A stretch of 64,000 bases of DNA from Sphingobacteriaceae bacterium (GTDB taxonomy: Bacteria; Bacillota; Sulfobacillia; Thermaerobacterales; RSA17), in contig DATGRI010000041.1 of the NCBI GenBank assembly GCA_035303785.1, positions 650-64,649 of the forward strand, read 5' to 3'. Shown in pieces: positions 1-64,000 of the stretch; positions within the stretch are counted from its first letter, which is position 1; each line of letters begins with the position of its first letter. Both the position numbers and the translations under genes were made by a program. A model generated the notes under the pieces. That model had not been told where the DNA came from, searched no databases, and saw only the letters and a program-made list of their open reading frames with translations.

Positions 1-352
1 ACTCGCTGGGCCCGATTTCCATCGGTGATTTTCTGTGGATCAGCAAAAATAAACACATAAGCACGGAAAAAATCACCGTTCTTGGGCTGCATTTCGAGGA
101 CAAAGCGCCAAAGCACACCACACATCACGGGCATGTGGAGCCGGGGGCGGACCCGTTGCTGCTCCCCCGCATCAACCCGGCCGCCAAAACATTTCGTCCC
201 TTCCCAGGGGGATGTGATAGGATCATATCGAACCTAACTGCAAAGTTGACGGAATACGTTGCGGATTCCGTCCCGCCAAAGGTTATTCCGGCACCGCCGC
301 AACGCCGCCGACGAAGCCCGAAGGCAAGTTCACACGTCAAAAAAAAGGGGAT

Positions 353-820
353 ATGCCTATGCTGCAAAGGGAACCTGCCTCCCACGCCCACATGCTGATT
401 CGCAGGCCTGTGCATGAGGTCTTTCAAGCCTTCATCGATCCGGCCATCACCAGCCGGTTTTGGTTCAGCCGGGGAGATGAGCCCCTGGCGGAGGGCAAGA
501 CGGTCTCATGGTACTGGGACATGTACGGCGTCTCGGCTGAAGTCCAGGTCAAGACCATCGAGGAGAACAAGCGCATTGTCATCCAGTGGCCCAACACGGT
601 GGAATGGACCTTCTCCCCCAGGGGCGACGACGCTACCTTCGTGAGCATTACGGAATCGGGCTTTGCCGGCACCGACGATGATAAGGTCGCCCTGGCCATC
701 GACTCCATGGGCGGCTTCACCCTGGTGCTGGCGGGCTGCAAGGCTTTTCTGGAGCACGGCATCGAGCTGAATCTGCTGGCGGATCACAATCCCGACCACC
801 ACGTCCAAGGCAATCCTTAA
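353..820 (+). CDS. SRPBCC / AHSA1-like (Activator of Hsp90 ATPase homolog 1-like) START-fold protein
   Basis: 155-aa ORF. Its sequence (RRPVHEVFQAFIDPAITSRFWFSRGD...VSWYWDMYG...IEENKRIVIQWPN) is typical of the SRPBCC/AHSA1 family. An AAGGGGA RBS lies just upstream of two adjacent ATGs (353 and 359). Confidence 0.75.
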   Translation: MPMLQREPASHAHMLIRRPVHEVFQAFIDPAITSRFWFSRGDEPLAEGKTVSWYWDMYGVSAEVQVKTIEENKRIVIQWPNTVEWTFSPRGDDATFVSITESGFAGTDDDKVALAIDSMGGFTLVLAGCKAFLEHGIELNLLADHNPDHHVQGNP

Positions 821-848
821 GCACTAAAGTTATTAGGGAAGTGGCATC

Positions 849-1127
849 TTGCAGGTTTCAGTCCGGCTGTCTCCTGCCATGGGCCGCATCGCCGGCACCC
901 CATATCTCCAGGTGGAACTGCCCGACGGCACCACGGTGACCGGCCTGCTGGATCATCTCCGCCGTTCGTACCCCGACATGGCGCCCCATTTGCAGACTGC
1001 CGTGGCGTTGATCGACGGGCGGGTGGTGGAGCCGTCGGCACCTCTGGCCCACGGCGCCCAGGTGGCCCTCCTCCAGCCCATGGCCGGGGGCATGGCGGCC
1101 GGTGCAGCCCCCCGGCTGCGCCGTTGA
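849..1127 (+). CDS. MoaD/ThiS-family beta-grasp (ubiquitin-like sulfur-carrier-like) protein with an 11-residue tail after the Gly-Gly
   Basis: 92-aa ORF with a TTG start 7 nt after AGGGAAG. The C-terminal pattern ...GAQVALLQPMAGG matches the MoaD/ThiS ending, but the ORF continues MAAGAAPRLRR before the stop. Confidence 0.6.
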   Translation: MQVSVRLSPAMGRIAGTPYLQVELPDGTTVTGLLDHLRRSYPDMAPHLQTAVALIDGRVVEPSAPLAHGAQVALLQPMAGGMAAGAAPRLRR

Positions 1128-1190
1128 AAAGGGAAACAACCGCATATAAGGCATGCATTGCTCAATTACTCATCGAGGAGGTTTGCATCC

Positions 1191-2513
1191 ATGACGGTGG
1201 CGGCTTCTACCGGCAACGAAACCGTATTTGTCAACGAGTTTACCGACGGCATTCTGGATCCCGGCCGGCCCATGCTGGGGCCCGTGCGGGACGGCGGGCA
1301 CATCGTCGCCAACACCGCCCCGGGCTGCTGGGGGCCCATGATTACACCCCGCCTGCGGGGCGGCCACGAAGTCACCCGGCCCGTGGCCGTGGCCGGCGCG
1401 GAAGTGGGCGATGCCGTCGCCATCCGCATCAAGGACATCACCATCACCGCCTTGGCGACGGCTTCGGGCACCGACACGCCCATGGAAGGCCGCTTCATCG
1501 ATGACCCATTTGTGGCTAAGATTTGCCCCCAGTGCGGCGCCCGCTGGCCGGAGTCGTACGTGGAAGGCATCGGCCAGCAAAGCATCCGCTGCAAGAATTG
1601 CGGCGCCGACGCCGCTCCCTTCAACGTGCCCCACGGCTATACCATTGCTTTTGACAGCGGCCGCCGGGTGGGTGTAACCCTGCCCCGGGAGGCCGCCGAG
1701 GCCATCGCCGCGGACCCGGGCCAATGGGCCGCCCTGCCCAACAACTCGGTCCAGCATTCCATCCTGTCCTTCGCCCTCCACAACTTGGTGGGGGTGGCCA
1801 CCCGGCTCCGTCCCTTCCTGGGCCAGCTGGGCACGACGCCCGCGGTGGTCATGCCCGACTCCCACAACGCCGGCGACTTCGGTGCCTTCCTCCTGGGCAA
1901 GAGCCACGAATACAGCCTGACCCCGGAGCAGTTGGCCCACCGCACCGACGGCCACATGGACTGCGATTCCGTCCGGGCGGGGGCCATCTTGATCTGCCCC
2001 GTCAAAGTGCCCGGGGCCGGTATCTACATGGGCGATATGCACGCCCTCCAGGGGGACGGCGAAATCGCCGGCCACACCGCCGACGTGGCGGGTACCGTCA
2101 CCTTGCAGGTGAACGTCATCAAAGGGCTGCCCATCGACGGGCCCATCCTGCTGCCCCATCCCGACGACCTGCCCTACCTGGCCCGGCCGTTGACCAAGGC
2201 AGAATTGGCCCAGGCCCGGGCTGTGGCGCAAAGGTGGGGACTGAAAGACGTGGAGAAGGTGGCGCCCATTTCCGTCATCGGCACCGGCCCCGACATGAAC
2301 TCGGCCATCGACAACGGCCTCAACCGGGCCGCCCAGCTGCTGGACGTGCCGGTGGACGAGATCCGGAACCGGGCCACCATTTCCGGCAGCATCGAAATCG
2401 CCCGGGCTCCCGGGGTCATCCAGGTTACCTTCCTGGCGCCCATGGATAAGCTGGAGCAGGTTGGGCTGATGCCGTACATCGAGGAGCAGTACGGCCACCT
2501 GCTGCCTTACTGA
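1191..2513 (+). CDS. acetamidase/formamidase (FmdA/AmdA) family amidase with a zinc-ribbon-like insert
   Basis: The ATG at 1191 is preceded by GAGGAGG (1174-1180), so the track start at 1158 was trimmed. Family motifs are GAEVGDAVAIRIKDI and IYMGDMHALQGDGEIAGHTADVAGTV. The insert is CPQC-x18-CKNC. Confidence 0.85.
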   Translation: MTVAASTGNETVFVNEFTDGILDPGRPMLGPVRDGGHIVANTAPGCWGPMITPRLRGGHEVTRPVAVAGAEVGDAVAIRIKDITITALATASGTDTPMEGRFIDDPFVAKICPQCGARWPESYVEGIGQQSIRCKNCGADAAPFNVPHGYTIAFDSGRRVGVTLPREAAEAIAADPGQWAALPNNSVQHSILSFALHNLVGVATRLRPFLGQLGTTPAVVMPDSHNAGDFGAFLLGKSHEYSLTPEQLAHRTDGHMDCDSVRAGAILICPVKVPGAGIYMGDMHALQGDGEIAGHTADVAGTVTLQVNVIKGLPIDGPILLPHPDDLPYLARPLTKAELAQARAVAQRWGLKDVEKVAPISVIGTGPDMNSAIDNGLNRAAQLLDVPVDEIRNRATISGSIEIARAPGVIQVTFLAPMDKLEQVGLMPYIEEQYGHLLPY

Positions 2514-2521
2514 ATACTGAA

Positions 2522-5233
2522 TCATTCCCGCAGGCGGCGGGCTTCTTGGGCCAATTGGTCCAGGAGGGCCATGGCCTCCAGCGGGGTCATCTGAAGGATA
2601 TCGGCGGCGGCCAGGCGCTCCAGCAGTTCTTCCACTGCGGAGCGGTACCTGGCCGCTTCTTCTGCCGCCAGGGCGGCGGCGGCTTGATGGTGGGCATTCA
2701 GCTCAAGCCCGGTCTGGGGCCGGGCATCGGCCTCGTCGCCGGCCCGGCGTCCTGCACCGGCGGACGGGGCACTCCCCTCCCCCTCCAGCCGGCGGAGAAT
2801 CTCCCGGGCCCGCTGGATGAGGGGCGCCGGCATGCCGGCCATGCGGGCCACTTCCACGCCGTAGCTGCGGTCGGCGGGTCCAGGCCGCACATGGTACAGG
2901 AAGGTCAGCCCCTCCCCCGTGGGGCGGGCCCCCACGTGGTAGTTGCAGAAGCCGGGCAGCCGGTCCGCCAGTTCCGTCAATTCGAAGTAGTGGGTGGAAG
3001 CCAAGGTGCGGCACCCCACCACGTTGTGCAGGTATTCCAGGTAGGCGGTGGCGATGGCTATGCCGTCGTAGGTGCTGGTGCCCCGGCCCAGTTCGTCCAC
3101 GATGGCCAGGCTCTTGCCGGTGCCGTGGCGGAGGGCCTGGAGGGCCTCCGTCACTTCCACCATGAAGGTGCTGTAGCCCCGGGCCAGGTCGTCGGCGGCC
3201 CCCACCCGGCAGAAGATCCGGTCCACTAGTCCGATGCGGGCCGCCTTGGCCGGCACGAAGCTGCCCATCTGGGCCATGAGCACCAGCAGGGCCGTCTGCC
3301 GCAGGTAGGTGCTCTTGCCGGCCATGTTGGGGCCCGTCAGCAGGATGGTCCGCCGCTCCCGGCCGTCCAAATCGATGTCGTTGGGAACGAAGGCGCCGGG
3401 CAGGGTCTGCTCCAGTACGGGATGGCGCCCCGCCTCGATGTACAAGGTGGTGTCGTCGGTCAGTTCCGGGCGCACGTACCGGTGGCGCACCGCCGCCTCG
3501 GCCAGGGAGGCCAGCACATCCAGCCGGGCCAAGGCAGCAGCCGTCCCCTGAAGGCGGGTGATGTATCCCCCCACCTCCTGGCGCACCCGGCGGAACAAGG
3601 ACTGCTCCACCGCCAGCAGCCGGTCTTCGGCTCCCAGCACCTGCTCCTCCATGGCCTTCAGTTCGGGGGTGACGTAGCGCTCGGCGTTGGCCAAGGTCTG
3701 GCGCCGCTCGTAGTGGTCGGGCACCAGATGGCGGTTGGGATTGGTCACTTCCAAGTAGTAGCCGAAAACCTTGTTGTAGCCCACCTTGAGGGACTTGATG
3801 CCCGTCCGCTCCCGCTCCAGACTTTCCAGACGGGCGATCCAGCCCTTGCCGTCGGCGGCGGCCTGCCGCAGGCGGTCCAGTTCCGCGTCGAAGCCGGGCC
3901 GGATGACGGTCCCTTCCCCGGGGGCCGCCGCCGGCTCGTCCACCAAAGCCGCCTGGAGGAGTTGGGCTGCCTCCTCCACCGGATCCAAGGAGCGGCCCAA
4001 GCCTTCCAGCACGGGGTGATCCAGGAGCAATTCCCGCAGGGCGGGCACCTGCTCCAGGGAGCGGCGCAGGTTGGCCAGGTCCCGGGGTCCCGCCGACCCG
4101 TGGGCAGCCCGGGCAGCCAGGCGCTCCAGGTCGTAGACATCCCGCAGCAGTTCCCGGATTTCGTGGCGCCGCAAGGGGTCGTCCACCAGGGCGCCCACCA
4201 GGTCCAGGCGTTCCTCGATGCGGGCCCGGTCCAGCAGGGGGCGCTGGATCCAGTGGCGGAGCAGCCGGCTCCCCATGGCCGTCTTGGTCGTATCCAGCAC
4301 CGACAGCAAGGTGCCCTGGCGCCGGCCGTCCAAAGCCCCTTCCGTCAATTCCAGGTGGCGCCGGGTGGCCGGGTCCAGGAGCATCTCGCTGCCCAGATTC
4401 TCATAGCGGCAGGCGGTTACATGCTGGAGGGCATCAAACTGGGTTTCCCTTAGGTATTGCAGGAGCAGGGCCCCGGCGGCCATGGCCGCGCCCTGGTCCT
4501 GCAGGGGCGTGATGGCCGGGTCGCCGAAATGATGGGCCAGCTGGGCCGCCGCATCGCCGGGCCCCCAGGAGGCCTCCCGCTCCCGCCAGTGGCAGCCCAG
4601 GTCCTTTTCCAGCAAGGCTGTTGCCTCGGGCCAGGCCTGGGCAACCCTGGGCTCCACCAGGCATTCCGCCGGCTGGAGCCGGGCCAGTTCCGCCGCCATG
4701 GTGGCGGTATCTCCCGCGGGTACTTGGGTAATGGCGAAGGTTCCGGTGGAAACGTCGCTGTAGGCCAAGCCGATGTCCGTCACCCGCCCCCCCTGCTCCA
4801 GGGCCACCAGGGCGGCGACGTAGTTGTTCCGCTCCGCCGCCAGCATCTGGCCGTCCATGACGGTGCCGGGGGTGATGACCTTGACTACCTCCCGGCGGAC
4901 GATTCCCTTGGCCTGGCGGGGATCCTCCACCTGCTCGCAGATGGCCACCCGGTAGCCGTGGCGGAGCAGACGGGCGATGTAGGTCTCGGCGGCCTGGTGG
5001 GGCACGCCGCACATGGGCACCCGCTCGTGCTTGGATTCCCGGGCGGTGAGGGTCAGTTCCAGGACACGGCTGGCTTCCAGGGCGTCTTCATCGAACATCT
5101 CGTAGAAGTCGCCCAGCCGGAAAAAGAGGATGGCGTCGGGATAGCGGGCTTTGATCTCCCGGTACTGGGCCATCATGGGGGTGGTGGCCCGCGCCCCCGG
5201 ACGGCCCGTGCTAGGCTGACGCCCTTGGGTCAT
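2522..5233 (-). CDS. mutS: DNA mismatch repair protein MutS
   Basis: N-terminus is MMAQYREIKARYPDAILFFRLGDFYEMF. The Walker A is GPNMAGKSTYLRQ, followed by STFMVEV and DELGRGTSTYDG. I chose the ATG at 5233, which forms an ATGA overlap with the miaB stop. Confidence 0.95.
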   Translation of the reverse strand: MTQGRQPSTGRPGARATTPMMAQYREIKARYPDAILFFRLGDFYEMFDEDALEASRVLELTLTARESKHERVPMCGVPHQAAETYIARLLRHGYRVAICEQVEDPRQAKGIVRREVVKVITPGTVMDGQMLAAERNNYVAALVALEQGGRVTDIGLAYSDVSTGTFAITQVPAGDTATMAAELARLQPAECLVEPRVAQAWPEATALLEKDLGCHWREREASWGPGDAAAQLAHHFGDPAITPLQDQGAAMAAGALLLQYLRETQFDALQHVTACRYENLGSEMLLDPATRRHLELTEGALDGRRQGTLLSVLDTTKTAMGSRLLRHWIQRPLLDRARIEERLDLVGALVDDPLRRHEIRELLRDVYDLERLAARAAHGSAGPRDLANLRRSLEQVPALRELLLDHPVLEGLGRSLDPVEEAAQLLQAALVDEPAAAPGEGTVIRPGFDAELDRLRQAAADGKGWIARLESLERERTGIKSLKVGYNKVFGYYLEVTNPNRHLVPDHYERRQTLANAERYVTPELKAMEEQVLGAEDRLLAVEQSLFRRVRQEVGGYITRLQGTAAALARLDVLASLAEAAVRHRYVRPELTDDTTLYIEAGRHPVLEQTLPGAFVPNDIDLDGRERRTILLTGPNMAGKSTYLRQTALLVLMAQMGSFVPAKAARIGLVDRIFCRVGAADDLARGYSTFMVEVTEALQALRHGTGKSLAIVDELGRGTSTYDGIAIATAYLEYLHNVVGCRTLASTHYFELTELADRLPGFCNYHVGARPTGEGLTFLYHVRPGPADRSYGVEVARMAGMPAPLIQRAREILRRLEGEGSAPSAGAGRRAGDEADARPQTGLELNAHHQAAAALAAEEAARYRSAVEELLERLAAADILQMTPLEAMALLDQLAQEARRLRE

Positions 5234-6765
5234 GGCAAGGTCGAAACCAGGCGGCTGCCCGGGGCGGGTGCTGCGGGCTCCTCCACCAGACGGCCCACCA
5301 AAGTCCACGTGCGGGCTTCGGTGATGTCCACCTGGGCGAAGGTGCCGGCCAGATGGGCGGGGCCGGGCACCAGCACCACCCGGTTGGTGGAGGTGCGGGC
5401 CGTCAAGACATCGGGATTCTTGGGGCTGGGGCCTTCAATGAGCACTTCCACCCGGCGGCCCTGGTAGGCTTGGTTCTGCTCCAGGCTGATGCGGTTCTGG
5501 ACGGCCATGAGCCGCTCCAGCCGCTCCTGCTTCACGTCTTCGTCGATGCCCCACTGCTCTTCCCATTTGGCGCCCACGGTGCCGGTCCGGGGCGAGAACT
5601 TGAAGGTGAAGGCGTTGTCGAAGCGGACCTGCTCCACCAAGTCCAAGGTTTGCTGGAAATCTTCCTCCGTCTCCCCGGGGAAGCCCACGATGATGTCGGT
5701 GGTGATGCTGATGCCGGGGACGGCTTCCCGCAGCCGGGCCACCCGCTCCAAATATTGTTCACGGGTATAGCGCCGGTTCATCCGGTGGAGCACCCGGTTG
5801 CTGCCCGACTGCATGGGGAAGTGGATATGCTTGCACAGCTTCTTCGTCTCGCCCATCTGCCGGATCAACCGCTCGTCGAAGTCGCCGGGATAAGGCGAGG
5901 TGAAGCGCAGCCAGCGGATGCCCGCCACGGTGTCCAGATCCCGCAGCAGGTCGGCGAAGTCGTATTGACGGTCCACAAAATCCTGGCCGTAGGAACTGAC
6001 GGTCTGGCCCAGGAGGGTCACTTCCACATAGCCCCGGTCCGCCAGGTCCTGCACCTCGGCCAGGATATCCTCGGGCCGGCGGCTCCGCTCCCGGCCCCGG
6101 ACGTAGGGCACGATGCAGAAGGTGCAGAACTTGTCGCAGCCGTACTGGATGGTCACCCAGGCCCGGCGGCCGTCCTCCCGGACGGCGGGCAGGTGCTCCA
6201 CCACTTCCTTGGAGCCCTTCCACACGTCGATGACGGTGGCTTCCTCCCGGCGCACCCGGCCGATGAGCTCCGGCAGGCGGTGAATGTTGTGGGTGCCGAA
6301 GACCAGGTCCACGTGGGGCGCCGTCCGCTTGATGCGGCGCACCGTCACCTCTTCCTGGGCCATGCAGCCGCAAAGGCCCAGGATGACCTCGGGCCGGACG
6401 GCCTTGAGGGACTTCAGCCAGCCGATGGTGCCGTACACTTTCTCCTCGGCCGTCTCCCTGATGGCGCAGGTGTTGAGCAGGATGAGGTCGGCGTCCTCGT
6501 ACCGCTGGGTGGGCACATAGCCCATCAATTGCAGCTGGCCGGCCAGGATTTCCGAGTCATGCTCGTTCATCTGGCAGCCGTAGGTGATGATGTGGCTCCG
6601 GGGCGTTTGTTCAGGGGTGAACCCATGGGCCCACTGGGCGGGGGTGAGCCCGGCGTCGTTGATCCACTGGCCTTCCACGGAACGGAAGCCTAAGCCGTGC
6701 AGCTGCTCCCGCAAAGCTGTCTGGCCGTCAATGAATTGGAACACGGAAAAGGTCCGTTCAGCCAT
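5230..6765 (-). CDS. miaB: tRNA-i6A37 methylthiotransferase MiaB (radical SAM)
   Basis: The UPF0004 N-terminal domain reads ITYGCQMNEHDSE. The radical-SAM motif is YGCDKFCTFCIVP, and a C-terminal TRAM region is present. The RBS is GGGGGTGATGG. Confidence 0.95.
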   Translation of the reverse strand: MAERTFSVFQFIDGQTALREQLHGLGFRSVEGQWINDAGLTPAQWAHGFTPEQTPRSHIITYGCQMNEHDSEILAGQLQLMGYVPTQRYEDADLILLNTCAIRETAEEKVYGTIGWLKSLKAVRPEVILGLCGCMAQEEVTVRRIKRTAPHVDLVFGTHNIHRLPELIGRVRREEATVIDVWKGSKEVVEHLPAVREDGRRAWVTIQYGCDKFCTFCIVPYVRGRERSRRPEDILAEVQDLADRGYVEVTLLGQTVSSYGQDFVDRQYDFADLLRDLDTVAGIRWLRFTSPYPGDFDERLIRQMGETKKLCKHIHFPMQSGSNRVLHRMNRRYTREQYLERVARLREAVPGISITTDIIVGFPGETEEDFQQTLDLVEQVRFDNAFTFKFSPRTGTVGAKWEEQWGIDEDVKQERLERLMAVQNRISLEQNQAYQGRRVEVLIEGPSPKNPDVLTARTSTNRVVLVPGPAHLAGTFAQVDITEARTWTLVGRLVEEPAAPAPGSRLVSTLP

Positions 6766-6805
6766 GAACCATCACCCCCGTCGTGCTGCTTCACCCGGCG
6801 CCCTA

Positions 6806-7240
6806 TTATTCCGGGCGCTCGAACACCTGCACCTTGACCATCTTGTCGCCGTTGCGCAGTTCGTCCACGTGCTCCATGCCGCTGAGCACCTGGCCGAACA
6901 CGGTGTGCACCCCGTCCAAATGGGGCTGGGGAGCATAGCAAATGTAAAACTGGGAGCCGCCCGTGTTGGGGCCCCGGTGGGCCATGGCCACGGCGCCCCG
7001 CACGTGCCTGTTGGGGTTGATCTCGCACTTGATGGTATAGCCGGGGCCGCCGGTGCCGTCGCCCCGGGGGCAGCCGCCCTGGGCGACGAACCCGGGAATC
7101 ACCCGGTGAAAGGTCAGCCCGTCGTAAAAGCCGTCGTTGGCCAGCTTTTCGAAGTTGGCCACCGTGCCGGGGGCGTCATTCTCAAACAGTTGAATCTCTA
7201 CTTGCTTGCCGCCGTCCAGTTCAATTACAGCTACCTTCAT
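6806..7240 (-). CDS. ppiB: cyclophilin-type peptidyl-prolyl cis-trans isomerase
   Basis: Contains [22 protein letters not shown]...[19 protein letters not shown], a classic cyclophilin core. The RBS is GGGGGAGG. Confidence 0.95.
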
Positions 7241-7255
7241 GGCGCAGCCTCCCCC

Positions 7256-8470
7256 TTAAAGGGATTCGTCGGTTCCGGCGCCCGCCAGGGGCCGGGGCTC
7301 CAGCTTCCGCCCGGGAATCAGCCCGTGGCCCAAGACGGGATATACAAGTCGTCTGAAGGGGTCTACCAACTGATTGTACCGTAGATACAGCCGCGGTGTA
7401 AGACAGACCACCATCAAGGCTTCCCAGTGGGGCATCTCGTTGTAGCGCTCGGGCCACAACTCCTTGCAGTGCTTCTGCACCAGCGGCGCGTAACGGGGGT
7501 TCATGGCCGGGAAAATGTGGTGCTCCGTATGGTGGGAGAAGTTGAAATGGAGCACATCCACCCACCGGGCGGTGCGCACCGTCAGGCTCCCCGCCAGGGG
7601 ATCGTTGATGGGCGTCAGCGGGTTGATCAAATGGTTGGTGGAGATGTAGCTCATGACCAGGAAGTTGGCCACCAGCAGGGGCAGCAGGTAGGCGAAGACC
7701 CAGGCCCGCCAGCCGATGACGAAGCCCAGGCCCAGCCAGAAGGCGGCGGGCATCAGGAACTGGGCTAGAACGACCCACCGCCGGGATCGGGGGAAATCCC
7801 CGATGAAGGTAACCAGCATGCGGAAGGAGTGGATGGAAAACCACACGCTTAAAGACAGGAACATCAGCAACGCCCGCAGCCAGGGGCTCAGCCGGTACAG
7901 CACCTGCAGGGCCGGCCGTTCGTGGAATTCTTCCAATGTGTGCATGGCGTCGGGGTCTTCCTCCGGGTGCTGGGCCATGCCGTGGTGCTCCACGTTGTGC
8001 CAGCGGCGCCACAGCAGGGGGCCCAGGTTGAAGGGCCAGAAGCAAATCTGTCCCAGGAGGTTCCGCAGCCACGGGGTGCGGACTACGGCGCCGTGGAGCA
8101 CTTCGTGGCCCAAAAAGCCCAGGGCGCCGAAGGACATGCCGATGGCCACGGAAACGAGAAGCTGCACCGCCCAATGCATGGGCACCGATGCGGTCAGCCA
8201 GATGCCGCCGACAATCACCGCCAAGTAGGGCACGGCGCCCAGGAGCCGGACGGGCACCGGCTCAAAGCATTCCTTGGGCAAGTACTGCTTCAATATGCGG
8301 GCGTACTCGCCAATGTGGATCAGATCGTCGCCCCCGCCATCCTCCTCCCTTTGGTGATCCAACTGTGCAGTCTCAGCCGCTGCAGCCCTTATGGTTGAAG
8401 CCTGTGCCGCCAACGCATCTGCGCCCGACGATTGCGCCAATATCAGTGCTCCTTTCCTTGGGAAACCCAC
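7256..8470 (-). CDS. membrane fatty-acid desaturase
   Basis: Three histidine boxes are present (HEVLHGA, HNVEHH, HTEHHIFP) together with hydrophobic segments. A GTG at 8470 follows GGAGCGG; the alternative TTG at 8482 has no RBS. Confidence 0.85.
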   Translation of the reverse strand: MGFPRKGALILAQSSGADALAAQASTIRAAAAETAQLDHQREEDGGGDDLIHIGEYARILKQYLPKECFEPVPVRLLGAVPYLAVIVGGIWLTASVPMHWAVQLLVSVAIGMSFGALGFLGHEVLHGAVVRTPWLRNLLGQICFWPFNLGPLLWRRWHNVEHHGMAQHPEEDPDAMHTLEEFHERPALQVLYRLSPWLRALLMFLSLSVWFSIHSFRMLVTFIGDFPRSRRWVVLAQFLMPAAFWLGLGFVIGWRAWVFAYLLPLLVANFLVMSYISTNHLINPLTPINDPLAGSLTVRTARWVDVLHFNFSHHTEHHIFPAMNPRYAPLVQKHCKELWPERYNEMPHWEALMVVCLTPRLYLRYNQLVDPFRRLVYPVLGHGLIPGRKLEPRPLAGAGTDESL

Positions 8471-8521
8471 ATTCCGCTCCAAGGTATCACACTTTTCCGG
8501 ACTGGAATTGACGGAAAAAGA

Positions 8522-8563
8522 TGGACCGGTTCGTTTTTGTCGTTTAGAATGAACTAAACGACA
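8522..8563. promoter_or_regulatory. perfect 10+10 bp inverted repeat TGTCGTTTAG-N6-CTAAACGACA (8538-8563) overlapping a sigma-A-like promoter (TGGACC-17 nt-TAGAAT, plus strand)
   Basis: I read this directly in the 178-bp divergent region between the desaturase and the GbsR/MarR-type regulator. The -10 TAGAAT (8545-8550) lies inside the left arm. Confidence 0.5.
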
Positions 8564-8648
8564 GCCTCGGAGCTTTGAGCCTCCCCTGCCCCGGGCAGGC
8601 GGGGGCTCGGGAAAATTTCTCTATAGGAAGACCATTCACCGGAGACGG

Positions 8649-9248
8649 GTGAAAACCTTGGCCGATGACCGGCAGAAAGAGCGGCAAAACGCCTTTCCCT
8701 CCCCTGCCGTGCAGGAAGATGAGGTGAGAAACGGGCTCATGGCCGCCCTGGGCCGCCAGAGTGCTTTCTGGGGACTGGGCAAATCGCCCGGGGAGATGTT
8801 CGCTGCCCTGTATCTGGCCGAGGGACCCCTGAGCCTGGCCCAGTTGGCCTGCGCCGCCGGCGTCACCAAGGGCGCCGCCAGCGTGGCCGCCCGCCAGTTG
8901 GAAGCCATCGGGCTCATCCACCGGATCCAGCGGCCCGGCGACCGCCGGGTGTTCTTCGCGGCCGAGACCAACTTCTGGGTGGCAGCCCAGCGCCTGCTGG
9001 AGCGCCGCCAAAAGCCGGAGTTTGACGAATCCTTCCGGCAGGTGCGGGCCCTGCTCCGGGCAGTGCGGCAGCAGCCCCCCTCCCGCCACCGTGACCACAT
9101 GCTGGAGCGCCTGGAAAACCTGCAGTCCTTTTATGAGCGGCTGGATGCTGTGGTGGCCATGATCCTGCACCTGGGACCCCAGCGACTGGAGCGGCTCATC
9201 AGCCTGGGCGCCCTCTGGCTGCCCGATCCTGACCATCAGGACCCTTAG
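8649..9248 (+). CDS. GbsR/MarR-type winged-helix transcriptional regulator
   Basis: The region GEMFAALYLAEGPLSLAQLACAAGVTKGAASVAARQLEAIGLIHRIQRPGDRRVFFAAE matches the GbsR-like wHTH pattern. The gene is divergent from the desaturase. The GTG start follows GGAGACGG. Confidence 0.7.
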   Translation: MKTLADDRQKERQNAFPSPAVQEDEVRNGLMAALGRQSAFWGLGKSPGEMFAALYLAEGPLSLAQLACAAGVTKGAASVAARQLEAIGLIHRIQRPGDRRVFFAAETNFWVAAQRLLERRQKPEFDESFRQVRALLRAVRQQPPSRHRDHMLERLENLQSFYERLDAVVAMILHLGPQRLERLISLGALWLPDPDHQDP

Positions 9249-9260
9249 GAGGTATGGCTG

Positions 9261-10259
9261 GTGAAAGCAGTCATCGCCGGCGGCACGGGATTCATCGGCA
9301 AGGCGCTGACCGAACGGTTGCTGGCCGAAGGCTGGGAAGTGACGGTGCTGACCCGCCGGGAAGGGGCGTCGGTGCCCCAGGGGGCCCGGGCCGTGGTCTG
9401 GCCGGCCAGACCCGCCGGTTCTGGCGGCGATCGTGGCGGCGGCGGTGGCGTGGGCGACGGAGTCGATGACGGTGGCGCTGCGGGCGGCGGCGGCGGTAGC
9501 GTGGGCGGCGGCACCTGGGAGGACCACTTGACCGGGGCGGATCTGGTGGTCAACCTGGCCGGCGCTCCCATCGCCGGCGGCCGCTGGACCAACCGGCGCA
9601 AGGAACTCATTTTGAACAGCCGCATTGAACCTACCAAAGCCCTGGTGGAAGCCTTCTCCCGCCTATCCCAGCCCCCGGCGGTGTTCATAAACAGTTCCGC
9701 CGTTGGCTACTACGGACCCCGGGGCGATGAACTGATTACCGAGGAAGACGGTCCCGGCGATGATTTCTTGAGCCATGTATGCCGGCGCTGGGAGGAGGCA
9801 GCGGTCCCAGCGGAGGATTTGGGCGTGCGCACCATCATGCTCCGCATCGGCCTTGCCCTGGGCCGCGGGGGTGGCGCCTTGCCCCTCATAGCGCTGCCCT
9901 TCCGCTTGTTGGTGGGCGGGCCCATAGGCTCCGGCCGCCAGTGGTGGCCGTGGATCCACGTAGACGATGTGGTGGGCCTTATCACCTTCTTAAGTCGCCA
10001 CCCGGAAGCCCGCGGCCCCATCAACGCCACGGCGCCCCAGCCGGTGACCAACAAAGAATTCGCCCGCACCTTGGGCCGAGTGCTGGGCAAGCCCGCCTGG
10101 CTGCCGGCGCCGGCTCCCGCCCTGCGGCTGGTTCTGGGCGAAATGGCCGACGCCATGCTTCTGAGCGGCCAGCGGGTCATCCCCCAGGCCGCCCGAGCCC
10201 TGGGCTATCGATTTCAATACGAAGATTTGACCGCAGCCTTAGAAGATTTGTTGAAGTAA
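9261..10259 (+). CDS. TIGR01777/YfcH-like NAD-dependent epimerase family protein (SDR plus DUF1731 C-terminus) with a Gly-rich insert
   Basis: The Rossmann motif is IAGGTGFIGKAL and the C-terminal region reads RVIPQAARALGYRFQY. The GTG start lies 7 nt after TAGGAGGT. A low-complexity insert covers roughly aa 49-86. Confidence 0.85.
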   Translation: MKAVIAGGTGFIGKALTERLLAEGWEVTVLTRREGASVPQGARAVVWPARPAGSGGDRGGGGGVGDGVDDGGAAGGGGGSVGGGTWEDHLTGADLVVNLAGAPIAGGRWTNRRKELILNSRIEPTKALVEAFSRLSQPPAVFINSSAVGYYGPRGDELITEEDGPGDDFLSHVCRRWEEAAVPAEDLGVRTIMLRIGLALGRGGGALPLIALPFRLLVGGPIGSGRQWWPWIHVDDVVGLITFLSRHPEARGPINATAPQPVTNKEFARTLGRVLGKPAWLPAPAPALRLVLGEMADAMLLSGQRVIPQAARALGYRFQYEDLTAALEDLLK

Positions 10260-10607
10260 GTCACTTTGTAGCCCATCCCGGCGCCGTTGCGCAAAGTGTG
10301 ACGCATTTGATCCGGGCTTTGCTTGCCAGTATTTGAGTTTTTGGATCCCGGGACCGGGTGCACGGCCTGTGCATTAGGCCAATATCTGCCTTACTGCCGG
10401 GCTTGATAGGGTAAATTGTGCGGATCGGGTTGCAGCAGGGCCGAAATTGCCCGCAAAATTTGAACCCCTACAGCGCAAAAACTCAAAATCTAGCCCTATA
10501 GGCTCAGGAATAATACATATTACTTTTGCGGATCGGTAGTTTCACACCCATTAGGAATCAAAACCAGGCCCATCAACAGGAGAATTTCACCGGCGCCGGC
10601 CGGAATT

Positions 10608-11219
10608 TCATTGTTGTGGGCCGTTGTCGGGCCAGGGGAGCCAAAGGGCGATGCGCCAGCGGGCGGGGCTGCCGGACAAATCCACCCTGTCCTCCTGGTC
10701 GTCGGCCTGCACCAGGTCGGCGGTGCGGACCAGGATGTACAGTTCCTGCTGTTCGCCCGACTCCCCGGGGCCGCCGGAGCGATATTGGGTGGTGTACCGG
10801 GCGGTTACGGCGGCCACATTGTCTTCGTCGGCGGCGGCTGGGTAACTGGAACGCAGGCTGTCCCAATCCACGGGCAGTTGGTCCAAGGGTGCGGGTACGG
10901 GTTCAATACCGTGGATAATCAGATCCTGCAAGTTGCGGTCCATCTCCTGGCCGTGGGGGGTGTCCTCACCGGCCTCCAGCAGTTCCAGCTTCCGCTCGTT
11001 GGTGAGGCAAAGCATCTTCAGGGCAAGGTCGCTGTCCCGCCGGGCCGTCAAGTACAACTCCACCACCCGGACGGGGCCGGCGCCGGCCAACTCCTGCTCC
11101 CACCGGGTCATCTGGCCGATGCGCCGGTTGCTGATGATCAATAATGTGGCCACAAATGCTACGAAAACTAGAAGGACGATTGCCCGCCGCCGGATGGTGG
11201 CGGCATCCAGATTACCCAA
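10608..11219 (-). CDS. hypothetical membrane-anchored protein
   Basis: One N-terminal TM segment (AIVLLVFVAFVATLLIIS) is followed by a non-repetitive acidic domain. The proposed TTG start at 11219 lies 7 nt after AGAGGTGA, which also contains the MarR stop. The track ORF extends to 11411 through the repeat, so the start is ambiguous. Confidence 0.5.
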   Translation of the reverse strand: MGNLDAATIRRRAIVLLVFVAFVATLLIISNRRIGQMTRWEQELAGAGPVRVVELYLTARRDSDLALKMLCLTNERKLELLEAGEDTPHGQEMDRNLQDLIIHGIEPVPAPLDQLPVDWDSLRSSYPAAADEDNVAAVTARYTTQYRSGGPGESGEQQELYILVRTADLVQADDQEDRVDLSGSPARWRIALWLPWPDNGPQQ

Positions 11220-11226
11220 AGGGGGC

Positions 11227-12021
11227 TCACCTCTGACTGCTGGGCTGTTGGTCGCTGCCGGACGGCTTAGGTCTGAGGGGCTGCTCGTCGCTGCCGGGCT
11301 GATGTTGGCTGCCGGGCTGTTCAGGCCTGCCGGGCTGATGCTGCCTGCCGGGCTGATGCTGCCTGCCGGGCTGACGATCCCCGGCGATGTCCTGGGCCCG
11401 CCCCTTGGCATCTAATCGGATGAATTCCCGGCGCCCGGCGCCGGGACGGCGATTGGCGGCCAGGACGACGTACTGCCGGGGCACCAGCCGGGCCAGGCCG
11501 TTGGTCCCTGTGCTGGCGGCCAAGGACTGGAGCGCCCCGCGGGCCACGGCCAGGCGGTCGGCGCCGGCGGGCGTCAGGCTGATCAACGACGACCGTGCGT
11601 CTCCGGGGTTGGGCTCCCGCTTGATGAGACCCTGGCCCAGCAGGCGGTCGGTCACGCCTGTGATGTTCCCCCGGGTGCAGCCCAGGGCCCGGCTCAACTG
11701 GGTCAAAGTCATGGGGCCGTGGCGGTCCAGCTGGGCCAGCACCTGGTATTGGGCGGGGCCCAAGCGGCTGGCTTCCTGGAGGATCCGCCCTACCAGGACG
11801 GAGAGCCGTTCAGCTTCGTCGAAAACCTGTTCCCATTGGACGGGCAGGTCGGGCCAGCGCCTGACCCATTGCCCTGAAGGCCGGCCCCGGGCATCTTCGA
11901 CCCGGGCATCTTCGACCCGGGTGTCGAGGTGCCGGCCTCGGGCGTCTAGGCTCAGGCCACGCCGGTCGCGGCTGTCACGTTTCCGGTCATCGCGGCCCCG
12001 GTCGTTTGTTTTGGCGGTCAC
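11227..12021 (-). CDS. MarR-family transcriptional regulator with repeat-containing N- and C-terminal extensions
   Basis: The wHTH core is QYQVLAQLDRHGPMTLTQLSRALGCTRGNITGVTDRLLGQGLIKREPNPGDARSSLISLTPAG. The GTG at 12021 lies 9 nt after GGGGAGG and just downstream of the pepA stop. The tail reads RQHQPG-RQHQPG-RPEQPG-SQHQPG. Confidence 0.75.
   Translation of the reverse strand: MTAKTNDRGRDDRKRDSRDRRGLSLDARGRHLDTRVEDARVEDARGRPSGQWVRRWPDLPVQWEQVFDEAERLSVLVGRILQEASRLGPAQYQVLAQLDRHGPMTLTQLSRALGCTRGNITGVTDRLLGQGLIKREPNPGDARSSLISLTPAGADRLAVARGALQSLAASTGTNGLARLVPRQYVVLAANRRPGAGRREFIRLDAKGRAQDIAGDRQPGRQHQPGRQHQPGRPEQPGSQHQPGSDEQPLRPKPSGSDQQPSSQR
11289..11378. repeat. 18-bp tandem repeat, 5 copies (two perfect: GCCTGCCGGGCTGATGCT)
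   Basis: Read directly. The units are at 11289-11306, 11307-11324, 11325-11342, 11343-11360 and 11361-11378, with a degenerate copy upstream. The period of 18 bp equals 6 codons. Confidence 0.85.
11886..11928. repeat. 15-bp tandem duplication (CCCGGGCATCTTCGA x2 plus a partial third copy)
   Basis: Read directly. It encodes VEDAR-VEDAR in the N-terminal extension of the MarR gene. Confidence 0.8.
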
Positions 12022-12041
12022 TTGACCGAACCTCCCCGGCG

Positions 12042-13553
12042 TCAGCCGGCGGCCGCCAGGTCCATCACCAGTTGGGCCAGGGTGCGCACCATGACACCGG
12101 TGGCGCCGGCATCGCCGTAAGGTTTGCCCTTGTCCAGCCATGCCGTGGGGGCGATGTCCAGATGGGCCCACGGCGTATCTCCGGCGAACTCGCCCACGAT
12201 CAAGGCGCCGGTAATGGTGCCTCCGTCCCGGCCGGCGGTGTTTTTCAAGTCGGCCACCTGGCTTTTGTACAACTCCCGGTACTCATCCCAGGAGGGCAGG
12301 CGCCACAACAGCTCGCCGCTGCGCTCCGCCGCCTGGAGCACCTGGTCCGCCAGCTGGTCGTCATTGCTTACCAGGGCCGCGGCCGCCGGGCCCAAGGCGA
12401 TGCGGGCGGCCCCCGTCAAGGTGGCCACGTCCACGATGCGCCGGGCCCCCAGATGCCGGGCGTAGGCGATTGCGTCGGCCAGGATGAGGCGACCTTCGGC
12501 GTCGGTGTTCATGATTTCGATGGTCTTGCCGTCGAAGGTGTCGATGATGTCCCCCGGCTTCAGGGCATGTCCACTGGGCAGGTTCTCCACGGCGGGGATG
12601 ACGGCCACCACATCCAGGGAGGGCTTCCAGGCGGCGATAATCTTCATGGCCCCCAGCACCGCAGCGGCCCCCGCCATGTCGTACTTCATGGACTCCATGC
12701 CGCCGGCGGGCTTCAAAGACAGGCCGCCGCTGTCGAAGGTGACCCCTTTGCCCACTAGGCCCACGTCAAAGCCGTCGCCGCCCCGGCCCCGGTACCGGAG
12801 CACCATCATGACGGGTGGCTCGTCGCTGCCCCGGCCCACGGCCAGCACGGCGTGTATGCCCAGCTCCTCCAGCCGCCGGCCATTCATTACTTCGATCTCC
12901 AAGCCGGCGGACGCCGCCAGTTCCCGGGCCTTCTCAGCCAGCCGGGTGGGGGTCAGCCGGCTGGGGGGCTCGTTGGTCAAATCCCGGGCCAAGTTGGTGG
13001 CGGCGGCGGTAATCTGCCCCCGGGCCAAGCCTTCCTTGAACAAGGGCAGCCGGCCGGCGTCGGCCTCGATGACCACCACTTCCTCCGGCTGCTCCGGCAG
13101 CCCCTTGCCCTGCCGGTACTTGTCAAAGCGGTAAAGCCCCAGGAAAGTGCCCTCGGCCAGAGCCTGGGCCGCCGCAGCGGGCTCCATGCCGCCGATGCCG
13201 GCGCCGTGGACGATGGTGGCCACGGCGCGGGCCGCCCCCTGCCGGGCCCGGCGGGCGGCGGCGGCCGCCACGTTCCGCGCCCGGTGGGCGTTGAAGCCTT
13301 CCCGCGGGCCCAGGCCCACGACGATGACCCGGCGGGCGGGCAGGCGCCCGAAGGTGGGCAGCACCAAGGTTTCGTACAGCTTGCCCGTGAACTCCCCCCG
13401 GGCGATGGCTTCGCTAATGGCCCCGTCCAGGGCCTGATCGACGGCGCCCGTGGCTCCCCCCGGCTCCGTCACCCCTTTAAACAGGTTGACCACTAAAGCA
13501 TCACATTGGACCTCGGTAACCAGACCGTGCTCCAGTCTCATAGCAGTCTTCAT
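12042..13553 (-). CDS. pepA: leucyl aminopeptidase (peptidase M17)
   Basis: M17 catalytic-domain motifs are GKGVTFDSGGLSLKP and NTDAEGRLILADA. I chose the ATG at 13553, 10 nt after the dipeptidase stop, with a G-rich RBS. The track start at 13631 would overlap the upstream gene. Confidence 0.9.
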   Translation of the reverse strand: MKTAMRLEHGLVTEVQCDALVVNLFKGVTEPGGATGAVDQALDGAISEAIARGEFTGKLYETLVLPTFGRLPARRVIVVGLGPREGFNAHRARNVAAAAARRARQGAARAVATIVHGAGIGGMEPAAAAQALAEGTFLGLYRFDKYRQGKGLPEQPEEVVVIEADAGRLPLFKEGLARGQITAAATNLARDLTNEPPSRLTPTRLAEKARELAASAGLEIEVMNGRRLEELGIHAVLAVGRGSDEPPVMMVLRYRGRGGDGFDVGLVGKGVTFDSGGLSLKPAGGMESMKYDMAGAAAVLGAMKIIAAWKPSLDVVAVIPAVENLPSGHALKPGDIIDTFDGKTIEIMNTDAEGRLILADAIAYARHLGARRIVDVATLTGAARIALGPAAAALVSNDDQLADQVLQAAERSGELLWRLPSWDEYRELYKSQVADLKNTAGRDGGTITGALIVGEFAGDTPWAHLDIAPTAWLDKGKPYGDAGATGVMVRTLAQLVMDLAAAG

Positions 13554-13563
13554 GGACTCCCCG

Positions 13564-14556
13564 TCACCCTCCCCACACTTGCCGGAACACCCGCAAGAAA
13601 TTCTCGCCCAAAATCTTGCGGATGTCTGCATCGGAAAAACCCCGGCGCACCATGGCCTCCGTCAATCGGGGCAGTTTGGACACATCTTCCAAATCTATAG
13701 GCGTGCTGTCAATACCGTCGAAATCACTGCCCAGGCCCACATGGTCGGGCCCCACCAACTGCACGATGTGCTCCATATGGTCCACGATCCGGTCGATGGT
13801 CGCCTGGCGGGGATCTTCATCCACAAAGGGCGGGTAGAAGTTCATCCCCATGACGCCGCCGTTGCGGGCCAGAGCCTTGATCTGCTCGTCGCTCAGATTC
13901 CGGGGATGATTGCACAAGGCGCGGCAGTTGGAATGGGAGGCCACCACCGGTCGGCTGCTCACCTCCATCACGTGCCAGAAGCCCGCATCCGACAGGTGGG
14001 ACACGTCCACCACCATGCCCAGGCGGTTCATCTCCTGCACCACGGCCACCCCCAAGCGGGACAGGCCGCCGCCGGTGCCCGACTCCCCCACCCCATCGGC
14101 CAGGTCGTTCCGCTCGTTCCACGTCAAGCCGATGAGGCGGACCCCCAGGCGATGGAAGATGCGCAGCACCGCCAGGCGCCCCGCCAGGGCCTCGCCGCCT
14201 TCAATGGCCAGAACGGCGGCGATCTTCCCCTGGGACACAGCCTCCTCCAGCTGGGCCACCGTCTTGACCACCGTGATATGGGAGGCGTTGGCGTCCACCT
14301 CGGTCAAGAAGGCGTCCAGCAGTTCCAGAAATCGGGGCAAAGCCCGGTCGGGTTTATACTCCCCCTGGATGTAGTGGGCGAAAACCTGAACCTTGACGCC
14401 GCCGTCCCGCAGGCGGGGCAGGTCCACGTGGCCCCGGCGGGACCGCCGTCCCAAGGGCCGGCCGTTGATGATGTCCAGAACGGTGTCGGCATGGGCGTCC
14501 ACCACCAGGGCGTCCCGGTGCAGCGCCTGGGCCGCCTCCACCGGGGCGGCTTCCAT
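13564..14556 (-). CDS. membrane dipeptidase (peptidase M19, renal-dipeptidase family)
   Basis: Motifs include VVDAHADTV, GGVKVQVFA and GLGSDFDGI. The RBS is GAGGGTGATGAGGA. Confidence 0.9.
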   Translation of the reverse strand: MEAAPVEAAQALHRDALVVDAHADTVLDIINGRPLGRRSRRGHVDLPRLRDGGVKVQVFAHYIQGEYKPDRALPRFLELLDAFLTEVDANASHITVVKTVAQLEEAVSQGKIAAVLAIEGGEALAGRLAVLRIFHRLGVRLIGLTWNERNDLADGVGESGTGGGLSRLGVAVVQEMNRLGMVVDVSHLSDAGFWHVMEVSSRPVVASHSNCRALCNHPRNLSDEQIKALARNGGVMGMNFYPPFVDEDPRQATIDRIVDHMEHIVQLVGPDHVGLGSDFDGIDSTPIDLEDVSKLPRLTEAMVRRGFSDADIRKILGENFLRVFRQVWGG

Positions 14557-14714
14557 TCCTCATCACCCTCCGAGGCACAAGAAAAGCGGAACCTTCAGGT
14601 CCCGCCCCATTTTATGACCCTATGCGCCCGGCAACTCTCTTAGGGCCAACCCCGGCCGGGCCATCCATGCCCATGAAGGCCTCGAACCGGGCACCCATCG
14701 GCCGGGCAACCCAG

Positions 14715-14767
14715 CGAACTCAAAGGTGCTGCTCCGGACCGGCCTGACGCCCACCGGCAGCAGCACT
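14715..14767 (-). terminator. candidate intrinsic terminator downstream of spoVS
   Basis: A 12-bp GC-rich stem with a 1-nt bulge pairs 14726-14737 with 14754-14766 around a 16-nt loop. It starts 2 nt after the TAG stop and is followed on the minus strand by UUUGAGUU. Confidence 0.5.
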
Positions 14768-14768
14768 G

Positions 14769-15029
14769 CTAACGCGGCTGCACGATAAACTTGATGGCCG
14801 TGCGCTGCTGACCGTCGATTTCTACGTCCGTAAAAGCCGGGATACAGACCAGATCCGTACCGCCGGGGGCGACGAAGCCGCGGGCTATGGCAACCGCCTT
14901 GACCGCCTGGTTGATGGCACCGGCGCCGATGGCCTGAATCTCGGCCGTACCCTGTTCACGAATCACGCCCGCCAATGCTCCTGCTACTGCGTTTGGACTG
15001 GATTTAGCGGATACTTTGAGGATCTCCAA
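14769..15029 (-). CDS. spoVS: stage V sporulation protein S
   Basis: The sequence LEILKVSAKSSPNAVAGALAGVIREQGTAEIQAIGAGAINQAVKAVAIARGF is a near-canonical SpoVS. The TTG start at 15029 lies after GGAGGAG. The 132-aa track ORF is over-extended. Confidence 0.9.
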   Translation of the reverse strand: MEILKVSAKSSPNAVAGALAGVIREQGTAEIQAIGAGAINQAVKAVAIARGFVAPGGTDLVCIPAFTDVEIDGQQRTAIKFIVQPR

Positions 15030-15158
15030 GCTGGTCTCCTCCCTGGGCTGAAGTGCAGTAAGTCGGCAGTCACGATGTATGGGCTGTCTGCCGCATCTCT
15101 CCGCTGTCAAGGGGTGGTCGGCACACATTACGGCCAATAGACACTTATTGGTGGCGAA

Positions 15159-15186
15159 ATTCGACATGCCCAGGGGAAAAACCTGC
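15159..15186 (-). promoter_or_regulatory. sigma-H-like promoter candidate upstream of spoVS (GCAGGTTTT-12 nt-GTCGAAT)
   Basis: It matches the B. subtilis sigma-H consensus RNAGGAWWW-N11-12-RNNGAAT with one mismatch. It lies 130-157 nt upstream of the spoVS start. Confidence 0.4.
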
Positions 15187-15191
15187 TAGTC

Positions 15192-15980
15192 TCAGGGGCT
15201 GTGTTCGTAGATTCGCTCAATGGCCAAAGCCTTGCCGGAAGCAGGATCCACGTCCAGCACCACGCCGCTCAAAATTTGCGGGCCATCGGCCGTTTCGTAC
15301 ACCACGGGGCGCTGGGTCAGGAAGCGGCGCACCGCCGGATTCACCTTCACCCCGATGACCGAGTTGACGGGGCCCGTCATGCCGGCGTCGCTGATGTAGG
15401 CCGTGCCGCCGGGGAGCACCCGGTTGTCGGCCGTCTGCACGTGGGTGTGGGTGCCCAGGACGGCGGTGGCCCGGCCGTCCACGTACCAGCCCAGGGCCTG
15501 CTTTTCCGAAGTGGCCTCGGCGTGGAAGTCGATGATGGTGACCGCCGCGAACTCCTTTGCAGCCTCCAGGGCTTCGTCGGCGGCCCGGAAGGGGCAATCG
15601 GGGAAGATGGGCAGGAACACCCGGCCCAAGATGTTGATTACCGCCACCGGCCCCTTGGGCGATTCGAACACGGTCCAGCCTCGCCCCGGCACCGGCTCGT
15701 GATGGGCTGGATAGTTGATGGGCCGGATGATGCGGGGATTGTCTTCAATGTAGTCGCTGATCTCTTTTTTGTCCCAGGCGTGGTTGCCCAAGGTGATGAC
15801 GTCCACGCCGGCGGCGAACATCTCCTCGGCCGTCGAGGGAGTGATGCCGCTGCCTACGGCGTTTTCCCCGTTGGCGATGATGATGTCGATTTCCCGCTGG
15901 GACCTCAGAACGGGAAGGCGGGCGCGGAGCATCTCCCGGCCCGGCCGGCCCACCACGTCCCCGATGAAAAGAATGCGCAC
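15192..15980 (-). CDS. ymdB: YmdB-family metallophosphoesterase (2',3'-cyclic-nucleotide 2'-phosphodiesterase, TIGR00282)
   Basis: Contains MRILFIGDVVGRPGR, ANGENA and DFHAEATSEK. Its position between rny and spoVS is the conserved one. Confidence 0.9.
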   Translation of the reverse strand: MRILFIGDVVGRPGREMLRARLPVLRSQREIDIIIANGENAVGSGITPSTAEEMFAAGVDVITLGNHAWDKKEISDYIEDNPRIIRPINYPAHHEPVPGRGWTVFESPKGPVAVINILGRVFLPIFPDCPFRAADEALEAAKEFAAVTIIDFHAEATSEKQALGWYVDGRATAVLGTHTHVQTADNRVLPGGTAYISDAGMTGPVNSVIGVKVNPAVRRFLTQRPVVYETADGPQILSGVVLDVDPASGKALAIERIYEHSP

Positions 15981-16065
15981 CTTTTTCGTCCCTTCATGAA
16001 ACCCGGCCGGGCCCGGACAACGTGCTGTCCGGACCCGGCCCCGCCCTCGCCGGCGGCGGTGTGGC

Positions 16066-17610
16066 TCAACGAGCGTAGTCCACTACCCGGGTTTCGCGGA
16101 TGACTACGACTTTGATCTGGCCAGGGTACTGAACCTGCTGCTGGATCTCCTTGACGATGTCCTTCACCAGGAAGTGGGTCTGGCTATCGTCGATTTGATC
16201 CGGCTTGACCATGATGCGGATTTCCCGGCCGGCCTGGATGGCGTAGGCCTTTTCCACGCCTTCGAAGGAATCCGCTATCTCTTCCAAGGTGCGGAGACGC
16301 TTGATGTAAGACTCCAAGGTCTCCCGCCGGGCCCCGGGCCGGGCGGCGCTCAGGGCGTCGGCGGCGGTGACCAGCACCGCTTCGATGGTTTCCGGCTCAT
16401 AGTCGCCGTGGTGGCAGGCCATGGCGTGCACCACTTCCGGCGACTCGCCGTACTTCTCCAGCAGTTCGATGCCGATGGTCAAGTGGCTGCCTTCCACCTC
16501 GTGGTCCACAGCCTTGCCAATATCATGGAGCAGTCCGGCCCGGCGGGCAACCGCCACGTTGGCCCCCAGCTCCATGGCCATGAGGCCGGCCAGGTGGGCG
16601 ACCTCCTTGGAGTGCTTGAGGACGTTCTGGCCGTAGCTGGTCCTGAAGTGGAGACGCCCCAGCAGGTTGACCAGTTCGGGGTGGAGCCCGTGCACCCCCA
16701 CGTCGTACATGGCCTGCTCACCCGCTTCGCGGATGCGCTGCTCCACTTCCCGTTCGGCCTTCTCGTACATCTCCTCGATGCGGGCCGGGTGAATGCGCCC
16801 GTCGGCCACCAGCTTGGTCAAGGTGATGCGGGCCTTCTCCCGGCGGATGGGGTCGAAGCAGGACAGCACCACGGCCTCGGGCGTATCATCGATGATCAGG
16901 TCAACGCCGGTCAGAGCCTCGAAGGTGCGGATGTTGCGGCCTTCCCGGCCGATGATGCGGCCCTTCATGTCGTCGCTGGGCAGCTCCACCACCGAGACGG
17001 TGGTTTCGGCCACGTAGTCGGCGGCATAGCGCTGGATGGCGGTGGCCACGATCTCCTTGGCCCGCCGCTCGGCTTCCTGCCTGGCAGTAGACTCGATCTC
17101 CCGCATCATCTGGGCCGCTTCGGCCCGGGTTTCATGCTCCACTTGGTTCAAGATGAGTTCCCGTGCCTGCTCCCGGGTCAACCCGGCAGTACGGGCCAGT
17201 TCTTCCATCTGGCGGGCCCTCAGGTCATCGATTTCCGCTTCCTTGCGGTCCAGGAGCTGGTCCCGGCGGTTCTGCTCTTCCTCCCGCCGCTCCAACTGCT
17301 CCATCTTGCGCTCCAAGGCTTCTTCCCGCTGCAGGACCCGCTGCTCCATCCTCTGCAATTCATGGCGCCGTTCCCTGGCTTCACGTTCCAGCTGGCCCCT
17401 AAGCCGGTATATCTCCTCTTTGGCTTCCATCAAGGCTTCGCGCTTGCTGGCTTCGTTCTCTTGCCGCGCCTTCTCGATGATCCGGGCCGCTTCGGCTTCT
17501 GCCGACTGGATGCGGGCCTCGGCGGTGCGGCGGCGGACGATATATCCGACTGCAAAGGCGGCCAAAGCAACAGGAATGGCTGTAATTATGACTATCACGG
17601 TTGCTGACAT
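16066..17610 (-). CDS. rny: ribonuclease Y
   Basis: Has an N-terminal TM helix, a coiled coil, a KH domain ([12 protein letters not shown]) and an HD domain (LLHDIGKA). The ATG at 17610 follows AAGGAGGTGA. The track start at 17736 was trimmed. Confidence 0.95.
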
Positions 17611-18097
17611 TGGGCTCACCTCCTTCAAAGGACGTCTGCCTCTCCTCTGCGGGCGGGAGCGGTCCGGCTCCCACAACGCAGAAAAGGCCGAGCGAAAAAG
17701 ACCCGGCCTTCGGAACACGGTCAGTACGCGGCACACTACGGGCAGGCGAGAAACCTATACAGTAGTCACCGATATCGGGTTATATGCACCCAGCCTGTGG
17801 TTGTACGAGGACAAAGCCCAGCAATTGCCTGGGCTTCTGGGCGGAAACTGCCCCTGACTTACCCTTTTATGGTCGTTTCAGGCAGAAACCCCCACTTTTA
17901 GGTGCCCTCTCAACGGTTCCGGAGCACACCCTGCACAGGCACCCTCCACAAGGTGATGAGTTGACATTCCATAACACGATGTCGGTGTCCAACGGGGCGC
18001 GGCCCCGCCGCACCCCGGTCAAAACCAGTTCCACCCGGCCCGTTGGCCGAACGTACGGGTCGTAGTTCAAAGGCAGTAGAGTCTTCCTCTTGGGCTG

Positions 18098-18127
18098 ATT
18101 CTAAGGTTCCCCGCAAGACAGTGTCAA
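18098..18127 (-). promoter_or_regulatory. near-consensus sigma-A promoter (TTGACA-18 nt-TAGAAT) 54 nt downstream of the recA stop
   Basis: Read directly on the minus strand. The -35 is at 18122-18127 and the -10 at 18098-18103. Confidence 0.5.
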
Positions 18128-18180
18128 GGACGGCGCCCCCCGGCGGCCGCCCCCTACCCCTCGTTGGGCGGCACGGCGGG

Positions 18181-19245
18181 CTATGCCTCGCCCTCGCCGG
18201 CCTCAACGCCTGCGCCGGCCGGCACCCCGTTGCCCGCCTGCCCCTGCCGGGTGGGCAGGTTGGCCGCCAAGCGGATCTGCTCTTCCAAAGTCTGGGCCAA
18301 GGCGGGGTTGTCCCGCAAGAACTCCCTGGCATTGTCCCGGCCCTGACCCAGGCGCTCATCCTTGAAGGAATACCAGGCGCCAGCCCGCTGCACCAAGTTG
18401 TAGGCCACGCCCAGGTCCAGCAGGTCACCTTCCCAGGAAATGCCCTGGCCGTAAAGAAGGTCGAATTCCGCCTGCCGGAAGGGCGGCGCCACCTTGTTCT
18501 TAACAACCTTGGCCCGCACCCGGATGCCCACCGTCTCCTGGCCCTGGCGAAGGGACTCCACCCGCCGCACATCCACCCGCATGGAGGAGTAGAACTTCAA
18601 GGCCCGGCCGCCGGTGGTCACCTCGGGGCTGCCGAACATGACGCCCACCTTTTCCCGGATCTGGTTGATGAAGATGAGGGAGGTACGGGACTTGGAGACG
18701 GCGCCCGTCAGCTTGCGCAGGGCCTGGGACATGAGCCGGGCCTGGAGCCCTACGTGGGCGTCGCCCATCTCCCCTTCGATCTCGGCCCGGGGCACCAGGG
18801 CCGCCACCGAGTCCACCACGATGATGTCGATGGCCCCGCTGCGCACCAGGGCCTCGGCGATTTCCAAGGCCTGCTCGCCCGTATCGGGCTGGGCCACCAG
18901 CAGGTTGTCCATGTCCACGCCCAAATTCCGGGCATAGCCTGGGTCCAGGGCGTGCTCGGCGTCGATGAAGGCGGCGATGCCGCCTTCCTTCTGGGCTTCA
19001 GCCAGGGCATGGAGGGCCACCGTCGTCTTGCCCGAGGCTTCCGGGCCGTAAATCTCCACGATGCGTCCCCGGGGGAAGCCGCCCACCCCCGTGGCGATAT
19101 CCAAAGACAGGGAGCCCGACGAGATGACCGCCAGGCCGCTGGCGGCAGCTTCGGAGCCAAGGCGCATTACGGCTCCCTTGCCGAACTGCCGCTCGATCTG
19201 CGCCAAGGCGATTTCCAATGCTTTTTCCTTTTCCGGCATTTGCAA
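18181..19245 (-). CDS. recA: recombinase RecA
   Basis: Contains [22 protein letters not shown] and the Walker [10 protein letters not shown]. The RBS is GAGGAGG. The start may be the TTG at 19245 or the ATG at 19239. Confidence 0.97.
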
Positions 19246-19301
19246 CCGCGCCTCCTCACCAGGGGCATAACCATAATTTGGAAAAACCTGCCTTTACTCT
19301 A

Positions 19302-19862
19302 TCAACTCAAGGGCCAGCGGTCAATGATTTTGTAAATAGGTCCTTGGGGCGTAAGCCGGCTGGAGTACAAGTTCACCTGGGCAGCCGGCCACCGGCCCCA
19401 GACCTGCTCGGCTGCCGCCGCAAGCCGGGTCCAGGCTTCGGGCTGGGGGCGCCGCAGCCTGGCCAGGGTCACATGGGGATGAAACCGCCGGTCCTGGAGC
19501 GACAGACCCACGGACGCACCGGCCTCGGCCACCCGCCGGGCCAGGTCCGCCAGTTCCCGGCTGCCCTGGCGGCAGCCCGCCCACAGCACCCGGGGCGCCG
19601 CGGGCGACGGGAAGGCTCCCAGGCCGGCCAGTTCCACGGTGAAGGCCGCCGCTCCCGCCAGGCTCTCTCCCAGGGCCGATCTTAGTTCAGCCAATACGGG
19701 CTGCTCCACGTCGCCGAAAAATTGCAGGGTGATATGGTAGTTGGCCGGCGCCACCCATCTTACCATAGGCAAATCCCGGCCCCAGCGGGCTCTGACTCCC
19801 GCCAAGGCCTGGGCCGCCTCAGGGGAAATGGGCAAGGCGGCGAAAGTGCGTACGGCGGTCAA
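19302..19862 (-). CDS. thpR: RNA 2',3'-cyclic phosphodiesterase / 2'-5' RNA ligase family (ThpR/LigT, 2H phosphoesterase)
   Basis: Two HxT motifs are present (HITLQF and HVTLAR). The proposed TTG start (19862 or 19865) follows GAGAGGAAG. The track start is 19922. Confidence 0.8.
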   Translation of the reverse strand: MTAVRTFAALPISPEAAQALAGVRARWGRDLPMVRWVAPANYHITLQFFGDVEQPVLAELRSALGESLAGAAAFTVELAGLGAFPSPAAPRVLWAGCRQGSRELADLARRVAEAGASVGLSLQDRRFHPHVTLARLRRPQPEAWTRLAAAAEQVWGRWPAAQVNLYSSRLTPQGPIYKIIDRWPLS

Positions 19863-19961
19863 CAAGGGCTTCCTCTCGCAAAATTTTTCGGGCCGGTCCC
19901 AGCCCCGGCAGCCGGTTCCCAAGGCCGTCCACTACGATCATATGTTCCCTCCCTTCGGCCA

Positions 19962-21428
19962 TCAAGAACCGGTTTCCTGCCGGCCGGCCTCATCAGCCTG
20001 CCCGGCGGCCTCCTCCCCAGCAAAGAGGCGCCGCTCGATATGGAAGCCCGTGCTGAAGTTGAACACCCGCAAGGTGTCGGTGGCCGTGACGTGCCAGCGC
20101 CCGGTCTCGGGGCTCCGGGTCAAATAGGCCAGGATGAGGCTATAGGGCACTTCCTGCCGGGCCTGCAGGCCCCGGACCCCGGCGGCTCCGGTGGTGCCGG
20201 GGTTGAGCCAAACCGTTTCGCCCCGCTGTCGCAGCCAGATGGTGTGGGTGTGGCCGCTGACGATGATGGGAATGCGCCCGGCAAAGGGTTCGGCCAGTTC
20301 GGGATTGTGAACCAGGAGCACATGGGGAGGCTCCTCCCCCTCTGCCAGCATGGCCTCAAGGCGCCGGATCCCTTGGGCGATTTCCTCATCGCCGGGGATG
20401 GCCGGGGAAGAAGAAGTGCTGGAAGGGTCGGCCAGGCCCATGATCCGCAGGCCGTGGACGGAAATTTCGCCGCCGGTGATCAGGTGGACGTTGCCCGCCT
20501 CGGCCAGCCGGGCCACGATGTCGGGCCCTTCGTGGTTGCCGGGCACCAGGACGTAGGGAATGCCCAGGCGGGTGATGCCCTCGATGAGGGGCGCTTCGAA
20601 CAAGGTGCCGAAATCAGTGATGTCCCCGGCGTCCAGCACCAGGTGGGGTTCGAAGGAGCGAACGATCTGGCCGATGAAGTCCACCGCTGCCGGGTTGTTG
20701 TGGATGTCGCTCACCACCAGGGCCAGCAGCTCCGCCGGCGGGCGGGCCAAGGGGTCCAGGGCGTCGATGCGCTCGAAGAGCACCACCAGGTTGCCCGCCA
20801 GAGCGGCCAGCCTCTCCCCCAGTTCATCCACCTTGAGGATGCTCTCTTCCACCAGGCCCACCATCCAGGGCGCCGCCTGGAGGACGCCGGTGTAGCGGGG
20901 CTGCTGGAAGGCGTCCAGGTCGTAGGTGGCCTCCGTCAGGAGCACCAGGCTGCCGTAGACGGCCGTGGCCGCCGCCACCGCCGCCAGGAAGGGCCGTGGC
21001 TGCCGCAGGCCCACAACAAAGGCGGCCAAGCCCCCGCCCACCACGGCCAGGACCAAGGTGCGCAGGAGAAAGTGCCGCAGGGTGCCCTGCAGCCCGGCGA
21101 TGATCTCATCCAGCTGCTCCCGGCCCAGTTCGCCGGCGACAGCCAGGTCCCGCAGCAGGTCGATGTCCACGTTATCCAGGGTGACGGTCAACTGCAGGGG
21201 GCTCCAGTGGGTCCGGGCCATCACCTGGCCCAAAGGCGGCACCACCAGGCGGGTGTACCCGTGGTCCATGATGCCCACGGATACGGTGAAGCCCAAGGCG
21301 CTGACGGTGTAGGGGAAGGGGCTGAACCAGGACACGCAGATGAGGCCGCCCACGGCCCCCACCAGGCAGGGAACGGCCCAGGAGGCCCGACGGGCGAGCC
21401 ACAGGCGGAAGCGAAGCAGGGAAGCCAC
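19962..21428 (-). CDS. membrane-anchored calcineurin-like metallophosphoesterase
   Basis: N-terminal TM helices are followed by VVSDIHNN, DAGDITDFG, VPGNHEG and SGHTH. The start is uncertain: it must lie below the cinA stop at 21466. A GAGGAGG at about 21428-21434 has GTG 21428 and CTG 21419 as candidates. Confidence 0.75.
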   Translation of the reverse strand: MASLLRFRLWLARRASWAVPCLVGAVGGLICVSWFSPFPYTVSALGFTVSVGIMDHGYTRLVVPPLGQVMARTHWSPLQLTVTLDNVDIDLLRDLAVAGELGREQLDEIIAGLQGTLRHFLLRTLVLAVVGGGLAAFVVGLRQPRPFLAAVAAATAVYGSLVLLTEATYDLDAFQQPRYTGVLQAAPWMVGLVEESILKVDELGERLAALAGNLVVLFERIDALDPLARPPAELLALVVSDIHNNPAAVDFIGQIVRSFEPHLVLDAGDITDFGTLFEAPLIEGITRLGIPYVLVPGNHEGPDIVARLAEAGNVHLITGGEISVHGLRIMGLADPSSTSSSPAIPGDEEIAQGIRRLEAMLAEGEEPPHVLLVHNPELAEPFAGRIPIIVSGHTHTIWLRQRGETVWLNPGTTGAAGVRGLQARQEVPYSLILAYLTRSPETGRWHVTATDTLRVFNFSTGFHIERRLFAGEEAAGQADEAGRQETGS

Positions 21429-21465
21429 CTCCTCGCTTCCGTAGCATGCGGCAATTGCCGGTTTT

Positions 21466-22728
21466 TCAGCCCCAGTGGGCCAGGACGTATTCCCGCAGCA
21501 GGGCCAGGGCGTTGGTGGCCGACCGCTCCTTGATGTCCTCCCGGGTGCCCCGCAGGGCCAGCCGGCGCACCAAGGGCTCGGGGCCGCCGGCCGCCGCCAG
21601 GTAGACGGTGCCCACCGGCTTGGCCGGAGTGCCGCCCCCGGGACCGGCGATGCCCGTAATGGCCACCGACACATGGGAGCCTGCCCGCCGCCGGGCCCCT
21701 TCGGCCATGGCCACCGCCGTCTCGGCGCTGACGGCGCCGTGCTCCGCCAGCACCGCCGCCGGCACCCCCAGGAGTTCTTCCTTGGCCTGGTTGCTGTAGG
21801 TGGTCAAGCCCAGGAGGAAGTAGGCGGAACTGCCGGGGACGTTGGTGATCCTGTGGCCCACCAGGCCGCCGGTGCACGATTCCGCCACGGCCAGGGTCAG
21901 GCCCCGCCGGGCCAGTTCATCCCCCACCACCGCCTCCAGCAGGTCTCCGTCGGCGCCGAAGAGGTGATGGCCCAAGCGCTGGGCCATTTCCTTCTCCACC
22001 GGGGCGAAGCGGCTCTCCGCCTCCTGAGCCGTGGCGGCCTTGGTGGCCAGGCGGATGTGGATTTCCCCCCGGCGGGCGTACAGGGCCATGGTGGGGTCCC
22101 TCTGGGCGGCCAGCAGGTCCAGAAGCCGGTCCTCCACGCTGGCTTCGGGCAGGCCTACCACCTTCAGCACCCTGCTGTGGAGACGCAGGGCCCCGCCGCC
22201 CGGCCCGTCGCCCCGGCGGGCCCGCAGCCGGGGCAGCACCTGCTCCTCGAAAATGGGGATCAATTCCCGGGGCGGGCCCGGCAGGCAGACCACCACCACA
22301 TGGCCCGCATCCAGCCACAGGCCGGGAGCCGTGCCCACAGGGTTGTCCAAAGGCTCGCCGCCCTCGGGCACCTGGGCCTGGCGCCGGTTGTTGTCGGTCA
22401 TGGCGATGCCCCGCTGGGCAAAATAATCCTCCAGGACGGAGATAAGGCGGGGGTCTTCCCGCAGGGGCCGGTTCAGGACGGCGCTGACGGCCTCCCGGGT
22501 CAAATCGTCCAAGGTGGGGCCCAGGCCCCCCGTGGTGATGACCACGTCGGCCCGCTCCACCGCCTGCTGCAAGGTGGCGGTCAAGCGGCCCATGTTGTCG
22601 CCCACGGTGGTCTGGAAGTAGACGTCGATGCCGTGGCGGGCCAGCATTTGGGAGAGATACTGGGCATTGGTGTTGAGGATTTCACCCAGGAGAAGCTCCG
22701 TACCGACGAAGACCAGTTCCGCCCGCAT
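21466..22728 (-). CDS. cinA: competence/damage-inducible protein CinA (MoCF-binding plus PncC nicotinamide-nucleotide amidase domains)
   Basis: Begins MRAELVFVGTELLLGEILNTNAQYLS and carries a C-terminal PncC-like region (ESCTGGL). The ATG at 22728 has a G-rich RBS. Confidence 0.9.
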   Translation of the reverse strand: MRAELVFVGTELLLGEILNTNAQYLSQMLARHGIDVYFQTTVGDNMGRLTATLQQAVERADVVITTGGLGPTLDDLTREAVSAVLNRPLREDPRLISVLEDYFAQRGIAMTDNNRRQAQVPEGGEPLDNPVGTAPGLWLDAGHVVVVCLPGPPRELIPIFEEQVLPRLRARRGDGPGGGALRLHSRVLKVVGLPEASVEDRLLDLLAAQRDPTMALYARRGEIHIRLATKAATAQEAESRFAPVEKEMAQRLGHHLFGADGDLLEAVVGDELARRGLTLAVAESCTGGLVGHRITNVPGSSAYFLLGLTTYSNQAKEELLGVPAAVLAEHGAVSAETAVAMAEGARRRAGSHVSVAITGIAGPGGGTPAKPVGTVYLAAAGGPEPLVRRLALRGTREDIKERSATNALALLREYVLAHWG

Positions 22729-22791
22729 GGCCGTGCCCCCATCCCCCGGCTCCGCCGTCGAGGCGGGCCGCAACGATGTCTTGGGGATGTT

Positions 22792-24315
22792 TTACCCCGG
22801 GGCGGCGGGAGCGGGCAACCCCGCCAGCACCTCCCGCAGCTGGTCGCCGGTGAGGTGCTCCTTGGCCAGCAACTCAGCGGCCAGATCGTCCAGGAAGGAG
22901 CGATACTCCTGGAGCAGGCCCATCACCTTGGCCTCCAGGCGGGACAGCAGATCCCGCTGGACGTTGAAGAGGGTCTCCTGGGGCAGCTGCTCGGGCACCA
23001 CGATGCCCAGGGGCGACATGCCGGCGGCCACCATCTGCCCCACCAGGGCCACCGCCTGGCGGAAGTCGGCCATGGCCCCCGTGCTGGGGCTGCCCAGCAC
23101 CAGCCGCTCGGCGCAGTGGCCCGCCAGGGCGATGCATACCTGGGCCTCCAACTCCTCCTGGCTGTAGAGGGCCATGTCTTCCCCCTGCTGGCGCCGCACA
23201 TAGCCCAGGGCGTCGCCCCGGGCGGTGATGGTGGCCGAGGCCACGGTGCCCGGCATGAGCAGCTCGCTGATCAAGGCGTGGCCGGCCTCGTGGACGGCGA
23301 TGCGCCGCTTTTCATTCCAAGTGGTTTGGCGGTTGGCCTTCTCGCCCAGGAGCACCTTGTCCACCGCCTCCAGGAAGTGGCCCTGCTTGATGACGGTGCT
23401 GCCTTCCCGCCAGGCCAGAATGGCCGCCTCGTTGACCAGGCTGGCCAGGTGGGCTCCCGAGAAGCCGAAGGTCTCCTCGGCGATTTGGTCCAGGTCCACG
23501 TCGTCGCCTATGGGCTTGTCCCGGCAGTGAAGATCCAGGATGTGGCGCCGCCCTTCCCGGTCGGGCAGGTTGACCCGGACAATGCGGTCGAAGCGGCCGG
23601 GGCGCAGCAGGGCTTCGTCCAGCAAGTCCGGCCGGTTGGTGGCCGCCACCACTACGATGGTGACGTCGTCATCCCAGCTGAGGCCGTCCATCTCCACCAG
23701 CAGCTGGTTCAAGGTCTGGTCGTACTCCAGGTGGCTGGCGTGGCGCCCCCGCTTGCCGCCCAGCACCTCGATCTCATCCAGGAAGATGACGGCGCACCGG
23801 TTGCCCTGGGATCGGGCCAGTTCCCGGGCCCGCTGGAAAAGATTGCGGATGCGGCGGGCGCCGACCCCGGCGTACATTTCTACGAACTCGCTGCCGCTGG
23901 CCGCCAGGAAGGAACTGCCGGTGTAAGCGGCGGCGGCCCGGGCCAGCAGGGTCTTGCCGGTGCCCGGGGGCCCGGTGAGGAGGATGCCCTTCAGGGGACG
24001 AATGCCCAGGCGCCGGGCTTCATCCAAGTCTTTCAAAAACTTGAGGGCCTCCAGCATTTCCCGCTTGGCCGTCTCCTGGCCGCCGATCTCGTCGAAGCTG
24101 AACTCAACCCCCGCGGGCGTGGCCACTCCTGTGGAAAAGGAGGCGGCCAGACCCTTTTGCTGGGCATTCAAATACAAGGCCAAGCCTACGGCCCCGGCCA
24201 CCAAAATCATGGGAAAGGCTTCCCTAACGCCGCTGGAGATGAGCATAAAAGCAAAAAAGCCCAGACCCACACCGGCTAAAATTTCAATCAACCATTTGCG
24301 TTTCAGCGCTGCCAC
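22792..24315 (-). CDS. compact FtsH-family AAA+ zinc metalloprotease paralog
   Basis: Walker A is GPPGTGKT and Walker B is VIFLDEIE. The SRH is ATNRPDLLDEALLRPGRFDR and the M41 zinc site is HEAGHAL. Two closely spaced TM helices are present with almost no external loop. The start is uncertain (GTG 24315 or ATG 24372), and either overlaps the upstream gene. Confidence 0.8.
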   Translation of the reverse strand: MAALKRKWLIEILAGVGLGFFAFMLISSGVREAFPMILVAGAVGLALYLNAQQKGLAASFSTGVATPAGVEFSFDEIGGQETAKREMLEALKFLKDLDEARRLGIRPLKGILLTGPPGTGKTLLARAAAAYTGSSFLAASGSEFVEMYAGVGARRIRNLFQRARELARSQGNRCAVIFLDEIEVLGGKRGRHASHLEYDQTLNQLLVEMDGLSWDDDVTIVVVAATNRPDLLDEALLRPGRFDRIVRVNLPDREGRRHILDLHCRDKPIGDDVDLDQIAEETFGFSGAHLASLVNEAAILAWREGSTVIKQGHFLEAVDKVLLGEKANRQTTWNEKRRIAVHEAGHALISELLMPGTVASATITARGDALGYVRRQQGEDMALYSQEELEAQVCIALAGHCAERLVLGSPSTGAMADFRQAVALVGQMVAAGMSPLGIVVPEQLPQETLFNVQRDLLSRLEAKVMGLLQEYRSFLDDLAAELLAKEHLTGDQLREVLAGLPAPAAPG

Positions 24316-24850
24316 CCCCCGTTGCTCCGGGCTGGGACCCGTTGCGGGGAATGATTTCGTACAGGTAATCATCGCCCCGGTGGAGCTGGAGGTAAATCCG
24401 ATCCGGATCCACATAAAAGCCTACATGATCCAGGCCCCGCTCGCCCCCCGCGTCCAGCAGGCTTTGGGCCGTCTCGGGGAAGGTGCCCCGGGCCATGGCT
24501 TCGGCCACGTAGTAATGGAGAGCATAGTAGTCGGCCAGCAGTTGGGGGCTGCGCCGGTCGGTCACCCGGAGGGCGACGGGCCGCCCCTGGGCCGCCGCCT
24601 CGGCCCGGCGGCTTATCTCCAGATACGCCTCCCGCAGGTTGGGCACGGGACCCAGGTTAACAACGGCCTGAAGCTCGCCGCCGGCAGATTCCACGGTCAC
24701 ATCCGCCACCTGGGGGTGGGCCGCCAGGGCGGTTGCCAAGGAGGCATCGTTGGACCGGGAGCCGCTCCAGGCGCCGAAGCCGGCCAGGAGCGCAAGGGTC
24801 ACCGCCGCTGCCGCCACCACCCGCCAAAGATGCAAACCGCGGAACATCAT
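24284..24850 (-). CDS. hypothetical signal-anchored protein
   Basis: 188-aa ORF with an AAGGATG RBS and an N-terminal hydrophobic anchor (VVAAAAVTLALLAGFGAW). I recognise no domain. Its 3' end overlaps the FtsH-paralog start. Confidence 0.5.
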   Translation of the reverse strand: MMFRGLHLWRVVAAAAVTLALLAGFGAWSGSRSNDASLATALAAHPQVADVTVESAGGELQAVVNLGPVPNLREAYLEISRRAEAAAQGRPVALRVTDRRSPQLLADYYALHYYVAEAMARGTFPETAQSLLDAGGERGLDHVGFYVDPDRIYLQLHRGDDYLYEIIPRNGSQPGATGGGSAETQMVD

Positions 24851-24986
24851 GCCGAAACATCCTTTACTTTACATAATCATCCGTGGGGCCATGCCCAGTA
24901 TAGCAAAGGACAGGAATGCCCGGGAGGGCGCTAAGGATGGCGAGATTTGGGATTGGAGCGGCAAGGGCTCCCCCCTTTTCAGCCCT

Positions 24987-26645
24987 TCAAGCCTTGGGAG
25001 CCTGGGCCGGCGCCGCATGGGCCGCCACCAGGGCGAACTGGTGGCCCCGGACCACGGGAGCCCGCAACAAGGCCCGGAAAAAGCCCCGGCCGTACCGGGC
25101 CACAAAGGGCAGGGCCGTCAGCACCCGCTCCTGTAACTGCCCCATGGGCCGCAGCCAATGCTCCAGCAGGCGCAGGTCGGCCGTCGTCTCCCGCTGCCGC
25201 CGGCGGTGATGCTGCCAGGCCTTGGCCTGGAGGTAGTCCACCTGCTTCAGGATGCGCGCCAAATTGCCCCGGCCGATCTCCGCCAGGCCGGAGCCCAAGG
25301 GGGCTAGCTCCCCCATGGCGTCGCCGTGGGCCTGGCTGATCCGGCGGCGCAGGTCGTCCATCACCCGGTCGATGCCGATGGGATCCAGGTCCGCCAGGCG
25401 TCGCTGCCCCGCCGCCGCCGGGTCCGCCCACACTTGGGGCAGGGCCATGCCCTGTCGCTCCAGGGCGGCGCTCACCTCGGGCTCCACCAAGGTCAAGTGG
25501 AGCCGGGGCACCAGCACCGGCATCTCCAAGTCGAAGAGGGGGTATACTTCCCGCATCTGGGCCAGGTAAAGCAATTCACCGGGGCCCACCACCTGGGCCA
25601 CCGTGGGCAGCAGGTAGTCCTGCACCATGGGCCGGGTCACCACGTTGGGGCTGAAATCCTGGGGCTGCTCCCGGAGGAGACGGCTCAACTCCCCCACCCC
25701 CAGGCTGAAGGTGCCTTCCCGGTCCTCCAGCCGGCCGTCCCGCCAGAACAGGGCCGTCCGGCGGCCGTCCCGGTAGTGGAATAGGAAGGCGTGGTCGGCC
25801 GTCAAGTTCAGCCCCGGCTCAAAGCCCCGCCGCTCCAGGCGCTGCCCGGCGGCGGCCAGTTCCCGGCTGACGGCCTCCCGGCGCAGGAGGGCCGTGGGGT
25901 AAATGTCCCGCACCAGCGCCCGCAGGTCCGGCTCCATGGGATCCAATATGACCAGGCCCAGGTCCGACAGCCACCGGCTCATGATGCGGGCAAACCATTC
26001 GGCCAGGGAAGCCGACTGGGCGGCGGCGCCGGCGGCATCCTGCAGCACCTCTTCATGGACCAGCCGCGGCCCCATGATGGCGGCGGCTTCCCGCAGCAGG
26101 CTGTCCACATGGCGGGGCACCGGCCGGTGCCCGATGGAGCGGCCGTCGCTGCTGCCCGGCAGCCGCAGACGGCGCAGGCGGCCCCTGGTGTCAACCATAT
26201 GGACCGCCCGCACTTCTTCAAAATCGTGATCCTCGCTGGCCACCCAGAAAACGGGCACCACCGGCCGCTGCAGAAGCTCCTGCAGGCGGCGGGCCAGGCT
26301 GATGGCCGCCACGGCCTTGAATACGGTGAACATGGGGCCCGTCAGCAGGCCTGCCTGCTGGCCCGTGACCACGGCCAAGGCGCCGGGCCGTCCCAGGGCC
26401 TCGGCAGCCGTCAGGGCCTCCGGGGCGGCGCCCAGACGCCGGTTGTACTCCACCAGGGCGGCGGCCACCTGCTCCCGGGGCGCCGACCGCCTCCCTTCCA
26501 GGGCAGCCGCCCGCCGGCTGAAGGAAGCGTCGTCCCAGGGATTATAGGTAAAAAACGAGGCTACACCATCGAAGTCTGCCATGTACTGGGCGTAGAAGGC
26601 CGGCAGCCCCTGCCCGGCGTCAGGGGCCTGGAAGGTCAGCTGCAT
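24987..26645 (-). CDS. bshC: bacillithiol biosynthesis cysteine-adding enzyme BshC
   Basis: The N-terminal pattern ...VVTGQQAGLLTGPMFTVFKAVAAISLARRL and the roughly 550-aa length are typical of BshC. The RBS is GAGAGGGGA. Confidence 0.85.
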   Translation of the reverse strand: MQLTFQAPDAGQGLPAFYAQYMADFDGVASFFTYNPWDDASFSRRAAALEGRRSAPREQVAAALVEYNRRLGAAPEALTAAEALGRPGALAVVTGQQAGLLTGPMFTVFKAVAAISLARRLQELLQRPVVPVFWVASEDHDFEEVRAVHMVDTRGRLRRLRLPGSSDGRSIGHRPVPRHVDSLLREAAAIMGPRLVHEEVLQDAAGAAAQSASLAEWFARIMSRWLSDLGLVILDPMEPDLRALVRDIYPTALLRREAVSRELAAAGQRLERRGFEPGLNLTADHAFLFHYRDGRRTALFWRDGRLEDREGTFSLGVGELSRLLREQPQDFSPNVVTRPMVQDYLLPTVAQVVGPGELLYLAQMREVYPLFDLEMPVLVPRLHLTLVEPEVSAALERQGMALPQVWADPAAAGQRRLADLDPIGIDRVMDDLRRRISQAHGDAMGELAPLGSGLAEIGRGNLARILKQVDYLQAKAWQHHRRRQRETTADLRLLEHWLRPMGQLQERVLTALPFVARYGRGFFRALLRAPVVRGHQFALVAAHAAPAQAPKA

Positions 26646-26767
26646 TATCCGTATCCCCTCTCACCTGCTAACCACTACGACAACCCCGGGGCATTCCCTC
26701 CGGTATAGGCCCGGCCCCCGGGACATAAGGATGTCCTACCCCGGGGCGGAGGGAGCGACCCGCAACC

Positions 26768-27511
26768 ATGGTAATAAGGCTGGACCGGTCGGTGCGCCGC
26801 CGTTTCACGGTGGCGGTGGTATTCCTTACGTGGCTGATCCTGGTCCGGGGCGCGGCGGAACTGTACGGCCTGACGCTGCCCGCCGCCGGCGGCCCCCAGC
26901 CCGTGCGCAGCGCCGGCACCCGGCGGCCAGCCGTAGCCTTGACCTTCAACATCACCTGGGGCGACCAGGTGCCCCCGGCCATCCTCAAGTCCCTGGCGGA
27001 GCACGGGGTGCCGGCCACCTTTTTCGTCGCCGGCCCCTGGGCGGAAGCTCATCCTGAAGTGCTGCAGGCCCTGGTGGAGGCCGGGCACGAGGTGGGCACC
27101 TCCGGCGCCCGCAATCTGGATTTAACCCAGTTTAACCCCGAAGACCTGGAAGGTGAACTCCAGGCGGCCGTAGCCGCCCTGGCCGACGCCGCCGGGGTGC
27201 GGACCCTCTATTTCCGGCCCCCCGGGGGATCCTACGACGACCGGGTTCTCCAGACGGCGGCGGAACTGGGGCTGGTCACCGTCCTGTGGGACGTGGATTC
27301 CCGGGATTGGCTCCAACCGGGACCCGAGCAGATCGCCGCCCAGGTGCTGCGCTCGGTGCAGCCTGGCAGCATTATCCTGCTTCATGCCGGCGACACCAAC
27401 ACCCAGACCGTCCGGGCCCTGCCCTCCATCATCAAGGGCCTCCGGGAGCGGGACCTGGCCATGGTCACCCTCACGGAACTGCTCCGGCCGCCGGCGGAAG
27501 AGGACCGATAA
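26768..27511 (+). CDS. polysaccharide deacetylase (NodB homology domain)
   Basis: Has an N-terminal TM segment, then ALTFNITWG, ATFFVAG, GHEVGTSG and LLHAGD. Confidence 0.85.
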   Translation: MVIRLDRSVRRRFTVAVVFLTWLILVRGAAELYGLTLPAAGGPQPVRSAGTRRPAVALTFNITWGDQVPPAILKSLAEHGVPATFFVAGPWAEAHPEVLQALVEAGHEVGTSGARNLDLTQFNPEDLEGELQAAVAALADAAGVRTLYFRPPGGSYDDRVLQTAAELGLVTVLWDVDSRDWLQPGPEQIAAQVLRSVQPGSIILLHAGDTNTQTVRALPSIIKGLRERDLAMVTLTELLRPPAEEDR

Positions 27512-28775
27512 GGTCCAGCAAGGGCAGCAGCCTCAAGGTGAGGGCGCCCATCAAGGTGCGCCCTACCGCCGGATCGGCGGTGAGCACGGGCACCGCGGCC
27601 AGAAGGTCACCCCGGTGGACGGCCCGCAGGTTCCCCACCAACTGCCCCCGGCGAACCGGCGGGGCCACGTGGGGCGGCAGGGCCAACTCCCGCCGGATGT
27701 GGGGCCACATTTCCTTGGGCGCCGTCACGTACAGGGCCTGGGCCGCCTTCACCAGCACATCGGGGCGCAGGCCGCCGGCCACGGGCAGCCGGCCCACGAT
27801 GGACCCGGCGGCGGCCAAGGGCCGGGTGTCGAAGGTTTCAAAACCCCACCGCAGCAGTTGCTCCGCTTCCCGCCAGCGGGCAGGGCTCCGCAGGAGCACG
27901 GCGATGAGCCGCCGGCCGTTCCAGCTGGCCGAGGCCACCAAGGTCCGGCCCGCCGCCGAGGTAGTGCCCGTTTTCACCCCTTCGGCGAAGTCGTAGCTCC
28001 AAAGCAGCCGGTTGGTGTTGGCCAGGATCACCTTCCTGCCCTGGACGTCGGCCACCTGGGCCTGCCGCAGGGCCACCAGCCGCCGGAACTCGGGCAGGCC
28101 CAAGGCATACCGGGTAAGCATGGCCAGATCGTAGGCGGTGGTCAAATGGCCCACCGCAGTCAGGCCGTGGGCATTGCGGAAGGTGCTGTTGACCAGGCCC
28201 AGGCGGTAGGCCCGCTCCGTCATCAAGAGGGCGAAGTCCTTTTCCGTGCCGCTGATGTGCTCGGCCAGGGCCGCGGCAGCGTCATTGCCCGAAGAAAGCA
28301 TAAGGCCGTGGAGCAAAGCCTCGACGGTATACCGGTCGCCGGCCCGCAGGCCCATACGGGAACCGGACACCGATGCGGCCCGCCGGCTGATCTCCACCAC
28401 ATCGCCGGGCCGCCCATGCTCCAAAGCCAGGAGGGCGGTCATGATTTTAGTGGTGCTGGCGGGATGGAGGCGGCGGTGCATGTTGCGCTCATACAGGACG
28501 GTCCCCGTGTGGTAGTCCACCAAGACGGCGGCGGCAGCCCGGATGGGCGGCGCCGAGCCGGCGGCTTCGGGATACCGGGCGCCCTGGGGCGGCGGCTGGG
28601 GAGGCAGCAGGGGACGCCCCACCGGCGGCCAGGCGGGCAGTCGACCCGGCACGGCCAGGACCGGCTCCGGGGAAGAATATGCCGCCACCCAGCAAAGGGC
28701 CATGGTCAAAGCCAGCAGCAAGGCTCCAAGACGCAGGTTGCCGACCTCCCCCGGGGGTCTTTCCCTTCCCCACAA
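27471..28775 (-). CDS. D-alanyl-D-alanine carboxypeptidase (peptidase S11, low-MW PBP)
   Basis: The SxxK (ASTTKIMT), SxN (SSGND) and KTG (VKTGTT) motifs are all present. The start is uncertain: the TTG at 28775 lacks an RBS, and a GGGGGAGG at about 28745 precedes CTG/TTG candidates. Confidence 0.85.
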   Translation of the reverse strand: MWGRERPPGEVGNLRLGALLLALTMALCWVAAYSSPEPVLAVPGRLPAWPPVGRPLLPPQPPPQGARYPEAAGSAPPIRAAAAVLVDYHTGTVLYERNMHRRLHPASTTKIMTALLALEHGRPGDVVEISRRAASVSGSRMGLRAGDRYTVEALLHGLMLSSGNDAAAALAEHISGTEKDFALLMTERAYRLGLVNSTFRNAHGLTAVGHLTTAYDLAMLTRYALGLPEFRRLVALRQAQVADVQGRKVILANTNRLLWSYDFAEGVKTGTTSAAGRTLVASASWNGRRLIAVLLRSPARWREAEQLLRWGFETFDTRPLAAAGSIVGRLPVAGGLRPDVLVKAAQALYVTAPKEMWPHIRRELALPPHVAPPVRRGQLVGNLRAVHRGDLLAAVPVLTADPAVGRTLMGALTLRLLPLLDLIGPLPPAAGAVP

Positions 28776-28800
28776 GGTATGGCGGCAGCCGCCGGCTTTA

Positions 28801-29799
28801 TTAATCCTGGTTCTGCATGTGTTGGTCTGGGACGGCCTCGTCCTGGATGCGGAAAATCAAGTTGCGGGGTCCCGATGCATCGTAGGCGCCCAGGGCCTGG
28901 CCGTTGGCGGTTATTTCCACCCCGGCGGGGTTGCCGGCCCACAGGCGTATTTCCCAACTGCCCTCATAGGTGCGGGTTTCGCCGGGCTCAAAGAACCATT
29001 CATATACTTTCTCGTCGTCTACCCATACTTCCGCCCAGCTCCGGTCGGAGGCGACCATTTCAATCTCCAGATGGGGGGCATCCACAGCGTAGATGATGTC
29101 CCTGCTGCCTTCCTCCACCAGGGTCACCCGGCCCTGGAGGCCGGCCTCGTCGGCCGGATCGGGGTCCAAGGGATCCCCGGCGCCGGCATCAATGTCATCC
29201 TCCGCTCCTTCCCCGGCGGGCCCGTTATCCTCTTGGGCTTCCCGGTTGCCGGCGGCGCCGTTGTCGGTCCCCTGCTCCCTTCCGGGGTCCTGTTGCACCG
29301 TCTCGGTGTCGGGTCGGATTTCCGTCTGGCCCCGCACCGTACTGATGACGTAGGCGGTGCCCACAATCATGGCCGCCACCACCAAGATGCCTACCAAGAG
29401 GGAGCCGATGCCCCGCCCCGGAATGGGCCGGGCCGCCGCCCCGCCGCCCGATCGGGGCAAGGCCGGGGCCGAACGGCGGGACCGGCCGGCGCCCCCCAGG
29501 AGGGTGGCCTTGGCTCCCTGGGGCAGGGGCGGTGCCGGCGTTTCCCCTTCGCCGCGGCTCTTCTGCCGGAACTGGCGGTAGGCCTTGGCCAGCTCCTGGC
29601 CGTCCAGGCCGAGGTGATTGGCATAGGACCGGATAAAGCCCTGGGCATAGGCTGTGGCGGGCAGGACGGAGTCATCGCCGGCTTCGATGGCCCGCAAATA
29701 CCTGATGCGGATCTTCGTAACCTTTTGGATGTCCTCGAGGGTAAGGCCCAGTTCCTGGCGCCGGCTCTGGAGGACGGCGCCTATCTCCTTCAGGTCCAC
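28801..29799 (-). CDS. rodZ: RodZ-like cytoskeleton protein (XRE HTH, TM, DUF4115)
   Basis: The N-terminal HTH reads LQSRRQELGLTLEDIQKVTKIRIRYLRAIE. It has a single TM segment and a C-terminal DUF4115-like beta domain. The GTG start follows GCGGAGGG. Confidence 0.8.
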   Translation of the reverse strand: MDLKEIGAVLQSRRQELGLTLEDIQKVTKIRIRYLRAIEAGDDSVLPATAYAQGFIRSYANHLGLDGQELAKAYRQFRQKSRGEGETPAPPLPQGAKATLLGGAGRSRRSAPALPRSGGGAAARPIPGRGIGSLLVGILVVAAMIVGTAYVISTVRGQTEIRPDTETVQQDPGREQGTDNGAAGNREAQEDNGPAGEGAEDDIDAGAGDPLDPDPADEAGLQGRVTLVEEGSRDIIYAVDAPHLEIEMVASDRSWAEVWVDDEKVYEWFFEPGETRTYEGSWEIRLWAGNPAGVEITANGQALGAYDASGPRNLIFRIQDEAVPDQHMQNQD

Positions 29800-29982
29800 C
29801 TTAAAGGCCCTCCGCTGAACCGGAGTCTTTTCCTTCCCGGCGACAGTCGCCCGTGTACCGCAGTGAACGAAATTCTTCCTATCAACTTATCGTACTACAT
29901 TATCTACCATCTGATTTCCCGCTGCTCCCCGCCGCCGGCCGGGACGGGACGGTGGGCCGGTTTCCGTGCACCGCCTCCGGGC

Positions 29983-31239
29983 TCAACGGCCCACCAGGCC
30001 GCGGATCATCAAGCGCAGGCTGTCCCACAGGACGGTGAAGAAGCCGCCCCTGGCCACATCCTCGGCCACCTCCAAGGGGACGATCACCTGCTCACCCCCG
30101 GCGGAAATGGTCAAACGGCCGACGACCGTGCCTGCCGCCAAGGGAGCCTCCAGGAAACCGGGCAGGTCGTCCTCAACGGCCATCTGGCCTGCCTCCTGGC
30201 GGGGCACCGTCACCAGGGGCCGGCGGGCGGGCCGCACCACCACCGACTTGTCCGCTCCCTTGTATACGGACAGGGTGCGGATTCCCCCTTCACCCCACGG
30301 GGGCTGGACGGTGACGAAGTTCCGGAAGCCGTAGTTGAGCAGGGCCAGGGCATCTTCCTCCCGCTGGGCGAAGCCGCCGGCCCCCAGCACCGCCGCCACC
30401 AGGGACATGTCCCCTTCCTGGGCGGTGGCCACCAGGTGGTACCCGGCGGCGCTCAAAAAGCCCGTCTTCAGGCCCGTCACCCGATCATCCCGGAACAGGA
30501 GGCCGTTGCGGTTGGTCTGGCGGATGCCGCCGTATTCGTACTCCTTGGTGGACATGTAGACCAGGCCCTCGGGATGCTCGGTGACAAAGTGGCGGGCCAG
30601 GCGGGCCATGTCCATGGCGGTGGTTTTCTGGACCCCGTTGAGGAGGCCGTGGCTGTTGGCGAAGACGGTGGCCGTCAACCCCAGCTCCTGGGCCCGCTGG
30701 TTCATGAGGTTCACAAAGGCCGATTCGCTGCCGGCCAGATGCTCCGCCACCGCCAGGGCCGAGTCGTTGCCCGACACCACGCCGATGCCGTACAGCAAGT
30801 CCTCCAGGGAAACGGTGTCGCCCACGTTCAGGAACATGCTGGAGCCCGACAGGCGCCACGCATTTTCGCTGATGATGGCCTGGTCCTGGAGGCTTGCCCG
30901 GCCCTCGGCGATGGCCTCCAAAGCCAGCACCACCGTCATGATCTTGGCCAGGCTGGCGGGGGCCAGTTCCATGGCCGGGTTCTTGGCGTACAGCACCTTC
31001 CCCGTATGGGCATCCATCAAGACGGCTGCCGCGGCGTTGACGGGGAAGGGCTGGAGATTCTCCTGCCCCGGCTCCGGGGAATCGGCGATTTGGCCCTCCT
31101 GCGGGCCTTCCGGCCCATCCTGGGCCCAGGCCGCCGGAGGAGCCCAGGGTACAGCCACGATGGCGGCCATAAGGATGAGGGCCAGCAGCCAACTAAAGAC
31201 CTTGCCGCTGTTGCGATGGGCTGGGGTGAAACGGGACAC
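29983..31239 (-). CDS. D-alanyl-D-alanine carboxypeptidase (peptidase S11, PBP5-type with C-terminal domain)
   Basis: Motifs are SLAKIMT, SGND and LKTGF. A GTG at 31239 follows GGAAAGGAAGAG. The track TTG at 31272 has no RBS. Confidence 0.85.
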   Translation of the reverse strand: MSRFTPAHRNSGKVFSWLLALILMAAIVAVPWAPPAAWAQDGPEGPQEGQIADSPEPGQENLQPFPVNAAAAVLMDAHTGKVLYAKNPAMELAPASLAKIMTVVLALEAIAEGRASLQDQAIISENAWRLSGSSMFLNVGDTVSLEDLLYGIGVVSGNDSALAVAEHLAGSESAFVNLMNQRAQELGLTATVFANSHGLLNGVQKTTAMDMARLARHFVTEHPEGLVYMSTKEYEYGGIRQTNRNGLLFRDDRVTGLKTGFLSAAGYHLVATAQEGDMSLVAAVLGAGGFAQREEDALALLNYGFRNFVTVQPPWGEGGIRTLSVYKGADKSVVVRPARRPLVTVPRQEAGQMAVEDDLPGFLEAPLAAGTVVGRLTISAGGEQVIVPLEVAEDVARGGFFTVLWDSLRLMIRGLVGR

Positions 31240-31315
31240 GGGCTGCTCTTCCTTTCCAGAACAGGCTTGCAAAATGGGCTAATCCGCCCCGGGGGCCCCA
31301 CGCCGGGCCGGTGGG

Positions 31316-32872
31316 CTACCCTTCAGGCCGCGGCCGGTGGCGCCGGGCCAGTTCCTGGCCCACGGCGGCGGGATCGATGCCCTGGTAAGCCAGCAAAACC
31401 AGGCTGTGGAACCACAAGTCGGCCATCTCGGCCACCAATTCGTCCCGCTGCTCCGCCACGATGACTTCGATGGCCTCTTCCCCTACCTTGCGGCGCATGA
31501 GGGGGCTGCCCCCCTCGGCCAGCCGCACCACATAGGACCCTTCCGGCCGCTGGGCCAGCCGGTCCAGGATGGTCCCGTACAGGCGGGCCAGTTCCTGGGG
31601 CCAGTCGCTGCCGGGTGGGGGCCCCTCCCCCGCCGGGCCGGCCCCGGCCTGCCCCGGGGCCCCCTGCCCCGAGACAGATTGCCCCGCGGCCGCCGGCCGG
31701 CCCTCCCGGTAAAAGCAGGAGGCGGCGCCGGTATGGCACACGGGCCCGCTGCCGCTGACCACCGCCATGACGGTGTCGTCGTCGCAGTCGGGGATCAGCC
31801 GGTGCACCCGGTGCAGGTAGCCCGAGGTCTCCCCCTTCATCCACAGGCGCCGGCGGCTGCGGCTCCAAAACCAGAGGACGCCGGTGGTAAGGCACAAGGT
31901 CAAGGCTTCCCGGTCGGCCCAGCCCAGCATCAGGGGCGGGCCCCCCGGCTCTCCTCCAGGCCCGGCCGGAACCACCACCACAGGGACCAAGCCCCTGTCG
32001 TCAAAGCGCAGGCCGTTCAGCCAGGTCAAATCCACCGGCAGCGGCGGCGGCTCGTTGATGGGTATGCCCGCCGCCTGCAAATAAGCCTTGGCCGCCCGCA
32101 AGGGCAGTCGATCCTGGTGGAAGATGGACGCCGCCAGCACCGCCCCGGCCCCGGCCCCCACGGCCGCCCGCAGGTGGTCGGCGGTGCCGGCGCCCCCCGA
32201 GGCGATGATGGGCACGCCGAGGGGAGTCGTGGCTGCGGCGGCCGCCTGGATGAGGGGCAGGTCGAAGCCCTGGGCCGTGCCGTCCCGGTCGATGCTGGTC
32301 AGCAGGATCTCGCCGGCGCCCAGTTCCGCCGCCCGGCGGCACCAGGCCACGGCATCCAGGCCTGTGGGCTGTCGCCCTCCCCGGGTGTAGACTTCCCAGC
32401 CCGATTCAGTTTCGCCGGCTTGGACGGCCTTGGCGTCCACCGCCACCACCAGCCGCTCCCGCCCGAACCGCCGGGCGGCGGCGGCGATGAGGTCGGGATC
32501 GGCCACGGCGGCGCTGCTGATGATCACCTTGGCGGCTCCGGCCTCCAGCAGCCGGGCCATGTGGTCCAGTTCCCGCAGGCCCCCGCCCACGCCCAAGGGC
32601 GCCGGCAGCTGGGGAGCCAATTCCCGGACAACAGCCAAGGTGGCATCCCTGGAGGCCTCGGTGCCGGCGATGTCCAGCAGCACGATCTCGTCGGCGCCGT
32701 TCTGGGCGTGGCGCTGGGCCAGGGCCACGGGATCCCCCTGATCCCGCAGGTCCTGGAACTGGACCCCCTTCACCACCCGCCCATCTTTCATGTCCAGGCA
32801 GGCCACAATGCGGGCGGCGGGGCGCCCGTCCTTTTCAGGGCCGCCTCGGGCCGCGGCAGGGCGGTCGGTCAT
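31316..32872 (-). CDS. hisFIE: trifunctional fusion: imidazole glycerol phosphate synthase cyclase subunit HisF, phosphoribosyl-AMP cyclohydrolase HisI and phosphoribosyl-ATP pyrophosphatase HisE
   Basis: This is one uninterrupted 518-aa ORF. The HisF part reads RIVACLDMKDGRVVKGVQFQDLRDQGDP...IIASGGAG. The HisI part reads WMKGETSGYLHRVHRLIPDCDDDTVMAVV..GPVCHTGAASCFY. A Gly/Pro/Ala linker follows, then the HisE part: YVVRLAEGG...KVGEEAIEVIVA...EMADLWFHSLVLL. The start forms an ATGA overlap with the hisA stop. Confidence 0.9.
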   Translation of the reverse strand: MTDRPAAARGGPEKDGRPAARIVACLDMKDGRVVKGVQFQDLRDQGDPVALAQRHAQNGADEIVLLDIAGTEASRDATLAVVRELAPQLPAPLGVGGGLRELDHMARLLEAGAAKVIISSAAVADPDLIAAAARRFGRERLVVAVDAKAVQAGETESGWEVYTRGGRQPTGLDAVAWCRRAAELGAGEILLTSIDRDGTAQGFDLPLIQAAAAATTPLGVPIIASGGAGTADHLRAAVGAGAGAVLAASIFHQDRLPLRAAKAYLQAAGIPINEPPPLPVDLTWLNGLRFDDRGLVPVVVVPAGPGGEPGGPPLMLGWADREALTLCLTTGVLWFWSRSRRRLWMKGETSGYLHRVHRLIPDCDDDTVMAVVSGSGPVCHTGAASCFYREGRPAAAGQSVSGQGAPGQAGAGPAGEGPPPGSDWPQELARLYGTILDRLAQRPEGSYVVRLAEGGSPLMRRKVGEEAIEVIVAEQRDELVAEMADLWFHSLVLLAYQGIDPAAVGQELARRHRPRPEG

Positions 32873-33600
32873 GGGCCGTCATCTCCCCCGGCGGCCGCCG
32901 CCACCAGGTCGGGCAGCCGCACCTTTTCCTCATATAGGGCCCGGCCCACCACGATGCCCTGGAGCCACTTGCCCCCAGCCCGGCGCAGCCGGTGCACATC
33001 GTCCACCGACGTAATGCCGCCGGCCCACAGGAAGGGCACTTCCCAGGCGGCGCACCGGCGGGCCGTTTCCTCGGCGGCGCCGGCCATGGTCCCATCCCGG
33101 CTGGTATCGGTCACCAGGAGGCAGGCCACCCCGGCGTCCTGCAGGCGCCGGGCCAACTGGGCGGGGTCGTCCTCGGTGGTCTCCTGCCAGCCGTGGCTGG
33201 CGGGCCTGCCGTCTTTCAAATCCACGGCGGCCATCACCCGGCCCGGGTAGCGGGCCGCCAGAGGCGCCACGGCCTCGGGATTTTTCACTGCCAAAGTGCC
33301 GATAATGACCCACTGGACCACCTGCAGGGCTTCCTCTGCGGCCTCCAAGTCCCGCAGGCCGCCCCCGTATTGGATGGGCAGGCCTGTGGCCTGAGCGATT
33401 TCCCTTGCTGTGTCCAGGTGGACCGGACGGCCGGCAAAGGCCCCGTCCAAGTCCACCACGTGGAGCCGGCGGGCCCCTTCCGCCTGCCAGCGCCGGGCGG
33501 CCGCTACGGGATCACCGTACTGGAACGTTTGATCGGGATCCCCTTGCAGCAAGCGGACGGCCCCCCCTTGCCGCAGGTCGATGGCGGGAATGACCTCCAT
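32869..33600 (-). CDS. hisA: ProFAR isomerase HisA
   Basis: Begins MEVIPAIDLRQGGAVRLLQGD and continues with HVVDLDGA and GGGLR. The RBS is GGAAGGAG. Confidence 0.93.
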   Translation of the reverse strand: MEVIPAIDLRQGGAVRLLQGDPDQTFQYGDPVAAARRWQAEGARRLHVVDLDGAFAGRPVHLDTAREIAQATGLPIQYGGGLRDLEAAEEALQVVQWVIIGTLAVKNPEAVAPLAARYPGRVMAAVDLKDGRPASHGWQETTEDDPAQLARRLQDAGVACLLVTDTSRDGTMAGAAEETARRCAAWEVPFLWAGGITSVDDVHRLRRAGGKWLQGIVVGRALYEEKVRLPDLVAAAAGGDDGP

Positions 33601-33642
33601 GCCCCTGACCAGCTCCTTCCCTGCTGCAAATTAGATGGCGTT

Positions 33643-34269
33643 TCAGTCCCACAGGGTTCCCTTGGTGGAAGGAATGGCGCTTCCTTTAACTGCCGTCGCC
33701 TGCCCCAGGGCCAGGCCCAAGGCCTTGTAGGCGGCCTCCAGAATGTGGTGGGCGTCGCGGCCTGCCAGCACGTGGATGTGCAGGGTCAGGCCGCCGCCCC
33801 GGGCCAGGCCCCACAGCCACTCGGGCAACATGTCGGTATGGAAGCCGCCGGGCGCCCGGTCGGGCAGGGGTTGGCCGTGGACCTCGGCGTAGGGGCGGCC
33901 GGAGATGTCCACCGCCGCCAGCACCAGGGCGTCATCCATGGGCGCCGCCGCCGAACCGTACCGGGCCATGCCCCGGCCCACGCCCAGGGCGTCCTTCAAG
34001 GCCCGGCCCAAGGTGATGCCTACATCTTCCACCGTGTGGTGGATGTCCACCTCGATGTCGCCCTTGGCCTTCACCTGCAGGTCCCAGCGGGCGGTGGAGG
34101 CCAGGGCCGTCAGCATGTGATCCAAAAAGGGCACGCCGGTGTCCACCTGGGCCTCGGGCATGCGGTCGCCGGGGGTGTCCAGCACCACCGTCACTTCCAC
34201 CTGAGTCTCCTTGGTCGCGCGGGATGCACTGCCCTTGCGGGGCTCCCCGCTGCCTCGTGAAGCGTTCAT
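33643..34269 (-). CDS. hisB: imidazoleglycerol-phosphate dehydratase HisB
   Basis: Contains TKETQVEVTVVLD, GVPFLDHML and HHTVEDVGITLG. The ATG at 34269 lies 4 nt after the hisC stop, with RBS GGGGGAGGGA. The track start at 34407 was trimmed. Confidence 0.93.
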   Translation of the reverse strand: MNASRGSGEPRKGSASRATKETQVEVTVVLDTPGDRMPEAQVDTGVPFLDHMLTALASTARWDLQVKAKGDIEVDIHHTVEDVGITLGRALKDALGVGRGMARYGSAAAPMDDALVLAAVDISGRPYAEVHGQPLPDRAPGGFHTDMLPEWLWGLARGGGLTLHIHVLAGRDAHHILEAAYKALGLALGQATAVKGSAIPSTKGTLWD

Positions 34270-34273
34270 ATAG

Positions 34274-35308
34274 TCACATTCCCTCCCCCAAGGCTGCCGG
34301 CGCCGCCTCCTGCAGGGCGGCGACGCAGGCCTCCATCTCCTCGGCCGTGCCGATGGATACCCGCAAGCAGTCGCTGATGATGGGATCGTCGGCATAAGTG
34401 CGCACAAAAATCTCCTGCCGGGCCAGGGCGCCGGCCAGAGCCGCGGCGGCCGCCGGGCCTCCCCGGACCTGGAACAAGATGAAGTTGGCCTGGCTGGGAA
34501 AAGGCCGGATGCCGTCTATCGCCTCCAGTTGCCGGAAGACTTCCTCCCGGCGCCGGGCTATTTCCTGGGCCTCCGCCTCCAGCCGGGGCAGGTGGCGGAG
34601 CACCACCCGGGCGGCCGTCAGGGCGGCGTTTGCAACAGCAAACGGCGGTGATGCCTCCAGGGCCAGTTGGCGCCACGGCTCGGGAATGACGCCGTAACCG
34701 CACCGCAGCCCCGCCAGGCCCAATGCCTTGGAGAAAGTCCGGAGCAAAGCCACGTCGCTGCGCCCCACCATCCACTGGGTTATGGGATCGCCGCCGTATT
34801 CGATGTAGGCCTCGTCCACCATGATCAAGGATCCCGCCGGCAGGGCGGCGGCCAGTTCCTCCACCTGCTCCACCGCAGGCACGTCGCCCACCGGGTTGTG
34901 GGGCCGGCACAAGAAGACCAGGGACGGCCGGTCGGCGGCGGCCAGCAGGTCCGCCACGGGGAGGGACCCTTCCTCCAGGTTGATGGGCACCTTCCGGATG
35001 GGGAGCCGGGCCTTTTCAGCCGCCCAGTCGTAGACGCTGAAGTTGGGCGTGGGAATCAAGGCCTGCTCCACCCGGCGGGCGGCGCCGGTGGTGATGATCT
35101 CGATGGCGCCGTCGCCCCCGTTGGTGATGGCGATGTCTTCCTTGGGAAAGCCGTAGATGCGGGCCAGGTCTTCCCGCAGGGCGTCGGTGACGGCTTCGTC
35201 GTACCGGTGCAGCTCCAGCCCGGCCCAGGCGGCGCGGATCTCCGCCATGATGTCTTCCGGGAGGGGCGCGTGGCGCTCATTTTGGTTCAGCAGCATGGCT
35301 TTCTTCAT
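34274..35308 (-). CDS. hisC: histidinol-phosphate aminotransferase HisC
   Basis: It has class-II aminotransferase features (LNQNE, RTFSKALGLAGLRCGY). The start forms an ATGA overlap with the hisD stop. Confidence 0.9.
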   Translation of the reverse strand: MKKAMLLNQNERHAPLPEDIMAEIRAAWAGLELHRYDEAVTDALREDLARIYGFPKEDIAITNGGDGAIEIITTGAARRVEQALIPTPNFSVYDWAAEKARLPIRKVPINLEEGSLPVADLLAAADRPSLVFLCRPHNPVGDVPAVEQVEELAAALPAGSLIMVDEAYIEYGGDPITQWMVGRSDVALLRTFSKALGLAGLRCGYGVIPEPWRQLALEASPPFAVANAALTAARVVLRHLPRLEAEAQEIARRREEVFRQLEAIDGIRPFPSQANFILFQVRGGPAAAAALAGALARQEIFVRTYADDPIISDCLRVSIGTAEEMEACVAALQEAAPAALGEGM

Positions 35309-36744
35309 CCTTCCCCGCCTCCCCGGCCCTTTCCCGTGGCCTCCCCGGCGTCACGGCCGGGGCCGGTCCCGCTGTCACCCTCAGGGACCAGGGCCGAGAG
35401 GCGGGCCGTCAAGGAATCGGCGTGGGCCCGGAGGCCTTCCCGCCGGGCCAGGTGGGCGGCGGCCTCCCCGGCCGCGGCCAGGGCCGTGGCACTGCCGGCG
35501 AACACGCTGCCGGCCCGCAGGAAGGTGGCCACCGTCAGCCCGGCGGCGTACCTGGCGGTGCCCCCCGTGGGCAGGATGTGGTTGGGGCCGGCGGCGTAGT
35601 CGCCGAAAGCCACCGGCGCCCAGGGACCCAGGTACACGGCGCCGGCATGCTGCACCAGGGGCAGCAGATCCCAAGGCTTGTCCACATAGAGATGGAGATG
35701 CTCAGGCCCCATAGCGTTGGCCAGATCCACCCCTTGGGCCAGGTCGCCGTTGACGACGGCGGCGCCCCGGGCCAGGGACTGGGCCAGCACCCCGGCATCG
35801 GGGCTGCCCTCCTCCTCCAGCCGGGCCAGCTTTTTGCGCAATTGGTCGCGCACCGCCGTGACCAGCCGGCTGCTGGTGGTCAGCAAGACCACCACCGAGT
35901 CGGGGCCGTGCTCCCCTTGGGCCGCCAGGTCGGCGGCCACCCAGGCGGGGTCGGCGGTGTCGTCGGCGACCACGGCGATCTCGCTGGGCCCCATGAGCCC
36001 GTCGATGCCCACCTGTCCGTAAACCAAGGCCTTGGCGGCGGTGACGTAGGCGTTGCCGGGGCCCACCACCAGGTCGCAACGGGGCACGCTGGCGGTACCG
36101 TAGGCCAGGGCGGCGATGGCCTGGGCGCCCCCCACCTTGACCACCAGCCGGGCTCCCACCAGGTGGGCCGCCCCCAGGATCAAGGGGTCCACGGTGCCGT
36201 CGGGCCTGGGCGGCGTGGCCAGCACTACCTCGGGTACCCCCGCCACCCGGGCCGGAATGCCGGCCATGATCACGGTGGACGGGTAGGGATGCCGCCCGCC
36301 GGGCACATAAATGCCCGCCCGGGCCACAGGCCGCATCATCTGGCCCCACCAGCCCCCGTCGGGGGCGGGCTCCATCCAGCTGCGGGGCCGGGAGCGGCGG
36401 TGATACTCTTCGATGCGGGCCGCCGCCGTCTGGAGGGCCGCCTTGTCGGCGGCGGGCAGGAGGTCCCAGGCGGCCGCCGTTTCTTCTTTTGTAATGAACA
36501 GCCGGTCCAGGCGGACGCCGTCAAACTTCTCCGTCAGTTCCAGCAGGGCCCGGTCGCCGGCTTCCCGCACCTGCCGGATGATCCGGGCGGCCTGCTCCAC
36601 CACCGCCGGGGGCAGGCCGGCAGGCCCCGTTTCGTCGCCGGGGTCGGCCTGGGGCCCGAAGCGGCGTCGGAATTCCTCAGGGGTGCAAAGGGGCAGCAGA
36701 TCGTCCTGCTGCCAATCCGTCGCTTCTGGCTGCAGGGTGCTCAT
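35305..36744 (-). CDS. hisD: histidinol dehydrogenase HisD
   Basis: Contains GIYVPGG..YPSTVIM, VGPGNAYV, GPSE and EHL. The ATG at 36744 forms an ATGA overlap with the hisG stop. The track ORF is over-extended to 37140. Confidence 0.93.
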   Translation of the reverse strand: MSTLQPEATDWQQDDLLPLCTPEEFRRRFGPQADPGDETGPAGLPPAVVEQAARIIRQVREAGDRALLELTEKFDGVRLDRLFITKEETAAAWDLLPAADKAALQTAAARIEEYHRRSRPRSWMEPAPDGGWWGQMMRPVARAGIYVPGGRHPYPSTVIMAGIPARVAGVPEVVLATPPRPDGTVDPLILGAAHLVGARLVVKVGGAQAIAALAYGTASVPRCDLVVGPGNAYVTAAKALVYGQVGIDGLMGPSEIAVVADDTADPAWVAADLAAQGEHGPDSVVVLLTTSSRLVTAVRDQLRKKLARLEEEGSPDAGVLAQSLARGAAVVNGDLAQGVDLANAMGPEHLHLYVDKPWDLLPLVQHAGAVYLGPWAPVAFGDYAAGPNHILPTGGTARYAAGLTVATFLRAGSVFAGSATALAAAGEAAAHLARREGLRAHADSLTARLSALVPEGDSGTGPGRDAGEATGKGRGGGEG

Positions 36745-37442
36745 TTCTCCTCCGCCCTCCCTCGCCGGGCAGCCACCTGGCGGCCCGCTTCCCGGAGCCG
36801 TTCCACCAGGGGCCACAACTGCCTGGACGTGGTGGCCCGCAAGGCGGCGGCGTTGCCGATGAGGCGGGTGGTGATGGCCGCGATTTCTGCCACTTCCACC
36901 AGGCCGTGGCGCTTCAAAGTGCCGCCCGTTTCCACGATGTCCACCACCCCGTCGGCCAGGCCCAAGGCAGGGGCGATTTCCACCGAGCCCCGCAGGGGGA
37001 TGATGGTCACCGCCCGGCCCAGGCTTTGAAAGTAAGCCCGGGCAATGTTGGGCAGGCCGGTGGCGATGCGCAGGGGGCCCCGCCCCGGCGCCAGCAAGTC
37101 GGCGGCGTCCCCGGCGGGGGCGGCCAAGGAGATGCGGCATTGGCCGATGGACAGGTCGGCCAGTTCCTGCACATCGGGCCCGGGATCCCGCTCCATCAGC
37201 ACGTCCTTGCCCGTCAGGCCCAGCTGGGCCACCCCGGCGGCCACATAGGTCAGCACGTCGGCGCTGCGCACGATCAGCACCCGGGGCCCGCCCGGCTGCT
37301 GGGGCTCCACCAGGAGCAGGTCCTTAGGGGGGTCCCCTTCCACCAGCCCCGCTCCCCGCAGCACCTCCCAGGCCGGGGCCAGCATGCGGCCCTTGGCTAC
37401 GGCGATGGTCAGGGGCCGCTCGCCGTTCTTACTGGCCAGCAT
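36741..37442 (-). CDS. hisG: ATP phosphoribosyltransferase, short (HisZ-dependent) form
   Basis: Contains LTIAVAKGRM and the short-form length of 233 aa. The RBS is GGGGAGG. There is a 14-nt overlap with the hisZ 3' end. Confidence 0.9.
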   Translation of the reverse strand: MLASKNGERPLTIAVAKGRMLAPAWEVLRGAGLVEGDPPKDLLLVEPQQPGGPRVLIVRSADVLTYVAAGVAQLGLTGKDVLMERDPGPDVQELADLSIGQCRISLAAPAGDAADLLAPGRGPLRIATGLPNIARAYFQSLGRAVTIIPLRGSVEIAPALGLADGVVDIVETGGTLKRHGLVEVAEIAAITTRLIGNAAALRATTSRQLWPLVERLREAGRQVAARRGRAEEK

Positions 37443-38772
37443 CGGTCATGACCTCCCCAGCCTGGCCCCGGATCCGGCCGGCCGCCGGGGGCGGGGCCGG
37501 GTGGTCCATCAGACTGCGCAAGACCCGCCGGCCCAAGGGAGAGCCGGGCTCCACCTGATGCAGGCCTTTTTCGTCGGCAACAATTACTTTTATAGAAACC
37601 TCAGAGGCGCCTGCCGCCGTGCCGGGTGCGGCCTCCCCTTCCGGGGCCGCCTCTTCACCCAACTCGTCACCGGTCAAAGGCAGCAGCACTGCGCTTCGAC
37701 CCTTAGCCCGGAGGCGGGCCGCCTCCTCCCAGGCCCGGCGCAGCACCGGCCCTTCCCCTCGGGCCGCCACCACGTAGTCGGGTCCGCCCGGCAGCCGGTC
37801 GCCGGCGGCCTGGGTGAGAATGTCCAAATCCAAGGCGAAGCCGGCCGCCGCCACGGGAGTGTCGAAGGCCCTGAACAGGCTGTCGTAGCGGCCGCCGCCG
37901 GCTACCACCTCGTCACCCCCGGCCCCGGCAGCCACCACCTGAAACACGAAGCCGTCGTAGTAGCCCAGATCCCGCAGCAGGCCCAGGTCCACCAGGGGAG
38001 CCGGGCCGCCGGCCAAGGCGGTCACTTCCTCCAGGTGGGCCAGGATCGCCGTCACTTCATCTTTTTCCGGGCCGGCGGGGATGCGGGCCAGGCGCTCCCC
38101 CACTTCCGCCAGGGAGCCCCGGAAGGTGAGCCAGCCCCACACCTCTTCCGACAGGGGCGATTTCACGGTGGTGTTGAGGATCATCTCCAAGGTGACGAAG
38201 TCGCCCCGGGCCAAGGTCTGGACCAGGCGGTCGGCAAGGGCCTCGGCGCCGGCGTCGACATCGTCCGCATCGTCCACGCCGGCGGTCCGGGCAGCCAGGG
38301 CGGCGATGGCCCGGGCGATGCCCACATGGTTGATGATCACCGTGGCCTCCAGCCCCGGCACCGCCTGCAGGGACTCCCAGGCGGTGGCCAGCACTTCGGC
38401 GTCGCCCGCCGGGCCGGAGACGCCCAGGAGTTCCGCGCCCACCTGCCGCAGGCGCCGCCACGGCCCGCCCATGGACCGGTACACTTCGGTCTCGTAAGCA
38501 ACCCGCACGGGTTTGGAGCGGGGCCAGGTGCCCTCCAGCCACAAGGTCAACACGCCCAGGGTGGCGTCGGGCAGCAGCAGGCGTACATCCCCGTCGGGGC
38601 CGATGAACTTGCAGCCTTCCCCGGCGAACCGGTGCAGCGCCGGGCGCAGTTCCTCGTAATCCAGCCACGGGGGCAGGGCCTGCTCCTCGTAGCCCCAGCG
38701 CTGCAATACCTGCAGGACCGAGCGGGCCAATTCCCGCCGGGCCCGCGGCACAGATGTCGTAGGCGACCACAT
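37429..38772 (-). CDS. hisZ: ATP phosphoribosyltransferase regulatory subunit HisZ (HisRS paralog)
   Basis: It has a class-II aaRS-like core (LPDATLGV, YYDGFVF, GGGRYD) and sits first in the his operon. The RBS is GGAAGG. Confidence 0.85.
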   Translation of the reverse strand: MWSPTTSVPRARRELARSVLQVLQRWGYEEQALPPWLDYEELRPALHRFAGEGCKFIGPDGDVRLLLPDATLGVLTLWLEGTWPRSKPVRVAYETEVYRSMGGPWRRLRQVGAELLGVSGPAGDAEVLATAWESLQAVPGLEATVIINHVGIARAIAALAARTAGVDDADDVDAGAEALADRLVQTLARGDFVTLEMILNTTVKSPLSEEVWGWLTFRGSLAEVGERLARIPAGPEKDEVTAILAHLEEVTALAGGPAPLVDLGLLRDLGYYDGFVFQVVAAGAGGDEVVAGGGRYDSLFRAFDTPVAAAGFALDLDILTQAAGDRLPGGPDYVVAARGEGPVLRRAWEEAARLRAKGRSAVLLPLTGDELGEEAAPEGEAAPGTAAGASEVSIKVIVADEKGLHQVEPGSPLGRRVLRSLMDHPAPPPAAGRIRGQAGEVMTDAGQ

Positions 38773-38836
38773 GGCCTTCCTTGCCTCATCTCTTTAGTGT
38801 GATAAAGCAGTAAAGTATTAAAGCAAACTATATGGA

Positions 38837-38865
38837 AGTCTACAGCATGGCTTATGGGGCGTCAA
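38837..38865 (-). promoter_or_regulatory. sigma-A-type promoter candidate for the his operon (TTGACG-17 nt-TAGACT)
   Basis: Read directly. The -35 is at 38860-38865 and the -10 at 38837-38842, about 65 nt upstream of the hisZ ATG. Confidence 0.5.
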
Positions 38866-38947
38866 GGGCCACAGGTGAAAGGTAATAATTTGCGCCTGAT
38901 ACCGATGAGGAAGGTGATGGAAGGGCGCAGGCAAGATAGTCCTGCCG

Positions 38948-39328
38948 TCAGGAGGAATCGCCGGGGCTGCCGGCCCCATCCAAATCGCCGGAGGCATCGG
39001 AATCAGCAGGGTCGCCGGCCCCCTGGGCCTGCTTATCCCGCTCCGCCAGGCGCTCCAGGACCATGACGTAGCCGTCGGCGCCGTACTCCAGGAAGCGGCG
39101 GATCCGGCTGACGGTGGCGCTGCTCATCCCCGTGGCCCCTTGAATCTCCTCGTAGGTGGCGCCGGCCGCCAGCATTTCCGCCGCCCGCAGCCGGTGGGCC
39201 ATGGTGCGGATCTCGCCGATGGTGCACAGGTCATAAAAAAAACGGTAGCACTCCTCCCGGTCCCGCAGGCCCAGGATGGCGTCAAAAAGCCGGTCCACCG
39301 CCGGGCTTCTCAGCCGTTCATATGCCAT
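38948..39328 (-). CDS. yerC: TrpR-family YerC/YecD-like DNA-binding protein (candidate histidine-operon repressor HisR)
   Basis: The sequence LFDAILGLRDREECYRFFYDLCTIGEIRTMAHRLRAAEMLAAGATYEEIQGATGMSSATVSRIRRFLEYG is the YerC/YecD signature. The gene lies immediately upstream of hisZ. Confidence 0.8.
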   Translation of the reverse strand: MAYERLRSPAVDRLFDAILGLRDREECYRFFYDLCTIGEIRTMAHRLRAAEMLAAGATYEEIQGATGMSSATVSRIRRFLEYGADGYVMVLERLAERDKQAQGAGDPADSDASGDLDGAGSPGDSS

Positions 39329-39331
39329 ATC

Positions 39332-39949
39332 TCATCCCCCCGGTGTCCCGGCATCTTCTCCCCGAACCGCCGTCTCATCCTCCAGGCGGGAACCCGTCAC
39401 GGCCTTAGCCACCCAATTGGGCCGGGAAGGCTCCTCAGCCTTGGCGGACTCGTCCACCCGGGCCACCCGCAGGGCGCCCATGCGCTCCAGCACCGACAGG
39501 GCCGACCCCGCCGCCCCCGGCTGGTCAAAGGTGAAAATAGCCAGCAGGTGACCGCCCAGAACATGCTTCATGAAGCCGTCTACTTGATGGCCCGCCAGGC
39601 CCCGTTCCGACAGCAACCGGCGGAAGTCGCCCTGGGAGGCGATACTCCCCTCAGAGTTGTCGGCGGCGGCGTTGGCGCCGGCAGCGCTCCCGGCGGCATT
39701 GGCGCCCGAGGCTTTGGCCCCTACGGCGTTGGCACCGGCGGCATCCCCGTGCATCTTAACCTCATTCTCCACCCGCCGGGCGGCGGTCAGCACCGCCCGC
39801 GCCAGGGGCACATCGGGGCTCAGTTCATCCTCGCGGCCCATCTGGGCGCTGATAATGATGCGCTGGAAGGAATGACCCGCCCGCTTCAGCACCGCCGTCG
39901 CCCTGTCGATCAGCTTGCGGTCGTGGAACAGACCCATGGCGATGGACAT
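39332..39949 (-). CDS. YflT / general stress protein 17M-like domain protein
   Basis: The N-terminus (GLFHDRKLIDRATAVLKRAGHSFQRIIIS) and C-terminal module (GHLLAIFTFDQPGAAGSALSVLERMGA) resemble YflT-type domains. An Ala/Asn/Gly-rich linker joins them. This is a moderate-confidence family call made from memory. Confidence 0.5.
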   Translation of the reverse strand: MSIAMGLFHDRKLIDRATAVLKRAGHSFQRIIISAQMGREDELSPDVPLARAVLTAARRVENEVKMHGDAAGANAVGAKASGANAAGSAAGANAAADNSEGSIASQGDFRRLLSERGLAGHQVDGFMKHVLGGHLLAIFTFDQPGAAGSALSVLERMGALRVARVDESAKAEEPSRPNWVAKAVTGSRLEDETAVRGEDAGTPGG

Positions 39950-39952
39950 GCT

Positions 39953-40408
39953 TCAACCCCCATTGCCGTCGTCTGCCAGTGCCATCCGGATGACTTCCCC
40001 GGCCGGCGGCAGCAGCCGGTACTGGTGGAGTTGGTCTACCGGCACCCAGGCTGCGCCGGCGGCATCGCTGCCCGGTCGCAAGCGTCCTCCCCGATAAGAG
40101 GCCTCATAGTACAAAATCAAATAATGGAAAAGAACGTCGCCGTCAACATTTTTTTCAATGGCGTCAAATACATGCAACAAGCGGCCGGGGGTCACAGAGA
40201 GGCCCGTTTCCTCCATAACCTCCCGTGCCAAGGCGGCGGCCACCTCCTCGCCCCAGCGGATGCTGCCGCCCGGCAGGGACCACCAGCCGGCGAAGGGCTC
40301 CGAGCCCCGCTGCACCAGGAGCACCTTCCCATTTTCGTTGAAAACCACGGCGTGGCAAGAAGGACGGGGAACATTAGGCTGGGAAGACGGTACCGACGGT
40401 CGGGCCAT
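39953..40408 (-). CDS. NUDIX hydrolase
   Basis: The Nudix box is GGSIRWGEEVAAALAREVMEETGL. The RBS is AGAGGGG. Confidence 0.85.
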   Translation of the reverse strand: MARPSVPSSQPNVPRPSCHAVVFNENGKVLLVQRGSEPFAGWWSLPGGSIRWGEEVAAALAREVMEETGLSVTPGRLLHVFDAIEKNVDGDVLFHYLILYYEASYRGGRLRPGSDAAGAAWVPVDQLHQYRLLPPAGEVIRMALADDGNGG

Positions 40409-40431
40409 AGGCTACCCCTCTATCCGGGCCT

Positions 40432-41052
40432 TCACTGGTCCAGCAAATCGCCGCCGCAATGGGGGCAGGCATAGACGAAATGGGACTTGAGGCGCACGTT
40501 GGGGGGCAGGCTCTCCGCCTCTTCCCGGCTGAGAAAGCGCTTGAAGGCCAAGTCCTTGACGGCGTAGTCCCCGCCGCAGCGGGGGCAGATCTTGCGGCCG
40601 CGGAACCGGGCCCGGAAGGGAGCCAGCAGCCGCACCCACCAACCGGGTCCCTGGGCCGGGGCCGCCTTGGCCGCCCGGCCTGCCCGGCGACGCTCCAAGG
40701 GGATGGGAGACCCGGCCGGCTTGACCGGCGCCGCACCGACGTTCATCCCGGGGCCGGCGGCCGCCCCCGCCGCCGCCGACGACCCGGCGGCCACGCTGAA
40801 GGCCATGCTCTTGGCGTCGGGGAGGCCCAGCAGCTTGGACGCCTCGAACAAATCGATGCCCACCAAATTTCCCTGGGAGTCGAATTTGGCCACCATGCCG
40901 GGGGCCAACTGCTCCATGCGCACCGCCCGCAAGGGCAATCCCGGCCCGCCGTCCGGCTTCTCCCCGTCGCCCTGGGCGACCTGGGTGAAGCCGATGGCCA
41001 AGACATCCCGTTCCGGATCCAAGTACAAGCTGATGTGGAGCCGCCCGGCCAC
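40432..41052 (-). CDS. hypothetical protein: DUF2283-like N-terminal domain fused to a C-terminal CPxCGG...CPxCGG zinc ribbon
   Basis: The N-terminus reads LHISLYLDPERDVLAIGF...QGNLVGIDLFEAS. An Ala/Gly-rich linker follows. The C-terminus reads CPRCGGDYAV...YACPHCGGDL. The GTG at 41052 lies 6 nt after GAGGGAGG. Confidence 0.55.
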   Translation of the reverse strand: MAGRLHISLYLDPERDVLAIGFTQVAQGDGEKPDGGPGLPLRAVRMEQLAPGMVAKFDSQGNLVGIDLFEASKLLGLPDAKSMAFSVAAGSSAAAGAAAGPGMNVGAAPVKPAGSPIPLERRRAGRAAKAAPAQGPGWWVRLLAPFRARFRGRKICPRCGGDYAVKDLAFKRFLSREEAESLPPNVRLKSHFVYACPHCGGDLLDQ

Positions 41053-41102
41053 AACCAACCTCCCTCAGGGGAGCCCACGGCTCCCCGTCAGGCAACATGT
41101 TA

Positions 41103-41918
41103 CTACGAGTGGAGGAGATCAGGAACGGTGACGAAGCGGTAGCCCTGGTCCCGCAGGGCTCGGATGATCCGGGGCAGGGCCTCCACGGTGCCCTCCAGGC
41201 TTTGCCCCGGCCCCCCGGCGCTGTGGAGCAGGATGATGGCGCCGGGCCTGATGTTTGCCAGGACGGTGTCCACGATCTGGTCGGCGGGCGGGCTCAGCCA
41301 GTCCCGGGGATCGATGGTCCACAATACGATGGTGTATTTCTGGGCGATGACCGTCTCAGCCCCCTGCACGCCCAAAGCCCCGTAGGGCGGCCGGAACAGG
41401 CGGTTGTCGCTCACCCCGTGCTGGCGCAGCAGCCTTACGTTCTCCTGGAGGTCGGCCTCAATTTGGGCGGGCGTCAGACCGGCGTAGCGGGCGTGGAGAT
41501 AGCCGTGGTTCCCCACGGCATGCCCATCCCGGATGATGCGGCGCAGCACCTGGGGATTTTCCTGGGCCCGCACGCCGGTGACGAAGAAGGTGGCCGGCAC
41601 CCGCTCCCGCCGCAGCACATCCAGGATTTGCGGCGTGTACCGGTCGTCGGGGCCGTCATCGAAGGTGAGGGCCACCAGGCGCTGATCACCGGGACCTGCC
41701 CTCACCACGTGGGCGGGGAACAAGGCCACCAAGTCGGCTTCCTCCAACTCCCGGTACCTGGCCTCCGGGCCGTCGCCGGGGTTGTCCGGGTCGGCGGGCG
41801 GCAGGCCCGGCGGCGGGCTGCCCAGAGGGCCCGGACCGCCCTCCAGCAACCAAATACCCATGCCCACTATTACTACCATGGCCGCTACGGCTATGACCGC
41901 CACGTGCACGATGCGCAC
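41103..41918 (-). CDS. polysaccharide deacetylase (NodB homology domain), membrane-anchored
   Basis: Contains VALTFDDGPDDRYT, ATFFVTG, GHAVGNHGYLH and LLHS. The GTG at 41918 follows GGGGAGGGAGGG. The track start at 42014 lacks an RBS. Confidence 0.85.
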   Translation of the reverse strand: MRIVHVAVIAVAAMVVIVGMGIWLLEGGPGPLGSPPPGLPPADPDNPGDGPEARYRELEEADLVALFPAHVVRAGPGDQRLVALTFDDGPDDRYTPQILDVLRRERVPATFFVTGVRAQENPQVLRRIIRDGHAVGNHGYLHARYAGLTPAQIEADLQENVRLLRQHGVSDNRLFRPPYGALGVQGAETVIAQKYTIVLWTIDPRDWLSPPADQIVDTVLANIRPGAIILLHSAGGPGQSLEGTVEALPRIIRALRDQGYRFVTVPDLLHS

Positions 41919-42050
41919 CGGGCGCCCTCCCTCCCCGGGGAAAGCCCTTATCCATGGGCCGAGACTGCCCGGCCATAGTGTGACCCGGGCGGCGGGGCCC
42001 AATCCCGGCGGCACCGGTAGTCGGCGCCGGTCAAGCAGGAAGCGGCCGAT

Positions 42051-42332
42051 TCAACGGGTGAGCTCTTCGATGCGGCGGGCCAGGTCCACATCCCGCCGGG
42101 TCAGGCCGCCGGCGTCGTGGGTGGTCAAGGCCAGATGAACCCGGCGATAGCGGATGTCGATGTCGGGATGGTGGTTGGCCGCTTCAGCCAACCCGGCTAC
42201 GGTGTTGACGAAAAAGACGGCTTCTTTGAACGAAGGCAGGGTAAAGGTCTTGGCGAGGGCGTCGCCCGCCCGCTCCCAGCCGGGCAGGTCCGCCAGGGCG
42301 GCCCTGATCTCTTCTTCCCGCAGCAAATCCAT
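42051..42332 (-). CDS. pterin-4-alpha-carbinolamine dehydratase
   Basis: Contains LPGWE...FKEAVFFVNTVAGLAEAANHHPDIDIRYRRVHLALTTHDAGGLT. The ATG at 42332 follows GGGAGGAGG. Confidence 0.9.
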   Translation of the reverse strand: MDLLREEEIRAALADLPGWERAGDALAKTFTLPSFKEAVFFVNTVAGLAEAANHHPDIDIRYRRVHLALTTHDAGGLTRRDVDLARRIEELTR

Positions 42333-42398
42333 AGGAGCACCTCCTCCCACCGCAAAGTTACGCAGGAAACAACCCCCGGGGCAATAACTACCCTAATT

Positions 42399-42845
42399 AT
42401 GAACGTCCAGGACCTGCCCGAGGCGCTGCTGGTTTACATCGACATGTTCAACAACGGCCGGTTCTTTGAAAGCCATGAAGTGCTGGAAGGAGCCTGGCTG
42501 GAGAACAGCAGCGATTTTTACCAAGGCCTGATCATCTACGCCGCCGCCTACGTGAAGCGGGATTGGGGCAACCCCCGGGGCGTCGTCCGCAACTTCAATA
42601 AAGCCCTCAACTATCTGCGGAAGTACCGGCCCGCCTACCTGGGCCTGGACGTGGCCTTCCTGGTCGACCATGCGGAAAAATGCCTGGCAGCCCTGGCCCA
42701 TGCCCAACCCGCCGCCGGCGATGCCGCAGGAGGTGCTGCAGGAGATGGGGCCGGCGACCCCGCCGCCACCCTGCAGCGCCTGGTGCCTTCCGTCCGGTTG
42801 GAGCCTGCCGCCCACCTCATTCAAGGCAACGAGCCGGAGCTTTGA
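42399..42845 (+). CDS. DUF309 domain protein
   Basis: FNNGRFFESHEVLEGAWL...YQGLIIYAAAYVKRDWGN is the DUF309 pattern. The ATG is at 42399. The upstream part of the track ORF is antisense to the PCD gene. Confidence 0.7.
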   Translation: MNVQDLPEALLVYIDMFNNGRFFESHEVLEGAWLENSSDFYQGLIIYAAAYVKRDWGNPRGVVRNFNKALNYLRKYRPAYLGLDVAFLVDHAEKCLAALAHAQPAAGDAAGGAAGDGAGDPAATLQRLVPSVRLEPAAHLIQGNEPEL

Positions 42846-44335
42846 CCGGGCCTGGGAGGCAGGGCCTCCTCCCCCATCCCCAGCTGATCCTGGAGCCGCA
42901 GGCATTCCCTTAGTTCGGCGGCCCGCTCCGGCGCCAGGGCGGCCCGCAGCCCCCGTTGATCGTATTGGCCCGGGCCGATGACGTGGCCCCCCAGGGTCAG
43001 GATGACGGGCCCAGGGGTCAGGTCCCAGCCCCCGGCCTTCACCCGCCGCCCTTCCAGCAGGTCCACCAGGGCGGCCACCGTCAAGTCCACCCGGTTGCGA
43101 CGGGCCAGGGAGCCGTAATGGACCATGGCCGGGGCCAGGGGCTTGAAACCGCCGCTGCCCGGTGTCGCCCACGCCAGGCCGATGCCGGCGACTTTCTCAT
43201 AGGGCGGAACCTCTGATACCGTGGAAAGCCACAGGTCCCGGCCCACCCGGTACACCCCAAGACCGGCGAAGACGTCCTGGGGCAGGTCGAAGCGATCCTG
43301 CAGGTAGGTGGCGGCCGCCTCCCCGTCGGCACCGGGATCCAAATGGGCGGCTTCAAGGCCGGCGTCGTCGACGGCGCCCGGATCCCCTGCCCTAACCAGC
43401 CGGGCCACGTACATCCCCCCCGAATCCAAGTGGTGGGGGTACAGGCGGGTGGTAAGGGCCAGGTCGGGATGGAAGGTCTGGTCCTCCCAGGCAGTCAGGC
43501 CGGGGGCGGAGGCGGGCACCGGCACAGCCAAGGGCTCAATTCGGAAGGGGTCCTGCCCCCGGCCTGGGACCGCCTCCCCGGACTCGGCCGGCGGCAGGGA
43601 ATCGGCCCGCGACCGCAGCAGCCCGTCCACCACCGCCTCGTTTTCCTCGGGGGCGAAAGTGCAGGTGGAGTAGACCAATACGCCGCCGGGGGCCACCAGG
43701 TCGGCGGCCCGGGCCAGGAGTTCCCCCTGGAGCCGGGCCAGGCGCCGGGCCTGCCGGGGCGTAGTCCCGCCCCGCACCCGGGGCGAGCGCCGGGCGTTGC
43801 CCTCGGCGGAGCAGGGCACGTCGGCCAGCACCCGGTGGAACCGCCGGTGGCCGGGAAAATCCCGGCCGTCGTAGCGGGTGACCACCACGTTGAACACGCC
43901 CAGCCGGGCCAGGTTGGACAGCAGGGCCCGCACCCGGGAACCGTCGGGCTCGTTGGCCACCACCACCCCCTGGGGGCCGACCTGGGCCGCCAGAAGAGTG
44001 GTCTTGCCCCCGGGGGCGGCGCAAAGATCCAAAATCCGCTCCCCCGGCCGGGCGCCCACGGCCAGGGCCGGCACCGCGGCCGCCGCCTCCTGGATGTAAA
44101 ACAGGCCCAGCCAGTGAGCCACCGTCTTGGCCACGGGGAAGGGGCCTGACTCCACCTGGAAGAAGCCCGGCGCCCATGCCAAGGGCCGGAGGCGGAAGCC
44201 GAGACCCGCCAAGTGGGCGGCCAGGGCCGCAGGCTCGATGCGCAACGGGTTCGCCCGGAGCACCACCGGCTGGGGCCGGTCCAGAGCCTCGCTGAAGGCT
44301 TCCCAGTCAGGAATTATCCATCGATACCGCTCCAC
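42821..44335 (-). CDS. RsmB/RsmF-type (NOL1/NOP2/Sun) rRNA cytosine-C5 methyltransferase
   Basis: The SAM motif is ILDLCAAPGGKT. The catalytic motifs are DVPCSAEG and LVYSTCTFAPEENE. An RsmF-like C-terminal domain is present. The GTG start follows GAGGGGAA. Confidence 0.85.
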   Translation of the reverse strand: MERYRWIIPDWEAFSEALDRPQPVVLRANPLRIEPAALAAHLAGLGFRLRPLAWAPGFFQVESGPFPVAKTVAHWLGLFYIQEAAAAVPALAVGARPGERILDLCAAPGGKTTLLAAQVGPQGVVVANEPDGSRVRALLSNLARLGVFNVVVTRYDGRDFPGHRRFHRVLADVPCSAEGNARRSPRVRGGTTPRQARRLARLQGELLARAADLVAPGGVLVYSTCTFAPEENEAVVDGLLRSRADSLPPAESGEAVPGRGQDPFRIEPLAVPVPASAPGLTAWEDQTFHPDLALTTRLYPHHLDSGGMYVARLVRAGDPGAVDDAGLEAAHLDPGADGEAAATYLQDRFDLPQDVFAGLGVYRVGRDLWLSTVSEVPPYEKVAGIGLAWATPGSGGFKPLAPAMVHYGSLARRNRVDLTVAALVDLLEGRRVKAGGWDLTPGPVILTLGGHVIGPGQYDQRGLRAALAPERAAELRECLRLQDQLGMGEEALPPRPGQSSGSLP

Positions 44336-44402
44336 GCCGGTTCCCCTCGCCTTTTCAGTCCAACCCCCGTGGGATAGGATAGTGGCCGGGAGGCAGAGGC
44401 CA

Positions 44403-46232
44403 TTGTCCTTCTACCGTCAAGTTTGGCACTACCTCGAAGGTTACAGGGCCACGATGGTTTTGGCCATCCTCTGCGCCCTGGCCCATACCCTCCTCAACCT
44501 GGTTCCCGCCCTGTTCGTCCGGGAGATCATGGCCCGGGTGGAGACGGCCGTCAGCACTGGGGAGGCAGTGAGCCGGGCCGGCCGGCTGGCCGGCTGGTCC
44601 CTGGGGGCCATCTTGGCCGCCCTGGCAGCCACCTACGGGCTGCGGGCCATCTTTTACTACGGCGACCGCTACCTGGCCCACGTGGCCGCCTGGGGCATGC
44701 TGGCCCAGCTGCGGGTGCGCCTGTACGCCCACCTGCAGCGCCTGTCCCACGGCTTCTTCAGCAGGCGCCAGTCGGGCGAACTGGCCCCCCGGGTCATCCA
44801 CGACGTGAAGACGGTGGAATACTTCCTGGCCCACGGCCTGCCCGAAAGCGTGCTGACCCTGCTGGTGCCCGTGGCCATGACGGCGGTGCTGGCCACCATC
44901 AACTGGCAGTTGACGGCCCTGATTTTGATCCCGGTGCCTTTCCTCCTGTGGACCAACATCCACTACCTGCCGGCCATGCGCCGGGGCTACCGGCTCATCC
45001 ACGACAAGATGGCCCAGGTCAACGCCATCATCACCGAGAGCATCCAGGGCATCGGCGTCATCAAATCCTTCACATATGAAAAAGAGCGGCTGGCTGTGGT
45101 GGCCCGGGAAAGCCGCCTGCTGGAGCAATACGTGGAGCAGGTGAACCGCCAGGCCGCCATCCCCGACACCGCCGCGGTGCTGTTGTCGGGGGTGGGCATG
45201 CTCATCGTGCTGGGGGCGGGCGGCGCCATGGCCGCCAACGGCACCCTGGCCCTGGCCGACCTGGTGGTCTTTATCTTCTATTTGAGCCAGTTCTACCAGC
45301 CCATCATCCAGTTCAACCGGGCTGCCGAGCAGACCCAGGACGCCATCGCCGCCAGCCAGCGGGTGTTTGAGCTGGTCCAGGAGGAAAGCGACCTGACGGA
45401 TCCGCCCCATCCCCGGCGGCCGGCGGAGCCGCCGGAAACTTGGACCATCGAATTCGACGCTGTCACCTTCGCCTACGACGGCGAGCCGGTGCTGCGGGGC
45501 ATTGACCTGACCATCCATCCCGGGGAGAAGGTGGCCCTGGTGGGCCATACGGGCGCGGGCAAGACCACCCTGACCCGGCTCATCCCCCGCTTTTGGGATG
45601 TGACCTCGGGCAGCCTCCGCATCGGCGGCGTGGACGTGCGGGAGTGGTCCCTGGCCGACCTGCGCAGTCAAATCAGCATCGTCGACCAGGATGTCTTCCT
45701 GTTCAATGCCACCGTGATGGACAACATCCTGGTGGGGCGGCCCGACGCCACCCCGGAGGAAGTGTACGCCGCCGCCCGGGCGGCCCAGGCCCACGACTTC
45801 ATCATGGAACTGCCCCAAGGCTACGACACCATGATCGGCGAGCGGGGCATCCGCCTGTCGGGCGGCCAGCAGCAGCGCCTGGCCATCGCCCGGGCCTTGC
45901 TGAAGGACGCTCCCATCTTGATCCTGGACGAAGCCACCGCCAGCGTGGACCCTGAGACGGAAGCATTGATCCAGGCGGCTTTGGACCGGCTCATGGCGGG
46001 CCGCACCGCCCTGGTGGTGGCCCACCGCCTCACCACCATCGAGAATGCCGACCGCATCCTGGTGCTGGACGAAGGCCGCATCGTGGAAGAAGGCACCCAC
46101 CGGGAACTCATGGCCCGGGGCGGCCTGTACACCCGCCTCCAGCGCCGGCGGCCCAAGGGGCCGGTGCCCGCCGGGCAGGCCGGCGTCTCCCCCGCCTTGC
46201 TCACCCCGGCCCGCCGGGCCCCCACGGCCTAG
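44403..46232 (+). CDS. ABC exporter, fused permease/ATPase (MsbA-like type I half-transporter)
   Basis: A six-TM domain is followed by Walker A GHTGAGKTT, the signature LSGGQQQRLAIARA and Walker B ILILDEATS. The start is uncertain (TTG 44403 after GGGAGG, or GTG 44382). The track start at 44127 is antisense to the rsm gene. Confidence 0.9.
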   Translation: MSFYRQVWHYLEGYRATMVLAILCALAHTLLNLVPALFVREIMARVETAVSTGEAVSRAGRLAGWSLGAILAALAATYGLRAIFYYGDRYLAHVAAWGMLAQLRVRLYAHLQRLSHGFFSRRQSGELAPRVIHDVKTVEYFLAHGLPESVLTLLVPVAMTAVLATINWQLTALILIPVPFLLWTNIHYLPAMRRGYRLIHDKMAQVNAIITESIQGIGVIKSFTYEKERLAVVARESRLLEQYVEQVNRQAAIPDTAAVLLSGVGMLIVLGAGGAMAANGTLALADLVVFIFYLSQFYQPIIQFNRAAEQTQDAIAASQRVFELVQEESDLTDPPHPRRPAEPPETWTIEFDAVTFAYDGEPVLRGIDLTIHPGEKVALVGHTGAGKTTLTRLIPRFWDVTSGSLRIGGVDVREWSLADLRSQISIVDQDVFLFNATVMDNILVGRPDATPEEVYAAARAAQAHDFIMELPQGYDTMIGERGIRLSGGQQQRLAIARALLKDAPILILDEATASVDPETEALIQAALDRLMAGRTALVVAHRLTTIENADRILVLDEGRIVEEGTHRELMARGGLYTRLQRRRPKGPVPAGQAGVSPALLTPARRAPTA

Positions 46233-46244
46233 GCCCACCAACCC

Positions 46245-47645
46245 TTAGGCGTAATCCTTATCCACACCGCCGTCGCTGCAGGTGAGGGTCACCTGCCGGC
46301 CGTCCTCGCCGGCGCACAGCAGCCGCACCGGCCCTTGCCACAACCGCTGCATGGCCTGCAGGGTCCGGGTGGCATAGTCCAAGTCCATGCCCCGCTGGCG
46401 GCGGTCCTGCTGCTCCAAGGTCAGCACGCCCCGGGCCGTGTCCACGACGACGATGCGGGGCACCCCGTAGTTGTAGCGGGGCGCCAGGAGGGCATCCCGC
46501 ACCTTCCCGGCACTGCGGCTTTCCAATCGGATATGGCGGCAGTTGGGGCAGCGCTGATCGGGCACCGGATGCAGGCTGCAGCCCGGCCCGTAGGCGAACA
46601 GGTTCAATTCCCGGCACAGTTCCCCGGTCAAGTAGTTGCGGATTAAGGAAAAATCGTCTTCGGCCGAGCGCAGGGCGAAAAGATGCTCCCGCCCCAGCCG
46701 CCGCTCCACATCCTGGAGGATCTTGAAGCCCAAGTAGTAGGGGTTGACCGACAGCCCGGGGCCGGGAGCCACCACGGCGGCATGGAGGCGCATCACCTCC
46801 AAGGTCTCCGCCGGCGTCAAGTCGGCGTGCTGCTGCAGGATTTCCACATGCCAGAAGCAGGCCCAGCCCTCGTTGATGATCTTGGTGGCGAACTGGGGGT
46901 AGAAGTAGAAGGACTCGTGGCGGATGATGCCCAGCACATCCCGCTCCCAGTCGTCCAAAGGCGCGTACCTGCTCAGGAACCAGAGCAGATCCCGCTCGGG
47001 ATGGGGCGGCACCTGGTCGCCTTCCACCGACTCGGACATGGAATAGTCCTGCCGGCCCGCCAGGTCGTCGTAGGGGCCCGCCGGCCGCCGCCGCATCACC
47101 ACCCGCCGCCCCGGATAGGGCCGCCGGTGGGGGCCCCGGTGCAGGTCCACATGGCGATGAAGGGCGAAAGCCGTGTCCATCAGGGCTTCCACCCTCTCCT
47201 GGCCGTAGCGCTGCCGGTAAGCGGCCACCCGGGCGGCGGAACGGGCCGCCTCATCCACCATGTCCCGCCGGGTGCCGGCGAACAGTTCGTTGTGCTTGAA
47301 AAAATCGCTGTGGGCCGCCACATGGGCCGTCAGCAGCAGGTTGTCCGCCTCGGTGTTGGTGTCCAGGTAGAAGGCGTAGGCGGGGTCGTTGTTGATGACC
47401 AGTTCGAATATTTTGGACAGCCCCATGCGGCCGTGGAGGCGCATCCGCTGGAACACCTTGCCGTGGGACCAGTGGGCGGCCCGGATGGGCAGGCCGTAGG
47501 CGGCGATCTGGGCCAGCACGTCGCTGGGCACCACCTCAATGCGCAGGTCGAAAAAATCCAGGCCCAGGTCCCGGGCGGTGTCCAGCACCCGGTCCATGCG
47601 CCGGGCGCCGGGCAGGGCCCCACCCCCGGGCCCGCACACCGTCAC
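46245..47645 (-). CDS. spoVR: stage V sporulation protein R (SpoVR/YcgB family)
   Basis: HWSHGKVF..., LSKIFELVINNDPAYAFYLD and HVAAHSDFFKHN match the SpoVR family. The GTG at 47645 forms a GTGA overlap with the yhbH stop and follows GGGAGGGGGGAG. Confidence 0.9.
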   Translation of the reverse strand: MTVCGPGGGALPGARRMDRVLDTARDLGLDFFDLRIEVVPSDVLAQIAAYGLPIRAAHWSHGKVFQRMRLHGRMGLSKIFELVINNDPAYAFYLDTNTEADNLLLTAHVAAHSDFFKHNELFAGTRRDMVDEAARSAARVAAYRQRYGQERVEALMDTAFALHRHVDLHRGPHRRPYPGRRVVMRRRPAGPYDDLAGRQDYSMSESVEGDQVPPHPERDLLWFLSRYAPLDDWERDVLGIIRHESFYFYPQFATKIINEGWACFWHVEILQQHADLTPAETLEVMRLHAAVVAPGPGLSVNPYYLGFKILQDVERRLGREHLFALRSAEDDFSLIRNYLTGELCRELNLFAYGPGCSLHPVPDQRCPNCRHIRLESRSAGKVRDALLAPRYNYGVPRIVVVDTARGVLTLEQQDRRQRGMDLDYATRTLQAMQRLWQGPVRLLCAGEDGRQVTLTCSDGGVDKDYA

Positions 47646-48820
47646 CGCTCCCCCCTCCCCCCTTGGACGCTCAGAAGCTCCCTCATGGCCCGCTGCACGT
47701 CGGACCGGCTGCCGATGGTGCACAGAATCAGCCGGGGATGATCCAGTTCATCCAAAGCCCTGAACAGGGAACTGCGCCGGGTAACCACCGGCTCCTTGCC
47801 TGCCTGGAACTGATGCCAGGAATCGTAGACGATCTCGCCGCACCCCACCATGCGGGTCACCTGCAGCAGCCTGCGGGCGGCTTCCACCGCCTTTTCGTTG
47901 TCGCCGGGGAAGTTCTCCCCGTCGGTGAAGTGAAAGGCGTAGTTGTTCCACCCCTCGGGCGGGTGGCGCCGGTGGATGTGCTCCAAGGCGGCCAGGTAGG
48001 CCGATGAGCTGCACGTGCCGCCGCTGCTGCTGAAGGCGAAGAATTGCTCCTCGGGCACCACGTAGGCCTCGGTGTCGTGGGCGATGAACACCACGTCCAC
48101 GTGGGTGTACCGCCGCCGGAGGAAGGTGACCAGCCAGAAGAAGAAGGCCTTGGCTATGTAGCGCCGTTCGGTGGACATGGAACCGCTGCGGTCCATGAGC
48201 AGGTAGACCGCCGCCTGGGCCGCCCGCCGGTGGTCGGGCGCCCACACCCGAAAGCGCAAATCATCGTCGTGGAAGGAAAGGGGCACGGCGTCCCCCCGGG
48301 CCGCCCGCCGCCGCATATGCCGGTACAAGGTGCGCCGCCGGTCCAGGTTGCTCCACGGGCCCCGGCGCTGCACATCCCGCACCCGTCCCGCCGGCGAGGG
48401 CACCGGCCCGGCGGCCGCCGGCTCCAGCCAGGGCAGCTCCAGGTCTTCCATCATCAAGGCGGCCACTTCATCCACGGTGAACTCCGCCTCGTACACCTCC
48501 CGGCCGGGCCGGTCCCCGGGCAGGTCGCCGGGCTGGGGGCCGGGCCTCTCCTCCCGGGCCAAGACATCCCCCTCCTGCCCCGGACCGTGGCCCACGCCCC
48601 GGGCCGCCTCTTCGTCGGCATACCGGAACCGGAACAGATCCAAATAGCGCACCGGAATGCGGATGGGCCGGTCTCCCCGGCGGGTGATGAGGGCTTCCTC
48701 GGTGATGAGGCGGGGCAGATCCCGGCGCAGGGCTTCCCGCACCCGCTCGTCATGCCGGCGGGCGTCCTGGAGGCCCCGTCGGTGCAAGTCCCAAGGCGAC
48801 GCGCCCCATTCCACGGCCAA
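47642..48820 (-). CDS. yhbH: YhbH/YeaH family (DUF444) sporulation protein
   Basis: It has the DUF444 pattern (IRIPVRYLDLFRFRY, vWA-like C-terminal half). It sits between prkA and spoVR. Confidence 0.9.
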   Translation of the reverse strand: MAVEWGASPWDLHRRGLQDARRHDERVREALRRDLPRLITEEALITRRGDRPIRIPVRYLDLFRFRYADEEAARGVGHGPGQEGDVLAREERPGPQPGDLPGDRPGREVYEAEFTVDEVAALMMEDLELPWLEPAAAGPVPSPAGRVRDVQRRGPWSNLDRRRTLYRHMRRRAARGDAVPLSFHDDDLRFRVWAPDHRRAAQAAVYLLMDRSGSMSTERRYIAKAFFFWLVTFLRRRYTHVDVVFIAHDTEAYVVPEEQFFAFSSSGGTCSSSAYLAALEHIHRRHPPEGWNNYAFHFTDGENFPGDNEKAVEAARRLLQVTRMVGCGEIVYDSWHQFQAGKEPVVTRRSSLFRALDELDHPRLILCTIGSRSDVQRAMRELLSVQGGRGER

Positions 48821-48824
48821 CCCC

Positions 48825-50738
48825 TCAACCTTCCCGGGCCATCAAGGATGACACGTACTTGAGCAGTTCGTTGGCGCAGGCGGGGCAGTAGCCTTCCCGC
48901 TCCACCAAGGTCCCGATGACCTGATTCAAGCGGCGCAACTGCTCTTCGTCGGGATTGCGGGCCGAAACCGTCAACTTGATGGTGTCCCGCCGCTCTTCGA
49001 ACAACTGCTTCTCCAGGGCTTCCGCCAGCCGGGGATGGGCGGCGTAGTCGAAGGGCTCGCCCCGGCGCTGGGCGATGGCCACTTTCCGCAGCACCTCGTT
49101 GCGGAAGGTGTCCTTGCCCTGCTCCGACACTTCGATCTTTTCTTCAATGCTGCGCATGAGGCGCTCGTCGGGGGGATGCTCCTCGCCGGTGACGGGATCC
49201 ACCAGCCGCCGGTCCTCCAGGTAGGCTTCCACGTGGTCCAGGTAGTTGTCCAGCAAGGTGTTGATCTCCCGCTCGAAGGAGATGAAGAAGGCCTTTTGCA
49301 CGTCGGTGCGGGCCAGCTCGTCGTATTCCCGCCGGGCCTCGGCCAGCAGGTCAAGGTACTTGTCCTTCTCCTTGGGGCTCCAGGCGGGATGCTGCTGGAT
49401 GCCTTCCCGCAGGGCCCGCAGGGCGTCGATGGGGTTGAAGCAAGTCACCCCCGGCTTGATGAGGGCCGCCGACAGGCGGTTGATGATGAACCGGGGCGAG
49501 ACGCCGGACATCCCCTCCTCCTCCGTCTCGGCCCGGGCCCGCCGCACGTCCTCCTGGGTGAACCCCTCCACCTGCTGCCCGTCGTACAGCCGCACCTTCT
49601 TCTGCAGGGTCAGGGCGGGATTGGTGCTGGGCTCCAGCCGGGTCAGGACGGCGAAGGTGGCCGTCACCAGCAGGGTGTGGGGCGCCAGGTGGACGTCCTG
49701 GGCCTGCACCTGCCGCAGCAGCTTCTCGTAGATGCGCACTTCCTGGCTCCGCTGCAGGGTGTAGGGCACCCGCACGGCGATGAGCCGGTCCCGCAGGGCT
49801 TCCGACCGGCGGTCGGCGATGAACTCCTGGAACTCGGGCTGGTTGGTGTGGGCGATGACCACCTCATCGGCGTAGATAAGAGGGAACCGGCCCGTCTTGA
49901 TGACCCGCTCCTGGGCCAGAGTGAGGAGCACGTACAAAAACTTCTCGTCGGCCTTCAGCATCTCGATAAACTCCATCAGGCCCCGATTGGCCACGTTCAG
50001 CTCGCCGTCGAACCGGTAGGCCCGGGGATCCGACTCGGCGCCGTACTCGCCGATGCGGGCCAGGTCCATGGAGCCCACCAGTTCGGCGATGTCCTGGGTC
50101 TTGGGGTCCGAGGGCACGAAGGTGCCGATGCCCACCCGGTGCTGCTCCGACAGGAAGATGCGCTTCACGGGCACCCGGTACGGGTCGCCCCCGTACTTCT
50201 CCCGCAGGTCCAGGACGCACCGGGGGCACAGCTGCCCCTCAATGTGGATGCCGTAAGTCTCCCGGAACTTGTCCCTTAGTTCCACGGGCACCAGGTGGAG
50301 GGGATCTTCGTGCTGGGGGCAGGTGCTGATGGCGTACAAAGCCCCCTGGGGCGTGCGGCTGAAGGCTTCCAGACCCCGCTTCAGCAGGGTGACCAGTTCG
50401 CTCTTGCCCGAAGCCGGCGGGCCGTAGAGCAGGAGAATGCGCCGGCGCACATCGGCCCCTTGGGCCGCCGCCTTGAAGTACTCCATGATCTGGGCCAGGG
50501 CGTCGTCAATGCCGAAGATTTCGTCCTGGAAAAACCGGTAGCGCTCCCGATGGCCGGCGCCGGTGTCTTCCCGGTGGATGCCGTGGCTGCAGATCATCTC
50601 GTACAGCCGGCGGTGGGCCGACCATGCCCAGTGGGGGTTTTCCACCACCATGGCCAGGTACTGGCGGAAGGTGCCCTCCCACGGAGCGGCCTTTTCATCC
50701 CGGCGAAAAGCGTCGAACCATTCCCATGCCTGGACCAA
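48825..50738 (-). CDS. prkA: PrkA serine protein kinase (AAA-like)
   Basis: Contains WEGTFRQYLAMVVENP and the P-loop LLLYGPPASGKS, plus a C-terminal PrkA domain. I chose the TTG at 50738, 6 nt after AGGTGG, because the track start at 50870 would run through the acnA terminator. Confidence 0.93.
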   Translation of the reverse strand: MVQAWEWFDAFRRDEKAAPWEGTFRQYLAMVVENPHWAWSAHRRLYEMICSHGIHREDTGAGHRERYRFFQDEIFGIDDALAQIMEYFKAAAQGADVRRRILLLYGPPASGKSELVTLLKRGLEAFSRTPQGALYAISTCPQHEDPLHLVPVELRDKFRETYGIHIEGQLCPRCVLDLREKYGGDPYRVPVKRIFLSEQHRVGIGTFVPSDPKTQDIAELVGSMDLARIGEYGAESDPRAYRFDGELNVANRGLMEFIEMLKADEKFLYVLLTLAQERVIKTGRFPLIYADEVVIAHTNQPEFQEFIADRRSEALRDRLIAVRVPYTLQRSQEVRIYEKLLRQVQAQDVHLAPHTLLVTATFAVLTRLEPSTNPALTLQKKVRLYDGQQVEGFTQEDVRRARAETEEEGMSGVSPRFIINRLSAALIKPGVTCFNPIDALRALREGIQQHPAWSPKEKDKYLDLLAEARREYDELARTDVQKAFFISFEREINTLLDNYLDHVEAYLEDRRLVDPVTGEEHPPDERLMRSIEEKIEVSEQGKDTFRNEVLRKVAIAQRRGEPFDYAAHPRLAEALEKQLFEERRDTIKLTVSARNPDEEQLRRLNQVIGTLVEREGYCPACANELLKYVSSLMAREG

Positions 50739-50769
50739 CGTGTCCCACCTGCTCCCGGGTGTTATTCCC

Positions 50770-50777
50770 AATGTATG
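50770..50777 (-). promoter_or_regulatory. sigma-E-like -10 element (CATACATT) upstream of prkA
   Basis: It matches the B. subtilis sigma-E -10 consensus CATACAnT and lies 32 nt upstream of the proposed prkA start. I see no convincing -35. Confidence 0.3.
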
Positions 50778-50819
50778 CGGCCCTGGGCGGCACAGTACCG
50801 GGACCGGCAACGGGACACG

Positions 50820-50862
50820 AAAAAGGCCACGGCCCGGGGCCTGAGGCGCCCGGACCGTGGCC
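50820..50862 (-). terminator. intrinsic terminator downstream of acnA
   Basis: On the minus strand, the hairpin GGCCACGG...CCGTGGCC (8-bp perfect outer stem, 50825-50832 with 50855-50862) is followed by UUUUU. It lies 50 nt after the acnA stop. Confidence 0.7.
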
Positions 50863-50911
50863 GGTTCCAACCTGATGCATTTTCCTGCCGTTTACGTCGT
50901 GGACGGCGGGT

Positions 50912-53632
<2,721 letters not shown>

Positions 53633-53769
53633 GACTCCTCCTCCTCCCGGGACAGATGCATGCCGCTGCCCCTGCTGTTCAAAACTCATGGTATCGTACC
53701 GGTAAAGCCCTCGCCGCCGCCCGGAGCCCGGGCGGGGCGAAAAACAGTTCCATTCAGGGGGAAACCGTT

Positions 53770-54222
53770 GTGCACTTTACAACCCACGCCGCCGTGGGCG
53801 CCGGCCTGGGCACCCTGGCGGCCCAAGTGGCCCCCACACCGGCGGGAGCCGTACTGGCCTTGACGGCGGGAGTCGTCAGCCATGCCCTCTTGGATGCCGT
53901 TCCCCACAAAGACAGCACCAGCATGACCGAAGTACTGGTTGATCTGGCGCTGGGTGTCGGTATTACTTGGTGGGTCTTGGCCGCTAAAGCCGCCGGCGGC
54001 GGGCTCGCCTCCCCCGCCCTCCTGCTGCCCTTGCTGGGAGCCCTGGGCGGGGTGCTGCCCGACCTGGAGGTCGCCCTGGTCTATCTGGGCTGGATGGACC
54101 GGCGGCGCGTGATCTTCCCCTCCCACACCGGCCTGACTCCCCACCGGTTGCTGCCCTCCGGCTGGGGTCTTGTTACCCAACTGCCCTTCATCGCAGCCGG
54201 TTTATGGCTTGCATTCATGTGA
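53770..54222 (+). CDS. small integral membrane protein, possibly a YdjM-like membrane-bound metal-dependent hydrolase
   Basis: It is 150 aa with 4 hydrophobic segments. Conserved-looking H/D positions include [19 protein letters not shown] and LPDLE. The GTG start lies 7 nt after AGGGGGA. Confidence 0.45.
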
Positions 54223-54355
54223 AATCCAGCAAGCGCCTTAACCAGTTTATAATTCGTTTATATATCGGTAAAGTCCTGCACTTTTGGGGCCCGGCATAAG
54301 GGCGGCCCTGGGGGGCAAACCTGGGGATGAAATCCTGATGGCAGGAGGCTGAGCC

Positions 54356-54556
54356 ATGTCGTCACCCAGCCGGGAAGAGATGGAGCAGGCCCTGGCCGGC
54401 CAGTTCGGCTTTCCCGATTATGCCATCCTTTGCCGGGAGTTGGAGCGGACCATGGGCAAAGGGGTGGTTCGCCAATTGGAAAGGAAATTGGCCAAATACC
54501 CGTCGGGGCGGAACGCCCCCGGCGGCTTCCCGGACCCCAACGTCAAGCCCCAATAA
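54356..54556 (+). CDS. small hypothetical protein (66 aa)
   Basis: A strong RBS (GGCAGGAGG) lies 7 nt upstream of the ATG. The sequence is non-repetitive and I recognise no family. Confidence 0.5.
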   Translation: MSSPSREEMEQALAGQFGFPDYAILCRELERTMGKGVVRQLERKLAKYPSGRNAPGGFPDPNVKPQ

Positions 54557-54580
54557 CCTTGCTCCAATTGTGAGCCGGCC

Positions 54581-55831
54581 TTAAGCCTGGGGCAGCCTGC
54601 CCTTGGGCGCCTCCGGCGGCAGCCCGGCGGCCAGGAACTGCTGGACCGCCTGGACGAAAATGGCCGCCCCGTAGGCCATGGCTTCCTCGTCAAAGGTGAA
54701 GTAGGGCGTGTGGGCCAGGGCGGTGATGCCCTGCTCTTCGTTGCGGGCGCCCAGGTTGAACATGCAGCCCCGCACGGCCCGGCCGAAATAGGCGAAATCC
54801 TCGGCGCCCATGCCCGGCTCGTCCCGCAGGAGCACCCGATCAGGACCGAGAACGGCCGATGCCGCCTCTTCCACCAGGGCGCAAACCAGGGGGTCGTTGA
54901 TGACCGAAGGGTAGCCGGGGGTGATTTGGAGCCGGTACTCGGCGCCGAAGGCCCGGCAGACGCCCCGGAGGATCTGCTCGATGCGCTGGGGCACCGCCGC
55001 CCTGGTTTCGTCCCGCAGGGTGCGGATGGTGGCGTCCATGGCCACTTCTTCCGCCACGATGTTGCTGGCGGTGCCGCCCCGGATGGTGCCGATGGTAAAG
55101 ACCAGGGGGTCCAGGGCCGACGTCTGGCGGCTGACCATGGCCTGGAGGGCTACGATGGCCTGGCCCGCCGTATGGATGGCGTCGATGCCCCGGTGGGGCC
55201 AGGCGCCGTGGGAGTTCTTGCCCAGGATGGTGATGTGGGCCGTATCCACCGCCGCCGTGGCCACCCCGTACTTGAGGCTGATGAACCCGGTGGGCTGGCT
55301 GGCGTTCAGGTGCAGGGCCAGCACCACGTCCACGTCGTCCACCACCCCGGCCTTGACCATGGGCTCGGCGCCGCCGATGGTCTCCTCCGCCGGCTGGAAG
55401 ATGAACTTGACGTTGCCGGGCAGCAGGCGGCGCTGCTCAGCCAGGATGGACGCCGTCCCCAGCAGGATGGCCGTATGGCCGTCGTGGCCGCAGGCATGCA
55501 TCTTTCCCTCATGGCGGGAGGCGAAGGGCAGGCCGGTGCGCTCGGTGATGGGCAGGGCGTCCATGTCGGCCCGGATGGCAATGGTCCGGCCGCCGCCCGG
55601 CGGCGCCGCCTCCCCCCGCAGGATGCCCACAACCCCGGTGGGCGTGCCCGTGTGCTCCGGCCCCCTGAGCACCTCCAAGCCGAGCCCCGTCAAGACCTGG
55701 GCGACCAGTTCCGAAGTTTGGTACTCCTCCATGGCCAGCTCCGGGTGCTGGTGAATGTGGCGCCGCCAGGCGATCATCTGGGGCAGCATAGCCCGGCTGC
55801 GGTCCAAGGCTGAACTGATACTGGTGGCCAT
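54581..55831 (-). CDS. M20D-family amidohydrolase (N-acyl-L-amino acid amidohydrolase / hippurate hydrolase-like)
   Basis: Contains WRRHIHQHPELAMEE, ADMDALP, HACGHDGH and FIFQPAEE. The ATG at 55831 follows GGGGGAAGGGGA. The track start at 56185 was trimmed. Confidence 0.9.
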   Translation of the reverse strand: MATSISSALDRSRAMLPQMIAWRRHIHQHPELAMEEYQTSELVAQVLTGLGLEVLRGPEHTGTPTGVVGILRGEAAPPGGGRTIAIRADMDALPITERTGLPFASRHEGKMHACGHDGHTAILLGTASILAEQRRLLPGNVKFIFQPAEETIGGAEPMVKAGVVDDVDVVLALHLNASQPTGFISLKYGVATAAVDTAHITILGKNSHGAWPHRGIDAIHTAGQAIVALQAMVSRQTSALDPLVFTIGTIRGGTASNIVAEEVAMDATIRTLRDETRAAVPQRIEQILRGVCRAFGAEYRLQITPGYPSVINDPLVCALVEEAASAVLGPDRVLLRDEPGMGAEDFAYFGRAVRGCMFNLGARNEEQGITALAHTPYFTFDEEAMAYGAAIFVQAVQQFLAAGLPPEAPKGRLPQA

Positions 55832-55994
55832 ACCCCGTTCCCCTTCCCCCTGGTGGATGGGCTGCGTCACAGCAGTGCCATGCAGCATTTCATGCCTACA
55901 GCAGTTTTTACCTCCTCCACTTATCCTTACCCTGCTGCCTGGGCAAACTGAACGGGACACGGCGCCACACTCTTCCACGGGGAGGTCCGGGCCC

Positions 55995-56513
55995 ATGATA
56001 AAAGACGAAGCGACCAACGAGCCGTCGGTAGCGGCCGCCGGTCTGACCTGGCTATGGAGCGGCCTCATCGCCTGGCTGGGGCTCCTGGGCGTGGTGTATC
56101 TTCTTTCATCCCTGATGGGGCTGCCGCCGGCAGGCCTTTCCTTCTTTGTAGGGGATGCGGTCACGGGCAGCAGCGCCGCCGCCAAGCTGTGGGCCGGCCG
56201 GGCCCTGCTCCTGGGCTTCGCCTTGCTGTGGGCCGCCCTTTACCCCCGGGTGCGTTCCGCCCTGCCCCGGCCCGAGTGGACCCGGGGCCTGCTGTACGGC
56301 CTGGCCATCTGGGCCTTCAGCCTGTTTCTCCTCATCCCCCTGGCGGCCTGGCTCAACGGTACCCTGGCGGCGGGACGGTTCCAATGGATGCGCCTCTTGG
56401 GCACCGGCTACGGCGGCTATGAGGGGCTGGCCATGTCCCTTGCGGCCCATATAGTTTACGGATTGCTCCTGGCCACGGTGTACAACCGGTCCCGGGCGGC
56501 ATCATGGACGTGA
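55995..56513 (+). CDS. hypothetical integral membrane protein
   Basis: It is 172 aa with about 4 TM segments. The ATG lies 9 nt after GGGGAGG. I recognise no domain. Confidence 0.55.
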   Translation: MIKDEATNEPSVAAAGLTWLWSGLIAWLGLLGVVYLLSSLMGLPPAGLSFFVGDAVTGSSAAAKLWAGRALLLGFALLWAALYPRVRSALPRPEWTRGLLYGLAIWAFSLFLLIPLAAWLNGTLAAGRFQWMRLLGTGYGGYEGLAMSLAAHIVYGLLLATVYNRSRAASWT

Positions 56514-56655
56514 ACCGGCGGGAACCGGGGAAAGGCAGCCCCATTCCCGCCCTTTGACCGGCCGGCGGCCCCCAATCACCTTGACGCGGTCCCCACGGGC
56601 GTTAAACTTGACTGGAGAGGCCATTTGCGGGCGGCGTCAGGAGGTGTGGGGGCCC

Positions 56656-57657
56656 TTGTCCGAAGTTGAAATCAGCCAGTGGGCGCCGGATGTCCATTTG
56701 GTGAGCGTGCCGATCCCGTCTCCCCTCAGGCAGGTGAACTGCTACCTGGTGCAGGGCCGCGGGGGCTGGACCATCATCGACACCGGCTTCAACGTGCCGC
56801 AAACCATGGCCACTTGGGAGGCCGCCTTCCGGCAGTTGAACATCCGGCCCCAGGACGTGGAGCGTATCGTGGTTACCCACCACCATCCCGACCATTGCGG
56901 CGCCGCCGGCCCCCTGCAGCAGTGGACCGGCGCCCCCGTCCTCATGCACGAGATCGAAGCCCGCATGGCGGACCTGGTCTGGCAGCTGGACACCCTGCTG
57001 GAGCAGTTGGAAGGCTTCTACCGGGCCCACGGCGCCCCGCCCCACGTGCTGGCCGCCATGGGGCCCGCCGCCGTGGAGCTTCTGGGCCAAGTAGGGTCCA
57101 AGCCGGAGGTCATCCTGGTAGCCACCGGCGACGAAGTTCCTCTGGGCGACCGGCTGTGCCGGGCCATGCCCTTCCCGGGCCACAGCGCGGGCCTCATGCT
57201 CCTGTGGGATGAAAAGGACGGGCTCCTGTTCGCCAGCGACATGATCCTGGAGCCCATCACCCCCAACATCTCCCTGGATCCCTTCACCGGCGGCGATCCC
57301 CTGGCCGACTACCTGGCCTCCTTGGCACGCCTTGCCCAAATCCCGGCCCGCCTGACCCTGACGGGCCACCGCCGGCCCATCGAGGACCTGCCCCGGCGCT
57401 GCCGGGAACTGGAGCAACACCACCACCAGCGGCTGGCGGAGTGCTTGACCATCACGGGGGATCGGGCAGGCGCCGGCTCTACCGGCGAGGTGCAGGCGTG
57501 GCAGGTGGCCCTGGACCTGTTCGGCAGCGTCATGGACGATCCGGAAAACGGCCTGTTCGCCTTGGGCGAGGCCGCCGCCCACCTGAAGCACCTGGCCCTG
57601 CAGGGCCGCCTGGTCCAGCGGGAAGATGAAGCAGGGGTGTTCTTCCGGCCCGCCTAG
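56656..57657 (+). CDS. MBL-fold metallo-hydrolase
   Basis: The metal-binding motif is VVTHHHPDHCGAAG and there are downstream His/Asp ligands. The start is uncertain (TTG 56656, 11 nt after AGGAGG). Confidence 0.85.
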   Translation: MSEVEISQWAPDVHLVSVPIPSPLRQVNCYLVQGRGGWTIIDTGFNVPQTMATWEAAFRQLNIRPQDVERIVVTHHHPDHCGAAGPLQQWTGAPVLMHEIEARMADLVWQLDTLLEQLEGFYRAHGAPPHVLAAMGPAAVELLGQVGSKPEVILVATGDEVPLGDRLCRAMPFPGHSAGLMLLWDEKDGLLFASDMILEPITPNISLDPFTGGDPLADYLASLARLAQIPARLTLTGHRRPIEDLPRRCRELEQHHHQRLAECLTITGDRAGAGSTGEVQAWQVALDLFGSVMDDPENGLFALGEAAAHLKHLALQGRLVQREDEAGVFFRPA

Positions 57658-57669
57658 CCGCCGCCCGGC

Positions 57670-58737
57670 CTAGTCGTACAATACCTCAGTAATCATCTCC
57701 GTCTGGTGCTCCGGCTGGCTCAAGTCCAAATCCACCAAGAGGGGGCCGCCCTCGGGATCGCTCATGATGCGCACTACGGGCCGGGTGGGAATGACCCCGT
57801 TGCGCACCACCACCGCCCGGCGGCCGCTGCTGAGCATCACGCTGACTCCCGGCGGGAAAGGCGACACGGTGCGCAGCAGCAGTTCCACCATGGCCAGGTC
57901 CAACTCCTCCCCGGCCATGCTCATCACCAGTTCCAGCGCTTCATGGGGCAGCATGCGGGGCCGGTAAGGCCGGTCCACGATCAAGGCCATGTAGGTGTCG
58001 GCCACCGCCAGCAAGCGGGCTACGGGATGGATGTCCTCGCCCCGGCGGCCCTCGGGGTACCCGCTGCCGTCCATCCGCTCATGATGGCCCGAAACGGCGG
58101 CCTTCACGTGGGCGCTGAAGGACCGGTCCATCAACTGGAGGCTCACTTTGGGATGGGCCTTGACGGCCGCCGCCTCCGCCTCCGTCCAGCTTTCCTGGGG
58201 CCGCTGGGCGATGTCGGCCACGGTGACCATGCCCAGGTCCGCCAGCAGGCCTGCCTGGGCCAGATCGGGAGCCAGGTTCCTGTACTGGCTGTTCAAGGCC
58301 ATGCAGGCGGCCAGGCCCGACACGTTGAGGGCGTGGCCGGGCAAGTAGTCGGCATCGGCCACCACCACCGGATCAAACCGGACGGGGTTCTGCTCCGTAA
58401 GGTCGTCCATCAAGTTTTTCACATAAGGAGCCAGGCCCGTGGGGGTAACCACCGCTTTGGGGGACGATTCCCGGGCTCTTTTAATTTGGTCCGCCAGGTG
58501 GGAAAAAACGATCAGGCCCATTTGCCGGGTCCGGGACGAGAGCACCGGGCGGGATTCCACGTCGGCCAGGAGGGGATCTTCGATGAGGATCTCAGCCACC
58601 CCGCCCGCCAGCAGCCGGGCCAAGTATTGCTCAGTGAGCCGGGTTCCCTTGGCGATCATGAGGGCGCCCCGGGAATCGAACAAATCATCGGCCAAGACCG
58701 ATCCCTGCTCTACGTTTTGCACCAGCACCCGCCGCAT
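57670..58737 (-). CDS. HD-GYP domain protein (putative c-di-GMP phosphodiesterase)
   Basis: Contains HPKVS...HHERMDGSGYPEGRRGEDIHPVARLLAVADTYMAL. The N-terminal region of about 150 aa is of unknown type. The ATG is at 58737. Confidence 0.85.
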   Translation of the reverse strand: MRRVLVQNVEQGSVLADDLFDSRGALMIAKGTRLTEQYLARLLAGGVAEILIEDPLLADVESRPVLSSRTRQMGLIVFSHLADQIKRARESSPKAVVTPTGLAPYVKNLMDDLTEQNPVRFDPVVVADADYLPGHALNVSGLAACMALNSQYRNLAPDLAQAGLLADLGMVTVADIAQRPQESWTEAEAAAVKAHPKVSLQLMDRSFSAHVKAAVSGHHERMDGSGYPEGRRGEDIHPVARLLAVADTYMALIVDRPYRPRMLPHEALELVMSMAGEELDLAMVELLLRTVSPFPPGVSVMLSSGRRAVVVRNGVIPTRPVVRIMSDPEGGPLLVDLDLSQPEHQTEMITEVLYD

Positions 58738-58828
58738 GGATACGTCCACTCCTCGCCATGGCTGCTCCTCACTTAAATATCGAGTGCACGGGCCCATAAC
58801 TTAGGGGTGTTCCGCCATTTTGTCGGCC

Positions 58829-59812
58829 CTAGGCGGGTATACGGTAGCGCCGGACATAATGGGCAAAGTCCCAGGCGTCCAGGAATCGGGCGGCCGCCTG
58901 CCGTCCCGCGTTGAACAGGGCCTCGGCCCGGGCGGGGCTGATGTCGAAGTCCGTGGTGTTCACCCCCAGGGTGGGGATGGCAATGGTGCGGACAAAGTCC
59001 TTTTCCTCCACATAGCGGGCGTCGTGGGCCTCCAGCATGGTGGACACCATGGCCGCCAGGAGGCTGATGGTGCCGGTAATGCGCCGGGGCCGGCCGCTGC
59101 CGGGCTCCACCAGGCGGAAGCCGAAGGTGGGCCACGGGGGCGGGCCGGGGCTGTCGAACAGCCAGACGGGGTAATTGCTCAGGAGGCCGCCGTCCACGAT
59201 GACGCCCGGGGTTCCGGCGCCGCCGGCGCCGGCTCCCTCCCGGGGATGCACGTATACAGGCCAATAAAAGAAAGGAATGGACATGCTCATGCGCACCGCC
59301 CTGGCCACCGGCAGCCGGTCGGGGTCGTAGCCGTAGCGCCCGATGTCCTGGGGCAGCACCAGCATGCGGCCGTGGGTCAGATCCGAGGCCACCACCCGCA
59401 GGCGGTAGCGGTAGCGCTCGTCCCCTTTCTCGCCGTCCACCAGCAAGTGGGACGGGGTGAGCAGGTCGCCGAAGGTGCGCACCCCTTTGGCCGCCAGCAG
59501 CCCCTCCAGCCACTCCTCGAAGGCCCGGCCCATGTAGAGGCCCCTACCCCACAGCAGGGACAGGGGCGGGCCCACCAAGGGCACCCGGCCCAGGGGGCTG
59601 GGATCGCGGAACTGCCGGTAGTCCACCCCTTTCAAAATGCGGGCCAGTTCCCGGCCCGTGTAGCCCGCCGCCAGCAGGGAAGCGACGATGGCGCCGGCGG
59701 AGGTGCCGGCCAGATGGCTCCATCGGTAGCCCCGGGCCTCGGCCTCCACCACGGCGCCCACCAGGCCGATGCCTTTGACGCCGCCCCCCTCGAAAACAGC
59801 GTCGGCCAGCAT
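58829..59812 (-). CDS. patatin-like phospholipase
   Basis: Has the GGGVKG oxyanion motif, the GTSAG nucleophile elbow and the DGG catalytic Asp. The ATG at 59812 follows AGGAGGG. Confidence 0.9.
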   Translation of the reverse strand: MLADAVFEGGGVKGIGLVGAVVEAEARGYRWSHLAGTSAGAIVASLLAAGYTGRELARILKGVDYRQFRDPSPLGRVPLVGPPLSLLWGRGLYMGRAFEEWLEGLLAAKGVRTFGDLLTPSHLLVDGEKGDERYRYRLRVVASDLTHGRMLVLPQDIGRYGYDPDRLPVARAVRMSMSIPFFYWPVYVHPREGAGAGGAGTPGVIVDGGLLSNYPVWLFDSPGPPPWPTFGFRLVEPGSGRPRRITGTISLLAAMVSTMLEAHDARYVEEKDFVRTIAIPTLGVNTTDFDISPARAEALFNAGRQAAARFLDAWDFAHYVRRYRIPA

Positions 59813-59931
59813 GCTGCACCCTCCTGAACTAGAGCCGGCGCAATAAGATACAATAGGGGGTAACTGAAACCGCAAGGGGATCCTGCAATAGCCCGGATCC
59901 ACCGCTTATCCGCAGGGGAAGGAGTAGGGCC

Positions 59932-60165
59932 ATGGACATTCGCTGGGTTCTGGTGGTCACACCTAAGGGCATCCGGATTCACAAGGCCGGCTGCCACATC
60001 GTCGATCGTTCCACCGAACGCATTCTCCTGGAAAACGATCGCCAGTTGATTGAAGAAGTGCGCGATGCTCAGGCCCAGCGCAAGAACGTCGCCTACTGCA
60101 AGTCCTGCCTTTCCGACTGGCCGGGGCCCATCCGCTCCCTCATGGGGAGCCGTGCCGGCTCCTGA
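59932..60165 (+). CDS. small hypothetical protein (77 aa) with a CH...CxxC motif
   Basis: The RBS GAAGGAG lies 7 nt upstream of the ATG. It carries Cys21-His22 and Cys56-x2-Cys59. I recognise no family. Confidence 0.5.
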   Translation: MDIRWVLVVTPKGIRIHKAGCHIVDRSTERILLENDRQLIEEVRDAQAQRKNVAYCKSCLSDWPGPIRSLMGSRAGS

Positions 60166-60227
60166 CATCCGCCTGCCGGGAGCGGGCGGGAGGATTTGGC
60201 CTCCTCCCGCCGCTCAGCGGATCACCC

Positions 60228-61736
60228 TTACAGTCCGTACAACTCACTGTATTTTTCTTCGACATAATTGATGAAAGGTTGAGGGTCCAGGCGGCTGCCC
60301 GTGGCCCGCTGGAGGAGTTCCTGGGGCATGAAGCGGCTGCCGTGGCGATGGATGTGTTCCCGCAGCCACTCCCGCAGGGGGATGAACCGGCCTGAGGCCA
60401 TGTCCGCGGCCAGATGGGGCAGATCCCGCCGGGCCGCTTCGAAAATCTGCACCGACATCAACGTTCCCAAAGTGTACGTGGGGAAATAACCGAAATAGCC
60501 GCCCGACCAGTGGATGTCCTGGAGCACTCCTTCCACCGAATTGGCCGGCCGCAGGCCCAGGTAGGCCTCCATGGCGTCGTCGAAGGCCCCCGGCAGGTCG
60601 TCCACCGTCAGATCACCCTGGATGAGGGCCTGCTCCAGCTCGAAGCGCACCATGATGTGGAGGGGGTAGGTGACCTCATCGGCTTCCACCCGGATGAGGG
60701 ATGGGGCCACCTTGTTGACGGCCCGGTACATGTCCTCGGCGGTGACGCCCTCCAGTCGGGCGGGGAAAGCCGCCGCCGCCTTGGGCATGAAGAACTGCCA
60801 GAAGGCCCGGGAGCGGCCCACCAGGTTCTCATACAGGCGAGACTGGGACTCGTGGATGCCCAAGGAGATGGGGCTGCCCAGGGGGCTGCGCCGGAAGGCG
60901 GGGTCGATCCCCTGCTCGTACAGGCCGTGGCCCGCTTCGTGGAGGGAGGCGAACAGGCCGGACCCCAGGAAGCCGCGGTTGATGCGGGTGGTGATGCGCA
61001 CGTCGTCCATGTCGCAGGCCGTGGTGAAGGGGTGGACCGACCGGTCCTGCCGACCCCGGTCGAAGTCGAAGCCGATGGCCCGGCACGCCTCCAGCGTCAA
61101 CGCCCATTGGCGATCTTCGTCAAACTCCTGGTACAGGATGCCGTCGTCGACCCGGTCCAGCACTTCCGACAGGCGGCCCAGCATGGGCACCAGGAAATCC
61201 TTCAGGCGGGCGAAGACCGCCGCCACTTCAGCGGTGCGCATCTCCGGCTCATACAGGTCCAAGAGGGCGTCATAGCGGGCGTCCTCGTACCCCAAGGCTT
61301 CGGCTTTTTCCACTTGAATCTTGACCACTTCGGCCAGGGGCTCCCGGAAGGGCCCGAAGTTCTTTTCCTCCCGGGCCTGGAGCCAGGCATGGTAGGCGGC
61401 GGAAGCAGCCTTGGCCTCGGCCGCCACCAAGGCCGCCGGCACCCGGGTGGCCTGGTGATACTTGCGGTTCATGACCCGCAGCATGGCCGCCACCGCATCC
61501 GTTGCAGGGTCTCCCCGGTGCTCAGCAGCCAGCTGCTCCAGCAGCTCCCCCACCTGGGGATCGGTCAGCTTTTCGTGAGCCAGGCGCCGCAAGGTGGCCG
61601 CCTGTTGGGCCCGGGCCGGGGCGCCGGCCTTGGGCATGTAGACCTGCTCATCCCAAGCCAGCAGGGCTGCGGCGCTGTGGAGGTCGGCGATCTCAGCGGC
61701 GATTTCCTGCAGGCGTTGGAGAGGCCCTTTTTCCAT
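60228..61736 (-). CDS. M32 carboxypeptidase (Taq-type thermostable carboxypeptidase 1)
   Basis: Contains HEAGHGLYEQG, HESQSRLYEN, IRVEADEVTYPLHI and DIHWSGGYFGYFPTYTLG. The ATG is at 61736. Confidence 0.92.
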   Translation of the reverse strand: MEKGPLQRLQEIAAEIADLHSAAALLAWDEQVYMPKAGAPARAQQAATLRRLAHEKLTDPQVGELLEQLAAEHRGDPATDAVAAMLRVMNRKYHQATRVPAALVAAEAKAASAAYHAWLQAREEKNFGPFREPLAEVVKIQVEKAEALGYEDARYDALLDLYEPEMRTAEVAAVFARLKDFLVPMLGRLSEVLDRVDDGILYQEFDEDRQWALTLEACRAIGFDFDRGRQDRSVHPFTTACDMDDVRITTRINRGFLGSGLFASLHEAGHGLYEQGIDPAFRRSPLGSPISLGIHESQSRLYENLVGRSRAFWQFFMPKAAAAFPARLEGVTAEDMYRAVNKVAPSLIRVEADEVTYPLHIMVRFELEQALIQGDLTVDDLPGAFDDAMEAYLGLRPANSVEGVLQDIHWSGGYFGYFPTYTLGTLMSVQIFEAARRDLPHLAADMASGRFIPLREWLREHIHRHGSRFMPQELLQRATGSRLDPQPFINYVEEKYSELYGL

Positions 61737-61943
61737 AGTTCCCACCCTTTCCCGGATACCCGCTCTCAACCCGCCGGATATCCGTTAAATATTGCGTAAA
61801 CCTTTACTCCTTTTCCTGCCCGTGCCATAATCAGCAATTAAAGAGACCTTAAGAAAAGGTAAATGTTCAAGCCTTCATTCGTGCGTCACTTTTGCCTTTT
61901 CAAAGGGGTGGGGGTCGACATATGACCGTCAGGGGGACTCACT

Positions 61944-62828
61944 TTGTCGAGACTTGGAGGCGAAGCCACAGGCAACTCCAATGGCCCAGAGACGCCCAAG
62001 CCCGAACAGAGCCAGGTTGAATTGGGCCCCATGCCCAAAGCGGCCGCCCTGCTCAATATTGATGCCCACAAATTCCGCATTTGGATTCGAACCTTCGGCC
62101 GCCTGCGGGTGTACATCGATTACAAGGAACTGACCGCCAAGGATTGGTCGTATCCCAAGGTCCAATCCCTTTTGCGCTTCCTGCTGCTGCAGCACCAGTC
62201 CATACCTTTGGATGCGGTATTGGAGCGCATCTGGCCCAACCTGCCCGACGACCGGGCGCGGCAAAACTTCTCCGTCGCACTACACCACCTTCGCTCCACT
62301 CTGGAACCCCATCGCACCAAGCATCACGACTCCAACCTGATCATTTACAAAAACCGGCAGGTCCGCTTCAACCACTCCCTGGTCCTGGTGGACCGCAACC
62401 TGTTCATCCAGTTGAGCCGGGAGAAGATTGCCACGGACCTTTCCAGCGAGCGCTACCGGGCCTTGAACGAGGCCATGGTCAGCCTCTATGCCGGCCAATT
62501 ATTTGAAGACGAGCCCTATCAAGATTGGTGCATCAGGGAACGGGAACGCCTGGAGGAAATGTACCTCATGGCCCGGGAGGAACTGGCCCGCCTCAGCCTG
62601 GAAGAGGGCGACCCCATGACCGCCCTCCGCCACTGCGAGGCCATTTTGGACCGGGATCCCTTGCGGGAAGTGGCCCACATCATCCTCATGAAGGCGTACG
62701 TCGCCCTAGGTCATCGCACCCGGGCCGTCAACCACTACCACCAGTTGACCCGGCTGCTGGCCGAGGAGTTGGGCATGGCGCCGGCCAGCACCATCCAGCA
62801 GTTGTACGAAGAAATTTTGCAGCATTGA
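61944..62828 (+). CDS. SARP/AfsR-type transcriptional regulator (winged helix plus BTAD domain)
   Basis: The wHTH-like region reads FGRLRVYIDYKEL...KVQSLLRFLLLQHQSIPLDAVLERIWP. The BTAD TPR-like C-terminus reads YAGQLFEDEPYQDWCIRERERLEEMYL...ILMKAYVALGHRTRAVNHYHQL. The TTG at 61944 lies 6 nt after AGGGGGA; the alternative is the ATG at 62031. Confidence 0.8.
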   Translation: MSRLGGEATGNSNGPETPKPEQSQVELGPMPKAAALLNIDAHKFRIWIRTFGRLRVYIDYKELTAKDWSYPKVQSLLRFLLLQHQSIPLDAVLERIWPNLPDDRARQNFSVALHHLRSTLEPHRTKHHDSNLIIYKNRQVRFNHSLVLVDRNLFIQLSREKIATDLSSERYRALNEAMVSLYAGQLFEDEPYQDWCIRERERLEEMYLMAREELARLSLEEGDPMTALRHCEAILDRDPLREVAHIILMKAYVALGHRTRAVNHYHQLTRLLAEELGMAPASTIQQLYEEILQH

Positions 62829-63017
62829 AGGGAAAAACTGGTACTGGGAGGGATGCCGGGTTATAGTAGTCTCCAACCTATAAAACTTCGGTAAATCTCG
62901 ACGATAAATTAGATAGAGGTCGAACGATGGAGTCTGACGCCTAGCCCAAATCAGCAAGACAGAGGGAAGAGCGCAGTACCTAAGATCCTCTTCCTCCTAC
63001 GGTTCGGGGGGGTTCAT

Positions 63018-64000
63018 TTGAATACTCAAGCCATTGCACCGGCTCATTGGCTTCGTAGAGCTATAGGACCCGGTTTCATACTGGGACTGGCCATGCTCGC
63101 CCTGGCCGTGGGTTGGGTAGTGACCTCGGCTTGGATTGTAGCCTTGCAGCTTACTTGCCAGCCCGATGTTTCGACGGACACTCCAGTAGCACCCGCCGCC
63201 TCCTCCGTTGCACCCAGCATCAACTTCGACGCCCTCAACCAAGCACCGGTACCGACCCTCCGCTATCGCGTCAAATATGCCACCGAGGTGAAGAACATAG
63301 GATCGACCCCTTCTAGGGTGCAGCAGTTTGAAGTGCCCATCCTTTCAGCGGTGTCCGTCCCCTACCAGACCATCAGCAACGAAACCTTCAACCACACCCC
63401 GACAGAAATCAAGGTGCAGGCCGACGGCACCAGGGTTGCCTATTTTTCCCTGGGCGTGATCCGGCCGGGCCAGTCGGTGGTGGTTGAACGGGACTACCAG
63501 ATCGAGGTCTGGCCCTTCGGGTCGGTTAGCCCCGCCTTCGGCAGCCGGGCAACCCAAACTGAACTGCAGCGCTACCTGTCCCCCGAACCAGGCGTGGAAA
63601 GCAATGACCCTCGCTTCCAGACCCTCGCCAAGGAGGTGGTGGGCGACGCTGCCACCACCGAGGAGAAAGTAGACCGCATTTTCCAGTACGTCCGCTCCCA
63701 CATGCGCTACGACTTGAACTCTCCTGCCCGTAATAAAGGCGCCCTGGCCGGCTGGCAGCAAGGGACCGGCGTCTGCACTGAATTCGCCGGGCTGTTTGCG
63801 GCCTTGGCCCGGGCCAGCGGCGTCCCCACCCGGCTGGTCAACGGCCGAGTTGAACTGTGGGCCCTCAGCACAGGGGCCCAGCCACCCCAGCAGAGGCAAG
63901 GCGATACGGTGCGCCACCAGTGGGCGGAGTTTTACCATCCCCAGTTGGGCTGGTACCCCATCGATCCCACTTTGAGCGAGGATTGGCGCAAGAGCCTAAT
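63018..64000 (+). CDS. membrane-anchored transglutaminase-like protein (partial, runs off the window)
   Basis: This frame is absent from the ORF track because it has no stop before the window edge. It has an N-terminal TM segment (GFILGLAMLALAVGWVV). The TGase core has Cys (TGVCTEFAGLFAALARASGVPTR), His (HQWAEFY) and Asp (GWYPIDPT). The TTG at 63018 follows a G-run. Confidence 0.8.
   Translation, partial: MNTQAIAPAHWLRRAIGPGFILGLAMLALAVGWVVTSAWIVALQLTCQPDVSTDTPVAPAASSVAPSINFDALNQAPVPTLRYRVKYATEVKNIGSTPSRVQQFEVPILSAVSVPYQTISNETFNHTPTEIKVQADGTRVAYFSLGVIRPGQSVVVERDYQIEVWPFGSVSPAFGSRATQTELQRYLSPEPGVESNDPRFQTLAKEVVGDAATTEEKVDRIFQYVRSHMRYDLNSPARNKGALAGWQQGTGVCTEFAGLFAALARASGVPTRLVNGRVELWALSTGAQPPQQRQGDTVRHQWAEFYHPQLGWYPIDPTLSEDWRKSL

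What the first reader, a model, noticed from the sequence alone, without database searches (positions are those of the whole stretch)
31316..32872. HisF-HisI-HisE encoded as a single 518-aa polypeptide
A single uninterrupted ORF carries three enzymes: a complete HisF cyclase barrel, a HisI cyclohydrolase and, after a Gly/Pro/Ala-rich linker, a HisE pyrophosphatase. HisI-HisE fusions are common. Attaching that pair to the C-terminus of HisF is, to my knowledge, unusual. The fusion would physically join pathway steps 2, 3 and 5.
Basis: partly seen in the sequence, partly recalled or inferred. Interest (0 to 1): 0.55.

Follow-up and report, generated by a model that had tools for sequence, protein, structure and literature searches.

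The report
Fused HisF-HisIE enzyme without HisH
One real gene joins three histidine-pathway enzymes, a rare fusion that is already in public databases; more interesting is that its operon lacks the usual glutaminase partner gene hisH and the enzyme has lost the residues that dock that partner, so it may use free ammonia instead.

Summary
ORF 31316-32872 (minus strand, 518 aa) encodes complete HisF, HisI and HisE domains with all catalytic residues, as the last gene of a hisZ-G-D-C-B-A-[FIE] operon.

It is not an artefact. The identical gene was assembled on 9 contigs from at least 7 different samples, and an 84%-identical ortholog keeps the frame under purifying selection.

The fusion is uncommon. 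None of 80 sampled GTDB species loci has it, and about 19 clusters among the 150 best-scoring 50%-identity representatives do. It is not new: the exact protein is GenBank HLS89030.1, and the architecture occurs in cultured Limnochorda pilosa and Xylanivirga thermophila and in more than 100 other 90%-identity clusters. A 2024 paper mentions it for Archaea.

The unexpected part is hisH. It is absent from the operon and from at least 72 kb around it. The HisF domain has lost the conserved HisH-docking residues (D98A, Q123E, R249N, T78G) but keeps the catalytic and ammonia-gate residues. Across the loci examined, a non-acidic residue 98 goes with a hisH-less operon in 11 of 11 cases. Asp98 loci carry hisH in 67 of 80 cases, and three A98 cases and one D98 control were predicted in advance.

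The most likely reading (about 55%) is a glutaminase-independent, ammonia-using IGP synthase. Whole-genome absence of hisH could not be checked.

The parts
31316..32872 (-). hisF-hisI-hisE fused ORF, 518 aa, including the TAG stop
32813..32872 (-). N-terminal extension (aa 1-20), about 16 residues longer than in homologs and predicted disordered; the ATG overlaps the hisA stop (ATGA at 32869-32872)
32057..32812 (-). HisF cyclase (beta-alpha)8 barrel, aa 21-272. Catalytic D27/D146 (Tm D11/D130) and gate residues R21/E62/K115/E188 are kept. The HisH-docking positions are changed: G94 (Tm T78), A114 (D98), E144 (Q123), R145 (A124) and N at Tm R249
32003..32056 (-). HisF-HisI linker, aa 273-290, conserved in the ortholog (9 identical codons, 6 synonymous changes, 3 amino-acid changes)
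31697..32002 (-). HisI PRA-CH domain, aa 291-392, with metal ligands D362 C363 D364 D366 C379 H380 C386. It contains a short lineage-specific Gly/Pro insert at aa 302-313 (31934-31969)
31589..31696 (-). Gly/Pro/Ala-rich disordered HisI-HisE linker, aa 393-428; it differs from the ortholog only by substitutions and in-frame indels
31331..31588 (-). HisE PRA-PH (MazG-like) domain, aa 429-514, with E465 E466 E469 E482 D485
32869..33600 (-). hisA (ProFAR isomerase), translationally coupled to the fused gene
33601..33642 (-). 42-nt hisB-hisA intergenic gap: the canonical hisH slot, empty here
33643..34269 (-). hisB (IGP dehydratase; 208-aa gene call)
34274..35308 (-). hisC (histidinol-phosphate aminotransferase)
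35305..36744 (-). hisD (histidinol dehydrogenase; 479-aa gene call; the 611-aa ORF is over-extended)
36741..37442 (-). hisG (short-form ATP phosphoribosyltransferase)
37429..38772 (-). hisZ (HisRS-like regulatory subunit)

Best explanation
This is a genuine trifunctional histidine-biosynthesis protein, made by in-frame fusion of the neighbouring genes hisF and hisIE. It is the last cistron of a hisZ-hisG-hisD-hisC-hisB-hisA-[hisF-I-E] operon in a high-GC Bacillota bacterium related to Thermaerobacter and Limnochorda. The HisE domain hydrolyses PR-ATP (step 2), the HisI domain opens the purine ring of PR-AMP (step 3), the separate HisA isomerises ProFAR (step 4), and the HisF barrel converts PRFAR plus ammonia to IGP and AICAR (step 5). 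HisA acts between the fused activities, so the fusion cannot channel a substrate directly. It most plausibly fixes stoichiometry and co-localisation; some relatives fuse HisA as well. By analogy with dimeric HisI/HisE enzymes (from memory), it probably also builds a dimer. These functional steps are inferred. What the data show directly is that the HisF domain is an unusual subtype. The operon has no hisH. The conserved HisH-docking and allosteric residues are replaced (T78G, D98A, Q123E, R249N, plus a recurrent Arg124). The catalytic residues and the R5/E46/K99/E167 ammonia gate are intact. My inference, at about 55%, is that this IGP synthase works without a glutaminase subunit and takes up free ammonia directly, as C. 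glutamicum HisF appears to do in vivo.
For: Domains and residues; fold TM 0.92-0.95 to HisF structures 1THF/1GPW; PDB sequence matches to HisF and HisIE. The gene is real: the identical 518-aa gene with the same operon is on 9 contigs from at least 7 different samples, it is in GenBank, and the 84% ortholog shows synonymous changes well above amino-acid changes in every domain and in the HisF-HisI linker, with only in-frame indels in the HisI-HisE linker. The family is fused: 106 of the homologs retrieved are HisF-HisI-HisE, 4 are HisA-HisF-HisI-HisE and 17 are HisF-HisI. No hisH: an HMM built from 66 hisH genes finds nothing in the 64-kb window with filters off, nothing in L001, and no GATase gene in the next 8 kb of the contig. 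Docking residues: their roles are given. The substitutions were mapped. In an unbiased scan, only 6 of 81 highly conserved columns collapse in the Ala98 group (Tm positions 49, 78, 98, 103, 123, 249). Correlation: 11 of 11 loci with Ala or Ser at residue 98 lack hisH, and 9 of them have hisB directly followed by hisA. In contrast, 67 of 80 Asp98 loci have hisH (Fisher p = 5e-8). Three Ala98 cases and one Asp98 control were predicted before they were looked up. Controls: 13 of 13 Asp98 loci whose hisH is merely not adjacent keep T-D-Q-R, and 30 of 30 representatives with a covalently fused HisH have an acidic residue 98. Precedent for ammonia-dependent HisF in vivo: C. glutamicum and Klebsiella hisH mutants on high ammonium.
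Against: Whole-genome absence of hisH was not tested. A relocated, co-evolved HisH therefore remains possible. The ammonia-gate residues are retained, which also fits continued use of a partner. The Ala/Ser98 loci are not all phylogenetically independent, and the neighbour-joining tree behind the estimate of about 5 origins is crude. The recurrent E123-R124 signature could mark one coherent subfamily rather than repeated loss. NCBIfam equivalog cut-offs are narrowly missed for hisF (282.1 against 294.55) and HisIE (172.8 against 187). No expression or activity data exist. Internal initiation producing a separate HisIE cannot be excluded.
Confidence: 0.75

Rival explanations
1. hisH is encoded elsewhere in the genome, and its product still pairs with this HisF domain through a co-evolved interface. 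The enzyme would then be an ordinary glutamine-dependent IGP synthase with a remodelled docking surface.
For: The ammonia-gate residues R5/E46/K99/E167 are intact. In 13 of 78 Asp98 GTDB loci, hisH is not adjacent to hisF, so relocation does happen. The recurrent E123-R124 pattern could be a new, conserved interface. Whole genomes could not be checked.
Against: When hisH is simply not adjacent, the docking residues stay T-D-Q-R (13 of 13). Within the window's own clade the docking positions vary freely: E/R/R at 123, N/K/K at 249 and G/G/T at 78 among sequences at 54-84% identity. That looks like relaxed constraint rather than a new conserved interface. In 9 loci hisH is missing exactly from its slot in otherwise complete, compact operons.
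Confidence: 0.33
2. The fusion is a sequencing or assembly artefact: a lost stop codon or a frameshift between hisF and hisIE.
For: In many species hisF and hisIE are adjacent and sometimes in the same frame, separated by a single stop codon. One base error could therefore mimic a fusion.
Against: The identical 518-aa product is on 9 independently assembled contigs from at least 7 different samples. The 84% ortholog and more than 100 more distant clusters share the architecture. Purifying selection and in-frame indels run through both linkers.
Confidence: 0.01
3. The barrel is not the histidine cyclase but a HisF paralog of the WbuZ / AglZ-HisF2 type, used for glycan amidation.
For: NCBIfam also matches WbuZ (217 bits) and AglZ_HisF2 (181 bits), and the hisF equivalog cut-off is narrowly missed. 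Such paralogs exist as hisF2/hisH2 pairs.
Against: hisF is the best model at 282 bits. The gene lies in a complete his operon that has no other hisF. All HisF catalytic and phosphate-site residues are kept. WbuZ-type paralogs pair with a HisH-like WbuY, which is absent here.
Confidence: 0.03
4. The long ORF also, or mainly, yields a separate HisIE protein by internal translation initiation near the junction, so the functional unit is not the 55-kDa chain. This does not exclude the main explanation.
For: In-frame GTG/TTG codons occur at aa 258-300, one with an SD-like upstream sequence. E. coli has an internal promoter for hisIE.
Against: No in-frame ATG lies at the junction. The HisF-HisI linker is conserved at the protein level in the ortholog. 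The fused frame is maintained across distant lineages.
Confidence: 0.1

Closest known systems
HisF-HisI-HisE proteins of Limnochorda pilosa (P0010, AP014924.1) and Xylanivirga thermophila (WP_129724450.1)
   Same: Same three-domain order in one chain, as the last gene of the his operon after hisA.
   Different: L. pilosa is only about 44-47% identical. It keeps Asp98, Gln123 and Arg249 and has hisH between hisB and hisA. The window protein has lost all of these. Neither protein has been characterised, and databases call them just 'HisF'.
Bifunctional HisIE (E. coli/Shigella type, PDB 6J2L/6J22; plant HISN2, 7BGM)
   Same: HisI followed by HisE in one chain, with the same catalytic motifs.
   Different: Those have no N-terminal HisF barrel. 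The window's HisI-HisE linker is about 35 residues and disordered, and the NF002747 cut-off is narrowly missed.
HisHF / yeast HIS7 (PDB 1JVN) and fungal HIS4 (HisI-HisE-HisD)
   Same: Multi-enzyme his fusions that involve the cyclase or the HisIE pair. They are listed among the classical his fusions.
   Different: HIS7 fuses the glutaminase to the N-terminus of HisF. Here the glutaminase is missing altogether and HisIE is attached at the C-terminus. HIS4 contains HisD and no HisF.
Archaeal 'HisA/F fusions with HisIE' (cluster 787.1 in PMC11237513)
   Same: The same kind of architecture, noted in four metagenomic assemblies.
   Different: Archaeal (DPANN and unclassified), mentioned in one sentence, with no analysis of HisH dependence.
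Corynebacterium glutamicum HisF (ammonia-dependent in vivo) and Klebsiella hisH mutants rescued by ammonium
   Same: A functional precedent: the HisF step can run without HisH.
   Different: Those organisms still encode hisH. Here the gene is absent from the operon and the docking residues are lost, which points to a permanent rather than conditional independence.

Membership tests
HisF, IGP synthase cyclase subunit (PF00977 / TIGR00735) | (beta-alpha)8 barrel of the His_biosynth family | tested here: met
   Pfam E 1e-70 with full profile coverage. AlphaFold model pLDDT 86.7. Foldseek TM 0.92-0.95 normalised to 1THF, 1GPW_A and 4EVZ.
HisF, IGP synthase cyclase subunit (PF00977 / TIGR00735) | Catalytic Asp11 and Asp130, plus Lys19 and Asp176 (T. 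maritima numbering) | tested here: met
   D27, D146 and K35 are invariant in alignment A1. D11, K19, D130 and D176 are present in the mapping.
HisF, IGP synthase cyclase subunit (PF00977 / TIGR00735) | Ammonia gate R5/E46/K99/E167 | tested here: met
   All four are present. Their role is given.
HisF, IGP synthase cyclase subunit (PF00977 / TIGR00735) | HisH-docking and allosteric residues T78, D98, Q123, R249 | tested here: not met
   G, A, E and N in the window. These positions are 95-100% conserved in 190 Asp98 sequences. Roles are given.
HisF, IGP synthase cyclase subunit (PF00977 / TIGR00735) | A hisH glutaminase partner gene (heterodimeric HisFH) | tested here: inconclusive
   Absent from the operon, the 64-kb window and 8 kb beyond it.
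HisF, IGP synthase cyclase subunit (PF00977 / TIGR00735) | NCBIfam equivalog trusted cut-off | tested here: not met
   282.1 bits against 294.55. It is the best-scoring model, and the margin is small.
HisI, PR-AMP cyclohydrolase (PF01502) | PRA-CH domain above the gathering score, with metal-binding D-C-D-x-D and C-H...C residues | tested here: met
   93.5 bits against 27, profile 1-74 of 74. D362 C363 D364 D366 C379 H380 C386 are invariant.
HisE, PR-ATP pyrophosphohydrolase (PF01503 / TIGR03188) | MazG-like helical domain with EExxE...ExxD motifs, above the cut-offs | tested here: met
   Pfam 59.4 bits against 21.3. TIGR03188 79.6 bits against 42.7. E465 E466 E469 E482 D485 are invariant.
Bifunctional HisIE (NF002747) | Equivalog cut-off over the joined HisI and HisE domains | tested here: not met
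   172.8 bits against 187. The shortfall is plausibly caused by the long linker and the Gly/Pro insert.
Fused HisF-HisI-HisE architecture | One stop-free ORF carrying the three domains, conserved in orthologs | tested here: met
Fused HisF-HisI-HisE architecture | Full-length protein made, with three enzyme activities | not testable with these tools
   Needs proteomics and enzymology.

The most novel reading that the evidence does not exclude
This gene belongs to a recurrent, previously undescribed HisF subtype marked by Ala or Ser at position 98, loss of Gln123 and Arg249, and often Glu123-Arg124. The subtype has dispensed with the HisH glutaminase. It would be a naturally glutaminase-independent, ammonia-using IGP synthase, found in several bacterial lineages whose his operons lack hisH. 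It occurs as a stand-alone HisF and also fused as HisA-HisF or HisF-HisIE.
Probability: 0.5. Interest if true: 0.7.

Novelty: new variant of a known kind. Interest (0 to 1): 0.45.

Why it matters
The fusion alone matters little. It adds one more, under-annotated, entry to the list of his gene fusions; GenBank names this protein only after its smallest domain. Together with the four- and five-domain relatives, it shows that adjacent his genes fuse repeatedly.

The hisH-less signature matters more. HisF/HisH is a textbook model for ammonia channelling and long-range allostery. Natural HisF lineages that have shed the glutaminase and its docking residues would give that field evolutionary 'knock-outs' to study. 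They would also show that the ammonia-dependent reaction, seen so far in vitro and in mutants, is a physiological solution. That bears on the old proposal that a simpler, HisH-free pathway is viable. It would also correct metabolic reconstructions that score such genomes as histidine auxotrophs because hisH is missing.

Tried and rejected
They rested on recalled sequences, so I replaced them with an HMM built from 66 hisH genes in the fetched loci.
It returned no fused genes, so it works only as a rough sample (0 of 80), not a census. Its roughly 2.1-kb 'matches' were hisA+hisF+hisIE, partly read through single in-frame stops.
- A HisH protein search with the L. pilosa sequence could not be tied to the window organism, because HisH is 52-59% identical across many phyla.
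It did supply 119 unfused controls and one more Ala98 case, P0275.
- Literature searches for names such as hisFIE or hisFI returned OCR noise and operon names, not fusions.
- An Rfam scan of the whole window gave no hits. The only terminator-like site lies inside the coding region.
- The neighbour-joining trees suggest that fused proteins and Ala98 proteins each fall into several clades. I do not rely on them for the number of origins.
- I considered and rejected a sequencing artefact and a WbuZ/HisF2-type paralog (see the rival explanations).
Full report
**1. Observation**

One search lists one uninterrupted ORF at 31316..32872 on the minus strand (ATG start, 518 aa). Pfam finds three complete domains:

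| Domain | Residues | E-value |
|---|---|---|
| His_biosynth | 21-255 | 1e-70 |
| PRA-CH | 315-388 | 7e-27 |
| PRA-PH | 429-512 | 5e-16 |

NCBIfam ranks hisF first for the barrel (282 bits). It also finds HisIE/HisI/HisE models for the C-terminal half. An alignment of 26 fused homologs shows every key catalytic residue invariant:
- HisF: Asp27 and Asp146 (T. maritima D11/D130) and Lys35.
- HisI: D362-C363-D364-x-D366 and C379-H380...C386.
- HisE: E465-E466-x-x-E469 and E482...D485.

An AlphaFold model (pLDDT 86.7) gives three folded domains, with a disordered N-terminus and a disordered 388-420 linker. The barrel superposes on HisF structures at TM 0.92-0.95. PDB sequence matches are HisF for aa 19-272 and HisIE for aa 294-388.

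**2. Not an artefact**

- The only possible start codon upstream of the essential Asp27 is the ATG at 32872, which overlaps the hisA stop as ATGA.
- The identical 518-aa product, in the same operon, is on 9 independently assembled contigs from at least 7 different samples. It is also in GenBank as HLS89030.1.
- An 84%-identical ortholog (P0001/L001) has the same architecture.
- Codon comparison with that ortholog shows synonymous changes far above amino-acid changes: HisF 59 to 31, the HisF-HisI linker 6 to 3, HisI 24 to 9, HisE 15 to 8.
- The HisI-HisE linker differs only by substitutions and in-frame indels. The continuous frame is therefore under selection.

**3. How common and how well catalogued**

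The first homology search returned 120 clusters at 90% identity. Nearly all carry PF00977+PF01502+PF01503. My own domain HMMs classify the retrieved proteins as follows:

| Architecture | Proteins |
|---|---|
| HisF-HisI-HisE | 106 |
| HisA-HisF-HisI-HisE | 4 |
| HisF-HisI | 17 |

Named members include cultured Limnochorda pilosa and Xylanivirga thermophila, Bacillota MAGs and a Thermoanaerobaculia MAG. The window's sister cluster, P0006, carries the labels 'Bacillota bacterium' and 'Thermaerobacter sp.'.

A full HMMER pass over 1.84 billion 50%-identity representatives found 1,160 proteins at E ≤ 1e-30. Among the best 150, about 19 carry HisF+HisI+HisE in one chain and 9 more carry HisF+HisI or HisF+HisE. 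The 19 include HisH-HisF-HisI-HisE and a five-domain HisH-HisA-HisF-HisI-HisE.

A capped sample of GTDB species genomes gave 0 of 80 fused. All of them keep hisF and hisI(E) as separate neighbours.

The classical survey of his fusions lists only hisA/F, hisIE, hisHF, hisNB and hisIED (PMC1963479). A 2024 paper mentions HisA/F-HisIE fusions in four archaeal assemblies (PMC11237513).

So the fusion is genuinely uncommon. It is also shared across this clade and already present in databases, though under-annotated: GenBank calls this protein only 'phosphoribosyl-ATP diphosphatase'.

**4. Context and the missing partner**

The operon is hisZ-hisG-hisD-hisC-hisB-hisA-[hisF-I-E]. It is preceded by a TrpR-family gene and followed by a D,D-carboxypeptidase gene.

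hisH normally sits between hisB and hisA. Here that slot is a 42-nt gap. An HMM built from 66 hisH genes in the fetched loci finds nothing in the whole 64-kb window with filters off. The next 8 kb of the 82-kb source contig has no amidotransferase gene either. The ortholog L001 has the same hisH-less operon. L. pilosa has hisB-hisH-hisA-hisFIE.

**5. An eroded HisH-docking surface**

I mapped the barrel onto T. maritima numbering.
- Kept: the catalytic residues (D11, K19, D130, D176) and the ammonia gate (R5, E46, K99, E167; role).
- Changed: T78→G, D98→A, Q123→E and R249→N.

D98 forms the conserved salt bridge to HisH K181 and contacts HisH N12 in the active state. R249 makes the cation-pi contact with HisH W123. 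T78 is listed among the conserved allosteric residues.

In an unbiased scan, 81 HisF columns are at least 90% conserved in 190 Asp98 sequences. Only six of these collapse in the Ala98 group: Tm positions 49, 78, 98, 103, 123 and 249. There is also a recurrent gain of Arg at position 124, in 7 of 10 sequences against 1% elsewhere.

**6. Correlation, prediction and controls**

Every locus whose HisF has Ala or Ser at position 98 lacks hisH:
- the window and L001;
- P0007 (hisZ-G-A-FIE) and P0008 (hisC-B-A-FIE);
- Hydrogenispora L052 (hisZ-G-D-B-A-F-IE, with an unfused hisF) and Oscillospiraceae L006;
- the Ser98 loci P0029 and P0041.

After forming the hypothesis, I predicted that P0275, P0036 and P0108 (Ala98) would lack hisH. 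P0275 is an unfused HisF from a Gram-negative genomic context. I also predicted that the Asp98 sister P0006, which sits in a syntenic neighbourhood, would have hisH. All four predictions held, and the HisH HMM verified them.

The totals are 11 of 11 non-acidic loci without hisH, against 67 of 80 Asp98 loci with it (Fisher p = 5e-8).

Three controls support the link:
- The 13 Asp98 loci whose hisH is simply not adjacent all keep T-D-Q-R. Relocation alone does not erode the surface.
- The six closest relatives of L006 have hisB-hisH-hisA and Asp98.
- All 30 representative clusters with a covalently fused HisH have an acidic residue 98.

**7. Mechanism**

Shown: the protein carries three intact active sites for steps 2 (HisE), 3 (HisI) and 5 (HisF).

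Inferred:
- HisA (step 4) intervenes, so the fusion cannot channel a substrate directly. It more likely fixes stoichiometry and proximity. The relatives that also fuse HisA fit that reading.
- HisI and HisE are dimeric enzymes (from memory), so a dimer with two barrels is likely.
- For the nitrogen source, the most economical reading is that the barrel takes up free ammonia without a glutaminase.

HisF does this in vitro. C. glutamicum tolerates a hisH deletion, and its HisF complements an E. coli hisH mutant (PMC3896937). Klebsiella hisH mutants are rescued by high ammonium (PMC5919458).

I put this reading at about 55%. The main rival, at about one third, is a HisH encoded elsewhere with a co-evolved interface. 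I could not check whole genomes.

**8. Comparison, novelty, verdict**

The gene is a member of the HisF, HisI and HisE families by fold, profile and catalytic residues. It fails the HisH-docking feature of canonical HisF and narrowly misses two NCBIfam equivalog cut-offs. The fusion itself is already catalogued. I found no description of the hisH-less, docking-eroded HisF subtype in the searchable literature, and I rate it a new variant of a known kind.

Caveats:
- Sample sizes are small and the samples are partly related.
- The neighbour-joining trees are crude.
I checked it against the expected residues and the PDB alignment ranges.
- There is no genome-wide hisH check and no biochemistry.

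Noticed in passing
P0009, P0011, P0023, P0108, P0406 (HisA-HisF-HisI-HisE); P0407 (933 aa, HisH-HisA-HisF-HisI-HisE); P0440 (873 aa, HisH-HisF-HisI-HisE): Even larger his fusions exist in metagenomes. Chains of four and five domains cover steps 2-5 of the pathway, and some include the glutaminase.
   Followed up: partly
L102:2540-6539 (context of P0041); also L101:624-1982: In this hisH-less lineage the operon is compacted further. HisZ-HisG appear as one 558-aa protein and HisD-HisC as one 773-aa protein, followed by hisB, hisA and hisFIE.
   Followed up: no
window 38948-39328 (minus strand): A TrpR-family (PF01371) gene sits directly upstream of hisZ. The same arrangement occurs in L001, L083 and L102. 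It may be a HisR-type repressor of the his operon (from memory). No Rfam leader or T-box was found anywhere in the window.
   Followed up: partly
window 31316-32872; GenBank HLS89030.1: The public record names the 518-aa protein only 'phosphoribosyl-ATP diphosphatase', after its smallest domain. It assigns the MAG to Sphingobacteriaceae. That conflicts with the 70% GC content, the sortase/SpaA pilin, BshC and RodZ genes on the contig, and the nearest relatives, which are Thermaerobacter- and Limnochorda-like.
   Followed up: partly
HisF domain, window aa 145 (T. maritima position 124): Arg replaces the usual Cys/Ala at position 124 in 7 of 10 Ala/Ser98 sequences, against about 1% of the others. 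It often appears as an E123-R124 pair. This is a gained signature of the hisH-less subtype, not only relaxed constraint.
   Followed up: partly
L003-L012 and other GTDB loci: In many species hisF and hisIE are in the same reading frame, separated by a single stop codon. One point mutation, or readthrough, would create the fusion. The high frequency in my list is partly a tblastn ranking bias.
   Followed up: no
L051:5950-7458 (Thermoanaerobaculia MAG OY970284.1): HisA and HisF are encoded in one ORF, with hisIE overlapping in another frame. This is a long-read MAG, so a frameshift error is possible.
   Followed up: no
window 31934-31969 (aa 302-313): There is a short Gly/Pro-rich insert (PAGPGGEPGGPP) in the first strand-loop of the HisI domain. 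Only the 84% ortholog shares it. An N-terminal extension of about 16 residues is likewise specific to this lineage.
   Followed up: no
window 27384-37140, both strands: Many long spurious ORFs (up to 973 aa) overlap the real genes on the opposite strand or in other frames, as expected at 70% GC. The 611-aa hisD ORF and the 254-aa hisB ORF are over-extended relative to the gene calls (479 aa and 185-208 aa).
   Followed up: yes
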